A stretch of DNA of 64,000 bases, from NCBI RefSeq assembly GCF_051903065.1, contig NZ_CP178438.1; one strand, written 5' to 3'. Both the position numbers and the translations under genes were made by a program. Origin of the DNA: Escherichia coli (GTDB lineage: Bacteria > Pseudomonadota > Gammaproteobacteria > Enterobacterales > Enterobacteriaceae). The notes beneath the pieces are model-generated. The model was given only the letters and a program-made list of their open reading frames with translations. It ran no database searches and had not been told where the DNA came from. How positions within the stretch are numbered: position 1 is the first letter of the stretch; every line of letters starts with the position of its first letter. Below, piece after piece: positions 1 through 64,000 of this stretch.

Positions 1-981
1 TGGGCTGATTTAGTGATTCTCGCCCCTGCCACGGCAGATTTGATTGCCCGTGTTGCTGCCGGAATGGCAAATGATCTGGTATCGACGATTTGTCTGGCTA
101 CACCTGCGCCTGTAGCCGTGCTCCCCGCCATGAACCAGCAGATGTACCGTGCCGCTGCCACGCAGCATAATTTAGAGGTGCTTGCTTCCCGTGGTTTGCT
201 CATCTGGGGGCCAGACAGTGGCAGTCAGGCTTGTGGTGATATCGGTCCTGGGCGAATGCTCGATCCGTTAACCATTGTGGATATGGCAGTAGCGCATTTT
301 TCGCCCGTCAACGACCTGAAACATCTGAACATTATGATTACCGCCGGCCCGACGCGTGAACCGCTCGATCCCGTGCGTTATATCTCTAATCACAGCTCCG
401 GCAAGATGGGTTTTGCTATCGCCGCCGCCGCTGCCCGTCGTGGCGCGAACGTCACGCTGGTATCAGGTCCGGTTTCACTACCGACGCCACCGTTTGTTAA
501 ACGTGTTGATGTGATGACCGCGCTGGAAATGGAAGCCGCCGTGAATGCTTCTGTACAGCAGCAAAATATTTTTATCGGTTGCGCCGCCGTGGCGGATTAT
601 CGCGCAGCTACCGTGGCCCCAGAAAAAATCAAAAAGCAGGCCACGCAGGGTGATGAATTAACAATAAAAATGGTTAAAAACCCCGATATCGTCGCAGGCG
701 TTGCCGCACTAAAAGACCATCGACCCTACGTCGTTGGATTTGCCGCCGAAACAAATAATGTGGAAGAATACGCCCGGCAAAAACGTATCCGTAAAAACCT
801 TGATCTGATCTGCGCGAACGATGTTTCCCAGCCAACTCAAGGATTTAACAGCGACAACAACGCATTACACCTTTTCTGGCAGGACGGAGATAAAGTCTTA
901 CCGCTTGAGCGCAAAGAGCTCCTTGGCCAATTATTACTCGACGAGATCGTGACCCGTTATGATGAAAAAAATCGACGTTAA
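1..981 (+). CDS. coaBC: Bifunctional phosphopantothenoylcysteine decarboxylase/synthetase, 3' portion (5' end lies upstream of the window)
   Basis: Open frame from window edge; translation matches the C-terminal two thirds of CoaBC/Dfp; followed directly by dut as in K-12. Confidence 0.93.
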
Positions 982-1417
982 GATTCTGGACCCGCGCGTT
1001 GGGAAGGAATTTCCGCTCCCGACTTATGCCACCTCTGGCTCTGCCGGACTTGACCTGCGTGCCTGTCTCGACGACGCCGTAGAACTGGCTCCGGGTGACA
1101 CTACGCTGGTTCCGACCGGGCTGGCGATTCATATTGCCGATCCTTCACTGGCGGCAATGATGCTGCCGCGCTCCGGATTGGGACATAAGCACGGTATCGT
1201 GCTTGGTAACCTGGTAGGATTGATCGATTCCGACTATCAGGGCCAGTTGATGATTTCCGTGTGGAACCGTGGTCAGGACAGCTTCACCATTCAACCTGGC
1301 GAACGCATCGCCCAGATGATTTTTGTTCCGGTAGTACAGGCTGAATTTAATCTGGTGGAAGATTTCGACGCCACCGACCGCGGTGAAGGCGGCTTTGGTC
1401 ACTCTGGTCGTCAGTAA
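959..1417 (+). CDS. dut: dUTP diphosphatase (dUTPase)
   Basis: 152 aa [21 protein letters not shown]...GGFGHSGRQ matches Dut; start may be the second ATG at 962; 5' end overlaps coaBC 3' end. Confidence 0.95.
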
Positions 1418-1523
1418 CACATACGCATCCGAATAACGTCATAACATAGCCGCAAACATTTCGTTTGCGGTCATAGCGTGGGTGCCGCCTGGCAAGTGCT
1501 TATTTTCAGGGGTATTTTGTAAC

Positions 1524-2120
1524 ATGGCAGAAAAACAAACTGCGAAAAGGAACCGTCGCGAGGAAATACTTCAGTCTCTGGCGCTGATGCTGGAATCCAG
1601 CGATGGAAGCCAACGTATCACGACGGCAAAACTGGCCGCCTCTGTCGGCGTTTCCGAAGCGGCACTGTATCGCCACTTCCCCAGTAAGACCCGCATGTTC
1701 GATAGCCTGATTGAGTTTATCGAAGATAGCCTGATTACTCGCATCAATCTGATTCTGAAAGATGAGAAAGACACCACAGCGCGCCTGCGTCTGATTGTGT
1801 TGCTGCTTCTCGGTTTTGGTGAGCGTAATCCTGGCCTGACCCGCATCCTCACTGGTCATGCGCTAATGTTTGAACAGGATCGCCTGCAAGGGCGCATCAA
1901 CCAGCTGTTCGAGCGTATTGAAGCGCAGCTGCGCCAGGTATTGCGTGAAAAGAGAATGCGTGAGGGTGAAGGTTACACCACCGATGAAACCCTGCTGGCA
2001 AGCCAGATCCTGGCCTTCTGTGAAGGTATGCTGTCACGTTTTGTCCGCAGCGAATTTAAATACCGCCCGACGGATGATTTTGACGCCCGCTGGCCGCTAA
2101 TTGCCGCGCAGTTGCAGTAA
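1524..2120 (+). CDS. slmA: Nucleoid occlusion factor SlmA (TetR family)
   Basis: Translation from ATG at 1524 ([17 protein letters not shown]...) matches SlmA/Ttk; the longer ORF from 1482 is an upstream extension. Confidence 0.93.
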
Positions 2121-2125
2121 TATGA

Positions 2126-2149
2126 CGCCGGATGAATTTTCATCCGGCG
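2126..2149. terminator. Hairpin between convergent slmA and pyrE (cgccggatgaattttcatccggcg), likely bidirectional terminator
   Basis: Perfect inverted repeat with short loop read in sequence; lies between two convergent stop codons. Confidence 0.5.
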
Positions 2150-2156
2150 AGTTTCT

Positions 2157-2798
2157 TTAAACGCCAAACTCTTCGCGATAGGCCTTAACCGCCGCCAGAT
2201 GTTCCGCCATTTCCGGCTTCTCTTCCAGGTAAGCAATCAGATCTTTCAGGGTGATGATAGAGATCACTTTGCAGTTGTAATCACGCTCAACTTCCTGAAT
2301 CGCCGAAATCTCGCCGCGCCCCCGTTCCTGACGATCGAGCGAAATCAACACGCCAGCAAGCGTCGCGCCATTGGCCTGAATAATTTCCATCGACTCACGA
2401 ATCGCCGTTCCGGCGGTGATCACATCATCTACCAGCATTACGCGTCCTTGTAACGCGCTACCAACCAGATTGCCGCCTTCACCGTGGTCTTTTGCCTCTT
2501 TGCGGTTAAAGCAGTACGGCAGGTCCAGGTCATGATGCTCCGCCAACGCCACGGCGGTTGTGGTGGCAATCGGGATCCCTTTGTAAGCAGGGCCAAACAG
2601 CAGATCGAACTCAATGCCGGAGTCCACCAATGCTTCAGCGTAAAAACGGCCTAACAGTGCCAGGTCGCGCCCGGTATTAAACAGCCCGGCGTTGAAGAAA
2701 TAGGGGCTTTTACGCCCGGATTTCAGCGTAAACTCGCCAAACTTTAACACCTGCTTGCTAAGCGCAAATTCAATAAACTGGCGCTGATATGGTTTCAT
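2157..2798 (-). CDS. pyrE: Orotate phosphoribosyltransferase
   Basis: 213 aa from [15 protein letters not shown]...; start codon complement at 2796-2798; ORF-track upstream extension rejected. Confidence 0.95.
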
Positions 2799-2830
2799 GC
2801 CTTCGCTCCTCATCTTACTTTTCTACAGAC

Positions 2831-2854
2831 AAAAAAAAGCGACTCATCAGTCGC
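2831..2854 (-). promoter_or_regulatory. pyrE attenuator (hairpin gcgactgatgagtcgc followed by U8 on the transcribed strand) in the rph-pyrE intercistronic region
   Basis: Inverted repeat plus A8 run on the + strand (T-run on the - strand) between rph stop and pyrE start; matches the known UTP-sensitive attenuator position. Confidence 0.7.
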
Positions 2855-2862
2855 CTTAAAAA

Positions 2863-3579
2863 TCAGTTTGCCAGCGCCGCCTTCTGCGTCGCTACAATGG
2901 ATTCGATTCCCCCTCGGGCCAGCGCCAACAAGGTGAGTAGCTCTTCATGGGTGAACGGCTCGCCTTCTGCCGTCCCCTGCACTTCAATGATGCGCCCGTC
3001 TTCGGTCATCACTACGTTCATGTCGGTCTCTGCGGCAGAGTCTTCAACGTATTCCAGATCGCAAACCGCTTCGCCGTTCACAATCCCGACAGAAACCGCG
3101 GCTACCATCCCTTTCATCGGGTTGGTTTTCAGCTTGCCGTTTTCCACCAGCTTCTGTAGCGCATCTGCCAGCGCCACACAGGCACCCGTAATCGAAGCGG
3201 TACGCGTGCCACCATCAGCCTGAAGCACGTCGCAGTCCAGCGTAATGGTGAACTCACCCAGCGCTTTCAAATCTACTGCCGCGCGAAGCGCACGGGCGAT
3301 CAGACGCTGGATTTCCATTGTGCGTCCACCCTGCTTACCTTTCGCCGCTTCACGAGCGTTACGGGTGTGGGTAGAACGTGGCAGCATGCCGTACTCTGCG
3401 GTGATCCAGCCCTGGCCCTGACCTTTCAGGAAGCGCGGCACGCCTTCTTCAATAGAGGCGGTACACAACACTTTGGTATCGCCAAATTCGACCAGCACCG
3501 AGCCTTCTGCATGTTTTGTATAGTTACGAGTCAGGGTAACGGGACGCACCTGATTATTGCTACGGCCTGCTGGACGCAT
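2863..3579 (-). CDS. rph: Ribonuclease PH, full length (238 aa)
   Basis: Translation [26 protein letters not shown]...[11 protein letters not shown] is uninterrupted to the native C-terminus. Confidence 0.95.
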
Positions 3580-3705
3580 ATTGAAATCTCCGGCTTGAAA
3601 CAAATGTGGCTGCGCATTATACGGACTTCCGGCGGTTATTCCTATCCTGACAAGGCATCGATGGCTATAATCCTTCCACCTCTCCTTTTATAAACAGGAA
3701 CGTCT

Positions 3706-4569
3706 ATGATCCGCAGTATGACCGCCTACGCCCGGCGTGAAATCAAGGGTGAATGGGGGAGCGCAACCTGGGAAATGCGCTCGGTAAACCAGCGTTATCT
3801 GGAAACTTACTTTCGTCTGCCGGAGCAGTTCCGTAGCCTTGAACCTGTCGTTCGCGAGCGTATTCGTTCTCGCCTGACGCGCGGTAAAGTGGAATGTACC
3901 CTGCGCTATGAGCCAGATGTTAGCGCGCAAGGTGAGCTGATCCTCAACGAAAAACTGGCTAAACAGCTGGTAACTGCCGCGAACTGGGTAAAAATGCAGA
4001 GTGACGAAGGGGAAATCAACCCGGTTGATATTCTACGCTGGCCGGGCGTGATGGCAGCCCAGGAGCAGGATCTTGACGCCATTGCCGCTGAAATTCTCGC
4101 GGCGCTGGATGGTACGCTGGACGACTTTATTGTCGCGCGCGAAACCGAAGGTCAGGCACTGAAAGCATTGATCGAGCAGCGTCTGGAAGGCGTCACCGCC
4201 GAAGTGGTCAAAGTCCGCTCCCATATGCCGGAAATCCTGCAATGGCAGCGTGAACGCTTGGTCGCGAAGCTGGAAGATGCTCAGGTTCAGTTGGAAAACA
4301 ACCGTCTGGAGCAGGAGTTGGTTCTGCTGGCACAACGAATTGACGTTGCCGAAGAACTGGACCGCCTCGAAGCGCATGTCAAAGAGACCTACAACATTCT
4401 GAAGAAAAAAGAAGCCGTTGGTCGTCGTCTGGACTTTATGATGCAGGAGTTCAACCGCGAGTCGAACACTCTTGCGTCGAAGTCTATCAATGCCGAAGTG
4501 ACAAACTCCGCGATTGAGCTGAAAGTGTTGATTGAGCAGATGCGCGAGCAGATTCAGAATATTGAATAA
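3706..4569 (+). CDS. yicC: YicC family stress-induced protein
   Basis: 287 aa ORF MIRSMTAYARREIKGEWGSATWEMRSVNQRYLE... matches YicC. Confidence 0.93.
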   Translation: MIRSMTAYARREIKGEWGSATWEMRSVNQRYLETYFRLPEQFRSLEPVVRERIRSRLTRGKVECTLRYEPDVSAQGELILNEKLAKQLVTAANWVKMQSDEGEINPVDILRWPGVMAAQEQDLDAIAAEILAALDGTLDDFIVARETEGQALKALIEQRLEGVTAEVVKVRSHMPEILQWQRERLVAKLEDAQVQLENNRLEQELVLLAQRIDVAEELDRLEAHVKETYNILKKKEAVGRRLDFMMQEFNRESNTLASKSINAEVTNSAIELKVLIEQMREQIQNIE

Positions 4570-4729
4570 CTCGTAACGCCAATTCTTACTTTTCAGCCTT
4601 CACAAATGCCGCCCACTCAAACAGAGCGGCATTTTTCTTCCCCGCAACTTTCAATTCTGTTTTTCGTGCCTGCTCCAGATTTTGCGATGTTTTTTTGCCC
4701 AGCACACTGAGAACGTGAGATACTCACAA

Positions 4730-4745
4730 CTGTATATAAATACAG
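4730..4745 (+). promoter_or_regulatory. LexA (SOS) box CTGTATATAAATACAG upstream of dinD
   Basis: Perfect CTG-N10-CAG palindrome about 45 bp upstream of the dinD start; dinD is a known SOS gene. Confidence 0.8.
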
Positions 4746-4790
4746 TTACAGATTTACTTTCTTTGCAATTGATATCACATGGAGTGGGCA

Positions 4791-5615
4791 ATGAACGAAC
4801 ATCATCAACCTTTTGAAGAGATAAAACTGATTAATGCAAACGGAGCAGAACAATGGTCAGCAAGACAACTTGGGAAACTACTGGGTTATTCAGAGTATCG
4901 TCACTTTATACCTGTATTAACGCGCGCCAAAGAAGCCTGTGAGAACAGTGGTCACACAATTGATGACCATTTCGAGGAGATCCTCGATATGGTCAAAATT
5001 GGCTCAAATGCCAAAAGAGCATTAAAAGACATCGTACTCTCCCGCTATGCCTGTTACCTGGTAGTACAAAACGGCGACCCTGCGAAACCGGTCATTGCGT
5101 CAGGGCAGACTTATTTTGCTATCCAGACCCGACGGCAGGAGCTTGCTGACGATGAAGCATTTAAGCAACTTCGTGAAGACGAAAAGCGTCTGTTTCTGAG
5201 AAATGAGTTGAAAGAACATAACAAACAATTGGTTGAGGCAGCACAGCAAGCTGGGGTAGCGACAGCTACTGATTTCGCCATATTTCAGAATCATGGTTAC
5301 CAGGGGCTGTATGGTGGATTAGATCAGAAAGCTATTCATCAGCGGAAGGGGCTGAAAAAGAATCAGAAGATCCTGGATCATATGGGTTCAACAGAACTGG
5401 CGGCTAATCTCTTTCGAGCTACCCAAACAGAAGAAAAACTCAAGCGGGATGGCGTGAATTCAAAACAGCAAGCTAATACCACACACTTTGACGTGGGTAG
5501 CAAGGTGAGGCAAACCATTCAGGAACTTGGCGGAACCATGCCTGAGGAGTTGCCGACCCCGCAGGTCAGCATCAAGCAGTTGGAAAACAGTGTAAAAATT
5601 ACAGAGAAGAAATAG
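4791..5615 (+). CDS. dinD: DNA damage-inducible protein D
   Basis: Translation from ATG at 4791 (MNEHHQPFEEIKLINANGAEQWSARQLGKLLGY...) matches DinD; preceded by a LexA box. Confidence 0.92.
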   Translation: MNEHHQPFEEIKLINANGAEQWSARQLGKLLGYSEYRHFIPVLTRAKEACENSGHTIDDHFEEILDMVKIGSNAKRALKDIVLSRYACYLVVQNGDPAKPVIASGQTYFAIQTRRQELADDEAFKQLREDEKRLFLRNELKEHNKQLVEAAQQAGVATATDFAIFQNHGYQGLYGGLDQKAIHQRKGLKKNQKILDHMGSTELAANLFRATQTEEKLKRDGVNSKQQANTTHFDVGSKVRQTIQELGGTMPEELPTPQVSIKQLENSVKITEKK

Positions 5616-5906
5616 CAGAAACTAAAAACTCTTTTTGTTGATTGAGATACCCGATGCGTAAGCCAAAGTCCAGGTGCGGTGAACACAATGGCTAAACATT
5701 GCACCTTTCTTTTCCACCCCTCAATTTTAACCTATTTTTTCTTATGCATTTTCTCAGACAAGAAGTCAGAAGAATGCATCTACGCTACAGAAAATAGCGA
5801 TTTCACATAACTACAAGTTATCAATTTCCTCTCACCTTAAAAAATCTCAATCGTGACAATACGCACAAATCGCTACCCTGCCAGACAGATTTTTAGGGAG
5901 AGAACC

Positions 5907-9084
<3,178 letters not shown>

Positions 9085-9138
9085 ACCTGATTTCAGTATC
9101 ATGCCCAGTCATTTCTTCACCTGTGGAGCTTTTTAAGT

Positions 9139-9414
9139 ATGGCACGCGTAACTGTTCAGGACGCTGTAGAGAAAATTGGTAACCGTTTTGACCTGGTACT
9201 GGTCGCCGCGCGTCGCGCTCGTCAGATGCAGGTAGGCGGAAAGGATCCGCTGGTACCGGAAGAAAACGATAAAACCACTGTAATCGCGCTGCGCGAAATC
9301 GAAGAAGGTCTGATCAACAACCAGATCCTCGACGTTCGCGAACGCCAGGAACAGCAAGAGCAGGAAGCCGCTGAATTACAAGCCGTTACCGCTATTGCTG
9401 AAGGTCGTCGTTAA
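9139..9414 (+). CDS. rpoZ: RNA polymerase omega subunit
   Basis: 91 aa [31 protein letters not shown]... matches RpoZ. Confidence 0.96.
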
Positions 9415-9432
9415 TCACAAAGCGGGTCGCCC

Positions 9433-11541
9433 TTGTATCTGTTTGAAAGCCTGAATCAACTGATTCAAACCTACCTGCCGGAAGACCAAATCAAGCGTCT
9501 GCGGCAGGCGTATCTCGTTGCACGTGATGCTCACGAGGGGCAAACACGTTCAAGCGGTGAACCCTATATCACGCACCCGGTAGCGGTTGCCTGCATTCTG
9601 GCCGAGATGAAACTCGACTATGAAACGCTGATGGCGGCGCTGCTGCATGACGTGATTGAAGATACTCCCGCCACCTACCAGGATATGGAACAGCTTTTTG
9701 GTAAAAGCGTCGCCGAGCTGGTAGAGGGGGTGTCGAAACTTGATAAACTCAAGTTCCGCGATAAGAAAGAGGCGCAGGCCGAAAACTTTCGCAAGATGAT
9801 TATGGCGATGGTGCAGGATATCCGCGTCATCCTCATCAAACTTGCCGACCGTACCCACAACATGCGCACGCTGGGCTCACTTCGCCCGGACAAACGTCGC
9901 CGCATCGCCCGTGAAACTCTCGAAATTTACAGCCCGCTGGCGCACCGTTTAGGTATCCACCACATTAAAACCGAACTCGAAGAGCTGGGTTTTGAGGCGC
10001 TGTATCCCAACCGTTATCGCGTAATCAAAGAAGTGGTGAAAGCCGCGCGCGGCAACCGTAAAGAGATGATCCAGAAGATTCTTTCTGAAATCGAAGGGCG
10101 TTTGCAGGAAGCGGGAATACCGTGCCGCGTCAGTGGTCGCGAAAAGCATCTTTATTCGATTTACTGCAAAATGGTGCTCAAAGAGCAGCGTTTTCACTCA
10201 ATCATGGACATCTACGCTTTCCGCGTGATCGTCAATGATTCTGACACCTGTTATCGCGTGCTGGGCCAGATGCACAGCCTGTACAAGCCGCGTCCGGGCC
10301 GCGTGAAAGACTATATCGCCATTCCAAAAGCGAACGGCTATCAGTCTTTGCACACCTCGATGATTGGCCCGCACGGCGTGCCGGTTGAGGTCCAGATCCG
10401 TACCGAAGATATGGATCAGATGGCGGAGATGGGTGTTGCCGCGCACTGGGCTTATAAAGAGCACGGCGAAACCAGTACTACCGCACAAATCCGCGCCCAG
10501 CGCTGGATGCAAAGCCTGCTGGAGCTGCAACAGAGCGCCGGTAGTTCGTTTGAATTTATCGAGAGCGTTAAATCCGATCTCTTTCCGGATGAGATTTACG
10601 TTTTCACACCGGAAGGGCGCATTGTCGAGCTGCCTGCCGGTGCAACGCCCGTCGACTTCGCTTATGCAGTGCATACCGATATCGGTCATGCCTGCGTGGG
10701 CGCACGCGTTGACCGCCAGCCTTACCCGCTGTCGCAGCCGCTTACCAGCGGTCAAACCGTTGAAATCATTACCGCACCGGGCGCTCGCCCGAATGCCGCG
10801 TGGCTGAACTTTGTCGTTAGCTCAAAAGCGCGCGCCAAAATTCGTCAGTTGCTGAAAAACCTCAAGCGTGATGATTCTGTAAGCCTGGGCCGTCGTCTGC
10901 TCAACCATGCTTTGGGTGGTAGCCGTAAGCTGAATGAAATCCCGCAGGAAAATATTCAGCGCGAGCTGGATCGCATGAAGCTGGCAACGCTTGACGATCT
11001 GCTGGCTGAAATCGGCCTTGGTAACGCAATGAGCGTGGTGGTCGCGAAAAATCTACAACATGGGGACGCCTCCATTCCACCGGCAACCCAAAGTCACGGA
11101 CATCTGCCAATTAAAGGTGCCGATGGCGTGCTGATCACCTTTGCGAAATGCTGCCGCCCTATTCCTGGCGACCCGATTATCGCCCACGTCAGCCCCGGTA
11201 AAGGTCTGGTGATCCACCATGAATCCTGCCGTAACATCCGTGGCTACCAGAAAGAGCCAGAGAAGTTTATGGCTGTGGAATGGGATAAAGAGACGGCGCA
11301 GGAATTCATCACCGAAATCAAGGTGGAGATGTTCAATCATCAGGGTGCGCTGGCAAACCTGACGGCGGCAATTAACACCACGACCTCGAATATTCAAAGT
11401 TTGAATACGGAAGAGAAAGATGGTCGCGTCTACAGCGCCTTTATTCGTCTGACCGCTCGTGACCGTGTGCATCTGGCGAATATCATGCGCAAAATCCGCG
11501 TGATGCCAGACGTGATTAAAGTCACCCGAAACCGAAATTAA
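9433..11541 (+). CDS. spoT: Bifunctional (p)ppGpp synthetase/hydrolase SpoT (TTG start)
   Basis: 702 aa; first codon is TTG at 9433 (ttg tat ctg ttt gaa = LYLFE read as MYLFE); HD domain, synthetase, TGS and ACT regions recognisable. Confidence 0.95.
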   Translation: MYLFESLNQLIQTYLPEDQIKRLRQAYLVARDAHEGQTRSSGEPYITHPVAVACILAEMKLDYETLMAALLHDVIEDTPATYQDMEQLFGKSVAELVEGVSKLDKLKFRDKKEAQAENFRKMIMAMVQDIRVILIKLADRTHNMRTLGSLRPDKRRRIARETLEIYSPLAHRLGIHHIKTELEELGFEALYPNRYRVIKEVVKAARGNRKEMIQKILSEIEGRLQEAGIPCRVSGREKHLYSIYCKMVLKEQRFHSIMDIYAFRVIVNDSDTCYRVLGQMHSLYKPRPGRVKDYIAIPKANGYQSLHTSMIGPHGVPVEVQIRTEDMDQMAEMGVAAHWAYKEHGETSTTAQIRAQRWMQSLLELQQSAGSSFEFIESVKSDLFPDEIYVFTPEGRIVELPAGATPVDFAYAVHTDIGHACVGARVDRQPYPLSQPLTSGQTVEIITAPGARPNAAWLNFVVSSKARAKIRQLLKNLKRDDSVSLGRRLLNHALGGSRKLNEIPQENIQRELDRMKLATLDDLLAEIGLGNAMSVVVAKNLQHGDASIPPATQSHGHLPIKGADGVLITFAKCCRPIPGDPIIAHVSPGKGLVIHHESCRNIRGYQKEPEKFMAVEWDKETAQEFITEIKVEMFNHQGALANLTAAINTTTSNIQSLNTEEKDGRVYSAFIRLTARDRVHLANIMRKIRVMPDVIKVTRNRN

Positions 11542-11547
11542 TGTTTT

Positions 11548-12237
11548 ATGAACCCAACACGTTATGCACGCATCTGCGAAATGCTCGCCAGGCGGCAGCC
11601 TGACCTGACCGTCTGCATGGAGCAGGTCCACAAACCTCATAACGTTTCTGCGATTATTCGTACCGCAGATGCCGTTGGCGTACATGAAGTTCACGCCGTC
11701 TGGCCTGGTAGCCGGATGCGCACCATGGCTTCGGCAGCGGCGGGTAGTAACAGCTGGGTACAGGTGAAAACACACCGCACCATTGGCGATGCCGTCGCTC
11801 ATCTGAAAGGCCAGGGCATGCAGATTCTGGCAACCCATCTTTCTGATAATGCTGTCGATTTCCGCGAAATTGATTACACTCGCCCGACCTGCATTTTGAT
11901 GGGACAGGAGAAAACGGGCATCACGCAGGAAGCATTGGCCCTGGCGGATCAGGACATCATCATTCCGATGATCGGCATGGTGCAGTCGCTGAATGTTTCC
12001 GTTGCCTCAGCCCTCATTCTTTACGAAGCCCAGCGTCAGCGGCAAAATGCAGGCATGTACCTGCGTGAAAACAGCATGTTGCCGGAAGCAGAGCAACAAC
12101 GCCTGTTGTTTGAAGGCGGCTATCCGGTGCTGGCGAAAGTCGCAAAACGCAAAGGCCTGCCTTACCCCCACGTCAATCAGCAAGGCGAAATCGAAGCTGA
12201 TGCTGACTGGTGGTCCACCATGCAGGCCGCAGGGTAA
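11548..12237 (+). CDS. trmH: tRNA (guanosine18-2'-O)-methyltransferase
   Basis: 229 aa MNPTRYARICEMLARRQPDLTVCMEQVHKPHNVSAIIRTADAVG... SpoU/TrmH family. Confidence 0.93.
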   Translation: MNPTRYARICEMLARRQPDLTVCMEQVHKPHNVSAIIRTADAVGVHEVHAVWPGSRMRTMASAAAGSNSWVQVKTHRTIGDAVAHLKGQGMQILATHLSDNAVDFREIDYTRPTCILMGQEKTGITQEALALADQDIIIPMIGMVQSLNVSVASALILYEAQRQRQNAGMYLRENSMLPEAEQQRLLFEGGYPVLAKVAKRKGLPYPHVNQQGEIEADADWWSTMQAAG

Positions 12238-12242
12238 GCGCC

Positions 12243-14324
12243 ATGAAAGGCCGCCTGTTAGATACTGTCCCGCTCAGTTCCCTAACGGGCGTTGGCGCAG
12301 CGCTTAGTAACAAACTGGCGAAAATCAACCTGCATACCGTGCAGGATTTACTCTTACACCTTCCCCTGCGCTACGAAGATCGCACCCATCTCTACCCCAT
12401 CGGAGAACTACTGCCGGGCGTTTATGCCACGGTGGAAGGCGAAGTGCTGAACTGCAATATCTCCTTCGGCGGTCGGCGGATGATGACCTGCCAGATCAGC
12501 GACGGTTCCGGCATCCTCACCATGCGCTTTTTCAATTTCAGCGCGGCAATGAAAAATAGCCTGGCGACGGGCCGCCGTGTACTGGCTTATGGCGAAGCAA
12601 AGCGCGGTAAATATGGTGCGGAGATGATCCACCCGGAATACCGCGTGCAGGGCGATCTCAGCACGCCAGAATTACAGGAAACGCTCACGCCGGTTTATCC
12701 AACAACGGAAGGCGTAAAGCAGGCCACGCTGCGTAAATTAACCGACCAGGCGCTGGATCTGCTCGACACCTGCGCCATTGAAGAACTCCTGCCGCCGGAA
12801 CTGTCACAAGGAATGATGACGCTACCGGAAGCGTTGCGCACTTTGCACCGCCCGCCACCGACGCTACAGCTTAGCGATCTGGAAACCGGGCAGCATCCGG
12901 CGCAACGTCGTCTGATTCTGGAAGAACTGCTGGCGCACAACCTCAGCATGTTAGCCTTACGTGCCGGAGCACAGCGTTTTCATGCCCAGCCGCTGAGCGC
13001 CAATGACACGCTGAAAAATAAACTCCTCGCCGCCTTACCGTTCAAGCCAACGGGCGCACAGGCACGCGTAGTGGCGGAGATCGAGCATGATATGGCGCTG
13101 GATGTGCCGATGATGCGCCTGGTACAGGGCGATGTAGGTTCCGGTAAAACGCTGGTCGCCGCCCTCGCCGCGCTGCGTGCGATTGCCCACGGCAAACAGG
13201 TGGCACTGATGGCACCAACCGAATTACTCGCCGAGCAGCACGCCAATAACTTCCGCAACTGGTTTGCACCGCTCGGTATCAAAGTGGGCTGGCTCGCCGG
13301 TAAGCAGAAAGGCAAAGCGCGACTGTCTCAGCAGGAAGCCATCGCCAGCGGTCAGGTGCAGATGATTGTCGGTACACACGCCATCTTCCAGGAACAGGTG
13401 CAGTTTAACGGCCTGGCGCTGGTGATTATCGACGAACAGCATCGTTTTGGCGTGCATCAGCGTCTGGCATTGTGGGAGAAAGGCCAGCAGCAGGGCTTCC
13501 ATCCGCATCAGTTGATCATGACCGCCACGCCGATCCCCCGCACGCTGGCAATGACGGCGTATGCCGATCTCGATACCTCGGTGATAGATGAGCTGCCGCC
13601 AGGCCGCACGCCAGTGACTACGGTCGCTATTCCTGATACCCGCCGTACCGACATCATTGACCGCGTGCGCCACGCCTGCATAACTGAAGGTCGTCAGGCG
13701 TACTGGGTTTGTACGTTGATTGAAGAGTCAGAGTTACTGGAAGCGCAGGCGGCGGAAGCTACCTGGGAAGAGTTGAAACTGGCGCTACCAGAATTGAATG
13801 TTGGCCTGGTACACGGGCGGATGAAACCAGCCGAGAAACAGGCGGTGATGGCGTCGTTTAAACAAGGTGAGCTACATCTGCTGGTTGCCACTACCGTTAT
13901 TGAAGTCGGTGTTGATGTGCCTAACGCCAGCCTGATGATTATCGAAAACCCTGAGCGTCTGGGTCTGGCGCAGTTACACCAGCTGCGCGGGCGCGTAGGT
14001 CGTGGCGCGGTGGCTTCTCACTGCGTGCTGCTCTACAAAACGCCGCTTTCTAAAACGGCGCAAATTCGCCTGCAAGTGCTGCGCGACAGTAACGACGGTT
14101 TTGTGATTGCGCAAAAAGATCTGGAGATTCGCGGCCCTGGCGAATTGTTAGGCACGCGTCAGACGGGTAATGCTGAATTTAAAGTGGCGGATTTACTGCG
14201 CGATCAGGCGATGATCCCGGAAGTTCAGCGCCTGGCGCGACATATTCACGAACGTTACCCACAACAGGCAAAAGCCTTGATAGAACGCTGGATGCCGGAG
14301 ACAGAACGTTACTCGAATGCGTAA
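12243..14324 (+). CDS. recG: ATP-dependent DNA helicase RecG
   Basis: 693 aa from MKGRLLDTVPLSSLTGVG...; helicase motifs (GDVGSGKT, DEQHRFG) seen. Confidence 0.95.
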   Translation: MKGRLLDTVPLSSLTGVGAALSNKLAKINLHTVQDLLLHLPLRYEDRTHLYPIGELLPGVYATVEGEVLNCNISFGGRRMMTCQISDGSGILTMRFFNFSAAMKNSLATGRRVLAYGEAKRGKYGAEMIHPEYRVQGDLSTPELQETLTPVYPTTEGVKQATLRKLTDQALDLLDTCAIEELLPPELSQGMMTLPEALRTLHRPPPTLQLSDLETGQHPAQRRLILEELLAHNLSMLALRAGAQRFHAQPLSANDTLKNKLLAALPFKPTGAQARVVAEIEHDMALDVPMMRLVQGDVGSGKTLVAALAALRAIAHGKQVALMAPTELLAEQHANNFRNWFAPLGIKVGWLAGKQKGKARLSQQEAIASGQVQMIVGTHAIFQEQVQFNGLALVIIDEQHRFGVHQRLALWEKGQQQGFHPHQLIMTATPIPRTLAMTAYADLDTSVIDELPPGRTPVTTVAIPDTRRTDIIDRVRHACITEGRQAYWVCTLIEESELLEAQAAEATWEELKLALPELNVGLVHGRMKPAEKQAVMASFKQGELHLLVATTVIEVGVDVPNASLMIIENPERLGLAQLHQLRGRVGRGAVASHCVLLYKTPLSKTAQIRLQVLRDSNDGFVIAQKDLEIRGPGELLGTRQTGNAEFKVADLLRDQAMIPEVQRLARHIHERYPQQAKALIERWMPETERYSNA

Positions 14325-14489
14325 AAGGCGGCAGTGAGAAGACCGCCATTTCAGGTTACCCTACCTTCCTGCCGGATGCGATTCACCCTACAAATTCAAT
14401 AAATTATGAATCAATACGCAGGCTTGATAAGCGAAGCGTATCAGGCATTTGTCTTTGTTGCGGCGGCACTTCTACCGCCGCTTCATCGG

Positions 14490-15695
14490 TTAACCGGCAA
14501 AAATCGGCAACATCAAATACAACTTAATTACCAGCGCATTGACGATATCGATAAAGAACGCACCGACCATCGGCACCACCAAAAACGCCATGTGCGACGG
14601 GCCAAAGCGTTCAGTGATCGCCTGCATGTTGGCGATTGCCGTTGGCGTTGCACCGAGGCCAAAACCACAGTGACCCGCAGCCAGCACTGCCGCATCGTAG
14701 TTTTTGCCCATCATGCGCCAGGTAACGAAGATGGCATACAACGCCATGAAGATGGTCTGTACCACCAGAATCGCCAGCATCGGCAGCGCCAGCGAAGCCA
14801 GCTCCCACAGTTTCAGCCCCATCAACGCCATCGCCAGGAACAACGACAAGCTTACGTTACCCAGCACGGATACCGCACGCTCAAAGACGCGGTAAAAGCC
14901 CATTATTGACAGACCGTTGCTCAGAATCACGCCAACAAACAGTACACAGACGAAGGTCGGCAGTTCAAAAGCAGTGCCAGCCAAAAGTTGCGCAACAATT
15001 TTCCCCACCGTCAGGCAGATAGCAATCAGCGCGATAGTTTCAATCAGCACCAACGAGGTGATCATGCGGCCCACATCCGGCTTTTCAAACGCCGTCGGGA
15101 CTTCCTGGTCATCCGGAATACCGTTCGGCGTGGTGGAGTGTTTCACCAGATAGCGCGCCACCGGACCGCCAATCAAGCCGCCCAGCACCAGACCGAACGT
15201 TGCACAGGCCATCGCCACTTCCGTCGCATTGGTGAAGCCATAACGTTCAATGAACAATTTACTCCACGCAGCGCCCGTACCGTGACCGCCGGAAAGCGTA
15301 ATAGAACCGGCCAACAGCCCCATCAGCGGATCAAGCCCTAACAGGCTAGCCATACCAATGCCAATGGCATTTTGCATCACCAACAGACCAACAACCACAA
15401 TCAAGAAGATGCCAACCACACGCCCACCGGCACGCAAACTGGCAATGTTGGCGTTCAGGCCAATGGTGGCGAAGAAAGCCAGCATTAACGGATCGCGCAG
15501 GGACATATCAAAGTTGACTTCCCAGCCCATGCTTTTTTTCAGTACTAGTAGCGCCAGCGCCACCAACAAACCACCCGCAACAGGTTCCGGTATGGTGTAT
15601 TTCTTCAAAAAGGAGACGGAATGGACCAACTTACGCCCGAGCAGCAACGTCAGCGTTGCGGCAACAAGCGTTGCTAAAGTATCGAGATGAAACAT
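14490..15695 (-). CDS. gltS: Sodium/glutamate symporter
   Basis: 401 aa polytopic membrane protein MFHLDTLATLVAATLTLLLGRKLV... matches GltS. Confidence 0.93.
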   Translation of the reverse strand: MFHLDTLATLVAATLTLLLGRKLVHSVSFLKKYTIPEPVAGGLLVALALLVLKKSMGWEVNFDMSLRDPLMLAFFATIGLNANIASLRAGGRVVGIFLIVVVGLLVMQNAIGIGMASLLGLDPLMGLLAGSITLSGGHGTGAAWSKLFIERYGFTNATEVAMACATFGLVLGGLIGGPVARYLVKHSTTPNGIPDDQEVPTAFEKPDVGRMITSLVLIETIALIAICLTVGKIVAQLLAGTAFELPTFVCVLFVGVILSNGLSIMGFYRVFERAVSVLGNVSLSLFLAMALMGLKLWELASLALPMLAILVVQTIFMALYAIFVTWRMMGKNYDAAVLAAGHCGFGLGATPTAIANMQAITERFGPSHMAFLVVPMVGAFFIDIVNALVIKLYLMLPIFAG

Positions 15696-15974
15696 AGTTA
15701 CTCCTTTGTATCCGCATCACTCTTTCATACTCGTCATACTTCATCGCGCAGTGGCAACTTCATGAACTATGACGGGTATCGAGTTATGCTTTCCTGGGTC
15801 AAATTCTCAGCTGTTAATGAACAAATGGCATGGATTTTAAGCAGAAAAATACCAAAAGTTATATAAAAAAGTGCATTTATCTCATTTAAATATTTAGATG
15901 AGGATGTGGCAAACGTTTGCTTTTCTCTTTCGGTCAGCTAAAATGCCCGCTTTGCTACCACGGGATTGTTTTCG

Positions 15975-17366
15975 ATGTCTGTTTCCACCCTCGAGTCAGA
16001 AAATGCGCAACCGGTTGCGCAGACTCAAAACAGCGAACTGATTTACCGTCTTGAAGATCGTCCGCCGCTTCCTCAAACCCTGTTTGCCGCCTGTCAGCAT
16101 CTGCTGGCGATGTTCGTTGCGGTGATCACGCCAGCGCTATTAATCTGCCAGGCGCTGGGTTTACCGGCACAAGACACGCAACACATTATTAGTATGTCGC
16201 TGTTTGCCTCCGGTGTGGCATCGATTATTCAAATTAAGGCCTGGGGTCCGGTTGGCTCCGGGCTGTTGTCTATTCAGGGCACCAGCTTCAACTTTGTTGC
16301 CCCGCTGATTATGGGCGGTACCGCGCTGAAAACCGGTGGTGCTGATGTTCCTACCATGATGGCGGCTTTGTTCGGCACGTTGATGCTGGCAAGTTGCACC
16401 GAGATGGTGATCTCCCGCGTTCTGCATCTGGCGCGCCGCATTATTACGCCGCTGGTTTCTGGCGTTGTGGTGATGATTATCGGCCTGTCGCTAATTCAGG
16501 TTGGGTTAACGTCCATTGGCGGCGGTTACGCAGCCATGAGCGATAACACCTTCGGCGCACCGAAAAATCTGCTGCTGGCAGGCGTGGTCTTAGCCTTAAT
16601 TATCCTGCTTAACCGTCAACGTAACCCTTACTTACGCGTGGCCTCACTGGTGATTGCGATGGCGGCCGGATATGCGCTGGCGTGGTTTATGGGCATGTTG
16701 CCAGAAAGCAACGAACCGATGACGCAAGAACTGATTATGGTGCCAACGCCGCTCTATTACGGTCTTGGCATTGAATGGAGTCTGCTGCTGCCGCTGATGC
16801 TGGTCTTTATGATCACTTCGCTGGAAACCATTGGCGATATCACGGCGACCTCTGACGTTTCCGAACAGCCAGTGTCCGGTCCGCTGTACATGAAACGCCT
16901 GAAAGGTGGCGTGCTGGCAAACGGCCTGAACTCGTTTGTTTCGGCGGTGTTTAACACCTTCCCGAACTCCTGCTTCGGGCAAAACAACGGAGTGATCCAG
17001 TTGACTGGTGTTGCCAGCCGCTATGTCGGTTTTGTCGTCGCGCTGATGTTGATCGTGCTGGGTCTGTTCCCGGCAGTGAGCGGTTTTGTACAACACATTC
17101 CAGAACCGGTTCTGGGCGGCGCAACGCTTGTAATGTTTGGCACCATCGCCGCCTCCGGTGTGCGTATCGTTTCTCGTGAGCCGCTGAACCGTCGGGCGAT
17201 TCTGATTATCGCGCTGTCGCTGGCGGTTGGTCTGGGCGTGTCTCAGCAGCCGCTGATTTTGCAGTTTGCCCCTGAATGGCTGAAAAACCTGCTCTCCTCC
17301 GGGATCGCCGCGGGCGGTATTACTGCCATCGTGCTGAATCTGATTTTCCCACCAGAAAAACAGTAA
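15975..17366 (+). CDS. xanP: Xanthine permease (NCS2 family)
   Basis: 463 aa from [31 protein letters not shown]...; matches XanP/YicE. Confidence 0.93.
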
Positions 17367-17370
17367 TTCA

Positions 17371-17400
17371 CTGGCGGCGGTAAGATAATTACCGCCGCAG
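17371..17400 (+). terminator. Rho-independent terminator-like hairpin after xanP (ctggcggcggtaagataattaccgccgcag)
   Basis: GC-rich inverted repeat immediately after xanP stop. Confidence 0.45.
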
Positions 17401-17486
17401 TCTCACCTCTTTCACCATTCCCGCCTTGAGGATTGCACGTAAATCGTGCATAACTCCCTTATGTGCATTTCACGGGATGGAAGACC

Positions 17487-19196
17487 ATGAAATTTATTGG
17501 GAAGCTGCTTCTCTACATTCTCATCGCTCTGTTAGTGGTGATCGCTGGCCTCTATTTTCTTCTGCAAACCCGCTGGGGAGCAGAACATATCAGCGCATGG
17601 GTTTCCGAGAATAGCGACTATCATCTGGCCTTCGGGGCGATGGATCACCGTTTTTCCGCGCCATCTCATATCGTGCTGGAGAATGTCACGTTTGGTCGTG
17701 ATGGCCAGCCCGCGACCCTGGTGGCCAAAAGTGTCGACATTGCGCTAAGTAGTCGGCAACTGACCGAACCACGCCATGTCGATACCATCCTGCTGGAAAA
17801 CGGGACGCTGAATCTCACCGACCAGACCGCGCCGCTACCGTTCAAAGCCGATCGTCTGCAACTGCGTGATATGGCGTTTAATAGCCCGAATAGCGAATGG
17901 AAACTGAGCGCGCAGCGGGTAAATGGCGGCGTGGTTCCGTGGTCACCAGAAGCCGGTAAAGTGCTGGGTACGAAGGCGCAGATTCAGTTTAGTGCCGGAT
18001 CGCTTTCGCTCAATGATGTTCCTGCCACCAATGTACTGATTGAAGGCAGTATTGATAACGATCGCGTTACGCTGACTAACCTGGGTGCCGACATCGCGCG
18101 CGGGACATTAACCGGAAACGCGCAGCGTAACGCCGACGGCAGCTGGCAAGTGGAAAACCTGCGCATGGCGGATATCCGTCTACAAAGCGAAAAATCGCTA
18201 ACCGACTTCTTTGCGCCATTACGCTCTGTCCCGTCGTTGCAGATTGGTCGCCTGGAAGTGATCGATGCTCGTTTGCAAGGTCCGGACTGGGCGGTGACCG
18301 ACCTCGATCTCAGCTTGCGCAACATGACCTTCAGTAAAGATGACTGGCAGACACAAGAAGGCAAACTGTCGATGAACGCTAGCGAGTTCATTTATGGTTC
18401 GCTGCATTTATTTGACCCGATTATAAACGCGGAATTTTCCCCGCAGGGCGTAGCGCTGCGCCAGTTCACCAGCCGCTGGGAAGGGGGTATGGTCAGAACG
18501 TCAGGGAACTGGCTGCGTGACGGGAAAACGTTGATCCTTGATGATGCGGCAATTGCCGGGCTGGAATATACCTTGCCGAAAAACTGGCAACAGTTGTGGA
18601 TGGAAACGACACCCGGTTGGTTAAACAGCCTGCAACTGAAGAGATTTAGCGCCAGCCGCAATCTGATCATTGATATCGACCCTGACTTCCCGTGGCAGCT
18701 CACCACGCTCGATGGTTACGGTGCCAACCTGACGCTGGTTACCGATCATAAATGGGGCGTCTGGAGTGGCTCGGCGAATCTGAATGCCGCCGCCGCGACA
18801 TTCAATCGTGTTGATGTTCGTCGCCCGTCGCTGGCGCTGACCGCCAACAGCAGCACGGTGAATATCAGCGAACTGAGTGCATTTACTGAAAAAGGCATTC
18901 TGGAAGCCACTGCCAGTGTTTCACAAACGCCACAACGTCAGACCCATATCAGCCTGAATGGACGCGGTGTGCCGGTGAATATTTTGCAACAATGGGGATG
19001 GCCTGAATTACCGTTGACTGGCGACGGCAATATTCAGCTTACCGCCAGTGGAGATATTCAGGCCAATGCCCCGCTGAAACCTACGGTTAGCGGGCAATTG
19101 CATGCCGTGAACGCCGCAAAGCAGCAAGTGACTCAAACCATGAATGCGGGCGTCGTTTCCAGCGGTGAAGTTACATCGACGGAGCCGGTGCAGTAA
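17487..19196 (+). CDS. yicH: AsmA-family protein YicH
   Basis: 569 aa from MKFIGKLLLYILIALLVVIAGLYFLLQTRWG... with N-terminal membrane anchor. Confidence 0.9.
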   Translation: MKFIGKLLLYILIALLVVIAGLYFLLQTRWGAEHISAWVSENSDYHLAFGAMDHRFSAPSHIVLENVTFGRDGQPATLVAKSVDIALSSRQLTEPRHVDTILLENGTLNLTDQTAPLPFKADRLQLRDMAFNSPNSEWKLSAQRVNGGVVPWSPEAGKVLGTKAQIQFSAGSLSLNDVPATNVLIEGSIDNDRVTLTNLGADIARGTLTGNAQRNADGSWQVENLRMADIRLQSEKSLTDFFAPLRSVPSLQIGRLEVIDARLQGPDWAVTDLDLSLRNMTFSKDDWQTQEGKLSMNASEFIYGSLHLFDPIINAEFSPQGVALRQFTSRWEGGMVRTSGNWLRDGKTLILDDAAIAGLEYTLPKNWQQLWMETTPGWLNSLQLKRFSASRNLIIDIDPDFPWQLTTLDGYGANLTLVTDHKWGVWSGSANLNAAAATFNRVDVRRPSLALTANSSTVNISELSAFTEKGILEATASVSQTPQRQTHISLNGRGVPVNILQQWGWPELPLTGDGNIQLTASGDIQANAPLKPTVSGQLHAVNAAKQQVTQTMNAGVVSSGEVTSTEPVQ

Positions 19197-19248
19197 ACAT
19201 CAATCTCGTCGGGTACGACTCAGACGTACCCGGCATTCCATCAATAGA

Positions 19249-21567
19249 TTACAACGTAATTGTCAGCGCATTCCCTTGAGGCTTCACCACCAGCCCCTGC
19301 TCACTTTCAGCCTGCGAACCGCCTTGCAGACCATTTACTTTCACAACATTGCGCAAGCACAGTGTCCAGTTCCTCGCCTCGCCCGCACCAATCACAGTAA
19401 TCGTGTTACCAGTACGTGTTGCTTTTAGAGTAAAGATCACCGAACCGTCAGCAGCGGGCACTTCACAGACGGCTTCATGCCCGTCTTGCTGATTAAAGAG
19501 GTGGAATGCCGTGCCTTCGTGCCACGCGTAATCGGGACGTTGATCGTTGTTGCCCAGCGCCAGTAGAGTGTTATCACGCACATAAACGGGCAGACTCAGG
19601 AAGCTGTGCTGCTGTTTATGCCAGCGACTACCGTCGAGTTCATCGTTGTGCCACAGGTGTGTCCAGCGACCTTCCGGCAGGTAGAACTGCACATCGCCCG
19701 CTTCAGTGAACACCGGCGCAACCATCACGTTGTCGCCTAACATGTATTGACGGTCAAGGTAATCACAAGCCGGATCGTCCGGGAACTCCATCATCATGGC
19801 CCGCATCATCGGCGTACCCCGCGTGTTTGCACGCGCAGCTTCACGATACAGATACGGCATCATGCGGCATTTCAGTTGCGTGAAGAAGCGCACCACATCA
19901 CAGGACTCATCATCGTAGGCCCACGGCACACGATAAGATTTGCTGCCATGTAAACGGCTATGGCTGGAGAGCAAACCAAACGCGCACCAGCGTTTGTAAA
20001 CGTGTGCCGGAGCGGTATTTTCAAAGCCGCCGATATCGTGGCTCCAGAAGCCAAAACCTGAAAGGCCAATAGACAAACCACCGCGCAGGCTTTCCGCCAT
20101 TGATTCGTAGTTAGCGTAACAGTCACCACCCCAGTGTACCGGGAATTTCTGCGCACCAACGGAGGCCGAGCGGGCAAACAAGACGGCTTCTTCCTCACCA
20201 ACGGTGTCCTTGAGCACGTTCCACACCAGTTCGTTGTAGATGTACGCATAATGGTTATGCATTTTCTGCGGATCGGAACCGTCAAACCACTGAACATCGG
20301 TTGGGATACGTTCGCCAAAGTCGGTCTTAAAGCAATCAACGCCCATCGCGACCAGACCTTTCAGTTTGTCGGCGTACCATGTGCAGGCATCCGGATTGGT
20401 AAAGTCATAAATCGCCAGACCTGGCTGCCATTTATCCCACTGCCACAGCGAACCGTCCGGGCGTTTGAGTAAATAGCCTTTCTCTTGTAACTCTTTAAAG
20501 ACGGGGGATTTTTGCCCGATATAGGGGTTAATCCAGACGCAGATTTTCAGCCCTTTCGCTTTCAGGCGGCGGATCATCCCTTCCGGGTCCGGGAAAGTCA
20601 GCGGGTCCCACTCAAAATCGCACCACTGGAAGGCTTTCATCCAGAAACAGTCAAAGTGGAAAACATGCAGTGGCAGATTGCGTTCCGCCATACCATCGAT
20701 AAAGCTGTTTACTGTCGCCTCGTCGTAGTTGGTGGTAAATGAAGTGGTTAGCCACAGACCGAAGGACCACGCGGGCGGCAGCGCCGGACGACCAGTAAAG
20801 CGGGTATAACGATCAAGTACCGCTTTCGGCGTCGGACCGTCGATAACAAAGTATTCGAGATATTCACTCTCAACGCTGAACTGCACTTTGGAGACTTTCT
20901 CCGATCCCACTTCAAAAGAGACGCATTGGGGATGATTGACCAGTACCCCATAACCACGGTTAGTCATGTAGAACGGGATATTTTTATACGCCTGTTCAGT
21001 ACTTGTGCCGCCGTCCCGGTTCCAGGTCTCTACCGTTTGACCATTGCGCACCAGGGCAGTGAAGCGCTCTCCCAGACCATAAACTGTTTCGCCAACGCCA
21101 AGATCCAGCCGCTCAAACATATAATTTCGTTGATTATTCGTGTCCTGCACGTAGCCATTATTTTTCACCTGACTACCGGTAATACGTTCGCCGTTGCGCA
21201 GAAAATCCAGTGACCAGAACTCACCTTTGCTGACACGCGCACTTAAGTTGCCACTTTTAAACTCAGCATAACGCTCTGTGTTTTCGATTGTGACCTTCAC
21301 GTCCTGCAAAATATTGAGTGGGTAATGAGGACCGTTATTCAGCGCCCCCTGAAAATGCTCAATCCGTACACCGACAATACCTTCCTGTGGGGAGAAAAAG
21401 CGCAGCGTAAATAAAGGCGTATCAAGCTGCCAGGTACGTTCACGCACATCACGGGGGGCAGCATAGACCACCATTTCATTACCCTGCTGTTCAACCTCGA
21501 ACACCTGAAGCGGGTGAATCAAATTGAGGCCAGGTTGAATCAACCAGTTTCCATCGCTAATTTTCAT
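19249..21567 (-). CDS. yicI: Alpha-xylosidase (glycoside hydrolase family 31)
   Basis: 772 aa [38 protein letters not shown]... matches YicI. Confidence 0.94.
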
Positions 21568-21576
21568 TGCCGTTCC

Positions 21577-22959
21577 TTAGTTCTGCACTTCTTGAGAGGT
21601 GAATTGTTGCTGGCAACGGCGTTTGCCCTGGGCCAGCTGTTCCATAACGGTTTTCAGATTGTGCGTCGTGAGTGAGTAGTAGCGTTTAGCGATAATCGCG
21701 CTCAGCAAATAACAGATCGCCGGAACAATCGTGAATAGCGCAATAATGATGCTAATCGTGGCGCTGTTCTGCGCTTTTTCTGCCGCATCATATCCGCCAT
21801 AAGCCAGCATCCAGCCGATAAGAGCGCCGCCGAAGGCCAACCCCAGTTTGAGCACAAACAGCGTGCCAGCAAAACTGATCCCGGTCAGGCGTTTACCATT
21901 GCACCACTCGCCGTAGTCGACGGTATCGGACATCATTACCCACTGGATAGGTGTCACCAGTTGATGCAACACACCAATCACGAAGATGAAGACAAACATA
22001 GTGATGCTGGCCTGCATGGGAACAAAGAACATCGCGAGGCTAATCACTGCCAGCAGGGCGTTCGTCCACCAGAAAATAGTGACTTTACATTTCCAGTCGG
22101 TCAGCGGTTTTGCCAGAGCGGAACCAATCAGGTTACCCACGCAATAAGTGGTGAGAAAAGCGACAAACACTTCCGGCGTACCCAAAATCCATGTGACGTA
22201 ATACATCATCGCTCCACCGCGTACGCACACCGCCAGGATATTGAAAATGGTTAGTAAACCGACAATCCGCCACTGGTCGTTTTGCCAGATATCACGTAAA
22301 TCTTCCCGCATAGACGTCGTTGTAGGTGGTGCTTCAACGCGTTCTTTAGTGGTGAAGAAACAGAATGCCAGCATCATGAATGCCACCACGGAAAGGACCG
22401 CGATACCACCCTGGAAACCGAGTGGTTTATTATCACCACCAATTAAATTAACCAGTGGCATCATCAGAACCGTAGAAAGCATGCCTCCCGCGGTCGCCAG
22501 CACAAAACGCCAGGATTGCAGCGAGATACGCTGAGTCGGGTCATTGGTGATTACACCACCCAATGCGCAGTAAGGGATATTGACGACGGTATAAAGTAAG
22601 GTAAGTAGGGTGTAAGTAATTGCTGCATAAATCATTTTTCCGTTCATACTGAGATCTGGCGTGCTATAGGCCAGTACACAGACGATCCCAAATGGCAGTG
22701 CGCCAAACAGTACCCACGGACGAAATTTACCCCAGCGAGAGCGCGTTCGATCGGCCAACAACCCCATGCAAGGATCGGAAATCGCATCCAGTGCACGAGC
22801 GACCAAAAACATGGTTCCGACAAATCCGGCAGGAATGCCAAAAATATCGGTATAAAAGAACATCATATATAACATTACGTTATCGAAAATAATGTGGCTG
22901 GCGGCGTCTCCCATGCCATAACCAATTTTCTCTTTAACGGACAACACTTCACTCTTCAT
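21577..22959 (-). CDS. yicJ: GPH-family sugar:cation symporter YicJ
   Basis: 460 aa membrane protein MKSEVLSVKEKIGYGMGDAASHIIFDNVMLYMMFFY...; adjacent to yicI as in the known yicJI operon. Confidence 0.92.
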   Translation of the reverse strand: MKSEVLSVKEKIGYGMGDAASHIIFDNVMLYMMFFYTDIFGIPAGFVGTMFLVARALDAISDPCMGLLADRTRSRWGKFRPWVLFGALPFGIVCVLAYSTPDLSMNGKMIYAAITYTLLTLLYTVVNIPYCALGGVITNDPTQRISLQSWRFVLATAGGMLSTVLMMPLVNLIGGDNKPLGFQGGIAVLSVVAFMMLAFCFFTTKERVEAPPTTTSMREDLRDIWQNDQWRIVGLLTIFNILAVCVRGGAMMYYVTWILGTPEVFVAFLTTYCVGNLIGSALAKPLTDWKCKVTIFWWTNALLAVISLAMFFVPMQASITMFVFIFVIGVLHQLVTPIQWVMMSDTVDYGEWCNGKRLTGISFAGTLFVLKLGLAFGGALIGWMLAYGGYDAAEKAQNSATISIIIALFTIVPAICYLLSAIIAKRYYSLTTHNLKTVMEQLAQGKRRCQQQFTSQEVQN

Positions 22960-23251
22960 CTACTTTTCCTTGATGCTATAGGGGTGCTGAGACCGATAAC
23001 GCATTTTGTAAACCATCCCTGTGAGAGCGAATATTCCGATATCTGGTTATTAATTTATGATTCTTGTTTTATGTGATCGTGGTAGCGTTAATTCCGCTCA
23101 TATGTCATTGTAAAATATGGATTTTATATGAACTATAATGCTTTCGTGATAATACGCTGCGTGTATTAGGCGGAAAAAACTGATCTGGGGGATGTAGAAA
23201 CTCAAGGAAGTAGCTATAATGCGCCCCGCCTCCATGTAGCAATCGAGGCGC

Positions 23252-23346
23252 GGAAGATCGTCGTCTCCGGTGAGGCGGCTGGACTTCAAATCCAGTTGGG
23301 GCCGCCAGCGGTCCCGGGCAGGTTCGACTCCTGTGATCTTCCGCCA
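23252..23346 (+). tRNA. selC: tRNA-Sec (selenocysteine tRNA, UCA anticodon)
   Basis: 95 nt sequence GGAAGATCGTCGTCTCCGGTGAGGCGGCTGGACTTCAAATCCAGTTGGGGCCGCCAGCGGTCCCGGGCAGGTTCGACTCCTGTGATCTTCCGCCA read directly; matches E. coli selC. Confidence 0.97.
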
Positions 23347-23645
23347 GTTTACCTCTTCTGAACTCTCCCAATGTCAATAAATCTCTTCTAATCCCTTGTA
23401 TATCAGTATTTATTTGTATCCAGAGGTCAACCTACTTCACCCCGTATCAAGTTTCTTTTGGGGGTACTTTAGGGGGTGTTATTTCCTATTGAAATACCAG
23501 CACCCCCATAATAGGAAAAATGTGATATATAACAACGGCTTTTAACAACATCTTTGTTATACAAGGGGTGTATTGGGGGTATCAGGTTAGTTACTGGCAG
23601 AAATCCCCCTCAGGAACATGAATTCATCAAAAGCCGGAGGATGTC

Positions 23646-24422
23646 ATGGCATTAACCGATATCAAAGTGAAAACCGCAAAACCCAAAGACAAACCCTATA
23701 AGCTTGCTGATGGCGGCGGTATGTATCTACTGATTAACACTAATGGTTCTAAATACTGGCGCATGAAGTACCGCTTTGCTGGTAAAGAAAAGATGCTTTC
23801 TATTGGCGTATACCCCGATGTAACGCTAGCCGATGCTCGCGAGAAACGCAGTGAAGCCAGGAAACTCCTCGCTGCTGGAGGCGATCCAGGGGAGGCAAAA
23901 AAGGAAGAAAAAATCGCGCAGCAAATGAGTCTGCAAAATACGTTCGAGGCTATTGCTCGCGAATGGCACCAGTCAAAAGCCGATCGGTGGTCATTACGCT
24001 ATCGTGATGAAATCATTGATACCTTTGAAAAAGACATTTTTCCCTACATTGGCAAGCGCCCTATTGCCGAAATCAAACCAATGGAGTTACTGGAAGCACT
24101 GCGTAAAATGGAAAAACGTGGAGCTCTGGAGAAAATGCGCAAGGTCCGCCAGCGCTGTGGTGAGGTGTTCCGCTATGCAATTGTTACTGGCCGGGCAGAC
24201 TATAACCCAGCCCCCGATCTTGCCAGTGCTTTAGCTACACCGAAAAAAGTACATTTTCCCTTTCTTACTGCTAATGAACTTCCCCACTTCCTCAACGATC
24301 TGGCGGGTTATACCGGAAGTATAATCACTAAGACAGCTACTCAGATCATTATGTTAACCGGCGTACGAACACAAGAACTGCGTTTTGCACGCTGGGAAGA
24401 TATCGATTTTGAGACAAAATTG
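23646..24422 (+). pseudogene. P4-type (tyrosine recombinase) integrase, N-terminal about 259 codons only; truncated by IS insertion
   Basis: MALTDIKVKTAKPKDKPYKLADGGGMYLLINTNGSKYWRMKYRFAGKEKMLSIGVYPDV... is a typical P4-like integrase N-terminus; reading frame runs into the IS inverted repeat and stops; catalytic C-terminal half is absent. Confidence 0.85.
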
Positions 24423-25479
24423 GGCTTTGTTGAATAAATCGAACTTTTGCTGAGTTGAAGGATCAGATCACGTATCTTCCCGACAACGCAGACCGTTCCG
24501 TGGCAAAGCAAAAGTTCAAAATCACCAACTGGCCCACCTACAATAAAGCCCTCATCAACCGTGGCTCCATAACTTTCTGGCTGGATGATGAAGCTATTCA
24601 GGCCTGGTATGAGTCAGCAACACCTTCTTCACGAGGCAGACCTCAGCGCTATTCTGACCTTGCCATCACGACTGTGCTGGTCATTAAACGCGTATTCAGG
24701 CTGACCCTGCGCGCTGCGCAGGGCTTTATTGATTCCATTTTTTCTCTGATGAACGTTCCGCTACGCTGCCCGGATTACAGCTGTGTCAGCAGGCGGGCAA
24801 AGTCGGTTAATGTCAGTTTCAAAACGCCCACCCGGGGTGAAATCGCACACCTGGTAATTGATTCCACCGGGCTGAAGGTCTTCGGTGAAGGCGAGTGGAA
24901 AGTCAAAAAGCATGGCCAGGAACGCCGCCGTATCTGGCGTAAGCTGCATCTCGCCGTTGACAGTAAAACACATGAAATCATCTGCGCTGACCTGTCGCTG
25001 AACAACGTTACGGACTCAGAGGCCTTCCCCGGGTTAATCCGGCAAACCCACCGGAAAATCAGGTCAGCCGCCGCCGATGGCGCTTACGATACCCGGCTAT
25101 GTCACGATGAACTGCGGCGTAAGAAAATCAGCGCGCTTATCCCTCCCCGAAAAGGTGCGGGTTACTGGCCCGGTGAATATGCAGACCGTAACCGTGCAGT
25201 GGCTAATCAGCGAATGACCGGGAGTAATGCGCGGTGGAAATGGACAACAGATTACAACCGTCGCTCGATAGCGGAAACGGCGATGTACCGGGTAAAACAG
25301 CTGTTCGGGGGTTCACTGACACTGCGTGACTACGATGGTCAGGTTGCAGAGGCTATGGCCCTGGTACGAGCGCTGAACAAAATGACGAAAGCAGGTATGC
25401 CTGAAAGCGTGCGTATTGCCTGAAAACACAACCCGCTACGGGGGAGACTTACCCGAAATCTGATTTATTCAACAAAGCC
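24423..25479 (+). mobile_element. IS903-like insertion sequence (IS5 family), 1057 bp with 18 bp terminal inverted repeats
   Basis: Left end GGCTTTGTTGAATAAATC at 24423-24440 and its exact inverse GATTTATTCAACAAAGCC at 25462-25479; single DDE transposase ORF inside. Confidence 0.88.
24500..25423 (+). CDS. IS903-family DDE transposase
   Basis: ORF ...AKQKFKITNWPTYNKALINRGSITFWLDDEAIQAWYESATPSSRGRPQRYSDLAITTVL... with DDE-type motifs (DSTGLKV, ADGAYDT); start uncertain (GTG at 24500 or upstream TTG at 24455). Confidence 0.85.
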   Translation: MAKQKFKITNWPTYNKALINRGSITFWLDDEAIQAWYESATPSSRGRPQRYSDLAITTVLVIKRVFRLTLRAAQGFIDSIFSLMNVPLRCPDYSCVSRRAKSVNVSFKTPTRGEIAHLVIDSTGLKVFGEGEWKVKKHGQERRRIWRKLHLAVDSKTHEIICADLSLNNVTDSEAFPGLIRQTHRKIRSAAADGAYDTRLCHDELRRKKISALIPPRKGAGYWPGEYADRNRAVANQRMTGSNARWKWTTDYNRRSIAETAMYRVKQLFGGSLTLRDYDGQVAEAMALVRALNKMTKAGMPESVRIA

Positions 25480-25767
25480 GGATTTCATCTGAACAACGGC
25501 CCACAGGCCGATCGACTTGCCGACCTGGAAAGAATGCTGCATCTGTTCAGCGGCAAACCGATCCCCGACAACCGGGAAAACATCACTATTCATCTGAATG
25601 AGCACATCCGGTCTGTTCAGGGTAAAGAGTGCTATGAAGATGAAATGTTCAGCATCAGATACTTTAAGAAGGGCTCCGCGCACATCACGTTCAGGAAACC
25701 AGAACTGGTTGATCGGCTAAATGATATTATAGCCAGACACTATCCGGAAATGTTACCTTCACAATAG
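25480..25767 (+). pseudogene. Orphan 3' fragment of an unidentified island gene, open from the IS edge (C-terminal 95 codons)
   Basis: Frame is open from the first base after the IS right end (GFHLNNGPQADRLADLERMLHLFSGKPIPDNRENITIHLNEHIRSVQGKECYEDEMFSIRYFKKGSAHITFRKPELVDRLNDIIARHYPEMLPSQ*); no upstream start or RBS context; family not recognised. Confidence 0.4.
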
Positions 25768-25899
25768 AGTACTAAGAATTGATTCAATTATGTATTTTAG
25801 CTTCATTCCTTCATGCAAAATCATTTGGGGGTTCTTATGGGGGTTACTCATTTATCCAACACATACAAATTATTTAAGATCAATGCATTAATACTTATA

Positions 25900-25922
25900 T
25901 TCGACTCCTGTGATCTCCGCCA
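25900..25922 (+). repeat. Imperfect direct repeat of the selC 3' end (attR-like island boundary)
   Basis: ttcgactcctgtgatctccgcca matches the tRNA 3' end ttcgactcctgtgatcttccgcca (23323-23346) except for one missing T. Confidence 0.75.
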
Positions 25923-26559
25923 AAATGCCTCTCCTGACGTTCTCCAACCCCTTGTAATACTGTCAATCCAGATATTTTCTACTGCTCAATATTCAATCGG
26001 CTTCAGGAATACCTGGTCTAAGGTTTTGTGATGGACGATGAGCGGCTGAAGAATCCGCCTGTCGGTTCTTCTGTCCTCGAACGCATCCGCGATATTCACG
26101 CCAGTATGCGCCGTGTTTATTTGCAGGTGATTTGCCCCCCTGCTGACTCTCAGCCAACTGTATCGCCATTAAGGTGAAGATGTTGTTTTACTCGCCCCAG
26201 AACACCCTTTTTTATACGACTATTCTATTTCTTTAACCGCTGGCGAAAAAAAACTGACTATAAACTTCACCAATAATCAGACTGCCATCAAGATTAATTT
26301 GTTCATTTAATATATCAAATCAACTTGTTTTATTTTTACTATCAAAAATAGCTCATTGCCTTACTATAATTAATATATAAATTCGGTAATTAATTCTTAA
26401 CATGCTTTTACTAATAATCTCAATTGCTGGCCCTATAATATTGCGCTAGCATTGCTTTCTGGTTGTATCAGCGATACTCAAAAATTCTTAATACAATACT
26501 CATTCGACTGGTACTTATTTGTAACTCAGTTATATTTTTTCGCCCGGTGATTCAGAAGA

Positions 26560-27744
26560 ATGCAAAAAACGGCTACCACTCCATCAAAAATACTTGATCT
26601 CACTGCCGCGGCATTTTTACTTGTCGCCTTTCTGACGGGTATTGCGGGCGCTCTTCAGACTCCTACCCTAAGTATATTCCTCGCAGATGAACTGAAAGCC
26701 CGTCCTATAATGGTAGGTTTTTTCTTCACCGGTAGCGCTATTATGGGAATTCTGGTCAGTCAATTTCTGGCAAGGCACTCCGATAAACAAGGCGACCGTA
26801 AATTACTGATTCTGCTATGTTGCTTATTTGGAGTGCTGGCCTGCACGCTTTTTGCGTGGAATCGCAACTACTTCATTCTCCTCTCAACGGGCGTACTTCT
26901 GAGTAGTTTTGCTTCCACCGCAAACCCGCAAATGTTCGCCCTCGCCCGTGAACACGCCGACAGAACAGGCCGTGAGACGGTCATGTTCAGTACATTTTTA
27001 CGTGCTCAGATCTCGCTTGCCTGGGTTATCGGGCCACCGCTCGCTTATGAACTGGCAATGGGATTTAGTTTTAAAGTGATGTATCTCACCGCTGCCATCG
27101 CATTTGTTGTTTGCGGACTGATAGTCTGGTTGTTTTTGCCATCAATACAAAGAAATATTCCTGTCGTTACCCAACCCGTAGAAATTTTACCCTCCACCCA
27201 CAGGAAGCGGGATACGCGGCTACTTTTTGTGGTCTGTTCAATGATGTGGGCGGCGAATAATCTCTACATGATAAATATGCCGCTATTTATTATTGATGAA
27301 CTGCATCTAACCGATAAACTGGCTGGAGAAATGATTGGTATCGCTGCCGGTCTGGAAATTCCGATGATGTTAATCGCAGGCTATTACATGAAACGTATTG
27401 GCAAGCGACTATTAATGCTCATTGCTATCGTGAGTGGAATGTGTTTTTACGCCAGCGTACTCATGGCGACGACTCCGGCGGTTGAGCTGGAATTGCAAAT
27501 TCTTAATGCCATCTTCCTTGGTATTCTCTGTGGTATCGGCATGCTTTATTTTCAGGACTTGATGCCTGAAAAAATAGGCTCTGCGACAACGTTATATGCA
27601 AATACTTCACGCGTCGGCTGGATTATCGCCGGCTCTGTTGACGGAATTATGGTTGAAATCTGGAGCTACCATGCGTTGTTCTGGCTGGCGATAGGGATGT
27701 TGGGTATTGCGATGATTTGCCTGCTGTTTATTAAAGATATTTAG
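26560..27744 (+). CDS. setC: Sugar efflux transporter SetC (MFS)
   Basis: 394 aa MQKTATTPSKILDLTAAAFLLVAFLTGIAGALQTPTLSIFLADELKARPIMVGFFFTG... matches SetC. Confidence 0.92.
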   Translation: MQKTATTPSKILDLTAAAFLLVAFLTGIAGALQTPTLSIFLADELKARPIMVGFFFTGSAIMGILVSQFLARHSDKQGDRKLLILLCCLFGVLACTLFAWNRNYFILLSTGVLLSSFASTANPQMFALAREHADRTGRETVMFSTFLRAQISLAWVIGPPLAYELAMGFSFKVMYLTAAIAFVVCGLIVWLFLPSIQRNIPVVTQPVEILPSTHRKRDTRLLFVVCSMMWAANNLYMINMPLFIIDELHLTDKLAGEMIGIAAGLEIPMMLIAGYYMKRIGKRLLMLIAIVSGMCFYASVLMATTPAVELELQILNAIFLGILCGIGMLYFQDLMPEKIGSATTLYANTSRVGWIIAGSVDGIMVEIWSYHALFWLAIGMLGIAMICLLFIKDI

Positions 27745-27854
27745 CTCACCAGTCTGGGCTAAGAAAAATCGGCGTGGCGCAAACAGAGCCATCCTCGCCA
27801 TTTTTGCTATCATGCCTGCATACATAAACGACAAAACAGTATGCAGAGGGAAAA

Positions 27855-28778
27855 ATGGGTTCCACCAGAAAGGGGATGCTGAACGTTCTGATTGCCGCCG
27901 TGTTGTGGGGAAGTTCAGGGGTCTGCGCGCAATACATCATGGAGCAAAGCCAGATGTCGTCGCAGTTTTTGACTATGACGCGTTTGATATTCGCCGGTTT
28001 GATTCTACTGACGCTGTCATTTGTTCATGGCGATAAAATCTTTTCTATTATTAACAATCATAAAGATGCCATTAGCCTGCTGATTTTTTCCGTGGTTGGC
28101 GCGCTAACTGTACAGCTCACTTTTTTGCTAACCATCGAAAAATCGAACGCAGCCACGGCAACGGTGCTGCAATTCCTCTCACCGACGATTATCGTCGCCT
28201 GGTTCTCACTGGTGCGTAAATCGCGCCCGGGCATTCTGGTTTTCTGCGCTATTTTGACATCGCTGGTCGGGACTTTTTTATTGGTGACACACGGTAATCC
28301 GACGTCATTATCGATCTCTCCTGCCGCGTTGTTCTGGGGCATTGCCTCGGCATTTGCTGCTGCATTCTATACCACCTATCCCTCAACGCTAATTGCCCGC
28401 TATGGCACGTTACCAGTCGTCGGCTGGAGTATGCTGATTGGCGGTCTGATTCTGTTGCCTTTTTATGCCAGACAAGGAACAAACTTTGTCGTTAACGGCA
28501 GTTTGATTCTGGCGTTTTTTTATTTGGTGGTCATTGGTACGTCCCTGACATTTAGTCTGTACCTGAAAGGAGCACAATTAATTGGCGGTCCAAAAGCCAG
28601 CATTTTGAGCTGTGCAGAACCATTAAGTAGCGCGCTACTCTCTTTGCTGTTGCTGGGGATCACGTTCACATTACCGGACTGGCTGGGAACGCTGCTGATT
28701 CTGTCATCGGTGATTTTGATTTCAATGGATTCCCGTCGCCGCGCCAGAAAAATAAATCGTCCGGCGCGGCATAAGTGA
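27855..28778 (+). CDS. yicL: EamA/DMT-family inner membrane transporter YicL
   Basis: 307 aa [32 protein letters not shown]... Confidence 0.9.
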
Positions 28779-28781
28779 GAA

Positions 28782-29600
28782 TTACCAGCCAGGCACCGCG
28801 CCACCGTTAAAAATGGTTTCTGCCGCTTTAGCGACTTCGGGTGATTGATAAGATTGCAGAAATTCCTTCACGTTTTCTGCATTCTTATTATCTTCCCGTG
28901 CCACCAAAATATTCACATACGGCGAATTCTTATCTTCAATAAATACGCTGTCGTGCACCGGAGAAAGCCCGGTCTGCTGAATGTAAGTGGTGCTGATAAT
29001 CGCTACATCAACTTTGGGATCATCCAGTACGCGCGGGAGCTGCGCCCCCTCGAGTTCCATAATCTGCAAATGACGAGGATTATCGGTTATATCCAGCGCG
29101 GTAGGTAATAACCCTTTTCCCTCTTTCAGAGTAATTAGCTTCTCTTTTTGCAACAGTAAAAGTGCGCGACCAAGGTTGGTCGGGTCGTTGGGGATCGCCA
29201 CTGTCGCGCCTTCTTTTATTTGCGCCACGGTTTTGATTTTTTTGGAATAACCCGCCATAGGGAAGACAAACGTATTTCCCACCGCTACCAGTTTATAACC
29301 ATGCGCCTGATTATCTTGTTCAAGAAAGGGTCGATGCTGGAAGACATTCGCATCAAGTTCGCCATGATTTGTCGCATCGTTCGGTAGCAACGAACCGCTA
29401 AATCCTACCAGTTCAACATCGAGGCCATATTTCTCTTTTGCCACCTTTTTAGCGACTTCCGCGACATCTTGTTCTGCGCCATTTATAACGCCAACTTTAA
29501 TGTGTTTTGCATCGCTGCTACTCTGGTCGCAACCTGCCAGCAGAATTCCGGCCAGCAATAATGCGGCCCCTGTCCGTAGATGATGTGTTGTCAGTTTCAT
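28782..29600 (-). CDS. nlpA: Lipoprotein 28 (methionine-binding lipoprotein family)
   Basis: 272 aa MKLTTHHLRTGAALLLAGILLAGCDQSSSDAKHIKVGVINGAEQ... with lipobox LAGC. Confidence 0.93.
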   Translation of the reverse strand: MKLTTHHLRTGAALLLAGILLAGCDQSSSDAKHIKVGVINGAEQDVAEVAKKVAKEKYGLDVELVGFSGSLLPNDATNHGELDANVFQHRPFLEQDNQAHGYKLVAVGNTFVFPMAGYSKKIKTVAQIKEGATVAIPNDPTNLGRALLLLQKEKLITLKEGKGLLPTALDITDNPRHLQIMELEGAQLPRVLDDPKVDVAIISTTYIQQTGLSPVHDSVFIEDKNSPYVNILVAREDNKNAENVKEFLQSYQSPEVAKAAETIFNGGAVPGW

Positions 29601-29821
29601 TTTTTTATCCTTTTATTAATGATTACCTGACTATAGCGGTAAGGTCGCTGCGGTTTAAAAAACGAAACGCTATCGATAAGAATAAAAAGGAATAAAAGTG
29701 GAATATAAAGTCTGGCACTTCTTACTGACCACGCAAGCGCGTTTCGTACAGCATGATGAGAGCGATGAAAGCAAACTACACTTATGCTTCATTCGATACA
29801 CATTTGTAAAAGGTTGAATCC

Positions 29822-30115
29822 ATGAAACCAACGACACTACTGCTTATTTTCACTTTTTTCGCTATGCCAGGCATCGTATACGCCGAGTCGCCTTTTAGCT
29901 CACTGCAGTCCGCAAAAGAGAAAACCACGGTATTACAAGATTTACGTAAAATTTGCACGCCACAGGCGTCATTATCAGATGAAGCGTGGGAAAAGTTAAT
30001 GTTGTCAGATGAAAACAATAAACAACATATACGCGAGGCCATCGTGGCGATGGAACGTAATAATCAGAGCAATTATTGGGAAGCGTTGGGTAAGGTAGAA
30101 TGCCCGGATATGTAA
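29822..30115 (+). CDS. yicS: Small secreted protein YicS
   Basis: 97 aa MKPTTLLLIFTFFAMPGIVYAESPFSSLQSAKEK... with signal peptide. Confidence 0.85.
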   Translation: MKPTTLLLIFTFFAMPGIVYAESPFSSLQSAKEKTTVLQDLRKICTPQASLSDEAWEKLMLSDENNKQHIREAIVAMERNNQSNYWEALGKVECPDM

Positions 30116-30155
30116 GAACAGCAACAACTACTGACCAACGCTTCTTTACCTGATA

Positions 30156-31346
30156 TCAGGATTTCTTCATTTTCACCTTTGCAGTAACCAACAATGCAGT
30201 CAGCAACATCAATGTGCCGGACAACATCAACGGCGAAGTCAGACCAATATTATCCAGCGCATAACCGCCGATTGCCGCGCCACAGGTATTAGCAAGCTGA
30301 ATAACCGCCACCTGAATAGACCCGGCTTTTTCTGCCTGATCGGCCAGCGAGCGGGTGATCCACGTTGACCAGCCGACGGGAACCAATGCAAAAGTTAGCC
30401 CCCAGATAATCGCCACGCCGGTAGCAACGATTTTATCGCTTCCCCACAACGTCAGTACCAACGCACTCACAGCCAGTATTAACGGCGCGCCTGCTAAGGC
30501 CAGTTTTACCGAACGTTTAAGAATGAACGACGAAAGCGACGTACCAATAAAGCTGGCGATACCAAAACTCAACAGCACCAGCGTTAAGCCATCCACGCCG
30601 AATCCCGCCAGGTTCATATACACCGGGCGAATATACGTGAAGAAAGCAAACTGCCCGGCGAAAGACATGAAGATGGCGATCATCCCTGCCATCACACCCG
30701 GACGTTGTAATAAGCGGAAAGTATTTTGTTTCTGATGCGAGGGTTCGCCTGGCAGTGAAGGCAATGATTTGATAATCCAGAAAATACACAGCACGCCCAT
30801 CACCGCCGCCGCATTAAAGACATTGCGCCAACCGATAAGCTCGCCTAAAAAACTTCCCAACGGCGCGGCAATCACCAGCGCAATAGAAACCGCGCCGAAG
30901 ATCACCGACAGCGCCTTCGGCACCGTACGCGGCGGCACCAGACGCATGGTCAGCGACGCCGACATCGCCCAGAACCCGCCCAGCGCCAGCCCCAGACAGG
31001 CACGACCGATTAAAAGCAAACTGAATGAGTTAGCAAAGGAAACCAGCAAGCAGGAGAGCGTCAGCAAAACGGCAAACAAAATAACAACGTAGCGGCGGTC
31101 AGTAGCCTGAATTGTCTGGGTAATAAACAAACTGGCAAACATTGCCACAAAGGCGGTCACGGTCACCGATTGCCCGGCAACCCCTTCCGAAATGCCTAAA
31201 TCCTGGGCCATTGGCGTCAACAAACTGACGGGCAAAAACTCAACGATAATCAGACAGGCGACACAAAACGCCACCGAGAAAACGGCTGACCAGTTCGGTC
31301 GGGTGATGGCATCCGCGCCGCGGTTTTCGGCAATAAATTCACTCAT
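30156..31346 (-). CDS. nepI: Purine ribonucleoside efflux pump NepI (MFS)
   Basis: 396 aa from [37 protein letters not shown]...; upstream ORF-track extension rejected. Confidence 0.92.
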
Positions 31347-31556
31347 GGTGTTACCCGTGGCATGTTTCAGGGGAAAAGCCGACCACTTTAACATTGAAAT
31401 GTGTGACGCATTTAACGTTTTTGCAACTTTTACGGTGTTGCTTGAGCTGGAGTTAAGATCGAAACGGAACAGGGCAAAGATTACCGGATGCGGCGTGAAC
31501 GTCTTATCCACCCGACAGGTCAGGCGCGGTCTGTAGGCTGATAAGACGAAACGGTT

Positions 31557-32009
31557 TCAATGCAACCAGTGAACGCCCTCGGCAGGCTGAAAGAACGCGT
31601 TATAGCGCATCTGAAAAGCATTAATATCCTGCATTTCAGGTTCGGTTTCGCGCAGAAAACCTAGCGCCAGCCTGACCTGAGCGTCGGTAATCGGCGCGGC
31701 GAGGCGAGCTTTTTGTAAAATCCGATGCCATTGCAGCAGGTTCTGTTCGCTACCATCGACAATGACAATTTGCCAGATGAGCAACACCTGCGCGGCGTTT
31801 TGCAGGTGCGACTCAACCGGACGATGCAAATAACGTAAAAATTCGTCACCAGCTGACTTTCCCATTTGATCGACCATCGACTCCACGGGTACGACATCGA
31901 TGTTCAGCCGATCGCTGAGACGGCGAATCGCTTTTCTGGCCCCGGATGTCAGCACCCGAAAACCAACCACAAACACTACCGCCAGCGTGGCGAGCATTAT
32001 CCAGATCAT
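31557..32009 (-). CDS. yicN: DUF1198 family protein YicN
   Basis: About 150 aa from MIWIMLATLAVVFVVGFRVLTSGARKAIRRLSDRLNIDVVPVESMVDQ... Confidence 0.85.
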   Translation of the reverse strand: MIWIMLATLAVVFVVGFRVLTSGARKAIRRLSDRLNIDVVPVESMVDQMGKSAGDEFLRYLHRPVESHLQNAAQVLLIWQIVIVDGSEQNLLQWHRILQKARLAAPITDAQVRLALGFLRETEPEMQDINAFQMRYNAFFQPAEGVHWLH

Positions 32010-32061
32010 GAGTTCTCCTGCGTAATCAGAACTCATGATATCTGGAAACCCTCGCCAGTTA

Positions 32062-33396
32062 CTAATCCACCAGAATAATCTTCAGTGCAAACAGAGCTGC
32101 GACCACCACCACACACAGGTTCAGATCGCGCCAGCGCCCGGTGCATACTTTCATGATGCAGTACGACATAAAGCCGAGTGCAATCCCTTCGGTGATCGAG
32201 AAAGTAAAGGGCATCATCACCGTGGTAATAAACGCAGGCACCGATTCGGTAAAATCATCCCAGTTAACGCGCGCCAGGCTCGAAGTCATCAGCACGCCAA
32301 CAAAGATTAACGCTCCGGCGGTTGCGTAAGGAGGAACTATCGCCACCAGCGGTGAGAAGAACATAACCAACAGGAACATAACGCCAACCACAACCGCAGT
32401 CAGCCCCGTGCGGCCACCGACTGCCACACCAGAAGTACTTTCAATATAGGCAGTAACAGACGAGGTGCCGATAAACGCACCCGCCACCGAACTGACGCTA
32501 TCAACATACAGCGCCTTATTCATATTGGGGAATTTACCGTTACCATCTATTAAGCCCGCTTTATCAGTTACACCAATTAATGTTCCTGATGAATCAAATA
32601 GGTTGATCAGCATAAAGGAGAAAATGATACCGGCGAGTTCAAGTGTTAACGCGCCGCTCAAATCTACTTCACCAATGACGCCGCTAATATCAGGCGGAAT
32701 GGAATAGACGCCGCTAAAATGAACATCACCGAAAAATAATCCACAGCAAGACGTCACCACAATAGAAACCAGCACCGCGGCATGAAAATGACGTGATGAC
32801 AACACGGTTATAATAAAAAACCCTAAAATACCTAACAACACGCCGTGAGAACTTAAATCGCCAATCATCACCAGCGTGTCTTTATTGGCGACAATAACGC
32901 CAGTATTTTTTAATCCCATTAAGGCGATAAATAATCCAATTCCGCTGGTGATACCAATACGTAAACTTAAGGGAATGTTGGAGATCATCCAGTACCGGAT
33001 ACGAAACAGCGTGAGCAAAAATAGTCCAACTGCGCCCCAGAATATTGCGCCCATCCCGGTCTGCCAGGAGATGCCCATCGCCCCCACGACCACGAAGGCA
33101 AAGAAGGCGTTCAGCCCCATTGCCGGAGCCAGCGCCACGGGTAAGTTAGCAAATATCCCCATCGCAATACTGCCGATACCGGCAATCAAACAGGTGGTAA
33201 CAAACACCACTTTCGGGTCCATTTGTGCCGCGCCGAGGATTTGCGGGTTCACAAAAACGATGTACACCATGGTTAAAAAAGTGGTCATCCCCGCAATCAA
33301 TTCTGTGCGGACGGTGGTCCCATGCTGAGGTAGTTTAAATAATCGCGAAAGCGTCCCTGATTCATTACTCACGTAATCGGTATTGTCATTATTCAT
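32062..33396 (-). CDS. adeQ: Adenine permease AdeQ (NCS2/AzgA family)
   Basis: 444 aa from MNNDNTDYVSNESGTLSRLFKLPQHGTTVRTELIAGMTTFLTMVYIVFVNPQ... Confidence 0.92.
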   Translation of the reverse strand: MNNDNTDYVSNESGTLSRLFKLPQHGTTVRTELIAGMTTFLTMVYIVFVNPQILGAAQMDPKVVFVTTCLIAGIGSIAMGIFANLPVALAPAMGLNAFFAFVVVGAMGISWQTGMGAIFWGAVGLFLLTLFRIRYWMISNIPLSLRIGITSGIGLFIALMGLKNTGVIVANKDTLVMIGDLSSHGVLLGILGFFIITVLSSRHFHAAVLVSIVVTSCCGLFFGDVHFSGVYSIPPDISGVIGEVDLSGALTLELAGIIFSFMLINLFDSSGTLIGVTDKAGLIDGNGKFPNMNKALYVDSVSSVAGAFIGTSSVTAYIESTSGVAVGGRTGLTAVVVGVMFLLVMFFSPLVAIVPPYATAGALIFVGVLMTSSLARVNWDDFTESVPAFITTVMMPFTFSITEGIALGFMSYCIMKVCTGRWRDLNLCVVVVAALFALKIILVD

Positions 33397-33570
33397 TTTT
33401 TTGTCCATTGGAGGAGATTTAATCCCTTGCTTTTGTAAAACAAATGACAACAACGGTTCAGTGATAATTATCACATTTCAATTGCACATTAATGGATATT
33501 CTTTAATAATCTCGCGACGTTTCTTTATGATAAATAATAATCAAATTGATAAAATCAAAATGAGAAAAAT

Positions 33571-35337
33571 ATGAATAATTCTATTAACCATAAATTTCAT
33601 CACATTAGCCGGGCTGAATACCAGGAATTGTTAGCCGTTTCCCGTGGCGACGCTGTTGCCGATTATATTATTGATAATGTCTCTATTCTCGACCTGATCA
33701 ATGGCGGAGAAATTTCCGGCCCAATTGTGATTAAAGGACGTTACATTGCCGGTGTTGGCGCAGAATACACTGATGCTCCGGCTTTGCAGCGGATTGATGC
33801 TCGCGGCGCAACGGCGGTGCCAGGGTTTATTGATGCTCACCTGCATATTGAATCCAGCATGATGACGCCGGTCACTTTTGAAACCGCTACCCTGCCGCGC
33901 GGCCTGACGACCGTTATTTGCGACCCTCATGAAATCGTCAACGTGATGGGCGAAGCCGGATTCGCCTGGTTTGCCCGCTGTGCCGAACAGGCAAGGCAAA
34001 ACCAGTACTTACAGGTCAGCTCTTGCGTACCCGCCCTGGAAGGCTGCGATGTTAACGGTGCCAGTTTTACCCTTGAACAGATGCTCGCCTGGCGGGACCA
34101 TCCGCAGGTTACCGGCCTTGCAGAAATGATGGACTACCCTGGCGTAATTAGCGGGCAGAATGCGCTGCTCGATAAACTGGATGCATTTCGCCACCTGACG
34201 CTGGACGGTCACTGCCCGGGTTTGGGTGGTAAAGAACTTAACGCCTATATTACTGCGGGTATTGAAAACTGCCACGAAAGTTATCAGCTGGAAGAAGGAC
34301 GCCGGAAATTACAACTCGGCATGTCGTTGATGATCCGCGAAGGGTCCGCTGCCCGCAATCTCAACGCGCTGGCACCGTTGATCAACGAATTTAACAGCCC
34401 GCAATGCATGCTCTGTACCGATGACCGTAACCCGTGGGAGATCGCCCATGAAGGACACATCGATGCCTTAATTCGCCGCCTGATCGAACAACACAATGTG
34501 CCGCTGCATGTGGCATATCGCGTCGCCAGCTGGTCGACGGCGCGCCACTTTGGTCTGAATCACCTCGGCTTACTGGCACCCGGCAAGCAGGCCGATATCG
34601 TCCTGTTGAGCGATGCGCGTAAGGTCACGGTGCAGCAGGTACTGGTGAAAGGCGAGCCGATTGATGCGCAAACCTTACAGGCGGAAGAGTCGGCGAGACT
34701 GGCACAATCCGCTCCGCCATATGGCAACACCATTGCCCGCCAGCCAGTTTCCGCCAGCGACTTTGCCCTGCAATTTACGCCCGGAAAACGCTATCGGGTC
34801 ATTGACGTCATCCATAACGAATTGATTACGCACTCCCACTCCAGCGTCTACAGCGAAAATGGTTTTGATCGCGATGATGTGAGCTTTATTGCCGTACTTG
34901 AGCGTTACGGGCAACGGCTGGCTCCGGCTTGTGGTTTGCTTGGCGGCTTTGGACTGAATGAAGGTGCGCTGGCTGCGACGGTCAGCCATGACAGCCATAA
35001 TATTGTGGTGATCGGTCGCAGTGCCGAAGAGATGGCGCTGGCGGTCAATCAGGTGATTCAGGATGGCGGCGGGCTGTGCGTGGTACGTAACGGCCAGGTA
35101 CAAAGTCATCTGCCGTTACCCATTGCCGGGCTGATGAGCACCGACACGGCGCAGTCGCTGGCGGAACAAATTGACGCCTTGAAAGCCGCCGCCCGTGAAT
35201 GCGGTCCGTTACCCGATGAGCCGTTTATTCAGATGGCGTTTCTTTCTCTGCCAGTGATCCCCGCGCTAAAACTAACCAGTCAGGGGCTATTTGATGGCGA
35301 GAAGTTTGCCTTCACTACGCTGGAAGTCACGGAATAA
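33571..35337 (+). CDS. adeD: Adenine deaminase
   Basis: 588 aa [47 protein letters not shown]...; amidohydrolase motifs ([10 protein letters not shown]). Confidence 0.93.
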
Positions 35338-35344
35338 TAAAAAA

Positions 35345-35363
35345 AGCCCGGCGTCATGCCGGG
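35345..35363. terminator. Bidirectional terminator hairpin between convergent adeD and uhpT (gcccggcgtcatgccgggc flanked by A/T runs)
   Basis: Perfect GC-rich inverted repeat with A7 upstream and A4 downstream. Confidence 0.6.
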
Positions 35364-35382
35364 CAAAAGTCACCAGTTACGT

Positions 35383-36774
35383 TTATGCCACTGTCAACTG
35401 CTGAATTTTTTTCTCGCGGCGGATTTTGCGTTCTTCCATTACCGCCACTATCGCCATCAGGCAGATACAACCAATCGCGGCGATATCCAGCGCGGCGAAG
35501 GTGCCTGCCCAGCCGGTAAGGCCGAATACCGGCGTCCCATCGGCAATCATTCCCAGACCTAACTTGGCAAAGCTGTCACCAATCAGGTAAGCAAAGGTGC
35601 CTTTAATACCATCGGCAGCGCCAATCGCTTTTTTAGGTACAAAGCCAACAGCAGCCACACCAATCAACAATTGCGGGCCAAAGACCAGGAAACCCAACGC
35701 AAAGAGAGAAGCCAGATAGATATATTCGTTACTGGCATGTTGATACACACCGAGCGTGGCGATAATCAGCGCCAGCGCGATGCAGGCCACCAGGCCACGG
35801 CGACCGTTCGCCAGGTCAGAGAGCCAGCCCCACAGCAGCGTACCGACCAGCGCACCAGCTTCAAACAGCGTAAAGCCCTGAATCGCCACCGCTTTAGAGA
35901 GTTTCAGTTCCTGGAACGCGTATACGGTTGACCACTGGTCGATACCAATACGTACCACATAGAGGAAAATGTTGGCGAAGCACAGCAGCCAGATCACTTT
36001 GTTTTTCAGCACATACTCAACAAAGATCTGCCACTTGGTCATATCGGTAGATTCTGTCTCTTTGTCCTCTTCGCTGATCTCCTCGCCGAACAGTTCTTCA
36101 GCTTTGCCGAGGCCATAAGATTCCGGGGAGTCGCTGCCGTAACGCAGGCCGATAAAACCGACAATCAGCGCGATAATCGACGGGAAGATAAACATGCCGA
36201 TGACATGGCCATCGAACAGGTAATTTGCCCCGAACAGCGCCACACCTGCTGCGCCTGCACCGCCAAGGTTGTGAGAAATATTCCAGAAACCGAGGAATGT
36301 CCCGCGTTTACGACGCGGCGTCCATTTGGTGATGGTGGAGTAACTGCACGAACCGCCGGTACTCTGGAAAAAGCCGCTTAAGGCGTAGAAGGCAATCATC
36401 AGGAACAGGCTAACCGAGCCGCTGCCCATACTGGCACTGAAGCCCAGCATACAAATAGCAGAGAGGATCAGCATGAACGGCAGGAATTGTTTGGTGTTTT
36501 TGCCGTCGGCGTAGTAGGAAACCAGCGTTTTACCCACGCCATAAGTGATGGAGAAACCCAGGCCGATCATCCCCAGCTGCGTCATGCTCAACCCGTAGGT
36601 CGAAATCATATCGTTCTGCGCGATGTTAAAGTTCTTGCGAATCAGGTACATCGTCAGGTAGCCGATAAAGACCACCAGGTAGGATTGCATGAACGGTTTG
36701 AACCACATTTTGCGCCGCACTTCGAGCGGAAGGTCCAGGGTCGGCTTGCGAACCTGGTTTAAGAAAGCCAGCAT
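35383..36774 (-). CDS. uhpT: Hexose-6-phosphate:phosphate antiporter UhpT
   Basis: 463 aa [50 protein letters not shown]... Confidence 0.95.
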
Positions 36775-36911
36775 GGGTTACTCCTGAAATGAATACCTGC
36801 GTGAGGCATGCATTGTAAAAATCAGCAGCAAATCAGGCCTGAGATAGCGTCCAGGCAAAACCTGGAAAATTTCTTAGTTTTGCCGGATATGAAGTGAAAA
36901 GGTGAGATGCA
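36775..36911 (-). promoter_or_regulatory. uhpT promoter region (UhpA-dependent activation expected)
   Basis: Intergenic interval between uhpC stop and uhpT start; assignment by position and known biology only, no motif resolved. Confidence 0.4.
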
Positions 36912-38231
36912 TCACGCTTCGCGCGGTGTCTGGGCGTTCAAAAAGGGCAGTAACAGCAGTGCGGAAATCCCGGCGGCGATAGAGATAACCACAAAAAATC
37001 CGCTCCAGTGCCAGGTATCGAGTACTTTCGCCAGCGGCCAACCAGCAAGCGACGCCCCCAGATAAGCAAACAAGCCGACAAACCCCGTCGCCGCCCCTGC
37101 CGCCTCTTTGTGGGAACACTCTGCCGCCGCCATACCGATTAACATCTGTGGGCCAAAGACAAAAAAACCAATGGTGAAGAAGCAGGTTGCCTGCATCACG
37201 TAGCTGGCAAATGGCATCAGCCACAGGGAGCCGACTGAAAGCAAAATTCCGGCGGCGAAAATCAAATTCATCGGCCCTCGGTTGCCGTTAAACAATTTGT
37301 CCGAGCCCCAACCGGCTACCAGCGCACCGATAAATCCGCCCAGTTCAAACATCGTCACTGCCGTATTCGCCGTGACCAGATCGACGCCCAGTGTCTCGGA
37401 CATATACAAATTGCCCCAGTCGTTGATCGCCGCCCGGACCACATAGACCAGCACATAGCAAAACGAAAGCAGCCAGATATACGGATTCAGCAACACATAT
37501 TTGGTGAGGATCTCTTTACGCGTCAACCCTGCCCCTTCTTGTTGTTGAGCAATTTCCAGCGCGTCGTGTCGCCATTCACCGACCGCCGGTAAACCTAACG
37601 CCTGCGGGCGATCGCGTAGCCGCCAGCAGAGAAAAATCCCCACGACTATCGCCATACAACCAGCAATCATCATCCCGGCACGCCAGCCGTAATGCAGCGC
37701 AGCCGCTGCCATCACAATGGGAATGAGTGCGCCGCCGACGTTATGCGCCGTGTTCCATAATGCCCACCAACCGCCGCGCTCGGTACGTGAATACCAGGCC
37801 GTTAACAGACGCGCACACACCGGTGAACCCCAGCCCTGGAAAAAGGCGTTCAGCACCCAGAGCACGGCAAACGCCCATAGCGACGTCGAGAAGCCAAACA
37901 GAATGTTGATAATGCCCGTGGCGATAAGCCCTATCCCCATAAAATAACGGGCATTTGAGCGATCGCTGACAATGCCGGAGACAAACTTCGACACGCCATA
38001 GGTAATGTAAAACAGGGTCGCTAACAGGCCGATATCGCTACGGCTGAGCACGCCGTTAGCAAGGATTTCTGGTACGGCGGCGTTAAAACTTTTCCGCGTG
38101 AAGTAAAACAGCGCGTAACCCAGCCAGATGGTCAGCAGAATATGCCGACGCCAGTAGCGATAGCGGGCATCAATTTCATATTTATCAGTCATTAATGGCG
38201 CATCGGCAGGCGCTTTCAGAAACGGCAACAT
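36912..38231 (-). CDS. uhpC: Glucose-6-phosphate sensor protein UhpC (MFS)
   Basis: 439 aa from MLPFLKAPADAPLMTDKYEIDARYRYWRRHILLTIWLGYALFYF... Confidence 0.94.
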   Translation of the reverse strand: MLPFLKAPADAPLMTDKYEIDARYRYWRRHILLTIWLGYALFYFTRKSFNAAVPEILANGVLSRSDIGLLATLFYITYGVSKFVSGIVSDRSNARYFMGIGLIATGIINILFGFSTSLWAFAVLWVLNAFFQGWGSPVCARLLTAWYSRTERGGWWALWNTAHNVGGALIPIVMAAAALHYGWRAGMMIAGCMAIVVGIFLCWRLRDRPQALGLPAVGEWRHDALEIAQQQEGAGLTRKEILTKYVLLNPYIWLLSFCYVLVYVVRAAINDWGNLYMSETLGVDLVTANTAVTMFELGGFIGALVAGWGSDKLFNGNRGPMNLIFAAGILLSVGSLWLMPFASYVMQATCFFTIGFFVFGPQMLIGMAAAECSHKEAAGAATGFVGLFAYLGASLAGWPLAKVLDTWHWSGFFVVISIAAGISALLLLPFLNAQTPREA

Positions 38232-38240
38232 CATCAAACC

Positions 38241-39743
38241 TTAGACATAGCGTTGAGGTAGAGAAACGCTGACACGCGTGCCGTGCAGACAGGAAATGTG
38301 TAATGTGCCACCCAGCGCCGTTACGCGCTCGCGCATTCCGGTGAGGCCAAAACCTTGTTGCCCGGAACCCGGCGGCAAACCGCTGCCATCGTCTTCAATA
38401 ACCAGCATCAACCGTTCATCCTGCTGCCAGCCTTGCAGGGTGACCGCGCTGGCATCAGCATGTTTCACAATGTTGTTCAGCCCTTCCTGGCAGACACGAA
38501 ACAGCGTCACGCGCTGGTTTTCGCTTAACGCTGATTCATCGATTCGCCATTCGAGATGGCTGACAATACCGCGCCCTTCCAGCTCCATTTCCCGCATCAG
38601 TGAGCGGATGGCCTGCTCCAGGGTGAGATCATCCAACTGGCGCGGACGTAACCGACCCAACAAACGGCGCACCGCGTCGTAAACGCCCAGCGATAGTTGT
38701 TCGATGAGCTGCCCGCTCTGCTTCACGCTGGCGTTATCTGCCGCCAGCCGCTGAACAATGCCCGCCTGAGTACGAATAGCAGTGATGGTCTGACCGATAT
38801 CATCATGCAGCTCACGCGCCACATCACGGCGCACGCTCTCTTCGGTTTCCAGCAACCGTTCAGCCAGATGCTGATTGCGCGCCAGTTCCTTTTGCAGCGA
38901 CTGGTTAAGTTCACGCAACCGCTGGATGCCAGCGCCAAGCAACAACCCTGTCAGACTTTGCACCAGCAGCGAGAGCAATAAATCCACCGGATGATCGCGC
39001 CAGGTTTGACTGGCGATCAGCGCGATGGCGTTCATCAACGTCGCAATCAGCGCCCCTTGCCAACCATAGTGCCAGGCCAGCGCGATAATCGGCAGCGCCA
39101 GACAGAATGGCGTAAAGCGCGACAGTTCGTCCGGCAATCCCAACTGGAGCCAGAGACTGATAACAAACAGCAGCAAGTACCAGACCAGATGTCGCCCGCG
39201 CCAGTTGATTGGCTGAGAAACCAGTGACGGACCGAGCGGCAGCCAGGTGTTATTGGCGAGATAGTGCCAGAACACCAGACATATCGGGGCCAGCGTCAGG
39301 CCGCCAGTTAAAGTCAGCAACAGCGCATTCCACGACTCTTTGCCGTGCCAAAGCCAGGGCAGCGACTGCAACAACGCCGCCGCCGTTAACGCCGCCCCCT
39401 GTAACAGCAAGGTGCGCCAGTCACGCTGATGGCGATAGCGCGAGATCAGCGCTACGGGCAGTAACGTCAGTAAACTACCGATCATCAATAACGGAAAATG
39501 GGTTAAACCGACCGCCTGCGTTAGCCAGTAAATCAGCAGCCACTCCGCGCCCAGCAATACGGGCCAGTATCCGCGCGGGCATTGCAGCATTAGCCCCAGA
39601 CGCAGACCAAACGGAAATAACAGCACCGCCATATCAGGGCGCTCAACCAGATGCAGGCTGATACTCCACAGGCAAAACCATGCGGCAGAGAAGATAAAAA
39701 AGCAGGCAATAACGGTAATTAAGCGGGAGAACAACGTCTTCAT
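38241..39743 (-). CDS. uhpB: Sensor histidine kinase UhpB
   Basis: 500 aa from [26 protein letters not shown]...; HisKA_3 motif ELHDDIGQ and HATPase domain. Confidence 0.94.
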
Positions 39744-40333
39744 CACCAGCCATCAAACATGCGGCGCGCCAGCTCTACGTCGTTACTGACGCCCAGTTTT
39801 TCCATCAGATTGGCGCGATGGACGTGTACCGTTTTCGGTGACAAGCCCAGTTCGGCGGCAATCTCTTTCACCGCCATTCCTTGCGCCAGTTTTTCCGCCA
39901 CCTGGCGTTCACGTTTGGTTAGCGGGTCCTGACGACCGGATGCCAGTTTAATGGCAATATCCGGCGTCAGATAACAGCCGCCCGTGGCAACCGTATGCAC
40001 CGCAGCAATGAGTTCATCCGGGCTACAGCGTTTGGAAAGAAAGCCGCGTGCCCCCGCGTTAAGCGCCTGCTCAACCAGCGCAGGACTGTCGTGAACGGAG
40101 AGCATAATCGTCGCCATACCTTTCGGCAGCTGGCTTAGCAGCTCCAGACCGGAGATATCGGGCATGGAGATATCGCAAATACACACCTGCACACCGCGCC
40201 CCGGCAGCCCCGCCAGCGCCTCGCGCCCCGAACCAAACTCGGCAACTACCTGCAAATCAGGTTCCAGCCCCAGCAGCTGCGCAAAGCCGGAGCGGACGAT
40301 GAGGTGATCGTCTATAAGGGCAACGGTGATCAT
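39743..40333 (-). CDS. uhpA: Response regulator UhpA (NarL/FixJ family)
   Basis: 196 aa [42 protein letters not shown]...; overlaps uhpB by 1 nt. Confidence 0.95.
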
Positions 40334-40341
40334 GGTCTTGT

Positions 40342-40375
40342 CCTGGCGGGTAAAAAAAATACGCGCTTACCTTAA
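40342..40375 (-). terminator. Rho-independent terminator downstream of ilvN (hairpin gcgcttatcgttaaggtaagcgc followed by U8)
   Basis: Inverted repeat at 40353-40375 with A8 run at 40342-40349 on the + strand (U-run on the ilvBN transcript). Confidence 0.7.
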
Positions 40376-40408
40376 CGATAAGCGCGATGTTGTTCAAGCC
40401 TTGAGCGG

Positions 40409-40699
40409 TTACTGAAAAAACACCGCGATCTTGTTAAACATCGTCGGATCGGACTGATTACGCTGCACTTTCACGACATCTTCCAGCTTATCGATTTGGC
40501 TTATCATCTGCTCCAGACGCTGGTCGTCATTGACCAGTAGCCAGATATGGCTTTTGTCGCTGTCCTGAATCGGCAGACAAAGAATGCCTTCAACGTTAAA
40601 AGCGCGGCGGGCAAAAAGGCCACAAACGTGGGTCATTACGCCCGGATGGTTGCGAACGGTGAGCTCCAGAATTACGTTGTCATGAGTTGTGTTTTGCAT
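40409..40699 (-). CDS. ilvN: Acetolactate synthase I small (regulatory) subunit
   Basis: 96 aa [56 protein letters not shown]... Confidence 0.95.
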
Positions 40700-40702
40700 G
40701 GC

Positions 40703-42391
40703 TTATTCCCCCACCATTTCAGTATTCGCCGCACCTGGCGGCACCATCGGGTAAACTTTTTCTTCGGCATCAATGCGCACATGGATCAGCGCCGGGCCAG
40801 GGCGATTGATGATTTCCTGCAATGAAGCCTGCGGATCGGCTTCGTTATTCAAATCACAGGTTTCGAGGCCGAATCCGGCGGCAATCTGCATAAAGTTGAT
40901 TTTGCCCGGATAGGTGGCGGCAAAAACGCCTTGCTCGTAGAACAGACTCTGTTGCTGATGCACCAGCCCCAGCGCTTCGTTGTTCATCAGAATGATTTTG
41001 ACATCCAGCTGATTTTCACTGGCGGTCGCCATCTCCTGAATATTCATCATCAGGCTGCCGTCGCCGGAGAAACACAACACTTTGCGATCCGGGTTCGCCA
41101 GCGCAGCGCCAATCGCCGCAGGCAGGCCAAAACCCATCGTGCCCAGCCCACCGGAGGTCAGCCACTGGCGTGGGCGATTGAGCGGATAAGCTTGCGCGGT
41201 CCACATCTGATGCTGACCAACGTCGGTGGTGATAATTGCATTGTCATCGACACAGGCGGCAACGGCGTTGATCAGGCCGTAATGGCTTAACGGATCGCAC
41301 GCTTTCGGGATTGGACACGGAAACTCACGCTGCAAATCCGCTACCAACTGGTGCCACTCTGCACGCGGTTGCGCTTCCACCAGCGGGATCAACTGCGCCA
41401 GCACGTCATCAACATCCGCCTGAATCGCCACGTGCGGCTGCTTGATTTTACCCAGCTCTGCACGGTCGATATCGACATGAATGATTTTGGCATTCGGACA
41501 GAACTGCTCGGTTTTGCCAATCGCCCGGTCATCAAAACGCGCACCGAGCACTATCAACAAATCCGCCTCCTGCAAAATATAGTTGGTGCTGCGCACGCCG
41601 TGCATCCCCAGCATACCCAGCGACAACGGATGCGCTTTTGGCAACATGCCCAGCGCCATTAAAGTCATGGTGGTAGGCAGTTGCGCTTTCTCCGCCAGTT
41701 CACGCACCCGTGCGGGCGCATTGATCACACCGCCGCCCAGATAAAGCACCGGGCGTTTGGCAGCGTTAATCATCGCCGCTGCGTCACGAATGCTTTCTTC
41801 GCTAAAGGCGGGGGCGGCGGCTTTTTCTGCCATAGCGGGCTGTGTTTCAATCTCAAAAACTGCCGTTTGCACATCCTTAGGAATGTCTATCCACACCGGG
41901 CCTGGGCGGCCTGATTGCGCAATGCGGAAGGCATCGCTCATGACCTGCGGGAGTTCTTCGATATGTCTGACCAGATAGTTGTGTTTGGTGATGGGGATAG
42001 AGATGCCGTAGGTGTCCACTTCCTGGAAGGCGTCGGTGCCGATCATCGAGGCGGGAACCTGACCAGTGATGCAAATCAGCGGGATGGAGTCCAGCCGCGC
42101 ATCGGCAATGGCGGTCACCAGGTTAGTCGCACCCGGTCCGCTACAGGCCATACAGACCGCCGGTTTACCGTCGGTGCGCGCCATTCCCTGAGCGATAAAG
42201 CCCGCGCCCTGTTCATGACGGGCCAGAATATGGCGGATTTGCGTGCTTTGGCTTAAGGCATCGTAAACAGGCAGGATAGAACCGCCCGGAATGCCTGTCA
42301 CAATCTTAATGCCCTGCTGTTCCAGGAAATGAACGATAAATTCTGCGCCGGTAAAGCGCTTACGCGTCGATGTTGTGCCCGAACTTGCCAT
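40703..42391 (-). CDS. ilvB: Acetolactate synthase I large subunit
   Basis: 562 aa MASSGTTSTRKRFTGAEFIVHFLEQQGIKIVTGIPGGSILPVYDAL...; ThDP-binding enzyme. Confidence 0.95.
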   Translation of the reverse strand: MASSGTTSTRKRFTGAEFIVHFLEQQGIKIVTGIPGGSILPVYDALSQSTQIRHILARHEQGAGFIAQGMARTDGKPAVCMACSGPGATNLVTAIADARLDSIPLICITGQVPASMIGTDAFQEVDTYGISIPITKHNYLVRHIEELPQVMSDAFRIAQSGRPGPVWIDIPKDVQTAVFEIETQPAMAEKAAAPAFSEESIRDAAAMINAAKRPVLYLGGGVINAPARVRELAEKAQLPTTMTLMALGMLPKAHPLSLGMLGMHGVRSTNYILQEADLLIVLGARFDDRAIGKTEQFCPNAKIIHVDIDRAELGKIKQPHVAIQADVDDVLAQLIPLVEAQPRAEWHQLVADLQREFPCPIPKACDPLSHYGLINAVAACVDDNAIITTDVGQHQMWTAQAYPLNRPRQWLTSGGLGTMGFGLPAAIGAALANPDRKVLCFSGDGSLMMNIQEMATASENQLDVKIILMNNEALGLVHQQQSLFYEQGVFAATYPGKINFMQIAAGFGLETCDLNNEADPQASLQEIINRPGPALIHVRIDAEEKVYPMVPPGAANTEMVGE

Positions 42392-42439
42392 GCTCCAGTC
42401 CTTTTCTTCTGGGCCGACTTTCCGGGAGGTGCTTAAACG

Positions 42440-42474
42440 AAAAACCCCGCCCGGTTTGCGCCGGCGGGGTTTTG
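42440..42474 (-). promoter_or_regulatory. ilvB attenuator terminator (GC-rich hairpin with flanking U/A runs) between ivbL and ilvB
   Basis: Sequence aaaaccccgcccggtttgcgccggcggggtttt read on + strand; hairpin plus T-run on the transcribed strand, located between leader peptide stop and ilvB start. Confidence 0.7.
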
Positions 42475-42496
42475 GAATCGTGTGTTGTTCCAGTCC

Positions 42497-42595
42497 CTAC
42501 GGCGCATTGCCGACGACCACCACCACACGCACGACGACCACTGCGGCGGATGGCGCAGTTGGTAGTAGTTTTGCGTTGAGCATGGAAGTAGTCAT
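42497..42595 (-). CDS. ivbL: ilvB operon leader peptide (32 aa, Val/Leu rich)
   Basis: Minus-strand translation MTTSMLNAKLLPTAPSAAVVVVRVVVVVGNAP* read directly; below ORF-track length cutoff. Confidence 0.85.
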   Translation of the reverse strand: MTTSMLNAKLLPTAPSAAVVVVRVVVVVGNAP

Positions 42596-42724
42596 TGGGG
42601 ACCTTGTTGGTTTTGTGTTTAACAATATTTATACAAGCACAGCTTTACAGGGGAGACAATGGAAAATTTTTCAGCAAGGGAAAATTGAGGGGTTGATCAC
42701 GTTTTGTACTGAATTGCAGATAAC

Positions 42725-42865
42725 AAAAAACCCCGCCGGAGCGAGGTTTCGTCAGTCGCCTGCGGCTGGTAACCGCAAAGCACACTGTATTATGTCAACA
42801 CTGAAAGTATACGTGTTCCGCGCAGAACGCGCAATTTCGGCACGAATTTTGACGTATTTAGTGCA
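42725..42865 (-). ncRNA. istR: IstR antitoxin sRNA (IstR-1/IstR-2), approximate boundaries
   Basis: Minus-strand terminator (stem ccucgc/gcgggg with tetraloop, then U6) at 42725-42746; 20 nt element at 42781-42800 that repeats in the tisAB leader; LexA box just upstream; boundaries inferred, not measured. Confidence 0.5.
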
Positions 42866-42907
42866 TAGTTGAGTATCGATCACAGTTTGCGTTTTGTCCA
42901 AATATTA

Positions 42908-42923
42908 CTGTTTATTTATACAG
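42908..42923 (+). promoter_or_regulatory. LexA (SOS) box CTGTTTATTTATACAG in the istR/tisAB divergent control region
   Basis: CTG-N10-CAG palindrome immediately followed by a TATAAT hexamer at 42933-42938. Confidence 0.75.
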
Positions 42924-43159
42924 TAAACTTCTATAATATCACTGTACGCAATGTGTTATGCGGGGGCCGCATCGTTACCCGGCGCACTAAGTCCTGGCTG
43001 AAACGGGTGGTGCCGTCAGCGCCTTAACCCCGCGTGAGCACACTGTGTTATGTCAACAAGCACAACGTTTCTCCTTGAGATACCGCGTGCACAACAGCTG
43101 GCAACAGGCAGCGGAAAGGTACGTCAGCTGGCAGTGCTCCTGAACCACAGGAGACGCGT

Positions 43160-43249
43160 ATGAACCTGGTGGATATCGCCATTCTTATCCTCAAACTCAT
43201 TGTTGCAGCACTGCAACTGCTTGATGCTGTTCTGAAATACCTGAAGTAA
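43160..43249 (+). CDS. tisB: Type I toxin TisB (29 aa membrane peptide)
   Basis: Translation MNLVDIAILILKLIVAALQLLDAVLKYLK* read directly; below ORF-track cutoff. Confidence 0.88.
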   Translation: MNLVDIAILILKLIVAALQLLDAVLKYLK

Positions 43250-43271
43250 TTCAGATTCAAGTCGCACCAAA

Positions 43272-43297
43272 GGGGAGCGGGAAACCGCTCCCCTTTT
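43272..43297 (+). terminator. Rho-independent terminator after tisB (ggggagcgggaaaccgctcccc followed by T4)
   Basis: Perfect 9 bp stem with GAAA loop and T-run directly downstream of tisB stop. Confidence 0.75.
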
Positions 43298-43318
43298 ATA
43301 TTTAGCGTGCGGGTTGGT

Positions 43319-43354
43319 GTCGGATGCGATGCTGACGCATCTTATCCGCCCTAC
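43319..43354. repeat. REP (repetitive extragenic palindromic) element
   Basis: gtcggatgcgatgctgacgcatcttatccgccctac resembles the REP consensus (GCCGGATGCGGCGTGAACGCCTTATCCGGCCTAC). Confidence 0.6.
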
Positions 43355-43528
43355 CATCTCTCCCGGCAACATTTATTGCCGCTTTTGTTTACATATTCTG
43401 CCGCTAAACAATTCCCCATTCCTGGCGTATATCTGGCTAACATTCATCAATGTGATAGATTCCTCTCCCGCATTTATGGGAATGCGTAGTGACTTATTCT
43501 AATTATTTTTATAAAAGCATCCGTGATA

Positions 43529-44713
43529 ATGAAAAGGCAAAGAAACGTCAATTTGTTATTGATGTTGGTATTACTCGTGGCCGTCGGTCAGATGGCGCAA
43601 ACCATTTATATTCCAGCTATTGCCGATATGGCGCGCGATCTCAACGTCCGTGAAGGGGCGGTGCAGAGCGTAATGGGCGCTTATCTGCTGACTTACGGTG
43701 TCTCACAGCTGTTTTATGGCCCGATTTCCGACCGCGTGGGCCGCCGACCGGTGATCCTCGTCGGAATGTCCATTTTTATGCTGGCAACGCTGGTCGCGGT
43801 CACGACCTCCAGTTTGACGGTGTTGATTGCCGCCAGCGCGATGCAGGGGATGGGCACCGGCGTTGGCGGCGTAATGGCGCGTACTTTACCGCGAGATTTA
43901 TATGAACGGACACAGTTGCGCCATGCTAACAGCCTGTTAAACATGGGGATTCTTGTTAGTCCGTTGCTCGCACCGCTAATCGGCGGTCTGCTGGATACGA
44001 TGTGGAACTGGCGCGCCTGTTATCTCTTTTTGTTGGTTCTTTGTGCTGGCGTGACCTTCAGTATGGCCCGCTGGATGCCGGAAACGCGTCCGGTCGATGC
44101 ACCGCGCACGCGCCTGCTTACCAGTTATAAAACGCTTTTCGGTAACGGCGGTTTTAACTGTTATTTGCTGATGCTGATTGGCGGTCTGGCCGGGATTGCC
44201 GCCTTTGAAGCCTGCTCCGGCGTGCTGATGGGCGCGGTGTTAGGGCTGAGCAGTATGACGGTCAGTATTTTGTTTATTCTGCCGATTCCGGCGGCATTTT
44301 TTGGGGCATGGTTTGCCGGACGTCCCAATAAACGCTTCTCAACGTTGATGTGGCAGTCGGTTATCTGCTGCCTGCTGGCTGGCTTGCTGATGTGGATCCC
44401 CGACTGGTTTGGCGTGATGAATGTCTGGACGCTGCTTGTTCCCGCCGCGCTGTTCTTTTTCGGTGCCGGGATGCTGTTTCCGCTGGCGACCAGCGGCGCG
44501 ATGGAGCCGTTCCCCTTCCTGGCGGGCACGGCTGGCGCGCTGGTCGGCGGTCTGCAAAACATTGGTTCCGGCGTGCTGGCGTCGCTCTCAGCGATGTTGC
44601 CGCAAACCGGTCAGGGCAGCCTGGGGTTGTTGATGACCTTAATGGGATTGTTGATCGTGCTGTGCTGGCTACCGCTGGCAACGCGGATGTCGCATCAGGG
44701 GCAGCCCGTTTAA
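43529..44713 (+). CDS. emrD: Multidrug efflux MFS transporter EmrD
   Basis: 394 aa from MKRQRNVNLLLMLVLLVAVGQMAQTIYIPAIADMARDLNV... Confidence 0.94.
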   Translation: MKRQRNVNLLLMLVLLVAVGQMAQTIYIPAIADMARDLNVREGAVQSVMGAYLLTYGVSQLFYGPISDRVGRRPVILVGMSIFMLATLVAVTTSSLTVLIAASAMQGMGTGVGGVMARTLPRDLYERTQLRHANSLLNMGILVSPLLAPLIGGLLDTMWNWRACYLFLLVLCAGVTFSMARWMPETRPVDAPRTRLLTSYKTLFGNGGFNCYLLMLIGGLAGIAAFEACSGVLMGAVLGLSSMTVSILFILPIPAAFFGAWFAGRPNKRFSTLMWQSVICCLLAGLLMWIPDWFGVMNVWTLLVPAALFFFGAGMLFPLATSGAMEPFPFLAGTAGALVGGLQNIGSGVLASLSAMLPQTGQGSLGLLMTLMGLLIVLCWLPLATRMSHQGQPV

Positions 44714-44720
44714 GCGCACA

Positions 44721-45218
44721 TCATCGCAGCATCGTCATCAGCTCCATGGGAGAACGATGCTGCTTTATCAGATCACGCATCACCCGCATATGCGGTGCGG
44801 AGTAAGAATAAAACGCCTGATAGCCCGCACATAGCATGCTGTCTGGCGTCTCCTCCCGAGCGTGCGGACACAGCCGATGCCAGTCGCACGCCTGGCAGTC
44901 ACGGCGCGGGTGCGGGTTTTCGCTGCCACACCATTTTTGTAGGGTGGAGTCAAATAGCTCAATCGAGATACGACTGATATCTGCCCGCACCCAACACTCG
45001 AACAGGGCAATTAAAAATTTCCCCCACAGCTCTGCTGTCACCGAAGCGGCCGTCATATCGCCCCGGTCATCAAATTCAAGATGGGGAATAAGCTGTACGG
45101 AGCGGATGCCCCGCTGTTTGAAATTGTGATAAAAATCGGCAGGTTGCAGAGCATCCTTGTACTCTACAACCAGTTTATGCCTGTCCTCTTCAGCATCAAT
45201 GACCTGACTTCCTGTCAT
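44721..45218 (-). CDS. yidF: Uncharacterized protein YidF (Cys-rich, possible sulfatase-maturase relative)
   Basis: 165 aa MTGSQVIDAEEDRHKLVVEYKDALQPADFYHNFKQRGIRSVQLIPHLEFDDRGDM...; cysteine-rich C-terminal half. Confidence 0.85.
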   Translation of the reverse strand: MTGSQVIDAEEDRHKLVVEYKDALQPADFYHNFKQRGIRSVQLIPHLEFDDRGDMTAASVTAELWGKFLIALFECWVRADISRISIELFDSTLQKWCGSENPHPRRDCQACDWHRLCPHAREETPDSMLCAGYQAFYSYSAPHMRVMRDLIKQHRSPMELMTMLR

Positions 45219-45577
45219 GCGACTCTCTCAATAAATACGATAAGTTGATGTATATGCGTTACAGCAAACAGTATTGCGAGAGATAACACCGCGAGGGAGA
45301 TCAAAAATTTGTCACGGACTACGTGAAATTGGGAAAAATCGCTATTCGTGACATCCATTAAATTGCGATTACGAGTGTAGTGCCAGAGGATCAGCGCCAC
45401 GATGGCGAGGATGCCAATCGAAATCCAGAATAACATGCCCGCCTGGTGCCAGTTGTGTTTGATAGCCAACGCCATCAACGCGCCGTAGCCCAGCATGGTA
45501 CGAAACCACGCCAATGATGTACGCTCCGGCTGCAGCCCTGGGTCGGCAATGCGTCTGGCTTTGCGGCTATCCGGCAT
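45215..45577 (-). CDS. yidG: Inner membrane protein YidG (DUF202)
   Basis: 120 aa MPDSRKARRIADPGLQPERTSLAWFRTMLGYGALMALAI...; overlaps yidF start by 4 nt. Confidence 0.85.
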   Translation of the reverse strand: MPDSRKARRIADPGLQPERTSLAWFRTMLGYGALMALAIKHNWHQAGMLFWISIGILAIVALILWHYTRNRNLMDVTNSDFSQFHVVRDKFLISLAVLSLAILFAVTHIHQLIVFIERVA

Positions 45578-45914
45578 ACAACACCAGTCCCATAACGATC
45601 ACTGCTACGACCATCAATATTAAGCTGATGATTAATAAGCTGTTGGTGTAGGGCAGGTCCTCTTTCAGACGCATCGCTTTTTCATTGCGTAACCAGCGCA
45701 AGTAGCCATACATCGCTAACCCGCCGGAAAACAGACACAACAACAACGCCAGCAGTTCGCGAATGACGGGCGTGGCGAAATCTGGCGCAAGTTGATCAAG
45801 CCCAACCCCCGCCGCCAGAAATCCTAGTGCAGTACGGATCCACGCCAGAAAAGTACGCTCATTAGCCAGCGAGAAGCGGTAATCAGGCGCTTCTCCGAGG
45901 CGGGAAATTTTCAT
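45567..45914 (-). CDS. yidH: Inner membrane protein YidH (DUF202)
   Basis: 115 aa MKISRLGEAPDYRFSLANERTFLAWIRTALGFLAAGVGL...; paralogous to yidG (shared ERTxLAWxRT motif); overlaps yidG by 11 nt. Confidence 0.85.
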   Translation of the reverse strand: MKISRLGEAPDYRFSLANERTFLAWIRTALGFLAAGVGLDQLAPDFATPVIRELLALLLCLFSGGLAMYGYLRWLRNEKAMRLKEDLPYTNSLLIISLILMVVAVIVMGLVLYAG

Positions 45915-46022
45915 TGTTGCTCCTTTGCAATTTCACTAACGCTCTACCTTTAGCGGTTTTTTTTAAGAATTTCGTCCGCCCGTTTCCTGATATGCTTTTG
46001 CCATCCGCTACAAGGAGGTCAG

Positions 46023-46472
46023 ATGGGTATCATAGCGCAAAATAAAATCAGTTCATTGGGCATGCTATTCGGTGCCATCGCTTTAATGATGGGGATTATC
46101 CACTTTTCATTCGGCCCTTTCTCCGCACCACCGCCAACGCTTGAAAGCATCATGGCGGACAAAACGGCTGAAATTAAAAGAGGTCTTCTCGCCGGAATAA
46201 AAGGCGAAAAAATTACCACCGTGGAGAAAAAAGAGGACGTAGATGTCGATAAAATCCTCGATCAAAGCGGTATCGCACTGGCCATTGCTGCGCTACTTTG
46301 CGCATTTATTGGCGGTATGCGTAAGGAAAATCGCTGGGGCATTCGCGGCGCGCTGGTTTTTGGCGGCGGGACGCTGGCTTTCCATACCTTGCTTTTTGGT
46401 ATCGGCATCGTGTGCAGCATTTTGCTGATATTCCTTATCTTTTCCTTCCTGACCGGCGGTTCACTGGTTTAA
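46023..46472 (+). CDS. yidI: Inner membrane protein YidI
   Basis: 149 aa MGIIAQNKISSLGMLFGAIALMMGIIHFSFGPFS... Confidence 0.85.
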   Translation: MGIIAQNKISSLGMLFGAIALMMGIIHFSFGPFSAPPPTLESIMADKTAEIKRGLLAGIKGEKITTVEKKEDVDVDKILDQSGIALAIAALLCAFIGGMRKENRWGIRGALVFGGGTLAFHTLLFGIGIVCSILLIFLIFSFLTGGSLV

Positions 46473-46518
46473 GCAGCCTGAATAATGCCCGCCGGGTGTT
46501 CATCAGCGGGCATTATCG

Positions 46519-48012
46519 TCAGAACTTCTGTTTTTTCTCTTCCACCTTCACCCCTTGTGTCGGTAGGCCGGTGTCATAGTCGCGTACCACTGGCGAATAA
46601 CCATCTTGTGGGCGTGGACGAAATGCCCCCATCCAGCGCGGCTGTGCATCTTTACGCCACGGACGCAGGCTCCATTGGTAACTGCGGAACGGATCGCGAA
46701 TTTTGTCCATATAATCCAATAAGGCATCATGCATTTTGCTGCGAACGTCGGCAAAATGGGCATCATCGATCAGGTTATGCATTTCATTTGGATCATTACG
46801 GCGATCGTAAAGTTCATCACTGGTGAAGAGGTTGAGCACCAGTTTAAAGTCATCCGTCACCCAGCAACGCACCGGAATAAAACCGCCAAAGCTGTCATGC
46901 TCAATCTCGTAGCGGTTAAATTCCACCATCACGCCGCGTGGCTCTTTCACGGCAAGGATATTTTCCCCCGGCAGAATCTCTGGTTTTTCAATATCTGCCA
47001 GCGCCATCATTGTCGGCAGTAAATCGATATGACTGACTGGCGTATTGACCTGTCGCCGCTCCCCTTGCGGCGAACGGATGATCAGCGGAATACGGGTGAT
47101 GTCGTCATACATCGCCGCTCCTTTACTGATCAGCTTATGTGCGCCCATCATTTCGCCGTGATCGGATGTATAAATAACCCACGTATTTTCACGTTGCTCT
47201 GGCGTTAAAGCATTGATGACCCGTCCTATTTGGTCATCAACAAAGTCATTACAGGCAAAATAGAGCGGATGGTGATAAAGCCCGTCATCACCGACTGGCG
47301 ATGGCATCGCCTGCGCCCATAAGCGGTGATGTTCTGGTTTGTTCGCCAGGTCATCCTGTGCTTTCTCGCCCAGCTCGTAGTAAAAATCAGCGTATTTCTC
47401 TAAATACTCCACCGGACAGGTGAACGGGTGATGCGGCTCATCATACGAAACCACCATCAGGAAGGGTTCCTCGGTGCGCGCGGGCTGTTGCAGAAAATCC
47501 ACCGCCCGATTGCTGATGCGGTGCGCCCAGGTGAAGGTTTCGTCGATATGGTTCGCCTGTAAATCCTCAACGCTATTTAGGCCATTGCGCCACAGGCTAA
47601 TCTCTTTCTCCGTCAGTTCGCTAAGATAGTTCGCCCCATCGAACCAGTAATCAGCATCCCACTCCGGCGGACACTCGCCAGTGCCGAAATAGTCATGTCC
47701 ATCGAGATGCCATTTGCCGATGTAACAGGTGTGATAGCCGGCATCCTTAAAGTAGCGCCCCATAGTGGAGATGTTTTTGCCTGGCGCGACGTTGTTGGTC
47801 CACGGGCCGGACTGGTTAGCGTAGATACCGGTGAATAGTCCGGCGCGTGCAGGCGTACAAACCGGTGAACAGGTGTAGGCGGAATTAAAGCGAATACCTT
47901 CCGCCGCCAGACTATCAATAGTCTGCGTATTCAGCGGGTTACCGCTATAGCACCCGACCATATTGGTGGCCTGGGTATCGGTCATGATGAACAGAAAATT
48001 GGGGCGTTTCAT
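46519..48012 (-). CDS. yidJ: Putative sulfatase YidJ
   Basis: 497 aa MKRPNFLFIMTDTQATNMVGCYSGNPLNTQTIDSLAAEGIRFNSAYTCSPVCTPARAGLFTG...; sulfatase CxPxR signature (CSPVCTPAR). Confidence 0.92.
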   Translation of the reverse strand: MKRPNFLFIMTDTQATNMVGCYSGNPLNTQTIDSLAAEGIRFNSAYTCSPVCTPARAGLFTGIYANQSGPWTNNVAPGKNISTMGRYFKDAGYHTCYIGKWHLDGHDYFGTGECPPEWDADYWFDGANYLSELTEKEISLWRNGLNSVEDLQANHIDETFTWAHRISNRAVDFLQQPARTEEPFLMVVSYDEPHHPFTCPVEYLEKYADFYYELGEKAQDDLANKPEHHRLWAQAMPSPVGDDGLYHHPLYFACNDFVDDQIGRVINALTPEQRENTWVIYTSDHGEMMGAHKLISKGAAMYDDITRIPLIIRSPQGERRQVNTPVSHIDLLPTMMALADIEKPEILPGENILAVKEPRGVMVEFNRYEIEHDSFGGFIPVRCWVTDDFKLVLNLFTSDELYDRRNDPNEMHNLIDDAHFADVRSKMHDALLDYMDKIRDPFRSYQWSLRPWRKDAQPRWMGAFRPRPQDGYSPVVRDYDTGLPTQGVKVEEKKQKF

Positions 48013-49724
48013 AGGCTATCCTTTGCATCGGGAGTAAAGGTTACGGCTGGGTCGTGACGATGCCGCCAGCTGTCAAAAATCAGGTAGACAATCACTACGG
48101 CGGCAATGAAATAACTGATCATCGCTAACCAGCGCGTACCGTAGCCGCCGAATTCAGCCAGCCCGGCATAGACGCCAATCATCGCGAACAGGATGCCAAT
48201 TGACGCGATCTTGACGTTTTTCCACGGTTTCATGTCCACCGCAAACGCATCTTTGAAGGTGAACGGCGTGGCGCGCGGTTTGATAAAACCGATCACCAGC
48301 ATCACGACCACGTTGATGCAGAACGTACAGGCCAGCACATAGAGGAAATGGAAGTCGAACTTCACCAGATAGTTGATGGTGATGTAGCTGATTATGCCAA
48401 TCCCCATCGCCACTTTTGCCGCCAGCGCCGGGATGCGCGGGAAGAAAAAGCCCATAATGATGATGGTAACCAGCGGCACGTTGTAAATGCCGTTGAGCTG
48501 TTTCATCCAGCTATACAGCCCCTGCGGCGCGTTGGCGATCCACGGCGCTACCAGCACCGAAACGATAGCGATAAAGAAACCAAATTTGCGCCCGACGGTG
48601 ACCAGCTGCTGCGGCTCGGCATTCTGGTTAATGATGCGACGGTAAATACCCATACTGAATAACGTACTGGCGCTATTCAGAAAGCCGTTGAAGGTACTGA
48701 TCACTGCACCAAATAACACCGCGCCGAAGAAACCCACCAGTGGCACTGGCAGAACGTTATTGACCAGCGTCGGGTAGGCCATGTCGGCTTTCGGTAGATC
48801 CTGATACAGATGAAACGCAATCAACCCTGGCAGCACCAGTACCAGCGGGTCGAGCATTTTCAGCACCGCCGTTAACAGCGCCCCCTTTTGCCCTTCCGCC
48901 AGGCTTTTTGACGCCAGCGTGCGTTGCACGATGCCCTGATTTGTACACCAGTAAAAGGTGTTCACCAGAATTAAACCGGTAAATGCCGCGCCAATCGGCA
49001 AGGGATCGGTCGGGCCACCGACTGAGTTTAATTTCTCGGCGTGAACGGTGGTAATTTGCTCAATGCCCTGCATAAAGCTGCCCTTGCCCATCGCGATCAG
49101 GCCAAATACCGGCACCATCAACCCGCCGATAACCAGCCCAATACCGTTGATGGAGTCCGCCACTGCCATTGCGCGCAGTCCGCCGATCACCGCATACAAA
49201 ATTCCCGCCAGACCAAGCAAAATTACCAGTAGCCAGATAGCCGCACCGTGAGAAATCTGTAGCGATTCCCCGACGTGAAACAGGCTGTTGAGCGCCAACG
49301 CGCCGGAGTAGAGAACAATCGGCAGAAAGCAGACGCCGGTGGCAATGAGGAAGCAGAAGTCGATGATAATACGCGTCGTTTTATCATAACGTTCCTCCAG
49401 AAAATCGGGGATGGTGGCAATGCCGCGCTTCAGATAGCGCGGTAAAAAGATTAGCGCGAGGAAGATCAGCGTCACCGCTGAAGTCACTTCCCAGCCCATC
49501 ACCGACATGCCGCTTTTGTAGGCCTGCCCGGAAAGACCAACCAGTTGTTCCGTGGAAAGGTTGGTTAACATTAACGAAGCGGCAATAACCGGCGCTTTTA
49601 GTGAACGTCCGGCAAGAAAATAGCCTTGTTGCGATCCGGTATCTGTTTTGCGAACCTTCCACCAGGTGATGATCGCCACCAGCAGCGTAAAACCGACAAA
49701 ACTCAAGATTTGTAACGAATTCAT
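48009..49724 (-). CDS. yidK: Sodium:solute symporter family transporter YidK
   Basis: 571 aa MNSLQILSFVGFTLLVAIITWWKVRKTDTGSQQGYFLAGRSLKAPVIAASLMLTNLSTEQ...; overlaps yidJ by 4 nt. Confidence 0.92.
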   Translation of the reverse strand: MNSLQILSFVGFTLLVAIITWWKVRKTDTGSQQGYFLAGRSLKAPVIAASLMLTNLSTEQLVGLSGQAYKSGMSVMGWEVTSAVTLIFLALIFLPRYLKRGIATIPDFLEERYDKTTRIIIDFCFLIATGVCFLPIVLYSGALALNSLFHVGESLQISHGAAIWLLVILLGLAGILYAVIGGLRAMAVADSINGIGLVIGGLMVPVFGLIAMGKGSFMQGIEQITTVHAEKLNSVGGPTDPLPIGAAFTGLILVNTFYWCTNQGIVQRTLASKSLAEGQKGALLTAVLKMLDPLVLVLPGLIAFHLYQDLPKADMAYPTLVNNVLPVPLVGFFGAVLFGAVISTFNGFLNSASTLFSMGIYRRIINQNAEPQQLVTVGRKFGFFIAIVSVLVAPWIANAPQGLYSWMKQLNGIYNVPLVTIIIMGFFFPRIPALAAKVAMGIGIISYITINYLVKFDFHFLYVLACTFCINVVVMLVIGFIKPRATPFTFKDAFAVDMKPWKNVKIASIGILFAMIGVYAGLAEFGGYGTRWLAMISYFIAAVVIVYLIFDSWRHRHDPAVTFTPDAKDSL

Positions 49725-49890
49725 CTCATAGCCCTTATTTATGTTTATGTCCCGGACGCATGAATATAGGGAGAGGTAAAATGCGTCGGGTCAGGCAGTC
49801 AGATTCTTAAAATACAAACGTCGTATCCCTGAACGGATTGTTTTCTGTTAAGTTCAGGTTGTGAGCATAATTCGCCGGAGGGATATTAAA

Positions 49891-53719
<3,829 letters not shown>

Positions 53720-53864
53720 TTCCACATCCTCTTTTCTCAATTCTGTAAGTAGGAAGCCTGATTGGTTATGCGGCAGGCCTGGAGCGAGGATAGGAAGATG
53801 CGATCGGCAGAACATGACGACCCAATGGGATTCGTGATCGCTTTCATGCTTTTCGTTGGGCGGT

Positions 53865-53898
53865 AGAGATCTACGTTTTCGCGAAAAAGTAGACCTCT
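53865..53898. promoter_or_regulatory. 34 bp near-perfect palindrome agagatctacgttttcgcgaaaaagtagacctct in the glvC-yidP divergent intergenic region (candidate operator)
   Basis: Reverse complement differs at 4 of 34 positions; centred on the perfectly palindromic core ttttcgcgaaaa; sits between divergent glv operon and GntR-family yidP. Confidence 0.45.
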
Positions 53899-54014
53899 GT
53901 GAGCACAGGTACACAGCATCGAACACATCTTTAAAAATAAGATGTTTTTTCAATCGATTAAGCAGAACTTGTGGGCGCATTACCCGGGCTTGCAGGCAAA
54001 AAAGAGATCTAGAG

Positions 54015-54731
54015 ATGATCTACAAAAGCATTGCGGAGCGGTTAAGAATTCGACTTAATTCCGCAGATTTCACGCTAAACAGCCTTCTTCCCGGTGAAAA
54101 AAAGCTGGCGGAAGAGTTTGCGGTATCGCGGATGACCATCCGTAAAGCCATTGACCTGCTGGTAGCGTGGGGGCTGGTGGTCCGCCGCCACGGCAGCGGC
54201 ACTTACCTGGTGCGCAAAGATGTGCTGCATCAAACCGCCAGCCTGACCGGGCTGGTGGAGGTGTTAAAACGTCAGGGAAAAACGGTCACCAGCCAGGTGC
54301 TGATTTTTGAAATCATGCCTGCGCCTCCGGCCATTGCCAGCCAGTTACGGATTCAAATCAACGAGCAGATCTACTTCTCCCGTCGCGTTCGTTTTGTGGA
54401 AGGGAAACCGCTGATGCTGGAAGACAGCTATATGCCGGTAAAACTGTTCCGTAATCTTTCGCTGCAACATCTGGAGGGGTCGAAGTTTGAATATATTGAA
54501 CAAGAGTGCGGGATTTTGATTGGCGGTAATTATGAAAGCCTGACGCCGGTGCTCGCCGATAGACTGCTGGCGCGGCAAATGAAGGTAGCGGAACACACGC
54601 CACTGCTGCGGATCACCTCGTTGTCATATAGCGAGAGCGGGGAGTTTTTGAATTATTCAGTGATGTTCAGAAATGCCAGCGAATACCAGGTGGAGTACCA
54701 TTTACGGCGACTCCACCCGGACAAGAGTTAA
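54015..54731 (+). CDS. yidP: GntR-family transcriptional regulator YidP
   Basis: 238 aa from [49 protein letters not shown]... (HTH plus UTRA-like effector domain). Confidence 0.9.
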
Positions 54732-56389
54732 CCGATACTCCAGAAGAGCACCGCCAGTAATTGGGGGGTGATAATGCGCAGGAACATCACTAACGGATAG
54801 ACAGTGGCGTAAGAGAGCGCCGCCGCACCGCTGGTTGGATGAAGATTATTAGCAAACGCCAGCGCCGGAGGATCGGTCATGGAACCTGCCAGCATCCCGC
54901 ACATGGTCAGGTAATTCATTTTGGCTAACATCCGCGCCAGAATGCCAACAGTAATCAGCGGAACGGCGGTGATCAGGGCACCATAACCAATCCAGCTTAG
55001 CCCTTCGCCATTGACCAGGGTATTCACAAAATCCCCACCAGATTTCAGACCAACGACCGAGAGGAACAGCACGATCCCCAGCTCCCGCAGCGCGAGGTTG
55101 GCACTTGGCGGCATAAACCAGTACAGCTTGCCGATACTGCCGATACGCCCGAGGATCAACGCCATAATCAGCGGACCGCCCGCCAGCCCCAGTTTCAACG
55201 CGGCCGGGAATCCCGGCACAAAGACGGGAATAGAACCTAACAATACGCCTAGCCCGATGCCAATAAACACAGGCAGCATCTGAACCTGTTGCAGTTTTTG
55301 CTGCGCATTCCCCAGCACATTGGCAACGGCATCAATTGCGGACGGACGCCCCACCAGATTGAGGATATCGCCGAACTGCAGGCTGATATCGCCACTGGCG
55401 ACCAGTTCGACCCCGGCACGGTTCAGGCGCGAGATAACAACGTCATAGCGTTCTTTAAAATGCAGGTCGCGAATACGCTTACCAAGCACGTTTTCATTGG
55501 TGACCACCACACGCTCGACGCGCAAATCAGTGCCTTTCGTGGACAGCGAAGTATCGACCTCCTGACCAATCACCAGTTGCGCATTATGTAAATCCGCTGG
55601 CTGCCCCACCAGATGCAGCAAATCGCCCAGTTGGATAATGGTATCTGGCGAAGGAACTTTTAGGGTTTCTTCGCGTTTCAGACGCGAGCAGATAATTTTG
55701 TCGCCGTTGAGAATCGGTACATCTTTAATGGCTAAATCATGCAGGTTAGGGTTCTCAACGCGAATATTGATAGTCCTGATCAGCGCGCCGCCATTGGTGC
55801 GTGAAGACTCGTGCTGCTGGGCTTCTGTCTCGACATTGACGCGGAAAATAACCCGCAACATCCACATGGTGAACAATATCCCGCAAATGCCGAATGGATA
55901 CGCCATCGCGTAACTCATCCCCATCTGATCGACCATTTCCATTGGTGTACCCAGGTCGCGCAAGATCTGCTGCCCTGCCCCCAGCGCTGGCGTATTGGTT
56001 ACCGCACCGGAGAAAATCCCCAGCACTACCGGCAGTGGAATATCAAACAGTTTATGCAGGATGGCGGTAACCAGACCACCGATGATGACGATCAAAACAG
56101 CAAACAGGTTGAGGCGTAATCCGGAGACGCGCAATGAGGCAAAGAAGCCCGGCCCTACCTGAATCCCGATGGTATAAACGAACAGGATCAGGCCAAATTC
56201 CTGAATAACATGCAGCATATCGCTACTTAATGTCATCCCCGCCTGAGAAACAAAATGGCCGACGATGATCCCACCAAACAGCACGCCGCCAATACCTAAT
56301 CCTATGCCGCGAAATTTGACGTTGCCGATAAACAAACCGACGACTGCCACCAAAGCCAGAATACTGACCGTTAATGCTATATCACTCAT
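54728..56389 (-). CDS. yidE: Putative transport protein YidE (AAE family)
   Basis: 553 aa from [46 protein letters not shown]...; overlaps yidP stop by 4 nt. Confidence 0.92.
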
Positions 56390-56540
56390 CGTCCATTTCT
56401 CTTGAGATAACATTTTAATTGCTACGGATTATGGCTGAATCGGTGAAGCAGATTTGCCTTATAGCGCACATTATCACGGGAAAGAACGTGCCGAAATATC
56501 TTAAACAGTCGAAATTTAACGCATTGTTGAAGAAGAAAGA

Positions 56541-56568
56541 CAAAAAAAGCCCCACCAGAATGGTGGGG
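56541..56568 (-). terminator. Rho-independent terminator of ibpAB (hairpin gccccaccattctggtggggc followed by U7)
   Basis: Inverted repeat 56548-56568 with A7 at 56541-56547 on + strand, directly after ibpB stop. Confidence 0.8.
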
Positions 56569-56584
56569 CAAAGAGAATAGCTAG

Positions 56585-57013
56585 TTAGCTATTTAACGCG
56601 GGACGTTCGCTGATAGCGATACGCTGCGCTGCGATGGGTTCAGGCTCATTACGAATTAAATCAATATGCAGTAAACCGTTTACGAAAGTTGCGCCAGAGA
56701 CTTCCATATTTTCAGCCAGCGTAAAGCTCAGGCTAAATGGCTGATTCATAAGCCCTTGATGCAGCCATTTTTTCTCTTCTTTTGGCTGCTCCGGCGTGCC
56801 TTTTACGCTCAGGCGCGTACCTTCCAGTTGAATCTCTAAATCTTCCTGACGGAAACCTGCCAGCGCAAGGGTAATGCGGTAGTGGTTATCGTCGCTTTTC
56901 TCAATGTTGTACGGCGGGAAGCTCTGGCTTTCACCGGCGTTTTGCAGTGCGTTGGCCAGTTTGTCAAAACCGATCCATTGACGCATCAGTGGGGATAAAT
57001 CGAAGTTAGGCAT
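56585..57013 (-). CDS. ibpB: Small heat shock protein IbpB
   Basis: 142 aa ...[52 protein letters not shown]...; alpha-crystallin domain. Confidence 0.93.
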
Positions 57014-57125
57014 AGTCATTTCTCCTTCTAAGAAGCGAGTAAGTACCTGCAAATCCGAAGATTCGCATATGCTCCCTGACGGCGAGCATGGAGATGTCAG
57101 GCCGCGCCAGGCGCGCCTTAGGGAA

Positions 57126-57539
57126 TTAGTTGATTTCGATACGGCGCGGTTTTTTCGCTTCCGGAATCACGCGTTCGAGATCGATATACAGCAAACCATT
57201 TACCAGGTTAGCGCCACGAACATGAATGTTCTCAGCTAACTGGAATTTGCGTTCAAAGTTGCGTTCAGCGATGCCCTGGTACAGATAGGTGCGCTCTTTT
57301 TGTTCGTCGGCGTGAGCACCTTTCACCACCAGCAGATTATCCTGGGCGGTAATTTCCAGTTCGCTCTCAGCAAAACCAGCCACAGCGATAGCAATGCGGT
57401 AATGGTTTTCGTCTACCAGTTCAACGTTATACGGAGGGTAGCCGCCATTACTCTGGCTCTGGTTGTTTTCTAAGTGGTTAAACAAACGGTCAAATCCAAT
57501 AGCAGAACGGTAAAGCGGGGATAAATCAAAGTTACGCAT
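57126..57539 (-). CDS. ibpA: Small heat shock protein IbpA
   Basis: 137 aa [56 protein letters not shown]... Confidence 0.95.
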
Positions 57540-57844
57540 AATCAATAGCTCCTGAAATCAGCGAGAATGTAAGACCTTCCACAATGGACAGGTCAGGTAG
57601 CCAGAACACCCATCAGGCGCGTCCTCATCGGCTACGATGTAAAAATGGGTCTGGAAATGAACTTTTCAAGCCTTATCAGCGGACTTTTTTTTGCAGTTTA
57701 TGGTCTATTGCATAGACTGAGGGGGCAGCACGAAACGTTAAAGTGCGATAGCCGCCACAGTGCGACGTAATGATGATGTTATTTTCAGCAAGGGATCGCT
57801 ATAACTCATCAGGCCAACACCCACGATCAACAGATGAATTTATT

Positions 57845-58177
57845 ATGATAAGAAATGTGTTGTTAGCGTTCATGATATGCAGCGGAATGACATTACTCGG
57901 AGGATGCTCCAGCGTGATGTCCCATACCGGGGGGAAAGAAGGAACGTATCCCGGCACCCGCGCCAGCGCCAGCATGATTGGCGACGATGAAACCAACTGG
58001 GGCACTAAGTCGCTGGCGATTCTCGATATGCCGTTTACCGCTGTGATGGACACACTTTTACTGCCGTGGGATGTGTTCCGCAAAGACAGCTCGGTGCGCT
58101 CACGCGTTGAAAAAAGCGAAGCCAACGCGCAAGCCACCAATGCGGTTATTCCACCGGCCAGAATGCCTGATAACTGA
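57845..58177 (+). CDS. yidQ: Uncharacterized lipoprotein YidQ
   Basis: 110 aa from MIRNVLLAFMICSGMTLLGGCSSV... (lipobox LGGC). Confidence 0.88.
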   Translation: MIRNVLLAFMICSGMTLLGGCSSVMSHTGGKEGTYPGTRASASMIGDDETNWGTKSLAILDMPFTAVMDTLLLPWDVFRKDSSVRSRVEKSEANAQATNAVIPPARMPDN

Positions 58178-58178
58178 T

Positions 58179-59411
58179 TTAGCGATCAGTTTCGGTGATC
58201 CACAGCTGACCGCCTTCCATCCACGCCAGCCATTGACCATCCGGCGAGAAGACCACGGCGTCCGCAGAAGGTGGATTGGCGTGGTTTTCGGTTAAATACT
58301 CAACCTCCCCGCTTTCCGCATGGGCACAAGCAATTCGATTATCCAGCACAAAGCCCAACCATTCTCCTGATGGATGCCAGTTAAATGCAGACTGAATATC
58401 CGTTTTGTTATGGGTTAACTGGCGCGGCTCGCCGCCCTGTGGCGAGATAAGCCACAGTTGCACAATGCCGTTATCATCTCGCATTAAAAACGCGATTTGC
58501 GTACCCTGCGGATTACAGCGCACCCAGTGGCGCGGGACGTTGACTAACCCCGGATAAGCCCGATGGTGGGTAAAGGTTAAACGTCGCTGCACGACGCCAC
58601 GCGGTGGCGCGGGCAGGGTTGTTTCCGTTCCGCTTAACGGCGCATCACCTGCTGCTTTCCAGCCAGCTTCATCTTGCGGTAACTCAACGATAAACAGCTC
58701 CGGCACTTTCTCGCTCTTTGGCGAAAGTGTGTCGCCAATAAACGCCAGCGCTTGATTTCCTACCCATCCTTCTTCATAAGCACGATTGATTTCATCGCTG
58801 CCAGGCTGCGGCGTGGGCGTTGTTTTACTCACCAGTGCGCACCAGTGGCTACCGCTGTATTCACGCGGATGCTGCTTTTGTACGTTGACCGGGCCAAACG
58901 GTGCAGCAACCCCGACGTTTCGCAAATCCAGCGCTGGGCTGCGTTCATGCATTACATGGTCGTTATAGGTAAAGCTCACCATTTCACCGTTCGGGCTAAA
59001 GACATGCACATGGCTGCCGCCGCGCAGCGCTCCTGGGGTGTACGGTGCAGTAATATCCATTGCATCGAGATTGCTCACCTTGCCGCCTTCAGCAATGACT
59101 CCGCGTCGATGATGGAAATCGTAATGCCATGTTTCATCAGGATTTTCAGGGCCGTGAATAAAGACATATTTATCTGACTTCGGATGAACGGTCACCACGC
59201 CGACGTGTGCGCCCTGTGACGCGCGATAGATAACCTCGACCTCACCGGTATGGATATTCACACGCTCAATGGTCTCGCCGGTAAACGACGCCCCAGAAGG
59301 ACGCACGTCAAATACCAGCCACTGGCTGTCGGGCGTCCAGGTATTGGTATTGGTGAGCAGGTGATTACGGGGAGCAAAGGTTATCTGTTTCATGGCGTGG
59401 TCCTGATACAA
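58179..59411 (-). CDS. yidR: Uncharacterized beta-propeller protein YidR
   Basis: About 404-410 aa (start at 59411 or at MKQ 59393); matches YidR. Confidence 0.88.
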   Translation of the reverse strand: MYQDHAMKQITFAPRNHLLTNTNTWTPDSQWLVFDVRPSGASFTGETIERVNIHTGEVEVIYRASQGAHVGVVTVHPKSDKYVFIHGPENPDETWHYDFHHRRGVIAEGGKVSNLDAMDITAPYTPGALRGGSHVHVFSPNGEMVSFTYNDHVMHERSPALDLRNVGVAAPFGPVNVQKQHPREYSGSHWCALVSKTTPTPQPGSDEINRAYEEGWVGNQALAFIGDTLSPKSEKVPELFIVELPQDEAGWKAAGDAPLSGTETTLPAPPRGVVQRRLTFTHHRAYPGLVNVPRHWVRCNPQGTQIAFLMRDDNGIVQLWLISPQGGEPRQLTHNKTDIQSAFNWHPSGEWLGFVLDNRIACAHAESGEVEYLTENHANPPSADAVVFSPDGQWLAWMEGGQLWITETDR

Positions 59412-59493
59412 AACGGTTCACGCCATCATACTTCACAAGGACTTCACTTTCAGACAATAGTCTTTTGCCATCGTGATGAATGTGAGTGAAAAG

Positions 59494-60558
59494 ATGGAAC
59501 ATTTCGACGTGGCGATTATTGGCCTCGGCCCGGTAGGGTCGGCGTTGGCGCGAAAGTTAGCAGGCAAAATGCAGGTGATCGCGCTGGATAAAAAGCACCA
59601 GTGTGGTACTGAAGGTTTCAGCAAACCCTGCGGCGGTCTGCTGGCACCGGACGCGCAGCGATCTTTTATTCGCGATGGACTGACGCTTCCTGTCGATGTG
59701 ATCGCTAATCCGCAGATTTTCAGCGTCAAAACCGTCGACGTCGCCGCATCGCTCACGCGTAACTACCAGCGAAGCTATATCAATATTAATCGCCATGCTT
59801 TCGACTTGTGGATGAAATCGCTGATCCCCGCCAGCATTGAGGTTTACCACGATAGCCTGTGCCGGAAAATCTGGCGTGAGGATAATAAATGGCATGTCAT
59901 TTTTCGTGCAGACGGCTGGGAGCAGCATATTACCGCCCGCTATCTGGTCGGTGCCGATGGTGCCAACTCGATGGTGCGGCGACATCTCTACCCGGATCAT
60001 CAAATCCGTAAATATGTCGCAATCCAGCAGTGGTTCGCAGAGAAACATCCGGTGCCGTTCTACTCCTGCATCTTTGATAATGCGATAACTGACTGTTACT
60101 CATGGAGTATCAGCAAAGACGGTTATTTTATCTTTGGTGGTGCCTATCCAATGAAAGACGGTCAGACGCGTTTCGCGACGCTGAAAGAGAAAATGAGCGC
60201 CTTTCAGTTCCAGTTTGGCAAAGCGGTGAAAAGCGAAAAATGCACAGTGCTGTTTCCCTCACGCTGGCAGGATTTTATCTGCGGTAAGGACAACGCCTTT
60301 CTGATTGGTGAAGCGGCGGGATTTATCAGCGCCAGTTCGCTGGAGGGGATTAGCTATGCGCTGGATAGCGCAGAGATTCTGCGTGCGGTGTTCCTGAAAC
60401 AGCCGGAGAAGAGCAACGCCGCTTACTGGCGCGCCACCCGCAAACTGCGTTTAAAACTCTTCGGCAAGATAGTAAAAAGCCGATGCCTGACCGCACCGGC
60501 TTTAAGAAAGTGGATTATGCGCAGTGGTGTGGCACATATTCCACAGTTGAAGGATTAG
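59494..60558 (+). CDS. cbrA: FAD-dependent oxidoreductase CbrA (colicin M resistance)
   Basis: 354 aa from [25 protein letters not shown]... (Rossmann GxGxxG). Confidence 0.92.
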
Positions 60559-60668
60559 CCAACGCGCTTCACATCGCCCACCAGCAGGATGTAAGAGAGC
60601 GCGCCAATCAACGCGACGGCGGAGATATAAACCAGTGCCGGGGCAAAGCCATAGCCTTGCAACAGATA
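60555..60668 (-). pseudogene. dgoT: 3'-terminal remnant (about 37 codons) of D-galactonate transporter gene dgoT; rest of dgo operon absent
   Basis: Minus-strand translation [37 protein letters not shown] matches the C-terminus of DgoT as recalled; an in-frame stop immediately precedes it; its stop codon overlaps the cbrA stop. Confidence 0.6.
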
Positions 60669-60803
60669 TTAGTCCACAAAAAAACACCTCATAAGAAAAG
60701 GTCTTATATCGGGCAGAAATCTGAAAAGGGAGATCAGGCGCTAAACAGGAGGGAAAGAAGAGTATGCTTTCAACGGCTTAGCTACTCGTTTAAAGGATTA
60801 ATC

Positions 60804-61460
60804 ATGAAGTTGAATTTTAAGGGATTTTTTAAGGCTGCCAGTTTATTCCCACTGGCGCTGATGCTTTCAGGCTGTATCTCGTATGCTCTGGTTTCCCATA
60901 CCGCAAAGGGTAGTTCAGGAAAGTATCAATCGCAGTCAGACACCATCACTGGGCTATCGCAGGCAAAAGATAGTAATGGAACAAAAGGCTATGTTTTTGT
61001 AGGGGAATCGCTGGATTACCTTATCACTGATGGTGCCGATGACATCGTTAAGATGCTCAATGATCCAGCACTTAACCGGCACAATATTCAGGTTGCCGAT
61101 GACGCAAGATTTGTTTTAAATGCGGGGAAAAAGAAATTTACCGGCACAATATCGCTTTACTACTACTGGAATAACGAAGAAGAAAAGGCACTGGCAACGC
61201 ATTATGGTTTTGCCTGTGGTGTTCAACACTGTACCAGGTCACTGGAAAACCTAAAAGGCACAATCCATGAGAAAAATAAAAACATGGATTACTCAAAGGT
61301 GATGGCGTTCTACCATCCATTTAAAGTGCGATTTTATGAATACTATTCACCCAGAGGCATTCCGGATGGTGTTTCCGCAGCATTACTGCCAGTGACTGTT
61401 ACGCTGGACATCATTACTGCACCGCTGCAATTTCTGGTTGTATATGCAGTAAACCAATAA
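60804..61460 (+). CDS. yidX: Uncharacterized lipoprotein YidX
   Basis: 218 aa from [30 protein letters not shown]... (lipobox LSGC); ORF-track 60483 start is an upstream extension. Confidence 0.9.
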
Positions 61461-61470
61461 TCAGTAAGCG

Positions 61471-61500
61471 GGCAAACGCGTTTATGCTGTTTGCCCGCCC
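61471..61500. terminator. Hairpin between convergent yidX and yidA (gcgggcaaacgcgtttatgctgtttgcccgc)
   Basis: Long inverted repeat between two convergent stop codons. Confidence 0.5.
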
Positions 61501-61505
61501 ATAGA

Positions 61506-62318
61506 TTAATTCAGCACATACTTTTCAATGGCAAACGCCACGCCATCTTCAAGGTTGGATTTGGTGACAAAGTTCGCCACTTCTTTCACCGAAGGAATAG
61601 CATTATCCATTGCCACACCGACGCCTGCATATTCAATCATTGCAATGTCGTTTTCCTGATCGCCAATCGCCATGATTTCTTCCGGTTTAATACCTAACAC
61701 GTCGGCCAGTGATTTCACCCCCGTACCTTTGTTAACGCGTTTATCGAGGATTTCGAGGAAGTACGGCGCACTTTTCAGCACGGTATATTTCTCTTTCACT
61801 TCCTGCGGAATACGCGCGATAGCCTGGTCGAGGATGGCGGGTTCATCAATCATCATCACTTTCAGGAACTGGGTATTGGGGTCCATTTTCTCCGCTTCGC
61901 AGAACACCAGCGGAATAGTAGCAACGAAGGATTCATGCACCGTGTAGTAGCTGATATCACGGTTGGCGGTGTACAGCGTGGTGCGGTCCAGTGCGTGGAA
62001 ATGAGAACCGACTTCGCGAGAGAGTTTTTCCAGGAAACGGTAGTCGTCATAGCTGAGAGCGGTTTGCGCCACAGTGCTACCATCAGCGGCCTTCTGTACC
62101 AGCGCGCCGTTATAAGTAATGCAGTAGTCGCCCGGCTGTTCCATATGCAGCTCTTTCAGGTAATTGTGAACACCTGCATAAGGGCGACCCGTCGTTAGCA
62201 CGACATTTACGCCACGGGCGCGAGCTGCAGCAATCGCATTTTTAACGGCAGGTGAAATGGTGTGATCGGGCAGCAGAAGGGTGCCATCCATATCGATAGC
62301 AATGAGTTTGATAGCCAT
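61506..62318 (-). CDS. yidA: Sugar phosphatase YidA (HAD superfamily, Cof-type)
   Basis: 270 aa MAIKLIAIDMDGTLLLPDHTISPAVKNAIAAARARGVNVVLTTGRPYAG... with DxDGT motif. Confidence 0.94.
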   Translation of the reverse strand: MAIKLIAIDMDGTLLLPDHTISPAVKNAIAAARARGVNVVLTTGRPYAGVHNYLKELHMEQPGDYCITYNGALVQKAADGSTVAQTALSYDDYRFLEKLSREVGSHFHALDRTTLYTANRDISYYTVHESFVATIPLVFCEAEKMDPNTQFLKVMMIDEPAILDQAIARIPQEVKEKYTVLKSAPYFLEILDKRVNKGTGVKSLADVLGIKPEEIMAIGDQENDIAMIEYAGVGVAMDNAIPSVKEVANFVTKSNLEDGVAFAIEKYVLN

Positions 62319-62432
62319 GAGTTCCCCAGGTAGATTGGTTCCTGACCCATGCTAACGCGATTCCGCTCAAAAATCAGTACAACACCCGAGGGAAAAGGGG
62401 GATGCAACGCGCGTTGCGTGCTCCCCATTTGC

Positions 62433-62831
62433 TTAGCGGAAGAGTTTCCCTTTCAGCAGTTCCATGCCTGCGGAAAGCAGATCGTTATTGGCTTGTGGTG
62501 ACACTTCACCTTGCGGTGAGAGCGCATCAATAATCTTCGGCAATTGTTCTGCCAGTAAACTGGAAGCTGTACTGGTATCCACGCCAAGTTTTTGCCCGAG
62601 CTCGGACACCGCATTTGTGCCGAGCGCCGATTCCAGTTGCTCGCCGCTCACCGATTGATTGCCCTGTTGATTACTCAGCCAGGTTGAGAGAATGGCCCCT
62701 AAGCCGCCACTTTGCAGTTTTTCCAGCAGCACCTGAATGCCGCCCTGCTCCTCAACCCAACTTAAAATCGCCTGATATTTCCCCGCATCGCCTTTCAGAA
62801 AGGCGCCGACAACTTCATCAAAAAGCCCCAT
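62433..62831 (-). CDS. yidB: UPF0213/DUF937 family protein YidB
   Basis: 132 aa from MGLFDEVVGAFLKGDAGKYQAILSWVEEQGG...; ORF-track 215 aa version is an upstream extension. Confidence 0.9.
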   Translation of the reverse strand: MGLFDEVVGAFLKGDAGKYQAILSWVEEQGGIQVLLEKLQSGGLGAILSTWLSNQQGNQSVSGEQLESALGTNAVSELGQKLGVDTSTASSLLAEQLPKIIDALSPQGEVSPQANNDLLSAGMELLKGKLFR

Positions 62832-62908
62832 GATAATCACCTGTAAAGCGTTACGTGTTGACCCAAAAAGTATAGATCTGCGGGATGATAATTGCGGATT
62901 GCAGAAAT

Positions 62909-62940
62909 AAAAAGGGCGGAGATGATCTCCGCCCTTTTTT
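62909..62940. terminator. Bidirectional terminator hairpin (aaaagggcggagatgatctccgccctttttt) between gyrB and yidB
   Basis: Perfect 9 bp stem flanked by A4 and T6 runs. Confidence 0.7.
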
Positions 62941-62950
62941 ATAGCTTCTT

Positions 62951-63049
62951 GCCGGATGCGGCGTGAACGCCTTATCCGGCCTACAAAATCATGCAAAATC
63001 AATATATTGCAGGAGTCTCGTAGGCTTGATAAGCGTAGCGCATCAGGCA
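62951..63049. repeat. BIME: two REP elements in inverted orientation downstream of gyrB
   Basis: gccggatgcggcgtgaacgccttatccggcctac (62951-62984) and taggcttgataagcgtagcgcatcaggca (63021-63049) resemble REP consensus. Confidence 0.75.
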
Positions 63050-63069
63050 CGCTCGCATGGTTAACGCCA

Positions 63070-64000
<931 letters not shown>

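Follow-up and report, generated by a model that had tools for sequence, protein, structure and literature searches.

The window, by which we mean the whole stretch of Escherichia coli DNA analysed (64,000 nt), carries the rph-pyrE operon. The two genes are co-oriented and separated by an intercistronic spacer of 64 nt, within which lies the pyrE attenuator. The features of the locus, in the order in which they would be transcribed, are the following:

3579..2863, minus strand: rph, encoding ribonuclease PH (RNase PH); an uninterrupted open reading frame (ORF) of 717 nt, 238 aa plus TGA
2909..2913, minus strand: rph-1 site, a G5 run on the gene strand (CCCCC on the plus strand), placed by alignment with MG1655
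2863..2865, minus strand: native rph stop codon TGA, 5 nt ahead of the attenuator hairpin
2831..2857, minus strand: pyrE attenuator (intrinsic terminator), AAGGCGAC-TGATGA-GTCGC followed by T8, from a terminator scan and folds
2157..2798, minus strand: pyrE, encoding orotate phosphoribosyltransferase, 213 aa (TIGR00336, 240.6 bits; annotation)

In the list of ORFs with their translations, rph starts with an ATG at 3579 and ends with the TGA at 2865-2863, and its product has the C-terminus ...ATQKAALAN. The protein matches TIGR01966, the NCBIfam equivalog model for RNase PH, with 380.8 bits (curated cut-off, 141.5 bits) over model positions 1-235 of 236, and its residues 2-237 align with the crystal-structure chain of Pseudomonas aeruginosa RNase PH (PDB 1r6l; E = 4e-104). 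The latter alignment takes in a 13-residue segment and the C-terminal helix, with residues 208-237 pairing with 209-238 of 1r6l_A (239 residues), and hence the segment lost in rph-1 is present. The P. aeruginosa enzyme is an orthologue from another genus and is used here only to show that the C-terminus of the window protein is native. Taken together, the model match and the alignment identify a real, complete gene and exclude a chance ORF, and, judged from its sequence, the window rph is a complete ribonuclease PH gene. The initial annotation had described a full-length rph of 238 aa ending in ...ATQKAALAN at 2863-3579, with which the ORF and both protein comparisons agree; its coordinates are exact, and the strand, which it left unstated, is minus. 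In the near-identical genome of strain 23CRST027, PGAP places rph and pyrE at identical coordinates, and the rph protein is WP_001247093.1. The rph+ protein of K-12 (WP_001247096.1; UniProt P0CG18 as named in PMC11148124) likewise has 238 aa and the C-terminus ATQKAALAN, and differs from the window protein at residue 138 (Ala in the window, Val in K-12) and residue 216 (Thr in the window, Ile in K-12). The operon layout is also common to the two, with the TGA located 5 nt ahead of the attenuator in both, and the pyrE protein of the window shows zero amino-acid differences from that of MG1655.

In MG1655 (NC_000913.3), rph is annotated as a ‘truncated RNase PH’ of 687 nt. A global alignment of window positions 2100-3750 with the MG1655 locus contains 25 substitutions and two single-base indels, the first of which is in the rph-1 G-run and the second within the rph-pyrE terminator. 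At the rph-1 site, the gene-strand sequence is CCCGAGGGGGAATC for the window and CCCGAGGGGAATC for MG1655, that is, GGGGG versus GGGG; the locus and the genes on either side are the same. In the MG1655 allele, the frame shifts after residue 223 and runs into a premature TAG, giving a 228-aa product that ends in ...ARGESNPL. Pairwise alignment with MG1655 was the check proposed in the initial annotation for its claim that the rph-1 frameshift is absent, and the count of five G against four bears the claim out; at base level, this alignment revealed no K-12 4-G run and no other disruption of rph or pyrE. Both MG1655 and its sibling W3110 carry rph-1 (PMC11148124, also citing Jensen 1993), as stated in that annotation; the alignment presented here confirms this for MG1655, while for W3110 it is taken from the literature only (PMC11148124). 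Among matching complete E. coli genomes in RefSeq, a biased sample, the 5-G allele was found as an exact match in 5,169 of 5,423 (~95%) and the 4-G allele in 168 of 5,420, using 59-60-nt queries centred on the run, so that genomes with other SNPs inside the query fall into neither class. Full-length rph is clearly the default state of the species. Its presence in the window is therefore of little weight, and the lack of it in MG1655 and W3110 is a textbook example of a laboratory artefact.

From the intact rph, it had further been inferred that the strain does not belong to a standard K-12 lineage. This inference is invalid, as many K-12 laboratory strains are rph+: PGAP annotates the 717-nt rph (WP_001247096.1) in the K-12 strains DH5alpha, AB1157, MC1000 and ER1709, and JM83, JM109 and XL1-Blue are listed as rph+ in a genome paper on classical cloning strains (PMC11148124), whereas rph of HMS174 is frameshifted as in MG1655. 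The rph status alone is thus unfit for distinguishing K-12 from non-K-12 strains. The conclusion itself nevertheless holds, on the grounds of sequence divergence. An origin of the window from an rph+ K-12 laboratory derivative of the DH5alpha/AB1157/MC1000 type would be in line with the existence of such strains and with a gene order that is collinear with that of MG1655, but it is extremely improbable: in the rph+ K-12 strains checked, the one-base gap is the sole difference from MG1655 (0 substitutions over 1,857 nt), whereas 25 SNPs in 1.86 kb at the locus separate the window from each of the K-12 sequences checked. Over the full 64 kb, identity to MG1655 is 98.1-99.5%, with ~577 mismatches and three structural differences; the window has an additional element next to selC and an intact glv locus and has lost the dgo operon (see below). 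The same DNA is found, save for three differences over the 64 kb (blastn: 2 SNPs, 1 indel), in 23CRST027, a clinical isolate from human faeces in Ecuador. An rph+ K-12 origin was rejected on the mismatch counts against MG1655, both at the locus and over 64 kb, and it is because of this divergence from every K-12 sequence checked that we regard the window as non-K-12.

The second indel concerns the attenuator. According to the terminator scan, its hairpin occupies 2857-2836, and the T-run extends down to 2831. On the gene strand, the window reads TGA-TTTTT-AAGGCGAC-TGATGA-GTCGC-TTTTTTTT-G, starting with the rph stop codon, whereas MG1655 and the rph+ K-12 strains read ...GTCGCC-TTTTTTTT-G. Relative to K-12 and to other enterobacteria, one C of the 3′ arm is absent between 2839 and 2838 (GTCGC-TTTTTTTT in the window versus GTCGCCTTTTTTTT in K-12), and the hairpin departs from the consensus attenuator hairpin, GGCGACTGATGAGTCGCC, in that its 3′ arm reads GTCGC. 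In this single-C form, a G-C pair is replaced by G-U and the free U-tail is shortened from 6 to 5. The window hairpin has 9 pairs, a z-score of -3.3 against shuffled sequences and keeps five U, with calculated folding energies of -14.9 kcal/mol versus -16.9 kcal/mol for the CC form in a 49-50-nt context, -11.6 versus -14.3 kcal/mol for the hairpin alone (~2.7 kcal/mol weaker) and -8.4 versus -11.7 kcal/mol for the GC core. The distance from the rph stop codon to AAGGCGAC is 5 nt (7 nt to GGCGAC), in the window as in DH5alpha, whereas stop codon and hairpin are 34 nt apart in MG1655, the premature TAG of which lies farther upstream. The attenuator had been described as intact, which is correct for the hairpin, the U-run and the 5-nt spacing from the stop codon, but not for the 3′ arm with its missing C. 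Rfam gave zero matches at 2700-3750 at E <= 1, with no attenuator family for pyrE, and its gathering-level matches in the 64-kb window likewise include none for a pyrE attenuator. When the region was scanned for the sigma-70 consensus, nothing promoter-like came up ahead of rph, and the one site inside pyrE is no better than those in shuffled sequences; the rph-yicC intergenic region is the same as in MG1655 (zero differences, 3290 to 3750).

The missing C adjoins the T8 run, an indel-prone context, and a sequencing or assembly error beside a homopolymer could produce the same pattern. Such an error is, however, hardly credible here. The single-C attenuator (56 nt) is present as an exact match in 487 complete E. 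coli genomes (~9%) from many laboratories, and all the genomes sampled have it linked to one and the same SNP haplotype; a sequencing artefact was rejected on these two grounds. The CC form is found as an exact match in 4,581 of 5,410 complete E. coli genomes. To place the two forms, a DNA pattern accepting either allele was run against one genome per species, a scan that detects only hairpins with a 5′ arm and loop identical to those of E. coli and leaves others unsampled. The 23 enterobacterial species representatives in which the hairpin was located between rph and pyrE all have CC or CCC and none (0/23) has a single C. They come from seven genera, namely Escherichia (including E. albertii), Citrobacter, Enterobacter, Leclercia, Pseudocitrobacter, Silvania and Kosakonia; one unclassified Enterobacteriaceae genome is likewise among the 23, and one of the 23 records is titled Chryseobacterium yet is enterobacterial in context. 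Four more pattern matches (Marinomonas and a Cyclobacteriaceae metagenome-assembled genome) have unrelated flanks and were set aside as chance terminators. With CC or CCC in all 23 representatives, the single-C form is, on this comparative evidence, derived within E. coli.

Five carriers of the single-C allele were taken at even steps along the match list; their sources are chicken, swine, raw milk, human and one unknown. Over the homologous ~4.2 kb, they show 0-5 differences from the window and about 53 from MG1655, and in at least 40 further genomes the identity to the window is 100% over 1,651 nt. The presence of one haplotype in all of these genomes points to a single origin of the allele on that haplotype, which is about 1.4% divergent from K-12. 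A recurrent origin finds no support, all sampled carriers being on the haplotype of the window, although the sample is small (5 plus at least 40).

The possible consequences of the missing base follow from the way in which pyrE is regulated. Transcription reaches pyrE from rph by reading through a UTP-sensitive attenuator (as cited in PMC2784333, PMC11148124, PMC6941894 and PMC5933015), and a ribosome that reaches the natural rph stop codon close behind RNA polymerase hinders formation of the hairpin, resulting in read-through (PMC2784333, PMC11148124). In rph-1 strains, the ribosome halts ~30 nt early, which leads to more termination and to under-expression of pyrE (PMC2784333, PMC11148124), and growth is restored by mutations that move the stop codon nearer to the hairpin (an 82-bp deletion) or damage the terminator (as cited in PMC2784333, PMC11148124, PMC6941894 and PMC5933015). 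In the latter class, the mutation pyrE(G-41ΔG terminator) is reported from at least three populations of evolved MG1655 (rph-1) in the supplement of Knöppel et al. 2018 (PMC5933015), where pyrE(G-42C terminator) and pyrE(A-33ΔA in polyU in terminator) are listed as further parallel mutations. The authors suggest that these terminator mutations ‘putatively’ raise attenuator read-through and thereby ease a leaky pyrimidine requirement (PMC5933015); judging from the text, pyrE(G-41ΔG) is not among the mutations that they reconstructed (PMC5933015).

When the MG1655 sequence is numbered from the ATG of pyrE, positions -40 to -33 form the T-run, and -41 and -42 are the two C of GTCGCC. These read G on the plus strand of the genome, in accord with the published nomenclature, including ‘A-33 in polyU’. 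Since deletion of either the -41 or the -42 base yields the window sequence, the natural allele corresponds to the laboratory-selected mutation, and the attenuator allele of the window is, base for base, identical to pyrE(G-41ΔG terminator), with the same resulting hairpin (GTCGC then T8). The two differ in background and history: pyrE(G-41ΔG) of evolved MG1655 arose de novo as a compensatory change in an rph-1 background, whereas the single C of the window occurs naturally, together with rph+, and belongs to a distinct haplotype found in ~9% of complete genomes. In the literature searched, we found no description of this natural allele, which is the only, and a mildly, new element of the locus.

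In our view, the locus is very probably an ordinary rph-pyrE operon, wild-type in both genes, from an E. coli outside the K-12 lineage, with a single-C attenuator that is predicted to be weaker. With the rph stop codon 5 nt ahead of the hairpin, the coupling geometry is wild-type, and, the position of the ribosome relative to the hairpin being native in the window, coupling should work. The change from G-C to G-U and the loss of one free U predict a weaker terminator; with G-U in place of G-C and a U-tail of 5, it would fall below the consensus in strength. Such a terminator would be expected to allow a higher basal read-through into pyrE than in rph+ strains with the consensus attenuator, and also to narrow the range of UTP control as compared with those strains. 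The predicted state is thus one of normal coupling geometry and a leakier attenuator. The ‘normal pyrE coupling’ expected in the initial annotation is supported as far as geometry is concerned, given the position of the stop codon, but is doubtful with regard to regulation, given the weaker, derived terminator allele. The effect on termination could be small, as the hairpin is stable by its z-score and five U are kept.

At the far end of this range, the attenuator of this rph+ strain would be functionally normal, with the single C being neutral and pyrE controlled as in consensus rph+ strains. A hairpin with 9 pairs and a U-run still forms, the spacing from the stop codon is native and an allele present in 487 genomes from many hosts is clearly not harmful, all of which such neutrality would explain. 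We nonetheless consider it unlikely, because the deleted C is invariant (as CC or CCC) across the 23 species representatives and seven genera, the calculated loss of stability amounts to 2-3.3 kcal/mol and selection in rph-1 MG1655 brought up the same deletion as well as one in the U-run and a substitution at the neighbouring C (PMC5933015). The selection of three terminator mutations in MG1655 indicates that the base pair matters for termination. That the allele has persisted in a lineage both large and ecologically diverse is as compatible with near-neutrality as with benefit.

Returning to the weaker attenuator, we tentatively propose, at somewhat less than an even chance, that a one-base deletion in a deeply conserved hairpin, carried on one haplotype (~9% of genomes), may partly uncouple pyrE from UTP control in rph+ strains. 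If true, the regulation of pyrimidine biosynthesis would be naturally polymorphic in this respect. For studies of pyrimidine or nucleotide physiology in this lineage, and in the ~9% of genomes with the allele, pyrE regulation of the K-12 wild type should not be assumed, and this caution is advised because the terminator lesion is one selected in evolution experiments to raise pyrE.

Two other genomes show changes of their own at this locus. In ER1709 (NZ_CP030240.1), an rph+ K-12 derivative, the attenuator reads GTCGCC followed by seven T, not eight, which is the same change as in the evolved pyrE(A-33ΔA in polyU) (PMC5933015) and may reflect either a true secondary mutation or a sequencing error in the homopolymer. 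In PEC399 (NZ_CM168011.1), an E. coli strain from swine, the rph-pyrE match is in two pieces spanning 2,723 bp and overlaps an annotated ISApl1 (IS30-family) transposase, which suggests that an IS has inserted into the operon or next to it.

Elsewhere in the window, the structural differences from MG1655 and the matches to known RNAs involve the following features:

23252-23346: tRNA-Sec gene selC
42725-42854, minus strand: istR, next to tisB (Rfam, gathering level)
57533-57605, minus strand: ROSE_2 thermometer upstream of ibpA (Rfam, gathering level)
62985-63027, plus strand: ES036 sRNA (Rfam, gathering level)

Directly after selC, positions 23347-25899 make up ~2.55 kb that are extra relative to MG1655 and delimited by a 24-bp repeat of the 3′ end of selC. 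This DNA contains a truncated tyrosine integrase (23646-24422), an IS903B-like element of the IS5 family and DUF4942 and rhuM fragments, and is, on account of the truncated integrase, the IS element and the gene fragments, a decayed island at selC, a classic site of integration. The exact structure is present in only 2 of 5,426 genomes. In the window, the reading frame of the transposase is open (24455-25423); in 23CRST027 it is frameshifted by annotation, and the sole indel between the two sequences is at 25027. The glv locus (50781-53980) is intact, encoding a 440-aa 6-phospho-alpha-glucosidase and an undivided PTS component, and includes ~490 bp (51011-51502) that are missing from MG1655. 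MG1655 has a glvG pseudogene and a split between glvB and glvC, and the window is therefore without this second K-12-specific lesion. The dgo operon (dgoT, dgoD, dgoA, dgoK and dgoR; 4.75 kb at 3870544-3875296 in MG1655) is missing at window positions 60660-60662, where a 114-nt fragment adjoining cbrA, annotated as an incomplete hypothetical protein, is its remnant. The loss of the operon predicts that the strain cannot use D-galactonate. The matches to istR, ROSE_2 and ES036 are all expected at these E. coli loci.

Follow-up and report, generated by a model that had tools for sequence, protein, structure and literature searches.

Since the 1990s the operator of dinD has counted as a textbook case within the LexA regulon, and the dinD box can be set beside several described sites of the same kind. 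Reports on in vitro LexA binding are said to go back to Lewis et al. 1994 and Fernandez de Henestrosa et al. 2000. Table 4 of PMC3009722 gives 18 E. coli LexA boxes as 25-mers, and the same study used RT-qPCR in lexA(Def) and lexA3(Ind-) strains to confirm that dinD depends on LexA. The gene (pcsA) is also listed under 'Known SOS box' in a review (PMC6590174), and it appears among the classical SOS genes with a 9.8-fold induction by AZT and a 12-fold lexA-dependent effect (PMC11228462 Table 1), the latter figure denoting dependence on LexA cleavage. The DinD protein dismantles RecA filaments (Uranga et al. 2011, according to the passages of PMC4786428 and PMC4129442 that cite it), an activity that fits a gene under SOS control. 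Both the LexA-dependent induction and the dismantling of RecA filaments are taken here from the literature, to which we add what the DNA itself shows: the sequence of the site, its exact match with the published operator, how it scores and how far it is conserved within E. coli.

The stretch of DNA that we analysed (64,000 nucleotides in full, referred to as the window) is part of an E. coli chromosome with the gene order rph-yicC-dinD-yicG-ligB, and a 1.4-kb query of the region found matches in all but two of the 5,426 complete E. coli genomes (5,424), where yicC and dinD are the features annotated. On the plus strand, positions 4730-4745 read CTGTATATAAATACAG, a CTG-N10-CAG sequence that also fits the stricter pattern CTGT-N8-ACAG; it forms the core of the 20-mer AACTGTATATAAATACAGTT (4728-4747, with no strand assigned), which is self-complementary at 18 of 20 positions. 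A sequence-only reading of this DNA had placed a perfect CTG-N10-CAG here, about 45 bp upstream of dinD, and had taken it to be the dinD operator, to be compared with the known one. All of this was borne out: the string is present, the gap between the box and the ATG at the RefSeq dinD start (4791) is exactly 45 nt (4746-4790), and the 25-mer ACAACTGTATATAAATACAGTTACA (4726-4750) is letter-for-letter the dinD LexA box of PMC3009722 Table 4.

Compared with K-12, the 25-mer, the gene and its neighbours are all the same as in the window. Specifically, the stretch from the -35 element to the ATG is identical in K-12 MG1655, and the differences between the two strains amount to two DinD residues and a few upstream bases, with the operator unchanged. 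The boxes of umuDC, sbmC and recN resemble that of dinD in having CTGT-N8-ACAG with an alternating AT spacer, and all four are top-ranking in matrix score with a low heterology index. They differ at the outer positions, which are AA...TT in the dinD box but TA...TA in the near-consensus boxes of the other three, and in that dinD, unlike the genes of these comparison boxes, is an accessory gene missing from some E. coli lineages. We regard the identification of the 20-bp palindrome (4728-4747) as the LexA operator of E. coli dinD as virtually certain. This operator is already known, and confirming it adds nothing new.

A single long open reading frame lies downstream of the box and runs to 5615. 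It is the dinD coding sequence (4791-5615, plus strand; 274 aa plus stop, with the RefSeq annotation mapped from an identical strain), preceded by a ribosome binding site, GGAG, at 4781-4784, 6 nt upstream of the ATG. The 274-aa product is similar over its full length to E. coli DinD, carries a Pfam Bro-N domain at residues 10-105 (E = 1.8e-7) and matches phrog_8036 (E = 1e-106). Between yicC, which ends at 4569, and the box lies a terminator-like hairpin with a U-run (4604-4639, plus strand; 9-bp stem, -12.4 kcal/mol, z = -4.6), the hairpin being followed by UUUUUCUU; dinD thus has a transcription unit to itself.

In a relaxed hexamer scan, the best sigma-70-like match in 4640-4800, among the top 0.18% of window positions, was a predicted promoter at 4695-4724 on the plus strand, with a -35 element TTGCCC (4695-4700), an 18-nt spacer, a -10 element GATACT (4719-4724) and an extended -10 TG at 4716-4717. 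The predicted start, about 4731, falls inside the box, which would thus span about -3 to +17, a usual arrangement for repression by LexA. Under this arrangement, a LexA dimer would sit on both the CTGT and ACAG half-sites, and the bound repressor would block RNA polymerase, since the box overlaps the predicted start. After DNA damage, RecA filaments formed on single-stranded DNA stimulate self-cleavage of LexA, so that the operator would be vacated and dinD transcribed. A stricter promoter/terminator scan at default stringency reported no sigma-70 site in 4500-5800, and the searchable literature, which does not extend to the early dinD/pcsA papers, yielded no mapped dinD transcription start. 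Hence we infer the exact promoter geometry (-35, -10 and start at about 4731) from the sequence, and the placement of the box relative to the dinD promoter, which if wrong would have refuted the sequence-only reading, holds for the relaxed scan, in which the box overlaps the start, but obtains no promoter to be measured against in the strict one.

In an alternative geometry the site would still be the LexA operator, but the -10 element would be formed by the AT-rich spacer between the half-sites (TATATA/TATAAA, 4733-4740), and LexA would cover this element instead of the start point. The spacer does hold TATAAT-like hexamers, and the lack of a canonical promoter in the strict scan, together with that of a mapped start in the searchable literature, leaves some room for such an arrangement. 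There is, however, no acceptable -35 at 16-19 nt upstream of these hexamers, and the TTGCCC/TG/GATACT combination not only scores best but is also conserved, its -35, TG and -10 being invariant across four divergent dinD-bearing E. coli lineages, in which 7 of the 43 nt that follow the box vary. We therefore consider the spacer geometry unlikely, and the upstream promoter, with the box across its predicted start, is retained as the working arrangement.

Another reading would have the palindrome serve not as a site for a protein but within the leader of the dinD transcript, where it would form a hairpin that affects stability or termination. As RNA, 4728-4747 is able to form an 8-bp hairpin (-7.1 kcal/mol, z = -3.3), but such folding is common to any perfect palindrome, and transcription from the predicted start, about 4731, would leave part of the 5' arm out of the RNA. 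In addition, the LexA matrix is matched at positions that are irrelevant to pairing, no U-run follows the palindrome, and the LexA dependence of dinD has been published. The hairpin or terminator reading, very improbable on these grounds, was rejected in favour of the LexA operator.

For scoring, we used a symmetrised LexA matrix built from 17 published E. coli boxes (PMC3009722 Table 4), with dinD left out. The weight-matrix scoring suggested along with the sequence-only reading gave a high value for the dinD 20-mer, 26.0 of 31.6 bits possible, corresponding to P = 7.6e-10 per position by the exact score distribution and to expected matches of 5e-5 per 64 kb and 0.003 per 4.6 Mb. With the same 17 sites, the Berg-von Hippel heterology index of the dinD box was 2.95, ranking fifth among 18 boxes; Table 1 of PMC11228462 gives 2.2, a value undercut by only two of the boxes listed there. 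The bare pattern CTGT-N8-ACAG was found twice in the window against 0.67 expected, and at least two occurrences were found in 14 of 100 shuffles, so that with such mild enrichment the count alone is no proof against chance. Nevertheless, a chance match without function, which this weak enrichment of the bare pattern would allow, has a practically negligible probability, because a window of this size should contain only 5e-5 matches that score so well on the matrix, and because the published operator to which the site is identical precedes a gene with documented LexA dependence.

The second LexA box of the window, that of tisB/istR-2, is located at 42906-42925 (no strand assigned) and reads TACTGTTTATTTATACAGTA, upstream of the tisB ORF (43161-43250), in agreement with the tisB LexA box named in the earlier reading. 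Read on the opposite strand, it is identical to the istR2 entry in Table 4 of PMC3009722; because that entry belongs to the training set, the score of 29.4 bits for this box is not independent. The dinD and tisB boxes alone exceeded 20 bits, consistent with the two SOS-controlled loci proposed for the window, and the scan of the 64-kb window with the 17-box matrix found no further LexA sites above 17 bits. The third-best match, TTCTGGTTGTATATGCAGTA (61432-61451, 16.7 bits), falls within the final codons of a 325-aa ORF (60483-61460), which is convergent with the ORF at 61506-62318; it is probably a chance match and was rejected as a third SOS site, since about 3.7 such matches are expected per genome and it is not in a promoter. 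The tisB/istR-2 box belongs to the same motif class as the dinD box and is the strongest of the regulon, with a heterology index of 1.8 (PMC11228462). Unlike the dinD box, it sits between the divergent tisAB and istR-2 transcripts and controls a toxin/antisense pair. The two loci share a further feature: towards the 3' end of dinD, 16 nt (5567-5582, plus strand) are complementary to tisB mRNA, pairing with 43214-43229 as an exact reverse-complement match for which 0 are expected by chance. This complementarity has been published without a shown function, and tisAB-dependent cleavage of dinD mRNA was not seen (PMC2577331).

Within E. coli, the box is retained in lineages whose promoters are 92-100% identical as well as in a class of alleles with a diverged N-terminus, and the single box variant seen in divergent lineages is T4741C, which scores 24.4 bits with an 18-box matrix. 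The two DinD allele classes differ at 39 of 71 residues over positions 12-82 (window 4824-5036); at the nucleotide level, identity is 95% over the 150 nt upstream, 67% over the first 300 nt of the gene and 98.7% over the remainder, which looks like the swap of an N-terminal, Bro-N-like domain. The alternative allele is closer to the homologues of Thiothrix and Neisseria. In ST131-type genomes the entire dinD cassette is absent, from after the yicC stop to just before yicG (window about 4570-5850), and the yicC-yicG spacer is occupied by an unrelated stretch of about 250 bp; the operator is thus dispensable, because the whole cassette is missing in some E. coli lineages. The GC content of the dinD stretch is 41-46%, compared with 51-58% in the flanks, and this low GC content together with the absence from ST131-type genomes suggests horizontal gain or loss of the cassette.

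Homologues were sought in species-representative genomes with a degenerate DNA pattern for FQNHGY[QR]GLYGG, which returned 82 stretches, 80 of which were analysed. DinD homologues occur in varied settings, including plasmids of Thiothrix and Zymomonas, satellite phages of Streptococcus, where an integrase gene adjoins, and Neisseria, with parAB as neighbours on plasmids; a Klebsiella copy has an in-frame stop and is located between ibpB and a transporter gene. None of the 80 DinD homologues in other species had a LexA-matrix match of at least 15 bits within 250 nt upstream, and the best upstream score among 16 Enterobacterales orthologues of the same length was 9.7 bits. The box was therefore not conserved outside E. 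coli, with no phylogenetic footprint among the approximately 80 homologues, indicating that LexA control belongs to the E. coli cassette and not to the DinD family. Since the cassette is specific to E. coli and its homologues elsewhere are found in unrelated contexts, we do not hold the absent footprint against the operator. Nor is binding by LexA contradicted by the negative strict promoter scan or by the dispensability of the site. The name 'DNA damage-inducible protein D', which has been passed by homology across many phyla, fits the E. coli cassette but not the family, and is probably unjustified for most of the homologues.

Some database records deserve mention here. Two 'Campylobacter phage' records of 174 kb, MG065686.1 and MG065691.1, each contain a gene whose product shares 99.3% identity with E. 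coli DinD, probably a sign of E. coli DNA in the assemblies. In PLSDB, the records NZ_CP141089.1, NZ_OL790696.1, CP125156.1 and NZ_CP119140.1 are whole chromosomes filed as plasmids (E. coli, 4.8-4.9 Mb; K. pneumoniae, 5.37 Mb; N. gonorrhoeae, 2.17 Mb), and such entries distort plasmid statistics.

When the dinD promoter was queried as a 141-nt sequence, only the first 81-82 nt were covered in some genomes. We found that in these genomes the box is split by ISKox3, a 1,316-bp element of the ISL3 family, in the form CTGT-ATATAAAT-IS-ATATAAAT-ACAG, the 8-bp duplication being exactly the spacer of the dinD box (4734-4741), either ATATAAAT or ATATAAAC. Junction queries detected ISKox3 in the dinD operator of 284 of the 5,426 complete E. 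coli genomes, in one orientation in 61 and in the other in 223; the two orientations and the presence of both the T and the C box variants point to at least three independent events. Other operators on E. coli chromosomes are also occupied. The tisB/istR-2 box is, like the dinD box, a landing site of ISKox3 in other strains: in strain AR202.2 the element is inserted in this operator, between tisB and ivbL, as CTGT-ATAAATAA-ACAG. In strain AR_0114 it is found in the box adjoining hokE, which Table 1 of PMC11228462 counts as a classical SOS gene. For strain ECO3183, a copy was noted at the record coordinates of that in AR202.2, from the coordinates alone.

The same register was observed on other replicons. 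All six of the plasmid copies of ISKox3 that we read were inserted in this register, each into a different CTGT-N8-ACAG site; umuD follows two of these sites and an S24 peptidase gene a third. Scans with the ISKox3 end returned 22 phage contigs (IMG/VR) and 26 metagenome contigs, and in the pooled set CTGT was present at exactly -12 to -9 in 43 of 54 distinct left flanks (binomial P about 3e-93), ACAG at +9 to +12 in all 28 right flanks, and a perfect 8-bp duplication, equal to the spacer, in 26 of the 28 sites with both flanks. The 26 target 20-mers that could be reconstructed had a median score of 25.5 bits, compared with 22.0 for the 18 published LexA boxes, and their base frequencies track the LexA matrix at all 20 positions. 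The setting of the targets was judged from the identity of the neighbouring genes, stop-free stretches across the sites being uninformative; the adjoining genes encode UmuD-like (Peptidase_S24), DinI-like and small uncharacterised phage proteins. ISCfr12 and ISEc53 have the same flanks as ISKox3, each at a single site. One human gut metagenome contig had half-boxes of mixed origin, with CTGT TTTTATAT from another LexA box on the left of ISKox3 and dinD ATATAAAT ACAG TTACAGATTTAC on the right, without a matching duplication, and may have arisen either by recombination between two IS copies or by chimeric assembly.

The targets differ from LexA boxes in one respect: at the fourth base of CTGT, no G was present in 52 half-sites of ISKox3 targets, as against 28% G in LexA boxes. 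Furthermore, a few low-scoring ISKox3 sites keep a perfect CTGT/ACAG. This invariant T and the retention of CTGT/ACAG in low-scoring sites favour direct reading of the sequence by the transposase over guidance by bound LexA. ISKox3 insertions have also been recovered under selection in Klebsiella capsule genes, for which no flanks are given (PMC12057282), and the element is thus not confined to promoters.

Based on these observations, we are highly confident that SOS operators are the dedicated landing site of the ISKox3 group of the ISL3 family, a group that takes in ISCfr12 and ISEc53 on the strength of single sites. The searchable literature, with ISfinder and most subscription journals lying outside it, contained no paper naming both ISKox3 and dinD, and no description of operator targeting by ISKox3 was found in it; of the papers there that name both ISL3 and LexA, some leave targeting undiscussed and the others use each term no more than twice. 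The chances that the targeting is both real and not yet described seem to us evenly balanced. In our reading, an insertion between the half-sites destroys the operator, and 1.3 kb then separates the SOS promoter from its gene. ISKox3 is carried on IncX3 blaNDM plasmids, and a LexA box as its address would help the element to spread, given how commonly plasmids and prophages carry boxes of this kind. If true, this targeting would mean that ISKox3 uncouples dinD, plasmid umuDC, tisB and hokE from LexA control in clinical lineages, and it would be a rare case of a transposable element that targets the operator of a regulon; it deserves a separate study.

Other elements with preferred targets are known. 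For example, IS1397 and ISKpn1 insert into REP/BIME palindromes, IS4321 and IS5075 into the inverted repeats of Tn21-family transposons, and IS10 into a symmetric hot-spot consensus. The ISKox3 group is similar to all of these in having a short symmetric consensus target that is entered in a fixed register. It differs from them in the nature of that target, which is the operator of a transcription factor, common to a whole regulon and to many plasmids and prophages.

Follow-up and report, generated by a model that had tools for sequence, protein, structure and literature searches.

The selC gene is a classic hotspot for genomic islands, and the present locus raises the question of which element occupies the DNA directly downstream of it and how this element was reduced to so little. 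The analysis covered a window of 64,000 nucleotides of an Escherichia coli genome. The 2.6 kb of DNA next to selC is very probably the non-autonomous leftover of a P4/CP4-type island which integrated at the 3' end of selC and was gutted around a copy of IS903B.

The insert at selC and its boundaries

The tRNA-Sec gene selC (anticodon UCA) was located at 23252..23346 by ARAGORN and Rfam (RF01852, 83.8 bits) and is identical to selC of MG1655. It lies on the plus strand, as do the attachment arms, the attR core, the gene remnants and the insertion sequence described below. Alignment with MG1655 revealed an insert of 2,576 bp (23347-25922) between the selC 3' end and the K-12 backbone. In a blastn search with the whole window, no MG1655 match was obtained for 23347-25899, and similarity restarted at a duplicated tRNA end; a three-way alignment placed the K-12 backbone from 25923 onwards. 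Comparison of the selC-to-setC interval with MG1655 thus bears out the original prediction that 2.6 kb foreign to the K-12 backbone follows selC, as MG1655 lacks the insert, and every element predicted within it was found in place. The selC site of MG1655 holds nothing but a fragment of yicT (rhuM), and the uninterrupted K-12-type junction was present in 2,493 of the 5,426 complete genomes of the survey sample. The insert is accessory in the sense used for P4/CP4 islands, the site being empty in other strains. Its base composition is not distinct from that of the neighbouring DNA.

As in P4/CP4 islands, the insertion is located at a tRNA 3' end and is bounded by a direct repeat. The attL core is formed by the final 24 bases of selC (23323-23346). 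The attR core (25900..25922), which was recognised by the alignment, the repeat and the MG1655 match, repeats the selC 3' end in direct orientation over 23 bp, with the loss of one T; it reads TTCGACTCCTGTGATC-TCCGCCA and retains 23 of the 24 tRNA-end bases, a single base being deleted. Allowing for up to 3 mismatches, no further copy of the 24-mer selC end was detected in the window, and none is expected by chance; a second, older copy beyond the rhuM fragment, sought with the same tolerance, was absent. The imperfect 23-bp attR-like copy that had been predicted is thus present, but its imperfection is a trait of the island family. We rejected decay as its cause, since the right-end junction that includes it was found in 682 of the 5,426 genomes and is 100% identical in strains with full islands.

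It had further been claimed that the insert is the only clearly accessory DNA in the window. Two more differences from K-12 were identified, namely an additional 492 bp at 51011-51502 and the absence of a 4.75-kb dgoRKADT segment at 60660/60662, and the claim holds only in the narrower form that the insert is the sole mobile-element DNA found.

Attachment arms, gene remnants and IS903B

The region between selC and the integrase gene (23347..23645) was initially described as a regulatory leader. Its GGGGGT repeats, of a 12-bp period and laid out as in the attP of satellite phage P4, favour an interpretation as the attL arm. A tandem pair of putative arm-type 12-bp repeats, TCTTTTGGGGGT ACTTTAGGGGGT, is located at 23454-23477, followed by a putative inverted copy (23502-23510) and a putative single copy (23572-23580). 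The attR arm (25768..25899) carries a putative tandem 12-bp arm-type pair, TCATTTGGGGGT TCTTATGGGGGT, at 25821-25844, 55 nt ahead of the core, and a direct repeat (D1) connects 23454-23477 with this pair. All six matches to the motif WWWGGGGGT in the 64-kb window fall within the two island ends. The tandem repeats lie about 107 nt from the core on the integrase side and 55 nt on the far side, the corresponding distances in the annotated P4 attP being 112 and 53 nt. In strain 439, where the attL and int 5' region is 94.6% identical, all four repeat sites are kept. From this layout we infer that the repeats are putative arm-type sites of the integrase. The Rfam scan of 22900-26700 returned tRNA-Sec only, with no structured RNA in the supposed leader. 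Promoter and terminator scans gave counts not above those of shuffled sequence and no usable int promoter, while a GGAGG ribosome-binding site was found 5 nt upstream of the int ATG. The 300 bp 3' of selC should be annotated as an attachment-site arm and not as a regulatory leader.

The attL arm is followed by the 5' 259 codons of a gene for a P4-family tyrosine integrase (23646..24422), as defined by the list of open reading frames, Pfam and identity to intact genes. The reading frame itself extends from 23646 to 24437 and consists of the 259 integrase codons (to 24422), four codons encoded by the IS and a stop. Up to 24422 it is 100% identical to the intact genes of strains 33-6 and BE2-5. 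The intact protein (WP_001218910.1) has 394 aa, of which 259 codons are kept here, and RefSeq lists the gene as a pseudogene 'missing C-terminus'. Pfam analysis detected the P4-type domain set of Arm-DNA-bind_3 (PF13356), Phage_int_M (PF22022) and Phage_integrase (PF00589), the last over profile positions 2-58 of 172 only, and over its full length the intact orthologue shares 45% identity with P4 Int (E=2e-115). A P4-family integrase with the arm-binding DUF4102/PF13356 N-terminus is thus encoded next to the tRNA gene. The prediction of a P4-like integrase cut after about 259 codons was correct, and the similarity to P4-family integrases on which it depended is clear. The domains for arm and core binding and the first catalytic Arg are present in the fragment, which ends before the HxxR motif and the nucleophilic Tyr that the intact protein has past codon 259. 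A recombinase functional in excision or integration is not encoded, as the catalytic profile is covered at positions 2-58 of 172 only. The integrase lacks most of its catalytic domain, and the remnant therefore cannot excise by itself: it is a P4/CP4 island member by descent and not a functional element.

On the other side of the IS, the orphan gene tail noted in the original prediction was identified as the 3' end of a DUF4942 gene (95 codons and the stop, 25480..25767) by Pfam (PF13708, E=4e-28, profile positions 105-190 of 190) and by its identity to an intact gene. It is a gene fragment, comprising 95 of 281 codons; it is 100% identical to the intact gene of strain 33-6, with the break after codon 186. 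A comparison with NCBIfam yielded no family for DUF4942. RefSeq annotates the tail, like the integrase fragment, as a pseudogene, in this case 'missing N-terminus'. DUF4942 is the terminal gene of CP4/P4-type islands.

Between both fragments lies an element of the IS5 family (24423..25479; 1,057 bp) with perfect 18-bp terminal inverted repeats. Its transposase gene (24500-25423) is intact and encodes 307 aa from a GTG start, with matches to NCBIfam transpos_IS5_2 (E=5e-107) and to Pfam DDE_Tnp_1_5/DDE_Tnp_1. The length of about 1,057 bp, the 18-bp inverted repeats and the single DDE transposase of about 307 aa are those of the IS903 group. RefSeq names the element IS903B in strain 23CRST031, and no amino-acid difference was seen over the 307 codons compared with the gene so annotated. 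What had been called an IS903-like element is indeed present and is, more exactly, IS903B itself. Its transposase is the only potentially active gene of the remnant. The IS is not flanked by a 9-bp target-site duplication, the left flank being ACAAAATTG and the right flank GGATTTCAT, whereas the IS903B copy of strain 729_141114_1_15 has TAGTGTAAC on both sides. This absence is evidence for an associated deletion and not against the identity of the IS. A 3.4-kb query comprising selC, the int fragment, the IS, the DUF4942 tail and backbone gave 22 matches in the genome of 23CRST027 (median 3 per genome), which is consistent with many IS903B copies in that genome. A one-base homopolymer error within the IS, typical of a long-read consensus, sets the RefSeq record apart from the window.

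Intact relatives and origin of the scar

The search for strains with a complete island sharing both the integrase and the downstream fragment led to strain 33-6, which harbours an intact selC island of 11,161 bp. The DNA on both sides of the IS in the window is 100% identical to it. The island of 33-6 encodes, in this order, the integrase, a TPR protein, a phosphoethanolamine transferase, an outer-membrane protein, an hns-like pseudogene, an acuR-like regulator and RadC, followed by yeeT, the toxin-antitoxin genes cbeA/cbtA, DUF5983, DUF957 and DUF4942. The window lacks 9,642 bp of this island, and IS903B occupies the exact place of the missing DNA (2,576 = 11,161 - 9,642 + 1,057), such that integrase codon 259 is joined to DUF4942 codon 187 across the element. 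Lost are the C-terminus of the integrase, the TPR protein, the phosphoethanolamine transferase, the outer-membrane protein, the CbtA/CbeA pair and others. The scar with lost cargo that had been postulated is thus seen directly by comparison with the intact island. In strain BE2-5, about 30 kb lies between island ends equally identical to the window, and the ancestral island of this lineage could have exceeded the 33-6 type.

This integrase is found at selC in 1,545 of the 5,426 complete genomes (about 28%). The exact scar, defined by the int-IS903B-DUF4942 junctions, was detected in two of them only, 23CRST027 and 23CRST031, both at selC. Strain ECNB21-M121 is near-clonal with the window, with a single mismatch over 3.9 kb to the left and none over 7.6 kb to the right. 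Its version of this island contains an identical IS903B of unchanged orientation, at two other junctions and likewise without duplication. This difference in junctions shows that erosion of the island is recent and ongoing in this lineage, in which IS903B appears to be multicopy. In further close relatives, strains 21EVA, MB30, C3728 and ECCNB20-2, the same island is eroded with IS1 boundaries. Other hits pairing IS903B with DUF4942 (H9-H11) were discarded as unrelated, being located in a serX island or elsewhere with DUF4942 intact; among those followed up, EC596 alone has a comparable junction, in a serX island, 1 bp off and in a divergent DUF4942 paralogue.

In the favoured scenario, an ancestral island of the 33-6 type would have integrated by site-specific recombination into the selC 3' end. 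IS903B would then have inserted within the island, and one or two IS903-mediated adjacent deletions, by intramolecular replicative transposition, would have removed the DNA up to the present junctions. Adjacent deletions are common for IS903 and erase target duplications (PMC11708052). The order and number of these events are our reconstruction, because the precursor is absent from the complete genomes: at the two junctions of the window and the two of ECNB21-M121, none of the 5,426 contained IS903B as a simple insertion with its 9-bp duplication, and the hits obtained were generic IS ends only. No cargo function is left; of the attachment sites, the two cores and every arm-type repeat are still in place.

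The missing duplication would be explained equally well by a homologous, RecA-mediated crossover between IS903B copies inserted in direct orientation at int codon 259 and at DUF4942 codon 186, leaving a single hybrid IS without matching duplications; such recombination is a standard cause of missing duplications (PMC11708052). A double insertion is plausible in a genome seemingly rich in IS903B, and the IS903-like element in the serX island of EC596, 1 bp off the same DUF4942 position, hints at an IS903-attracting site. This route is nevertheless rather unlikely, as it needs two independent insertions of the same orientation within 10 kb, neither of which is present singly with its duplication in any complete genome, and the junctions of ECNB21-M121 would demand two further insertions. 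The lack of a precursor in the complete genomes would also fit 'IS-Del', in which the deletion occurs earlier or simultaneously by another route and the IS enters the break without duplication. It was proposed for an IS5-family element of the IS903 subgroup in E. coli C, where a new 62-kb deletion has such an IS in its middle and lacks a duplication (PMC11708052). The mechanism is unproven according to its own authors (PMC11708052), the breakpoints show no microhomology (ATTG|TGGG vs ATGG|GGAT) and the sequence is equally compatible with adjacent deletion; we regard it as improbable here.

Even less credible is an assembly artefact, in which two IS903B copies of an intact or larger island were collapsed by the assembler. 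IS903B appears to be multicopy in this genome and the RefSeq record contains the homopolymer error mentioned above, but the separately assembled complete genomes of 23CRST027 and 23CRST031 agree in structure, long reads normally span 9.6 kb, and comparable truncations with an IS at the boundary are seen in several unrelated assemblies. Finally, the presence of both att cores and both arms could indicate that the 2.6-kb unit was from the outset a small mobile element, integrated as such at selC. This is effectively refuted: both non-IS genes are fragments whose breaks coincide with the IS ends and which show 100% identity to full-length genes of the 11-kb island, no functional recombinase is encoded, and the unit occurs in 2 of 5,426 genomes only, both at selC.

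Relation to known elements

The gutted island shares with satellite phage P4 the integrase (45% identity), the int gene abutting an attachment arm, integration into a tRNA 3' end, and a layout in which tandem 12-bp repeats, putative arm-type sites in the island, contain GGGGG and flank the att core at near-equal distances. P4 differs in its integration at leuX, in its core, and in repeats ending in GGGGGC, while the island repeats end in GGGGGT. P4 genes for replication, capsid size and immunity are found neither in this island nor in its intact relatives. The cryptic K-12 elements CP4-6, CP4-44 and CP4-57 belong to the same family of tRNA-associated islands in progressive decay, with the right-hand module radC/yeeS-yeeT-cbeA-cbtA-yeeW; unlike the selC remnant, they are located at other tRNA or tmRNA genes (thrW, ssrA).

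With the selC islands LEE, SHI-2, LPA, PAI I536 and GIselC17584/1, the locus has in common the attachment site, a P4/CP4-type integrase beside the tRNA gene, mosaic cargo, a 3'-terminal gene of the DUF4942/Z1226 type and a direct repeat of the tRNA end (PMC6174562). It differs from them as a remnant without cargo, with the integrase cut at codon 259 and 9.6 kb replaced by IS903B. Its intact 11-kb relative of the 33-6 type carries the phosphoethanolamine transferase, the outer-membrane protein and the CbtA/CbeA module rather than genes of LEE or for aerobactin. As in known IS903 adjacent or IS-bounded deletions, one IS copy is kept at the junction and the 9-bp duplication is gone (PMC11708052). 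The scar is ordinary genome decay of an already known kind and not a new system; its significance is small, adding one more route of IS-driven erosion of a very common selC island.

As a long shot, the scar may not be inert. The 259-residue integrase fragment, with its arm-binding and core-binding domains but no catalytic tyrosine, could bind to the arm and core sites and might thus act as a dominant negative hindering re-occupation of selC by incoming islands with an integrase of the same family. Conversely, an intact cognate integrase acting in trans might excise the mini-island. Both ideas are raised because the att cores, the arm repeats, the native upstream region and the 259-residue reading frame are all kept. 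The exact int-IS903B-DUF4942 junctions can be used as a lineage marker.

Extent and ends of the selC insert

The window was compared by blastn with MG1655 positions 3,810,000–3,880,000 and was found to be collinear except at three places. One of them directly follows tRNA-Sec (selC, 23252–23346; ARAGORN and Rfam), where 23347–25899 has no counterpart in K-12. Aligned three ways with the selC end and MG1655, the distal end of the insert reads TTCGACTCCTGTGATC-TCCGCCA at 25900–25922, which is the terminal 24 bases of selC without one T; from 25923 on the sequence is the one located directly 3' of selC in MG1655. The insert therefore covers 23347–25922 (2,576 bp), exactly as predicted. No further match to the 24-mer of the selC end was obtained in the window with up to three mismatches allowed. 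The missing T of the attR core (25900–25922) is a trait of the island family, since the junction of DUF4942 tail, attR and backbone in which it is contained occurs in 682 of the 5,426 complete E. coli genomes surveyed, with 100% identity in strains with an intact island. Rfam, promoter and composition scans of the interval gave no sign of anything hidden.

The non-coding region 23347–23645 displays short repeats with a GGGGGT core, namely a tandem pair with a 12-bp period (23454–23477), an inverted copy (23502–23510) and a single copy (23572–23580). A repeat finder paired the tandem copies with a second 12-bp tandem pair (25821–25844) in the non-coding attR arm (25768–25899). All six matches of WWWGGGGGT in the 64-kb window fall inside two short stretches beside the core copies. 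The same design is annotated in the P4 genome, where tandem 12-bp 'attP arm sequence repeats' (ATCATTGGGGGC ATAATTGGGGGC and AACAGTGGGGGC ACAAAAGGGGGC) are located 112 nt (int side) and 53 nt (other side) from a 20-bp core, compared with 107 and 55 nt in the window, and where one inverted copy lies near the start of int. With this layout, 23347–23645, initially described as a regulatory leader, is better read as the attL arm, and the parallel with P4 suggests that the repeats are integrase-binding sites. Strain 439 has kept all four repeat sites, with an attL-plus-int-5' region 94.6% identical to that of the window. In a divergent selC integrase locus of strain PNUSAE008512 (88% identical, positions 324–560), a 103-bp deletion in the attL arm begins at one GGGGGT repeat and finishes at another, as might result from recombination between such repeats.

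Content of the remnant and lost island DNA

The integrase gene is limited to its first 259 codons (23646–24422), its frame continuing for four codons inside the next element up to a stop at 24437. Pfam detected Arm-DNA-bind_3 (E=9e-31), Phage_int_M (E=3e-36) and the first third only of the Phage_integrase catalytic domain (profile positions 2–58 of 172). The intact integrase of strain 33-6 (394 aa, WP_001218910.1) was used for comparison. It is 45% identical to P4 Int over a full-length alignment (E=2e-115), which supports the predicted P4 type. Its best phage relatives (49–51%) belong to the Sf6/HK620/CUS-3 'IntS' group and to Klebsiella and Erwinia phages. In the alignment with P4 Int, the conserved motif GHGFRH and the tyrosine of RGTYNH, assigned by the general pattern of tyrosine recombinases, lie past residue 259, and the fragment is thus devoid of the nucleophile.

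The following element (24423–25479, 1,057 bp) has perfect 18-bp terminal inverted repeats and an intact transposase ORF (24500–25423, 307 aa from GTG). The transposase matched NCBIfam transpos_IS5_2 (E=5e-107) and showed no differences from the protein named IS903B by RefSeq over the 307 codons compared; the element, originally called 'IS903-like', is indeed an IS903 element, and more precisely IS903B proper. The nine bases on either side are unlike (ACAAAATTG vs GGATTTCAT), hence there is no target-site duplication. This absence is meaningful, since TAGTGTAAC stands on both sides of a copy with 99.6% identity in strain 729_141114_1_15. At 25027–25030 the window reads CCCC, while the RefSeq sequences of strains 23CRST027 and 23CRST031 appear to read CCC (in each of the two, the match falls one base short of the query), and RefSeq annotates the 23CRST027 transposase as frameshifted. 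As the ORF is intact in the window, CCC in the public assembly is probably a homopolymer consensus error.

Beyond IS903B lie the 3'-terminal 95 codons of a DUF4942 gene (25480–25767; Pfam E=4e-28, profile positions 105–190 of 190). Comparison of 23200–26600 with the selC region of strain 33-6 by blastn gave two blocks, 23200–24422 and 25480–26600, each 100% identical and 9,642 bp apart in 33-6. Counted from the end of selC through attR, the 33-6 island is 11,161 bp long; 11,161 − 9,642 + 1,057 = 2,576. Loss of cargo from an island, as predicted, is thereby supported by both flanks of the IS. Relative to 33-6, the window has lost the integrase C-terminus, a TPR protein, a small pseudogene, a phosphoethanolamine transferase, an outer-membrane protein, an H-NS-like pseudogene, an AcuR-like regulator, PglZ and antirestriction gene fragments, radC, yeeT, the YeeU/CbeA antitoxin, the CbtA toxin, DUF5983, DUF957 and codons 1–186 of the DUF4942 gene. 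Equally identical ends can bound larger islands of other content, such as the ~30-kb island of strain BE2-5 (LacI/MFS/GH31 sugar module, autotransporter, several IS elements) or that of 729_141114_1_15 (iha and more). The 33-6 type is our best guess for the ancestral island of this lineage, because its left 4–6 kb are present in the near-clonal strain ECNB21-M121 and in 21EVA, a close relative, and because the right end of the window matches 33-6 exactly.

Origin of the deletion

IS903B is located exactly at the 9.6-kb deletion and the target duplication is absent. Most likely, IS903B would have inserted within the island and an IS903-mediated adjacent deletion would have followed; such deletions are described as common for IS903 and as one of the standard ways in which duplications are lost (PMC11708052). 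A simple IS903B insertion with a 9-bp duplication was found in the complete genomes at none of the four junctions of the window and ECNB21-M121. As this precursor was not found, recombination between two IS copies, or capture of the IS at a break, may have been the sub-mechanism instead.

The backbone of ECNB21-M121 differs from the window by 1 of 3,895 bases on the left and 0 of 7,575 on the right. This strain (NZ_CP083585.1, 3801–9200) harbours an identical IS903B in the same island and orientation, with other junctions and again no duplication. On the left, the junction falls at position 4106 of the island, within the phosphoethanolamine transferase gene; on the right, it corresponds to window position 26426, 503 bp past attR. 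The int and TPR genes are retained intact, together with a truncated phosphoethanolamine transferase. The deletion starts at island position 4107 and reaches 503 bp beyond attR, so that the IS now lies 134 bp upstream of setC. Both deletions overlap at island positions 4107–10718. A single ancestral IS903B within this interval, followed by lineage-specific flanking deletions, would explain both strains; independent insertions would explain them as well. A 3.4-kb query spanning the remnant matched 22 places in 23CRST027 and 16 in ECNB21-M121, the median genome having 3; a high IS903B load would fit these counts.

In the serX (tRNA-Ser) island of strain EC596 (NZ_CP156718.1, 6001–7341), an IS903-type element (96.7% identical) links the end of ycdT, a GGDEF gene, to a paralogous DUF4942 tail, the rest of the island being gone. 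The DUF4942 junction is one base off that of the window; this single case hints that DUF4942 genes hold a preferred IS903 target.

Occurrence in other strains and further differences from K-12

selC is a frequent site of islands with CP4-type integrases, and a Z1226-type gene occurs near the 3' terminus of selC insertions (PMC6174562). Among the surveyed genomes, 2,493/5,426 have the uninterrupted K-12-type junction and 1,545/5,426 have the integrase family of the window adjoining selC. The whole scar was recovered in two of the 5,426 only, 23CRST027 and 23CRST031 (human faeces, Ecuador), where the pieces already carry RefSeq pseudogene annotations (integrase 'missing C-terminus', DUF4942 'missing N-terminus'). 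The same island was trimmed by IS1 in MB30, C3728, ECCNB20-2 and 21EVA; the IS1 truncations in several strains are independent of one another. In MB30, IS1 connects an integrase gene cut close to its 3' end with backbone DNA immediately upstream of the rhuM (yicT) fragment; in 21EVA, IS1 follows the hns-like pseudogene and lies directly against setC. Interpretation of the interval as a scar holds as a whole with minor corrections, and the scar is of a known kind, already present in annotated public genomes, with an ordinary explanation.

Just past attR, the shared backbone contains a RhuM-family gene fragment (26028–26177; yicT in K-12), a RefSeq pseudogene with an internal stop and a Pfam Virulence_RhuM score of 23.3 bits, under the threshold of 33.7. 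As rhuM belongs to Salmonella SPI-3, which is likewise located at selC, the fragment may be a much older island scar beneath the recent one. No second copy of the tRNA end was found for it in the window with up to three mismatches.

The insert, noted as the only clearly accessory DNA in the window, is not its only difference from K-12: two more places were identified, at 60660/60662 and 51011–51502. At the former, 4.75 kb (MG1655 3,870,544–3,875,296), the whole dgoRKADT D-galactonate operon, are absent between the cbrA end/dgoT 3' remnant and the region upstream of yidX. There is no IS at this junction (60660–60662), which recurs in 413/5,426 complete genomes, including one O157:H7 strain. At 51011–51502, on the yidL/glvG boundary (region 50781–53980), the window has 492 bp more than MG1655. 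On the minus strand, an intact ORF of 440 aa, equal in length to the '6-phospho-alpha-glucosidase' annotation of 21EVA, occupies the place of the K-12 glvG pseudogene, and one 625-aa ORF is found where K-12 annotates glvB and glvC apart. K-12 looks like the decayed state at this locus.

Follow-up and report, generated by a model that had tools for sequence, protein, structure and literature searches.

The window, that is, the whole stretch of 64,000 nucleotides of Escherichia coli DNA analyzed here (NCBI RefSeq assembly GCF_051903065.1, contig NZ_CP178438.1), contains yicI, yicJ, and the tRNA-Sec gene selC. An integrase open reading frame starts at position 23646, 299 bp after selC and on the same strand, which is the orientation of the paradigm of autoregulated promoters within attL. 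The spacer between the two genes holds a cluster of short G-rich repeats (Table 1). By inspection of the sequence, copies start at 23459 (TGGGGGTAC), 23471 (AGGGGGTGT), 23501 (CACCCCCAT), and 23563 (AAGGGGTGTATTGGGGGTATC), and a fifth listed copy (ATCCCCCTC) starts at 23603. All the copies named in the preliminary description are thus present, with the last one shifted by one base from the 23602 given there. In total, the cluster is made up of four GGGGGT, one GGGGT copy, and one weak inverted copy. In the latter (23600–23611) an A follows the G-run: the fifth copy, 23603–23611, reads GGGGGA, not GGGGGT, and is deleted in UPEC 536 and in strain STLIN13. Given its deletion in 536, this copy is dispensable.

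Over the whole window, GGGGGTRY is not enriched, with 6 occurrences observed and 5.1 expected. The unusual feature is the local clustering: the four GGGGGT lie inside 120 bp, and four GGGGGT, or six GGGGT, inside 160 bp are counts that were both reached in 0 of 300 first-order Markov simulations of the window. The four strong copies are kept in selC islands, both within E. coli and across other Enterobacterales. An alignment of ten diverged E. coli selC attL regions, 80 to 100% identical, shows the G-runs retained, and in strain ET625 they are conserved though the 70 bp next to selC have diverged. In 65 related tRNA–integrase spacers of other Enterobacterales, GGGGGY occurs at a density of 11.4 per kb, whereas these loci contain only 0.34 per kb outside the spacers. 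Clustering and conservation thus dispose of the two objections that the preliminary description had raised against itself: a motif count within expectation and a lack of conservation in homologous islands. A full-text literature search for the motif strings returned unrelated papers only.

Table 1 Features of the selC locus and of both island ends in the window. Distances with a plus sign are counted from the tRNA 3' end.
Feature	Position	Strand	Sequence and remarks
selC (tRNA-Sec)	23252–23346	+	ARAGORN; Rfam RF01852
Core/crossover region, last 24 nt of selC	23323–23346	+	Repeated at attR, 25900–25922
Three phased TC(A)AC-like elements	23426–23451	+	GTCAAC 23426, TTCACC 23436, ATCAAG 23446; 10 bp apart
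Putative arm-type site P'1	23458–23469	+	TTGGGGGTACTT; canonical +119; P4 equivalent TTGGGGGCATAA at +120
Putative arm-type site P'2	23470–23481	+	TAGGGGGTGTTA; canonical +131, 12 bp after P'1; P4 equivalent TTGGGGGCATCT at +132
Putative arm-type site P'3, inverted	23498–23509	−	ATGGGGGTGCTG; canonical +156; P4 inverted copy at +156
Interval matching the UPEC 536 IHF site	23542–23563		TAACAAC repeats and TTGTTATA; between the 5' ends of MC125 and MC124
Putative arm-type site P'4	23562–23573	+	CAAGGGGTGTAT; four Gs; first site of the int-proximal module; conserved at +223 to +225
Putative arm-type site P'5	23573–23584	+	TTGGGGGTATCA; 11 bp after P'4; conserved at +232 to +236
Weak, doubtful inverted copy	23600–23611	−	GAGGGGGATTTC; 30 bp after P'5; geometry as in the first module and P4 (30–31 bp)
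P4-family integrase gene, 5' part	23646–24422	+	Codons 1–259 of 394; arm-binding domain; cut by the IS element
IS903B-like (IS5-family) element	24423–25479	+	1057 bp; terminal repeats GGCTTTGTTGAATAAATC, perfect
Putative P-arm pair	25825–25848	+	TTGGGGGTTCTT and ATGGGGGTTACT; GGGGGTT type; 12-bp spacing
IHF-consensus-like site	25878–25890	+	GATCAATGCATTA; one mismatch; between P-arm pair and core
attR core	25900–25922	+	TTCGACTCCTGTGATCT-CCGCCA; selC 3'-end direct repeat with a one-nucleotide deletion

A close counterpart of this arrangement is found in phage P4, whose record (NC_001609) lists six "attP arm sequence repeats" of 12 bp that read TTGGGGGCAT. The window motif, TTGGGGGTRY, shows one systematic difference from this form, a T for the C after the G-run; the arm-motif set compared with the P4 repeats comprised TTGGGGGTAC, TAGGGGGTGT, the inverted ATGGGGGTGC, AAGGGGTGTA, and TTGGGGGTAT. 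Read on the int strand, P4 presents GTGGGGGCACAA and AAGGGGGCATAT, then the core (the leuX 3' end), 112 nt, the tandem pair TTGGGGGCATAA and TTGGGGGCATCT, and finally the inverted TTGGGGGCACAT, which overlaps the int ATG. Measured at the base after the G-run and from the tRNA 3' end, the first two direct sites and the inverted one lie at 119, 131, and 156 in the window and at 120, 132, and 156 in P4. The P4 attP arm repeats and the Int-autoregulated promoter Pint were reportedly described by Pierson and Kahn in 1987, Cali et al. in 2004, and Piazzolla et al. in 2006.

This geometry is a property of the family. We scanned one genome per species, which gave 80 related Enterobacterales integrase loci, 58 to 95% identical, with the integrase on the same strand after tRNA-Sec, Arg, Thr, Phe, Ser, Gly, or Asn. 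A pair 12 bp apart and an inverted copy about 25 to 30 bp later recur at fixed positions in about 45 distinct loci (at tRNA-Sec, Thr, Arg, Phe, Asn, and Ser). Loci devoid of G-runs—those at tRNA-Gly and some at tRNA-Ser and tRNA-Sec—build the identical architecture from TGTATAG. This motif was seen in 18 loci, at tRNA-Gly and tRNA-Ser and at some tRNA-Arg and tRNA-Sec genes; the pair is again 12 bp apart, the inverted copies abut the ATG, and some of these loci carry extra inverted copies. For the phage integrase relatives HK633 and Chronis, attP lies downstream of int, and hence they offer no comparison for an arm upstream of int.

Three phased elements precede the first G-run in the spacer. 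The consensus of 45 anchored P' arms reads gTCaAcc....TC.Acc..aATCAAg; the last phased element (ATCAA) is invariant in the family, and ATCAAGT is invariant in the alignment of the ten E. coli attL regions. As judged from their sequence, the phased TC(A)AC elements could be candidate excisionase sites of the Vis/AlpA type, IHF sites, or the remnant of a P4-type −35 element. In P4 and some relatives, the last TC(A)AC-like repeat overlaps a good −35 (TTGAAA).

The window bears more than the P4 layout. The first module is followed, 103 bp further downstream and nearer to the int ATG, by a second one with a matching internal spacing of 11 and 30 bp; this second module is found in loci with spacers of roughly 295 to 300 bp. 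The O157:H7 form shows a 107-bp deletion, by which the second pair comes to lie at the canonical +120/+131. In E. coli O157:H7 strain 1130, the ends of this deletion fall in the first and second arm pairs (alignment columns 131–238), so that it looks like a recombination between repeats that restored the single-module layout of P4. Other rearrangements were noted in passing. Two loci from LEE-positive E. coli (L006 and L010) kept the attL arm with its G-runs at about 3000 to 3300, with the integrase gene replaced by IS3 remnants adjacent to espF; what precedes the arm in L010 is a P4-like primase gene, not selC, which suggests tandem or rearranged elements. In Kluyvera georgiana, two tRNA-Sec genes (765–857 and 1244–1338, about 390 bp apart) lie upstream of the integrase and may represent a duplicated target or the remnant of a tandem insertion.

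A pair of the same kind is present at the other end of the island. Searching without gaps for a further copy of the selC 3' end gave none, as the attR core carries a one-nucleotide deletion; attR was found by reading the sequence. From the start of the second G-run of the P-arm pair to the end of the attR core, the distance is 83 nt, compared with 82 nt in P4 (pair at 4174–4151). The pair is identical in E. coli B and 536. In seven diverged attR regions with unrelated upstream cargo (DUF4942 or RhuM genes), conservation is confined to the pair and the core, and it is highest in the pair. The AATCAA of the IHF-like site between them is invariant in the same alignment. A search for the IHF consensus WATCAANNNNTTR with at most one mismatch matched this attR-arm site and found none in 23347–23660. 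The window hence holds a complete but decayed and gutted island of 2.6 kb (23347–25922), both arms of which are intact. The sequence right after attR (25923–26170, AAATGCCTCTCCTGACGTTCTCC...) is similar to the beginning of the attL arm (GTTTACCTCTTCTGAACTCTCC...) and lacks G-run sites; the annotation of E. coli B has a rhuM pseudogene there, and the segment looks like the scar of an older tandem selC island.

The gutting probably goes back to an IS903B-like element, which is not flanked by a target-site duplication. Codon 259 of the integrase is linked by this element to the 3' portion of a DUF4942 gene, a junction that implies an IS-mediated deletion of about 18 kb, and about 18 kb of the island are indeed missing relative to the E. 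coli B island map. Only 2 of 5426 complete E. coli genomes carry this junction, and the two other genomes that have it are 23CRST027 and 23CRST031. Furthermore, the selC–int spacer is 100% identical to that of E. coli B (ATCC 11303), where the integrase is intact with 394 residues and comprises Arm-DNA-bind_3 (E = 2.8e-30), Phage_int_M, and Phage_integrase domains. The preliminary description had regarded the sites as preserved although the integrase is a pseudogene, which implies selection. This has to be given up: the rarity of the junction and the identity of attL with that of strains carrying an intact integrase show that the preservation reflects recency. As its integrase gene is cut by the IS element, the recombination system is dead in the window genome, its arm sites are recent relics, and with the truncated integrase an autorepression loop cannot operate in cis.

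The N-terminus of the integrase matches solved arm-binding domains (3JU0, E = 1e-31; 3JTZ, E = 5e-23). Together with 3RMP, these structures of the HPI/HAI7 integrases were reportedly determined by Szwagierczak et al. in 2009 in the absence of DNA, and to our knowledge the base-specific contacts of these domains are not known. Among related integrases, the flavor of the arm motif covaries with this domain. In selC integrases whose catalytic parts are 82 to 95% identical to the window type, the N-domain (90 residues) is 71 to 94% identical in GGGGGT loci versus 63 to 69% in GGGGGC loci; inside the window's own GGGGGT lineage it is 83 to 94% identical. This is the pattern expected if arm-binding domain and arm sites had been exchanged together.

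On the level of single residues, position 50 is M, L, or V in 21/21 GGGGGT loci and R or K in 35/35 GGGGGC loci. Split by flavor, R accompanies G5-CA (21/22), K accompanies G5-CY (13/13), and M, L, or V accompanies G5-TR (20/20)—counts that are phylogenetically non-independent and correspond to an estimated only about 3 to 5 independent switches. The T class includes Ser- and Arg-tRNA lineages with otherwise C-class-like N-termini. Residue 29 is E or Q with CA and L or I with T. In an AlphaFold model (pLDDT 88.8), the domain forms a four-stranded sheet with residue 50, encoded by 23793–23795 of the window, in strand 4. Residues 50 and 29 are hence candidates for a recognition code of the four-stranded arm-binding domain.

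For the regulation of the integrase gene, a guide is the integrase of the selC-located island I of UPEC 536, studied by Chitto et al. 2020 (PMC7286903). This island and the window agree to 94% in attL, the identity between IntI and the intact integrase of the window type is 95%, and the same pair is present in the attR of 536. The primers of the supplement can be placed on the window, MC125 at 23542–23561 and MC124 at 23564–23584, and both sequences are identical over the 23542–23563 interval. In 536, intI is expressed from a fragment that begins at MC125 (window-equivalent 23542) and runs through intI, and IntI represses it strongly (PMC7286903). The last 104 bp before the ATG act as the promoter, which is autorepressed by IntI and modulated by IHF (PMC7286903). 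Single-chain IHF binds in gel shifts only when the MC125–MC124 interval is present, and removal of this interval yields about 20-fold more promoter-ON cells (PMC7286903). That study neither mapped IntI binding sites nor noted the G-run repeats. Since the fragment sufficient for autorepression holds only the proximal pair P'4/P'5, this pair is the likely operator, with P'5 as the probable operator of the int promoter; both the exact sites touched by the integrase and the choice of the operator among them are inferred positions.

Similar behavior is documented for the selC-located intL of strain EDL933, whose promoter is autorepressed about 4-fold by IntL (Panis et al. 2010, PMC2951348), and both papers cite autorepression of P4 Int by direct DNA binding (PMC2951348, PMC7286903). 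The "regulated promoter" put forward in the preliminary description is thus supported by published work on the 94%-identical 536 homologue and on O157 intL; by analogy, promoter, autorepression, and IHF binding would extend to the window sequence. Between 23200 and 23800, neither a consensus sigma-70 promoter on the plus strand nor a terminator-like site was found. The P4-type promoter TTGAAA-18-CATAAT, which overlaps site 1 in P4 and several relatives, is degenerate in the window (4/12 matches). The promoter position hence rests on the 536 plasmid constructs. The sole consensus promoter match in 23200–23800 is TTGTTA-16-TATTAT on the minus strand (23535–23508); it points toward selC, in antisense, and its −10 overlaps the inverted arm site.

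These observations are best explained if the repeats are arm-type sites, the P' arm, of a heterobivalent P4-family tyrosine integrase targeting selC—an assignment drawn from sequence comparison that we hold with high confidence. The arm-type recombinase sites suggested in the preliminary description are thereby strongly supported by the match to P4 in motif and geometry, by the pair at the other end of the island, and by the covariation of flavor and integrase N-domain. The N-terminal four-stranded-sheet domain (Pfam Arm-DNA-bind_3) would bind the WWGGGGGTRY sites, while the C-terminal domains would bind the core at the selC 3' end. Bending proteins such as IHF would let one integrase bridge arm and core and thus form the intasome for integration and excision. 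The attachment site would accordingly comprise the canonical P4 module (+119/+131 direct, +156 inverted), a lineage-specific int-proximal module, and a two-site far P arm. With the int promoter inside the arm, integrase on the proximal module and IHF between the modules would shut off the integrase's own gene. Tentatively, one might go a step further and propose both that residue 50 in strand 4 reads the bases after the G-run and that the selC lineage gained the second module and an IHF site, which build a repression loop of their own over an int promoter that has been relocated, apart from the recombination intasome; as a combined proposal, this is possible and well short of probable. If residue 50 acted in this way, arm specificity could be predicted from sequence and would have been swapped as a module between selC integrases. 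If the repression loop existed, it would account for the rare ON cells of intI expression in UPEC 536.

A protein other than the integrase might bind the G-runs, namely a recombination directionality factor or regulator of the Vis, AlpA, or Xis type. Direct repeats spaced by roughly one helical turn are the usual targets of these factors, and in the window the spacing within the pairs is 11 to 12 bp; there is also a precedent in KplE1, where the directionality factor TorI binds attL and represses intS (PMC2951348). We nevertheless consider this improbable, because the motif flavor covaries with the integrase's own N-terminal domain and residue 50, because G-run sites are found on either arm and also inverted, as are the arm repeats of P4 Int, and because autorepression in 536 needs only IntI. 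The phased TC(A)AC elements at 23426–23451 are a better candidate for a directionality factor, and for the excisionase sites that the preliminary description saw as an option at the G-runs no specific evidence emerged.

Two further readings do without an integrase. The hairpin described earlier does exist as an inverted pair, GGGGTG at 23473–23478 and CACCCC at 23501–23506, and might act as RNA or DNA, either as a terminator or attenuator of selC read-through or as a regulatory RNA; the minimum-free-energy fold pairs 23472–23485 with 23491–23507 at −19 kcal/mol. This fold is, however, no better than that of shuffled sequences (z = −1.06, 33/200 as good), no T-run or terminator-like site lies near it, and Rfam reports only tRNA-Sec and no other family. 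Moreover, the inverted arrangement recurs with other sequences (GGGGGC, TGTATAG) at fixed distances, as fits protein sites, and the O157 form lacks the inverted pair, yet its int is intact and autorepressed. We therefore rejected the hairpin as an RNA structure, a role that we regard as very improbable, and see in it P'2 facing the inverted P'3. Still less credible is a chance G-rich patch, or a G-quadruplex stretch devoid of a sequence-specific protein partner. The lack of enrichment over the whole window and the four G-runs on one strand would agree with it; the local clustering beyond all 300 simulations and positions fixed within 1 to 2 bp across dozens of species do not. Canonical relatives have two top-strand G-runs only, too few for an intramolecular quadruplex, and the TGTATAG lineages keep the architecture in the absence of any G-run. 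On the grounds of this conservation and of these lineages, both the quadruplex and the chance reading were rejected.

Read as arm-type integrase sites, the repeats bear on the pathogenicity islands for which selC is a major insertion site—among them LEE, PAI I of UPEC 536, and SHI-2—and whose stability depends on integrase binding and regulation at attL. Placing the putative integrase sites gives a concrete operator map for the published autorepression and IHF results in 536. The fixed geometry (+119/+131/+156, with the P-arm pair 82 to 83 nt from the core end) offers a simple annotation rule for the ends of P4-type islands, which worked even on a decayed island whose attR escaped the ungapped search. 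The covariation of residue 50 with the base after the G-run constitutes a testable specificity rule, and the gutted 2.6-kb island might still excise if integrase were supplied in trans. The findings leave the known integrase mechanism unchanged: a P4-type attachment-site arm doubles as the operator region of the integrase gene, which is a known kind of element. What is new is modest: a module that occurs twice, a geometry that is fixed throughout the family, and the covariation of residue 50 with the post-G-run base.

Among known systems, λ Int with its P'1–P'3 sites and the H' IHF site offers the general scheme: a heterobivalent integrase, tandem arm sites on the int-proximal side, bending by IHF, and an attL of the form B-O-P'. 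However, the arm-binding folds are unrelated (three-stranded in λ versus four-stranded), the site sequences differ, and λ int is not transcribed from within attP. The arm-binding domains of the HPI/HAI7 integrases (3JTZ, 3RMP, and 3JU0) are closer, as the N-terminal 95 residues are homologous (E = 8e-31) and predicted to form the four-stranded sheet plus helices; the targets of these integrases, in contrast to that of the window integrase, are asn tRNA genes, and their sites are of the GGGGGC type (L093).

With the EDL933 selC-intL and the KplE1 IntS/TorI paradigm, the window shares co-oriented tRNA and integrase genes and, judging from 536, would share a promoter in attL; the negative autoregulation was measured for IntL, at about 4-fold. 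By contrast, O157 selC-intL has undergone the 107-bp deletion and is left with one module, its pair at the canonical +120/+131, and the arm-site sequences of KplE1 IntS, for which a TorI site has been mapped, are unrelated. The intI region of PAI I of 536 is the same element as that of the window, and autorepression and IHF binding were shown there experimentally; it differs by the missing fifth copy and the four Gs in the proximal site, whereas the integrase gene is destroyed in the window.

Differences from P4 concern the T(R) after the G-run as opposed to C(A) in P4, together with Met instead of Arg at Int residue 50; the target, selC rather than leuX; the second arm module along with about 135 extra bp between the canonical module and the ATG; and the P4-type promoter overlapping site 1, which is degenerate in the window. 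In common are the 12-bp site with its five-G core, the tandem pair that begins some 112 nt past the tRNA-derived core and has a 12-bp spacing, the inverted copy 30 bp after the second site, a further pair across the core at a distance of about 82 nt, int directly downstream on the tRNA strand, and the domain set of the integrase.

Follow-up and report, generated by a model that had tools for sequence, protein, structure and literature searches.

An intact copy of the insertion sequence IS903B is located a short way downstream of the tRNA-Sec gene (selC), in the interval from yicJ to setC, in the 64,000-nucleotide stretch of Escherichia coli chromosome analysed here (the window), and the two 9-bp sequences that flank it are unlike one another. 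The locus therefore raises the question of what event, or series of events, left the element with no target-site duplication and with a truncated gene on either side. It is one of the classical sites at which genomic islands integrate, selC being the target. The features on which the argument depends are as follows.

23252..23346 (+): tRNA-Sec gene (selC), the island integration site (ARAGORN, anticodon tca; RefSeq annotation of strain 23CRST027)
23323..23339 (+): attL core, 17 nt within the 3' part of tRNA-Sec (perfect direct repeat TTCGACTCCTGTGATCT)
23646..24422 (+): truncated P4-type tyrosine integrase gene, codons 1–259 of 394 (ORF list, Pfam, PGAP)
24423..25479 (+): IS903B, complete, 1,057 bp (perfect 18-bp inverted repeats, 100% identity to annotated copies)
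24423–24440 (+) and 25462–25479 (−): left and right inverted repeats (IRL and IRR), the IS903B termini
24500..25423 (+): intact gene for the IS903B transposase, 307 aa from a GTG start (Pfam domains)
25480..25767 (+): 3' remnant of a DUF4942 gene, last 95 of 281 codons plus stop (Pfam, alignment with strain 33-6)
25900..25916 (+): attR core, repeat of the tRNA-Sec 3' end at the right edge of the island (17/17 identity to 23323–23339)
26000..26161 (+): fragment of a rhuM pseudogene, interrupted by a stop codon (annotated in the RefSeq records of 23CRST027 and 33-6)
26560..27744 (+): setC, the nearest core gene on the right-hand side of the island (ORF list, annotation)

The initial annotation had placed the element at 24414–25488. 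It is indeed present there, but the insertion sequence proper runs from 24423 to 25479 and the wider span adds 9 bp of flanking DNA on each side. The terminal repeat GGCTTTGTTGAATAAATC occurs exactly twice in the 64-kb window, in inverted orientation and with 0 mismatches in either copy (0.03 matches expected by chance), which bears out the description of its 18-bp ends as perfect; the same search located no second IS903B copy within the window. The transposase matches the Pfam domains DDE_Tnp_1_5 (2.9e-40) and DDE_Tnp_1 (5.9e-33), and the exact 307-residue protein is recorded in thousands of assemblies. At the nucleotide level all 1,057 bp of the element are 100% identical to copies that many enterobacterial plasmids carry under the annotation 'IS5-like element IS903B' and to chromosomal copies, and show 0 mismatches to the two IS903B copies of strain ECNB21-M121. 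In its length, its perfect inverted repeats, its single 307-aa DDE transposase and its nucleotide identity it agrees with the known IS903B of the IS5 family (IS903 group). Judged by its sequence it is IS903B itself, more than merely IS903-like, and it looks functional. The sole difference from other copies is the lack of a 9-bp target-site duplication, which is a trait of this copy's history and not of IS903B as an element.

The flanks in question are ACAAAATTG on the left (24414–24422) and GGATTTCAT on the right (25480–25488), which differ at most positions; that the two are unlike had been reported from the window. Their relationship becomes evident on comparison with the IS-free islands of E. 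coli strains 33-6 and 58-3, from broiler chickens in China. Both strains carry 1,223 bp of the left flank and 1,081 bp of the right flank at 100% identity to the window and without the insertion sequence, and in the IS-free island the flanks lie exactly 9,642 bp apart, with order and orientation kept. The breakpoints in 33-6 fall at 14223/14224 and 23865/23866 of the reference locus (L002), so that the missing segment is L002 14224–23865. The first base that differs between the 33-6 island and the insertion sequence is t versus G on the left and g versus C on the right; because both flanks are collinear with the island right up to the IS termini and the next base differs, the breakpoints are unambiguous to the base. 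For the same reason a shift of the element's boundaries that would restore a duplication can be ruled out. The retained flanks are thus collinear with an uninterrupted reference in which they are separated by the DNA that is missing here, and this comparison with an intact island, the check that had been set beforehand, shows that the locus is almost certainly the product of an IS903B-associated deletion of 9,642 bp from a P4-integrase island of about 11 kb at selC.

The DNA present in 33-6 and absent from the window holds the sequence for the C-terminal third of the integrase, the gene of a TPR protein and a small ORF with a frameshift. It also includes genes for a phosphoethanolamine transferase and for an outer membrane protein, an H-NS-like pseudogene, acuR, fragments of PglZ and antirestriction genes, radC, yeeT, the genes of a YeeU-family antitoxin and of the CbtA toxin, DUF5983, DUF957 and the DUF4942 gene as far as codon 186. 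What had been described as an unknown amount of island cargo can therefore now be given as about 9.6 kb in the best-matching reference. The closest relative by flanking identity, ECNB21-M121, has the left part of the 33-6 island, and an ancestor of the 33-6 type, with a loss of about 9.6 kb, is therefore the best estimate. The size of the selC island varies among strains with identical flanks, the flank matches lying about 11 to 53 kb apart, and the ancestor may for this reason have carried more than 9.6 kb.

The remaining DNA is a stub of about 2.6 kb in which both attL and attR are retained. The attR repeat runs on as ...CCGCCA, matching the end of the tRNA, and the tyrosine integrase gene beside the tRNA together with the direct repeat at the far edge are those of a tRNA-associated island of the P4-integrase type. 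The integrase itself is incomplete: its reading frame continues for 4 codons into IS903B before reaching a stop, PGAP labels it 'missing C-terminus', and of its Pfam domains Arm-DNA-bind_3 and Phage_int_M are complete but the catalytic Phage_integrase domain (PF00589) is represented by positions 2–54 of 172 only. An intact form of 394 aa is present in strain 33-6. The initial annotation was right that the 3' end of this gene is gone; the portion removed is the C-terminal third (135 of 394 codons, including most of the catalytic domain) and not the 3' half. On the other side of the element, the DUF4942 remnant covers positions 105–190 of 190 in the Pfam model (E 4.2e-28) and keeps the reading frame of the intact 33-6 gene, whose 3' end it matches at 100% identity. 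ORFs and Pfam matches alike thus agree with the view that the left flank lies inside an integrase gene and the right flank in the tail of another gene.

CP4-like P4-integrase islands at E. coli tRNA genes share the tRNA attachment site with its 17-nt repeat. They have an integrase with arm-binding, central and catalytic domains and a radC-yeeT-yeeU-cbtA-DUF5983-DUF957-DUF4942 module, and this typical right-end module ending in DUF4942 is present in the selC island of the intact relative. The window differs from such islands in that only the stub is left, all of the cargo is gone and the integrase is without most of its catalytic domain, because of which the stub would be incapable of self-excision. 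The rhuM fragment, found beyond attR on the side of setC, falls outside the island as it now stands; it was probably left behind by an earlier element at selC and belongs to the context of the locus, separate from the deletion event.

The significance of a missing duplication depends on how regularly IS903B makes one. Ten loci with the identical transposase were sampled, corresponding to nine distinct sites, and a perfect 9-bp duplication is present at six of the nine. The three sites without one are L007, L009/L011 and L013, and of these L013 lies about 5 kb from another sampled locus, L012, in one genome. A plasmid copy 100% identical to the window element is flanked by the duplication CATTCAAAC, and the copy in the yehB usher gene of 23CRST027 has ATACCACCA on both sides. 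The statement that IS903 normally duplicates 9 bp therefore holds. Copies with no duplication are nonetheless common, those examined adjoin truncated genes, and rearranged copies are a sizeable minority for IS903B. A lineage whose elements routinely went without duplications had been named as the finding that would speak against a deletion, and the duplicated yehB copy shows that this is not such a lineage. Because IS903B normally makes 9-bp duplications, in this lineage as elsewhere, the missing duplication in the window calls for a second event.

The lineage in question is that of 23CRST027, from human faeces in Ecuador, which over 50 kb is separated from the window by 2 substitutions and 1 indel. 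The same structure at selC is found in two independent complete assemblies, 23CRST027 and 23CRST031. There are 20–22 IS903B-matching places per chromosome in these two genomes, as against a collection median of 1–3 per genome, which indicates an expansion of IS903B in the clone, here represented by two complete genomes and the window. Two of the 23CRST027 copies, those at selC and yehB, were inspected.

If the 9.6-kb segment had been moved and not lost, its ends should be found joined to IS903B elsewhere. A chimeric query, made up of the 5' part of the DUF4942 gene with 9 bp, the insertion sequence, and the 3' part of the integrase gene with 9 bp, was compared with 5,426 complete E. coli genomes. 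In none of these, 23CRST027 and 23CRST031 included, was IS903B joined to the integrase 3' part, and in none was it joined to the DUF4942 5' part at the window position; two exact-pattern scans of metagenome contigs likewise found neither reciprocal junction. Matches to the DUF4942 5' part and the insertion sequence in YZ22MPE54, 162.2, XDL and M15 are coincidental, since the record coordinates place IS903B near, and not in, a complete DUF4942 gene. The absence of reciprocal junctions across the 5,426 genomes and the metagenome contigs implies that the DNA was lost and neither inverted nor translocated. The search for complementary halves at another IS903 copy, which the first reading of the locus had proposed, thus leaves the deletion standing. 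A precursor in which IS903B carries a 9-bp duplication at either junction with the rest of the island intact was also absent from the 5,426 genomes and the metagenome contigs.

The initial annotation had offered either an adjacent deletion or recombination between two IS copies. The deletion itself is supported by the above, and both routes yield an identical final sequence. As the specific route we favour a two-step adjacent deletion, to which we would give about an even chance. The first step would be an ordinary transposition of IS903B into one of the two present junctions, at integrase codon 259 or at DUF4942 codon 186. The same copy would then have entered the other site through intramolecular transposition of the replicative (cointegrate-type) kind, leaving one insertion sequence joined to the new target and releasing the intervening DNA as a non-replicating circle that would have been lost. 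The expected outcome is a single element with unrelated 9-bp flanks, within a stub made up of attL, the 5' two-thirds of the integrase gene, the insertion sequence, the DUF4942 tail and attR and presumably unable to excise itself. We infer this order of events, as no intermediate genome was found.

The two-step route is favoured on account of the literature, in which adjacent deletions are described as common for IS903 and as dependent on replicative transposition of the cointegrate type (PMC11708052), and of the long-term evolution experiment (LTEE), in which 14/14 examined IS-associated deletions were adjacent deletions from a pre-existing copy at one junction (PMC11708052). A deletion abutting one insertion sequence with no duplication is the textbook IS903 footprint (PMC11708052) and is the arrangement seen in the window. 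The IS150 deletions of the LTEE and an IS5 deletion in E. coli C (PMC11708052) similarly consist of a single insertion sequence amid a deletion with no duplication; those events were seen arising in the laboratory, whereas the window holds the end product in natural isolates, in which the steps cannot be counted. Also counting for the two-step route are the element itself, which is complete, has an intact transposase and is identical to active-looking copies elsewhere, the presence of at least 20 IS903B places per chromosome, and two duplication-less deletions (at selC and yehA) in ECNB21-M121, which are described below. The IS903 target motif in the form cited from PMC2577343, WTTYA-N9-TRAAW, was considered as a guide to which junction was hit first and proved not to be diagnostic, both junctions fitting that form of it weakly, at 2–3 of 5 positions per half-site, a poor fit that also counts against the reading favoured here.

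The same product could have arisen if two directly oriented copies of IS903B, one in the integrase gene and one in the DUF4942 gene and each with its own duplication, recombined in a RecA-dependent manner with deletion of one copy and 9.6 kb. We regard this as possible but, on balance, doubtful. Recombination of this kind predicts exactly the product observed, with the left flank from the first copy and the right flank from the second, and inter-IS recombination is a recognised cause of absent duplications (PMC11708052). The lineage is moreover rich in identical IS903B (at least 20 places), the sister strain ECNB21-M121 has an independent IS903B insertion in the island, and the DUF4942 site is apparently a preferred target, with a junction in strain EC596 just 1 bp away. 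Set against this, two insertions in the same orientation would be needed within 11 kb at a density of about one copy per 225 kb, a third event would be needed besides, and no genome with either the single or the double insertion is present among the 5,426 complete genomes or the metagenome contigs.

Deletion and insertion might instead have been simultaneous, a new IS903B having been linked to two positions 9.6 kb from each other, or taken up at a break during the resolution of a deletion, and the failure to find an intermediate in the 5,426 genomes and the metagenome contigs is what such a single event would leave. For E. coli C a one-step mechanism has been hypothesised that involves an element of the IS5 family (IS903 subgroup), and the same paper describes an observed case of an insertion sequence accompanied by a 62-kb deletion (PMC11708052); three more copies that lack duplications and replace DNA are known to us from this work, at selC and yehA in ECNB21-M121 and at serX in EC596. 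We nevertheless consider a one-step origin improbable: missing intermediates are weak evidence given the sparse sampling of the clone, the classical two-step routes account for all of the observations, and the mechanism is hypothetical, with the authors of PMC11708052 themselves allowing a two-step reading. If it were true, the copy in the window would be a natural example of it, as would the three others just named.

Inversion or translocation through a distant IS903B, with the complementary halves elsewhere in the genome, has many copies available for recombination, but it is very improbable in view of the retained flanks, which are ordered and oriented as in the intact island where an inversion would have altered them, and of the 5,426 genomes, none of which has IS903B joined at these positions to the integrase 3' part or to the 5' part of the DUF4942 gene. 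An assembly artefact, or a simple insertion whose duplication was mis-called or has decayed, is an a priori possibility only and can be given a negligible chance, since the flanks match the IS-free island base for base to the IS ends at points 9,642 bp apart and the structure recurs in two independent complete assemblies, to one of which the window is identical over 50 kb but for 2 substitutions and 1 indel.

An IS903B-associated deletion, by whichever route, also has close parallels in related strains. Over the 25 kb of flanking sequence the closest genome is that of ECNB21-M121 (100.0% identity), in which the left part of the island is as in 33-6, comprising the integrase, TPR protein, small ORF and phosphoethanolamine transferase genes. 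Here an IS903B copy of identical sequence and the same orientation (L005 7001–8057) replaces L002 17254–24811 (7,558 bp), with flanks CCGTCAATA and GCTGGCCCT and hence no duplication. The deletion begins within the phosphoethanolamine transferase gene and ends about 135 bp upstream of setC. Neither arrangement can have been derived from the other, each keeping island DNA that is missing from the other; the two deletions would be either independent or the outcome of divergent erosion from a common earlier copy within the region where the deletions overlap.

The second duplication-less copy in ECNB21-M121, at yehA in the yeh fimbrial operon (L017 302–1358), replaces 634 bp. The yehB copy of 23CRST027 (L019 1969–3023) is a simple insertion at a position that differs from that of the ECNB21-M121 yeh copy. 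IS903B is found in or beside yehA-yehB in 18 genomes, which suggests that this pair of genes is a regional hot spot for the element.

A further junction comes from the serX island of EC596 (L003 8001–9341), where the right end of IS903B abuts a DUF4942 paralog about 94% identical to that of the window at a point 1 bp from the window junction. The letters across the junction read ...AAAGCC followed by GATTTCATC in EC596, as compared with ...AAAGCC followed by GGATTTCAT in the window (25462–25790). The EC596 element has the window orientation and no duplication, and its left flank, AAGGTTGTT, falls where a GGDEF-domain gene ends. That two independent junctions lie within 1 bp of each other suggests that DUF4942 genes are a preferred target of IS903B. 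A common junction module of IS903B and DUF4942 shared with the Citrobacter plasmid pCFR-4109 was rejected, the plasmid copy being a simple insertion with its duplication present, in a distant DUF4942 protein and at a position that is not homologous.

The phenomenon is an already known one, a textbook IS-mediated deletion by a known element in public genomes whose gene fragments are annotated as pseudogenes. What the locus documents is how, in a single E. coli clone rich in IS903B, a small selC island was cut down to a fixed stub that can no longer excise, with the loss of a phosphoethanolamine transferase, an outer membrane protein, acuR and a cbtA/yeeU toxin-antitoxin pair as cargo; it is a small natural data point on IS-driven genome reduction, of little import beyond bookkeeping. 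For annotation, the integrase and DUF4942 fragments are to be recorded as pseudogenes and the insertion sequence as intact. The selC island has been eroded repeatedly in other strains, by IS1 as well as by IS903B: it is cut by IS1 at other positions in the unrelated strains MB30, C3728, ECCNB20-2 and Z142-3 (L006 4004–4701), and truncations by IS1 in several strains imply that IS-driven erosion of the island recurs.

The RefSeq annotation of 23CRST027 labels the transposase of its selC copy 'frameshifted', whereas that of the window copy is intact. The site of the frameshift is a CCCC run at about 25020–25035, in which 23CRST027 has one C fewer (window GGCCTTCCCCGGG versus GGCCTT-CCCGGG). The yehB copy of the same strain measures 1,055 bp, and both this and the frameshift are probably homopolymer errors of long-read assembly.

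Follow-up and report, generated by a model that had tools for sequence, protein, structure and literature searches.

Immediately downstream of an insertion sequence (IS) in the chromosome of Escherichia coli, a reading frame of 95 codons is open from the very first base after the element. Which gene did this frame belong to, how did it become joined to the IS, and what was lost on the way? A first-pass annotation, made from the sequence alone, had described it as the C-terminus of a gene whose body was lost, without start codon context and of a family that could not be assigned. Here, the locus was followed up by computational analysis. The window is the whole stretch of 64,000 nucleotides that was analyzed (NCBI RefSeq assembly GCF_051903065.1, contig NZ_CP178438.1), and all positions refer to it. 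The coordinates of the features are summarized in Table 1.

The Frame Next to the Insertion Sequence Is the 3' End of a DUF4942 Gene

Translation of 25480-25767 yielded 95 codons followed by a TAG stop codon, ending ...FRKPELVDRLNDIIARHYPEMLPSQ (GFHLNNGPQ...HYPEMLPSQ), and together with the repeats of the IS confirmed that the frame is open from the first base outside the element. The same frame is already open from 25405, within the IS. As the earliest in-frame ATG, GTG or TTG is located at 25534, there is no start codon at the junction between IS and tail, in agreement with the first-pass annotation. Using Pfam, the fragment was assigned to the family DUF4942 (PF13708) with 98.8 bits at a cut-off of 25 (E = 4.2e-28), thus the family turned out to be assignable after all; an NCBIfam search of the fragment matched no model. 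The Pfam match covers profile positions 105-190 of 190, i.e., the C-terminal 86 positions, while a complete member would show PF13708 1-190 in a protein of about 260-290 amino acids with an N-terminal helical region. The tail is a fragment of a DUF4942 family member, not a complete member.

The full-length homolog and its neighborhood, which had been proposed as a check, were found in the selC island of strain BE2-5. There, the intact gene of 281 codons (WP_000065752.1) is located at the same chromosomal position, beside setC. In the DNA alignment, identity to the BE2-5 gene starts exactly at 25480 (codon 187) and is 100% through the stop codon and beyond. Residues 187-281 of 281 were kept, the 5' 558 nt of the gene are missing, and the remainder is joined to the right end of the IS, just as expected for the C-terminus of a gene with a lost body. 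Using the tail plus downstream DNA as megablast query against 5,426 complete E. coli genomes, matches were obtained in 3,485 of them. The best 30 matches listed were 100% identical and all fell under a gene annotated as "DUF4942 domain-containing protein". Up to 6 matching DUF4942 places were found per E. coli genome, representing paralogs.

The tail was already known, since RefSeq lists a DUF4942 pseudogene. In strains 23CRST027 and 23CRST031, which contain the identical sequence, the NCBI annotation reads [quoted passage not shown], and the pseudogene corresponds to 25468-25767 of the window. The stretch 25480-25767 is the dead 3' end of a DUF4942 gene, an ordinary pseudogene and a case of gene decay that is already annotated.

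Table 1. Features of the selC locus in the window.
Feature	Position	Strand	Basis or remark
tRNA-Sec gene selC	23252-23346	+	ARAGORN; yicJ precedes
attL, last 24 nt of selC	23323-23346		Direct repeat and alignment with empty K-12 site
P4-type tyrosine integrase, 5' fragment	23646-24422	+	Codons 1-259 of 394
IS903B-type insertion sequence (IS5 family), 1,057 bp	24423-25479	+	Terminal repeats, transposase ORF, annotated copies
18-bp perfect terminal inverted repeats GGCTTTGTTGAATAAATC	24423-24440; 25462-25479	+; -	None expected by chance
Intact IS transposase ORF	24455-25423	+	Same strand as tail
DUF4942 tail, 3' remnant	25480-25767	+	Codons 187-281 and stop of 281-codon gene; pseudogene
attR, 23-nt imperfect copy (one base missing) of last 24 selC nt	25900-25922	+	
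rhuM pseudogene remnant	26001-26162	+	RefSeq annotation; outside island, also in K-12

The Locus Is the Scar of a selC Island

The order of the locus is yicJ, selC, integrase fragment, IS, DUF4942 tail, attR, rhuM remnant and setC. A tRNA gene at the border, an adjacent integrase gene, a repeat of 24/23 nt at the far end and an empty site elsewhere (K-12) characterize it as a tRNA-associated island. The islands LEE, SHI-2 and PAI I-536 likewise use selC. At the empty site of K-12, selC is directly followed by the rhuM remnant and then by setC, and a three-way alignment showed that the window is collinear with this site from attR onward. The rhuM remnant, which matches Pfam Virulence_RhuM weakly and below the family cut-off, is the scar of an older, different element and not part of the deleted island. 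The island scar itself comprises 23347-25899 (2.55 kb), with DUF4942 as the last island gene, 133 nt before attR.

At the other end of the scar, the open reading frame of the integrase fragment enters the IS by 4 codons and stops at 24437. The Pfam domains Arm-DNA-bind_3 and Phage_int_M are complete in the fragment, and Phage_integrase is represented only by positions 2-58 of 172. RefSeq lists the fragment as a pseudogene; the intact integrase gene of BE2-5 is WP_001218910.1. An intact, excision-capable integrase is missing in the window, as the gene is cut after codon 259 of 394 with the catalytic domain largely lost, and the 2.55-kb scar is therefore unable to excise on its own. A 24-nt motif with two GGGGGT half-sites was observed both at 23454-23477, 108 nt after selC, and at 25821-25844, 56 nt before attR (83% identity). 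The two copies are plausibly candidate arm-type binding sites of the integrase on both island arms.

Relatives With an Island Indicate What Was Lost

Positions 23200-24422 of the window (yicJ-selC spacer, selC and integrase fragment; 1,223 nt) are 100% identical to BE2-5. On the other side, identity is 99.6% over the 1,121 nt that reach from 25480 into setC, and 100% for the tail and attR. Between these two breakpoints BE2-5 carries 29,080 bp, and its whole island measures about 30.6 kb. The cargo comprises a TPR protein, a LacI regulator, an MFS transporter, a GH31 glycosidase and ykgR, furthermore SSB, TrbC, a 3.5-kb autotransporter, zinc-ribbon proteins and a phytase-like esterase, as well as toxin fragments and several IS elements. 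In strain EC931, a selC island of about 17 kb shares both its ends and the core cargo with that of BE2-5.

According to the first-pass annotation, identification of the tail would indicate what the lost island carried. This held only in part. Since many tRNA-associated islands of E. coli end in a conserved DUF4942 gene, the identity of the gene alone does not reveal the cargo; information on the cargo came from the island-bearing strains BE2-5 and EC931. By comparison with these relatives, the lost island would have carried a sugar-utilization cluster, an autotransporter and remnants of conjugation genes. What exactly the direct ancestor carried is uncertain, as islands with identical ends differ in content, at sizes of about 30.6 kb (BE2-5) and about 17 kb (EC931). 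The DUF4942 gene of EC931 has lost its 5' part as well; 163 codons remain next to a fragment of IS30 (record L017, 35362-35853). This truncation is independent of the one in the window, and the island erodes repeatedly from within.

Origin of the Junction

The perfect 18-bp repeats at 24423-24440 and 25462-25479 delimit the IS to 24423-25479 and make 25480 the first base outside. Terminal inverted repeats of 18 bp, a length of about 1,057 bp and a single IS5-type DDE transposase are the features of the IS903 group. The transposase open reading frame matched NCBIfam transpos_IS5_2 over its full length with 357 bits (IS5-family, DDE type), the element is 99.6% identical to a copy annotated as IS903B, and in 23CRST031 it is annotated as "IS5-like element IS903B family transposase". 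The transposase frame, intact in the window, is annotated as frameshifted in both RefSeq records with the shared arrangement. In a C-run of the transposase gene at about 25024-25027 the window has one C more than these two records, which could be due to assembly of the homopolymer or to true variation. Beyond the terminal repeats, the 19 nt on either side of the IS (24404-24422 and 25480-25498) are complementary at 12 of 19 positions; in the intact island, 29 kb separate the sites of these two flanks.

The 9-mers flanking the IS differ (ACAAAATTG versus GGATTTCAT), hence the element has no 9-bp target-site duplication. This is expected for the product of a deletion or recombination and not for a simple insertion, and points to an IS-associated deletion. 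As a control, target duplications were checked at seven other IS903-type copies. Perfect 9-bp duplications were found for three of the seven, and three of the four copies without duplication were located at or beside a truncated gene. Adjacent deletions by IS903 were reported to be common, and copies without duplication were attributed to these or to recombination between IS copies (PMC11708052). The host genome contains about 20 places matching the IS ends compared to a median of 1-2, indicating an active IS.

Taken together, we are highly confident that the tail is the remnant of the terminal gene of a selC island, generated by an IS903B-associated deletion which left one IS bridging two truncated genes. 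In such a scenario, the ancestral island would have had its P4-type integrase gene beside selC and its DUF4942 gene 133 nt upstream of attR, with a size of about 30.6 kb if it was similar to that of BE2-5. An IS903B-type element would have become associated with a deletion from integrase codon 259 to DUF4942 codon 186, corresponding to the 29,080 bp of the BE2-5 coordinates, and a single IS copy without target-site duplication would have been left between the two truncated genes. The likeliest routes would be an adjacent deletion by intramolecular transposition, starting from a primary insertion in either gene, or homologous recombination between two copies of IS903B, both of which are equally in line with the sequence.

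Synthetic junction queries, consisting of IS903B with a target duplication inside the intact DUF4942 or integrase gene, revealed no insertion intermediate in either gene among the 5,426 complete genomes. The sole high-coverage match to an intermediate query came from an intact DUF4942 gene that is followed by an unrelated IS. Directly shown are the nature of the fragment, the two breakpoints, the DNA that is missing and the lack of a target duplication; the order of events, including which end was affected first, the mechanism of deletion and the inactivity of the remnant are inferred. The arrangement of the window was found in 2 of the 5,426 genomes, namely in 23CRST027 and 23CRST031, both from human faeces (Santo Domingo, Ecuador). 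A tail without mutations compared to the intact allele, together with its presence in only these two genomes, points to a recent event. The first-pass interpretation of a gene tail fused to an IS after loss of an island was essentially right, and the case is one of IS-associated deletion at a well-known island integration site.

A Second IS903-Type Junction at serX

In strain EC596, a paralogous DUF4942 gene of the serX island is directly adjoined by an IS903-type element in the same orientation (record L005, 8060/8061). The two junctions are 1 bp apart (…CAAAGCC/GATTTCATCTT versus …CAAAGCC/GGATTTCATCTG; slash, junction). As in the window, the IS of EC596 has no target duplication, and the remainder of the island was lost. 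The tail of EC596 shows 100% identity to intact copies at serX, compared to about 92% to the tail of the window. Both tails match the intact allele of the locus in which they are located without any difference, so that the selC and serX events were independent.

The recurrence of the breakpoint at codon 186/187 may be a coincidence or reflect an unrecognized hot spot. We regard it as rather unlikely that this codon of DUF4942 genes is a preferred breakpoint of IS903-type elements. With a score of 3/10 at either real register, the published IS903 target motif WTTYA-N9-TRAAW (PMC2577343) does not rise above the background of the DUF4942 gene and was rejected as explanation of the recurrent breakpoint. 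Matches of 14-18 nt past the IS end at unrelated loci were found to be ordinary flanks picked out by the ranking. If the hot spot were real, an unrecognized target determinant, for example local DNA structure, could be behind the recurrence; alternatively, selection might retain the final ~95 codons along with the DNA next to attR. Concerning the layout, serX islands have their DUF4942 end at a distance of about 150 bp from the tRNA-Ser gene, measured to the 3' end of the latter (records L015, 5442-6521, and L016, 5440-6519). The tRNA-Ser gene of serX is encoded on the opposite strand, and the DUF4942 end, not the integrase, adjoins the tRNA gene, which is the reverse of the selC layout.

The Remnant Is Probably Inactive

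The remnant has lost its start codon and promoter region, the entire helical domain at the N-terminus and strands 1 and 2 of the C-terminal sheet, which makes an active protein very unlikely. No promoter-like site was found upstream of the tail. Judged from its sequence, the remnant is probably inactive. In principle, a peptide of 77 amino acids is conceivable if transcription continues out of the transposase gene and translation starts at the internal ATG at 25534. On this basis, one might regard the tail as a functional small gene, encoding either this 77-amino-acid protein or a longer product read through from the IS, provided that the C-terminal part of DUF4942 is able to act alone and was kept for this reason. 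The frame is intact and without mutations, three of the four family-invariant residues (D201, H254, N267) are in the retained part, the paralog at serX was cut at almost the same codon, and the transposase gene on the same strand could supply transcripts. Nevertheless, we consider a functional gene highly improbable. The 100% identity to the intact allele and the occurrence in only two sister genomes speak for recency rather than selection, and neither a promoter-like site nor a start codon is present at the junction. Moreover, the cut lies inside a predicted beta-sheet and removed the helical domain of 136 residues, and the tail of EC931 has another length (163 codons), hence there is no conserved truncated form.

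Even less credit is given to a joint arrival of IS and tail from another locus, by recombination between paralogous islands or IS-mediated mobilization and without any deletion in place. Several DUF4942 paralogs per E. coli genome, in up to 6 places, and the nearly identical IS-tail junction at serX of EC596 would be in line with such a transfer. However, from the first base through attR into setC the window carries the allele of the selC locus (100% for tail and attR, 99.6% over 1,121 nt), while the tail of EC596 is the serX allele with about 92% identity to that of the window, and the two junctions differ by 1 bp. A donor locus with identical junction and identical tail allele was not found among the 5,426 genomes. 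Finally, a chance open reading frame in non-coding DNA is refuted, as stop-free frames of this length do occur in 128 of 20,000 shuffles (about 0.6%), but the Pfam DUF4942 match (E = 4e-28), the 100% identity to the 3' end of an annotated intact gene and a coding-like GC content by codon position (0.54/0.32/0.55) leave no room for it. The first-pass annotation had named a lack of homologs and noncoding codon usage as arguments against a gene tail; homologs as well as a coding-like GC content by codon position were found.

Preferring the in-place deletion, we conclude that the fragment most probably marks a recent IS903B-associated loss of a selC island in one E. coli lineage. What remains is an immobile scar, which can be used as a marker of the lineage and is a textbook case of how islands are eroded by IS elements. 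As an ordinary and already annotated case of gene decay, the fragment itself is of little significance.

The Parent Family DUF4942

DUF4942 is a very common gene at island ends, and a dead copy adds nothing on its function. In the intact E. coli protein of 281 amino acids, the DUF4942 profile (1-190) covers residues 87-276 and is the only Pfam match. The AlphaFold2 model of the full protein is confident (pLDDT 88.6, pTM 0.82) and predicts a helical domain (24-159) followed by a C-terminal beta-beta-beta-alpha-alpha-beta-beta-beta-alpha unit (174-273). In the C-terminal sheet, residue 187 is located where strand 3 begins. Searching with this model, no clear relative was found among solved structures. 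PDB sequence and profile searches with the protein yielded nothing significant, and the full protein matched no defence system in PADLOC.

The family is large, with 2,205 representatives (E<=0.001) in a library that was clustered at 50% identity. Of these, 150 were listed, and the majority of them are stand-alone proteins of about 260-290 amino acids. Across 81 diverse homologs W95, D201, H254 and N267 are invariant; the tail keeps the latter three and has lost W95. Rare distant homologs of 468 amino acids (P0226, P0227) contain an additional C-terminal amino-/adenine methyltransferase domain with EPSAG... and NPPF motifs, and phrog_6263, a phage family containing the DUF4942 domain, is labelled DNA methyltransferase. 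Methyltransferase domain and NPPF motif are confined to these homologs and to phrog_6263. These fused homologs and the label of the phage family explain database names such as "restriction methylase". One DUF4942 database entry is named Aec79. The E. coli protein itself does not qualify as a DNA methyltransferase, which would be recognized by SAM-binding and catalytic (N/D)PP(F/Y) motifs, as it matches DUF4942 alone and lacks such a domain. The methyltransferase fusion is the sole functional hint for the family, and a DNA-associated accessory role in the establishment of the element would be only a guess, drawn from the gene context.

In strain JJ2434 the DUF4942 gene is the last of a module with the order Ag43, IrmA, DUF905, DUF932, antirestriction protein, RadC/JAB, DUF987, hypothetical protein, YeeU antitoxin, CbtA toxin, DUF5983, DUF957 and DUF4942. 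Strains MY203L1 and HL15 contain a shorter version of this type of module, also ending in DUF4942. Several chimeric open reading frames, each restricted to a single genome (P0005, P0007, P0028, P0034, P0042), combine an N-terminus derived from a GTPase, an antirestriction protein, CbtA, DUF932 or RadC with a complete DUF4942 domain. They are probably the result of in-frame internal deletions within the same island module.

Comparison With Known Systems

According to the citations of Chouikha et al. (2006) in PMC4807369 and PMC12928451, AGI-3 of the avian strain BEN2908 is a selC-associated island. The region of irmA downstream of agn43 and yeeR was termed "module 5 of AGI-3" (PMC4807369), and the sugar locus of AGI-3 is the GH32 fos locus (PMC3325963). 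The island of the window resembles selC islands such as AGI-3 in integration at the 3' end of selC, in an integrase gene next to the tRNA gene and in a far-side repeat of the tRNA end, and its intact relatives share with them sugar-utilization cargo and an autotransporter. It differs in being reduced to a 2.55-kb scar. Furthermore, the intact relatives carry a LacI-MFS-GH31 cluster, in contrast to the GH32 fos locus of AGI-3, which was compared by description only; with this difference, an identity of the lost island with AGI-3 is unsupported.

Compared to reported deletions by IS903 and IS903B, the window shows the same signature, a single IS without target duplication bridging two unrelated truncated genes (PMC11708052). 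It is unusual only in the second junction, 1 bp off, at serX.

Relatives of the DUF4942 protein include L0010 of the LEE-flanking region of O157:H7 and orf56 of the Shigella SRL island (PMC6980539). These DUF4942 proteins of E. coli and Shigella tRNA islands belong to the same family, and there, too, the gene closes a conserved module. In the intact island of BE2-5, by comparison, the rest of the module was already replaced by IS elements, and in the window only codons 187-281 of the closing gene remain.

Follow-up and report, generated by a model that had tools for sequence, protein, structure and literature searches.

The ivbL leader upstream of ilvBN in an Escherichia coli genome: almost certainly a canonical ribosome-mediated transcription attenuator

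The question raised by this locus is whether the short region preceding ilvB in the Escherichia coli contig NZ_CP178438.1 (assembly GCF_051903065.1) carries a leader peptide gene and an attenuator in intact form, as an earlier note made from the sequence alone had proposed, and how far it departs from the element known in K-12. The stretch of DNA that was analysed is 64,000 nt long and is called the window hereafter. In all likelihood, and with very little room for doubt, the feature corresponds to the ribosome-mediated transcription attenuator of ivbL-ilvBN, in the canonical form known from K-12, and nothing contradicts the attenuator reading. The element is well known and ordinary, with nothing new in its sequence or in its interpretation; a 32-codon leader and its attenuator, lying under the cut-off of the ORF track, had been correctly recognised from the letters alone.

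Indeed, the minus strand encodes a leader ORF of 32 codons followed by a TAG stop (42595 to 42497), and its translation, MTTSMLNAKLLPTAPSAAVVVVRVVVVVGNAP, is the 32-aa peptide quoted in the earlier note, which had not stated the strand. The ATG (42595-42593) is preceded by a Shine-Dalgarno sequence AAGG (42605-42602) located 6 nt 5' of it, and the stop codon occupies 42499-42497 (codons: ATG ACT ACT TCC ATG CTC AAC GCA AAA CTA CTA CCA ACT GCG CCA TCC GCC GCA GTG GTC GTC GTG CGT GTG GTG GTG GTC GTC GGC AAT GCG CCG TAG). The Val/Leu-rich run that had been described is present, but it is more precisely Val-dominated, the 32 codons comprising nine for Val, three for Leu and none for Ile. All nine Val codons are packed into ten consecutive positions, forming with one Arg codon the regulatory run VVVVRVVVVV (codons 19-28, 42541-42512, minus strand; GUG GUC GUC GUG CGU GUG GUG GUG GUC GUC), which is also region 1 of the RNA. 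Two of the Leu codons are in tandem (CUA CUA, codons 10-11, 42568-42563, minus strand), and the third is a CUC (42580-42578, minus strand). The peptide belongs to the IvbL family: it matches the Pfam model PF08049 (IlvB_leader; 72.6 bits, cut-off 25) and the NCBIfam equivalog model NF007579 (78.7 bits, cut-off 60), in both cases over residues 1-32 of 32, its sequence is that of K-12, and its ORF lies 5' of ilvB on the same strand. The first regulated gene, ilvB (42391 to 40703, minus strand), encodes the large subunit of acetolactate synthase I (562 aa), as indicated by the NCBIfam model NF006016 (1087.5 bits, cut-off 870) and by three Pfam domains of TPP enzymes.

The alignment with K-12 ivbL that had been proposed as a check leaves no difference to explain. 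Positions 42300-42800 (501 nt), which take in the promoter, the leader, the attenuator and the start of ilvB, show 100% identity with K-12 MG1655 (NZ_CP032667.1) and with many other E. coli, the matching MG1655 features are annotated as ivbL (WP_001300753.1) and ilvB, and the curated family models agree with this annotation. The K-12 neighbourhood consists of emrD, ysdE, tisB, ivbL, ilvB, ilvN and uhpA. Over the region compared with MG1655 (39300-45800), the window is identical from 39300 to ~43953 and then shows 36 mismatches on the emrD side; it may come from a K-12-like strain other than MG1655, or there may be a recombination boundary near ~43953. The 234-nt leader is present as a single copy in 5,418 of 5,426 complete E. 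coli genomes, with at least 99% identity in 5,150.

The word 'intact' also proved apt, as the window carries the canonical 32-aa allele of IvbL while public protein sets, searched with a 42-aa upstream-extended ORF that contains ivbL, hold length variants of 25, 26, 31, 33, 34 and 39 aa (overall 25 to 39 aa). The Val run contains two direct repeats of 10 nt, GTGGTCGTCG (42541-42532 and 42520-42511), and 25 and 39 aa are the sizes expected from, respectively, a deletion and a duplication of the 21 nt between them. The junction of the 21-nt deletion (25-aa IvbL) was found in none of the 5,426 complete E. coli genomes, so the 25-aa and 39-aa alleles would be rare or would be artefacts of draft assemblies.

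The leader ORF is followed by an intrinsic terminator hairpin, the attenuator itself (helix 3:4; 42473 to 42441, minus strand; AAAACCCCGCCGG-CGCAAA-CCGGGCGGGGUUUU), which begins 23 nt 3' of the ivbL stop (ending at 42497) and sits 50 nt 5' of the ilvB ATG (42391), both genes being on the minus strand. This GC-rich hairpin pairs 42473-42461 with 42454-42441, comprises 13 pairs, one bulged G and a CGCAAA loop, and has a folding energy of -21.6 kcal/mol. It runs into a U tract, UUUUU CG UUU (42444-42435, minus strand; U5 = 42444-42440), where the exact 3' end of the terminated leader RNA would be expected. A GC-rich hairpin was thus found where the earlier note had placed one, and the interval 42440-42595 that it had delimited has the start codon and the last U of the U5 as its exact limits. 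The attenuator was not called by the consensus terminator scan because of its bulged stem, and the ilvB promoter was not called by the consensus promoter scan because of its poor -35 element; both were located instead by reading the sequence and by folding. A putative -10 element TATAAA (42633-42628, minus strand) and a putative transcription start near 42621, ~25 nt 5' of ivbL on the same strand, delimit a promoter/UTR segment (42633-42596, minus strand) that includes the CA-rich 5' UTR of ivbL, ACACAAAACCAACAA. From this putative start and the U tract, the leader RNA would measure ~182-188 nt, in agreement with the 188-nt leader RNA reportedly described by Friden et al. in 1982.

The ilvB promoter is directly preceded by the istR/tisB genes. 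The istR sRNA (42854-42725, minus strand) was identified by Rfam (RF01400, 150 bits for a gathering score of 45), and a 29-aa ORF on the plus strand (43160-43249) encodes the type I toxin TisB (Pfam PF13939). The istR terminator (42750-42727) ends ~100 nt before the putative ilvB start, and 34 nt of it (42749-42716) recur exactly at a second site of the E. coli chromosome (locus L123, 801-834), in the interval from rpmG to mutM, presumably as the rpmBG terminator. In ~1,076 of 5,423 complete E. coli genomes, the match to the 175 nt upstream of the leader is limited to the 47 nt closest to it (42672-42626). Strain CD306 lacks the tisB-istR segment, and its spacing from ysdE to ivbL is 245 nt instead of 778 nt (locus L122, 2400-2615), which places the breakpoint (~42672/42673) ~50 nt upstream of the putative ilvB start. 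According to the title of the 1982 article of Friden et al., ilvBN is also cAMP-dependent. The ilvB promoter yielded no CRP site in a consensus search that allowed at most two mismatches; a motif with three mismatches, CGTGATCAACCCCTCA (42701-42686), is a candidate for cAMP control. A CRP-like motif containing GTGATC occurs on both upstream backgrounds, i.e. with and without tisB-istR.

Folding of the leader, which had also been proposed as a check, revealed the alternative antiterminator that an attenuation mechanism calls for. Region 2 of the RNA, AUGCGCCGUAGGGACU (42507-42492, minus strand), is made up of the last two sense codons, the stop codon and GGGACU, and provides the 5' strand of the antiterminator. 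This antiterminator (helix 2:3; 42506-42457, minus strand; -21.9 kcal/mol) is formed by the pairing of UGCGCCG and GGG (42506-42495) with CCC and CGGCGCA (42468-42457), and its helix encloses a small inner hairpin (42492-42473); its 3' strand extends into the loop of the terminator, to 42457. Helices 2:3 and 3:4 are mutually exclusive because both use 42468-42461. A third helix, 1:2 (-15.0 kcal/mol, minus strand), pairs 42539-42520 (Val codons 20-26) with 42512-42492 (the end of the ORF, the stop codon and GGGAC). When regions 2-4 were folded without region 1, the antiterminator was obtained, and when region 1 was included, the terminator was obtained. In the minimum free energy (MFE) fold of E. 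coli, the Val run folds back on the 5' portion of the ORF, while in the RNAalifold consensus of 66 sequences the columns of the Val run pair with the end of the ORF, i.e. as in helix 1:2. The protector helix may be either of these two, and the switch between 2:3 and 3:4 would be unaffected by which of them forms.

The MFE of the whole 234 nt is modestly better than that of shuffled sequences (z = -1.87). Forcing one helix or the other on the complete leader put 0.5-4.4 kcal/mol between the antiterminator and terminator states, and with so small a gap the choice of helix is probably kinetic, the antiterminator being expected to form first unless region 2 is covered. The MFE fold of the complete leader under a ribosome mask was tried as a test of the switch and set aside, as it always gives the terminator and is uninformative on kinetics; for this reason, truncated transcripts and forced-helix energies were used. 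The ribosome was modelled in silico as a 28-nt footprint on the leader. In this model, the antiterminator can fold as long as the A site is on one of codons 1-26; once the A site has moved to codon 27, and on to the stop, the modelled ribosome covers region 2 and this helix is blocked. Likewise, in the folding of truncated transcripts, the antiterminator appears whenever the modelled ribosome sits upstream. The locus therefore combines a leader ORF that contains a series of end-product codons, an intrinsic terminator, an exclusive antiterminator that shares the 5' arm of the terminator, and, in the in silico footprint model, a choice of helix that depends on the position of the ribosome. These are the attributes of the ribosome-mediated attenuator class, and they bear out the attenuation arrangement that the earlier note had described.

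According to the proposed mechanism, transcription would start ~25 nt 5' of ivbL and a ribosome would translate the 32-codon leader behind the RNA polymerase. With ample Val-tRNA and Leu-tRNA, the ribosome would reach the UAG and cover region 2 of the RNA (UGCGCCGUAGGG), so that the 3:4 terminator and the U tract would form and most transcripts would stop short of ilvB. Under a shortage of charged tRNA-Val or tRNA-Leu, the ribosome would stall at CUA CUA or within the run of nine Val codons, leaving region 2 free to pair with the newly made region 3; the antiterminator would then pre-empt the terminator and the polymerase would read through into ilvBN. Because of where the footprint lies relative to region 2, a ribosome at CUA CUA or over most of the Val run is predicted to give read-through, and a ribosome at the UAG is predicted to give termination. 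The present analysis bears directly on the sequence and its match to K-12, on the three alternative helices with their energies, on the effect of the modelled footprint and on the conservation; the kinetic order of folding, the real positions of ribosomes and the in vivo response are taken as probable from these data or from published work on the identical sequence.

This published work is in line with the attenuation mechanism. Addition of Val and Leu represses reporters driven by the ivbL region of MG1655 (PMC11187965), over response ranges of 0-1.46 mM Val and 0-0.1 mM Leu, and six other amino acids with codons in ivbL have no effect on them (PMC11187965). Furthermore, longer occupancy of the ivbL UAG by the ribosome leads to more attenuation (PMC5373646), which fits with region 2 being covered by a ribosome at the stop codon. 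The ilvBN operon is counted among the classical operons controlled by attenuation (PMC1183508; PMC6123439), and ivbL figures on the EcoCyc list of leader peptides (PMC7815308). Another study reported that the sRNA GcvB binds the 5' UTR of ivbL, with a predicted site near the AUG, and that RNase E cleaves the ivbL-ilvB spacer (PMC11347164). From these observations it could be argued that ilvBN is controlled here mainly at the post-transcriptional level, through effects of GcvB and RNase E on mRNA stability and on translation of the leader, and that attenuation is minor. We consider this highly improbable, since the effects reported are modest and their authors state that corroboration is needed (PMC11347164), whereas the attenuator architecture is complete and conserved and the amino-acid-specific regulation matches the codon content of the leader (PMC11187965).

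The conservation of the leader was assessed by scanning a single genome of each species for the pattern (GTN)4-CGN-(GTN)5-GG, which returned at least 120 stretches. Among the matches listed, ~95 are ORFs of Enterobacterales that end in ...AAVVVVRVVVVVG(N/S/K/I/T)AP* directly 5' of an ilvB homologue; the other matches listed belong to high-GC actinobacteria and were discarded as chance occurrences. The leader thus precedes ilvB, among these matches, in at least 93 Enterobacterales genomes representing ~30 named genera of several families, including Escherichia, Salmonella, Citrobacter, Klebsiella, Enterobacter, Kluyvera, Serratia, Dickeya, Proteus, Budvicia, Pragia and Leminorella. The conservation of the Val-run peptide is partly imposed by the scan, as the pattern requires VVVVRVVVVVG; the pattern imposed neither the third positions nor the downstream RNA. 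In loci L011, L049, L112 (Kluyvera), L093 and L108, an extra segment of at least 50 nt is found between the U tract of the attenuator and the ribosome-binding site of ilvB; it may be a repeat of the ERIC type (enterobacterial repetitive intergenic consensus).

The same set of genomes bears on the possibility that the hairpin is a mere ordinary terminator, serving istR read-through or acting in both directions, and that the 32-codon ORF arose by chance and is neither translated nor involved in sensing. The hairpin is indeed nearly symmetrical and flanked by A4 and U5, there are weak sub-threshold Rfam matches to a terminator-like shape on the plus strand, and the upstream neighbour istR is on the same strand. 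Against this, istR has a strong terminator of its own (42750-42727), the reading frame, the stop codon and the Val run are kept in 93 genomes among the matches listed, always directly 5' of ilvB, the ORF matches curated IvbL models (PF08049, NF007579), and published translational fusions of ivbL are expressed while the region responds to Val and Leu (PMC11187965, PMC5373646). The chance that this is the correct explanation is accordingly close to nil, and the attenuator reading is retained.

At the level of RNA structure, the terminator hairpin is kept in 66 of 66 aligned leaders and was also found independently by RNAalifold. In this alignment of 66 sequences, 95.6% of the terminator cells are paired (28-66% in slid controls), 7 of the 13 pairs being invariant, and 90.2% of the antiterminator cells are paired (38-62% in slid controls), the outer helices being nearly invariant and the inner hairpin showing compensatory changes at three pairs. 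The upstream helices have 80.0% of their cells paired (33-58% in slid controls) and 41 cells with a double change, a number reached by none of 500 shuffles. The terminator and the outer antiterminator give little covariation support because they are almost invariant; this near-invariance argues for function and speaks neither for nor against a specific pairing.

The synonymous positions point in the same direction. Among the matches listed, entropy at the synonymous third positions of leader codons 17-32 averages 0.31 bit over the 93 genomes, with a major allele frequency of 0.93; the positions in the Val run are nearly invariant. By comparison, conserved four-fold degenerate ilvB codons of the same genomes, located ~150-250 nt 3' of the leader ORF, have values of 1.40 bit and 0.60. 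These values show strong purifying selection on the synonymous sites of the leader across Enterobacterales, and a constraint at the RNA level. Furthermore, the third-position A of the CUA CUA pair is kept in 60-61 of the 66 aligned Enterobacterales leaders (alignment A1, columns 67-72), which suggests selection for the rare Leu codon CUA in the leader. The leuL leader also has tandem rare CUA Leu codons.

The unpaired GGCAAU and the terminator loop CGCAAA are near-invariant across genera as well. It is therefore conceivable, although rather unlikely, that the near-invariant segment from the Val run to the terminator (~30 genera; synonymous sites, linkers and loop) reflects a second function on top of attenuation, either as a trans-acting RNA or GcvB hub or through pause or processing signals. 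In particular, the terminated leader RNA of ~185 nt might also act in trans besides its role in attenuation, for example as a sponge or decoy of GcvB. Such a role, to which we give a similarly low probability, would explain why sequence conservation exceeds the needs of base pairing, and the near-invariance of these unpaired bases, the CA-rich 5' UTR and the reported targeting of ivbL by GcvB at a predicted 5' UTR site near the AUG (PMC11347164) would all be compatible with it. Nevertheless, binding of GcvB is equally explained by regulation of ivbL translation, and the invariance of the unpaired bases could result from the overlap of a coding sequence, three helices and polymerase pause signals.

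As a textbook regulatory element in its reference form, characterised since 1982, the locus has little discovery value; its practical use is that of a positive control. The by-products of the analysis are the in silico dissection of three alternative helices and a comparative set showing purifying selection on the synonymous sites of the leader in Enterobacterales.

In comparison with known systems, the element is without any difference from the ivbL-ilvBN leader and attenuator of E. coli K-12 (b3672), and the gene order, uhpA-ilvN-ilvB-ivbL-istR-tisB-emrD, is alike. The K-12 leader was reportedly described by Friden, Newman and Freundlich in 1982 (PNAS 79:6156) and by Hauser et al. in 1985 (J Biol Chem 260:1765). 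An Rfam search of 41800-43800 (E ≤ 1) returned none of the leader families (Leu_leader, His_leader, Thr_leader, Trp_leader), istR being the only hit at threshold, and it appears that there is no Rfam model for the ivbL leader; the plus-strand matches to P6 and STnc310, which are terminator-shaped and far under their gathering scores, were dismissed. The leader is similar to ilvL of the ilvGMEDA operon in its class of mechanism, its pathway, its length of 32 aa and its richness in branched-chain amino acid codons (PMC6123439), but ilvL senses Ile, Val and Leu whereas ivbL, which lacks Ile codons, responds only to Val and Leu (PMC11187965), and the ivbL peptide is distinct from that of ilvL in family and in sequence. 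With leuL, trpL, hisL and thrL, it shares the logic of a leader ORF that carries consecutive regulatory codons and of an alternative between antiterminator and terminator, although it is unrelated to these attenuators in sequence. The ivbL leader thus works like the amino-acid leader families of Rfam but stands outside them.
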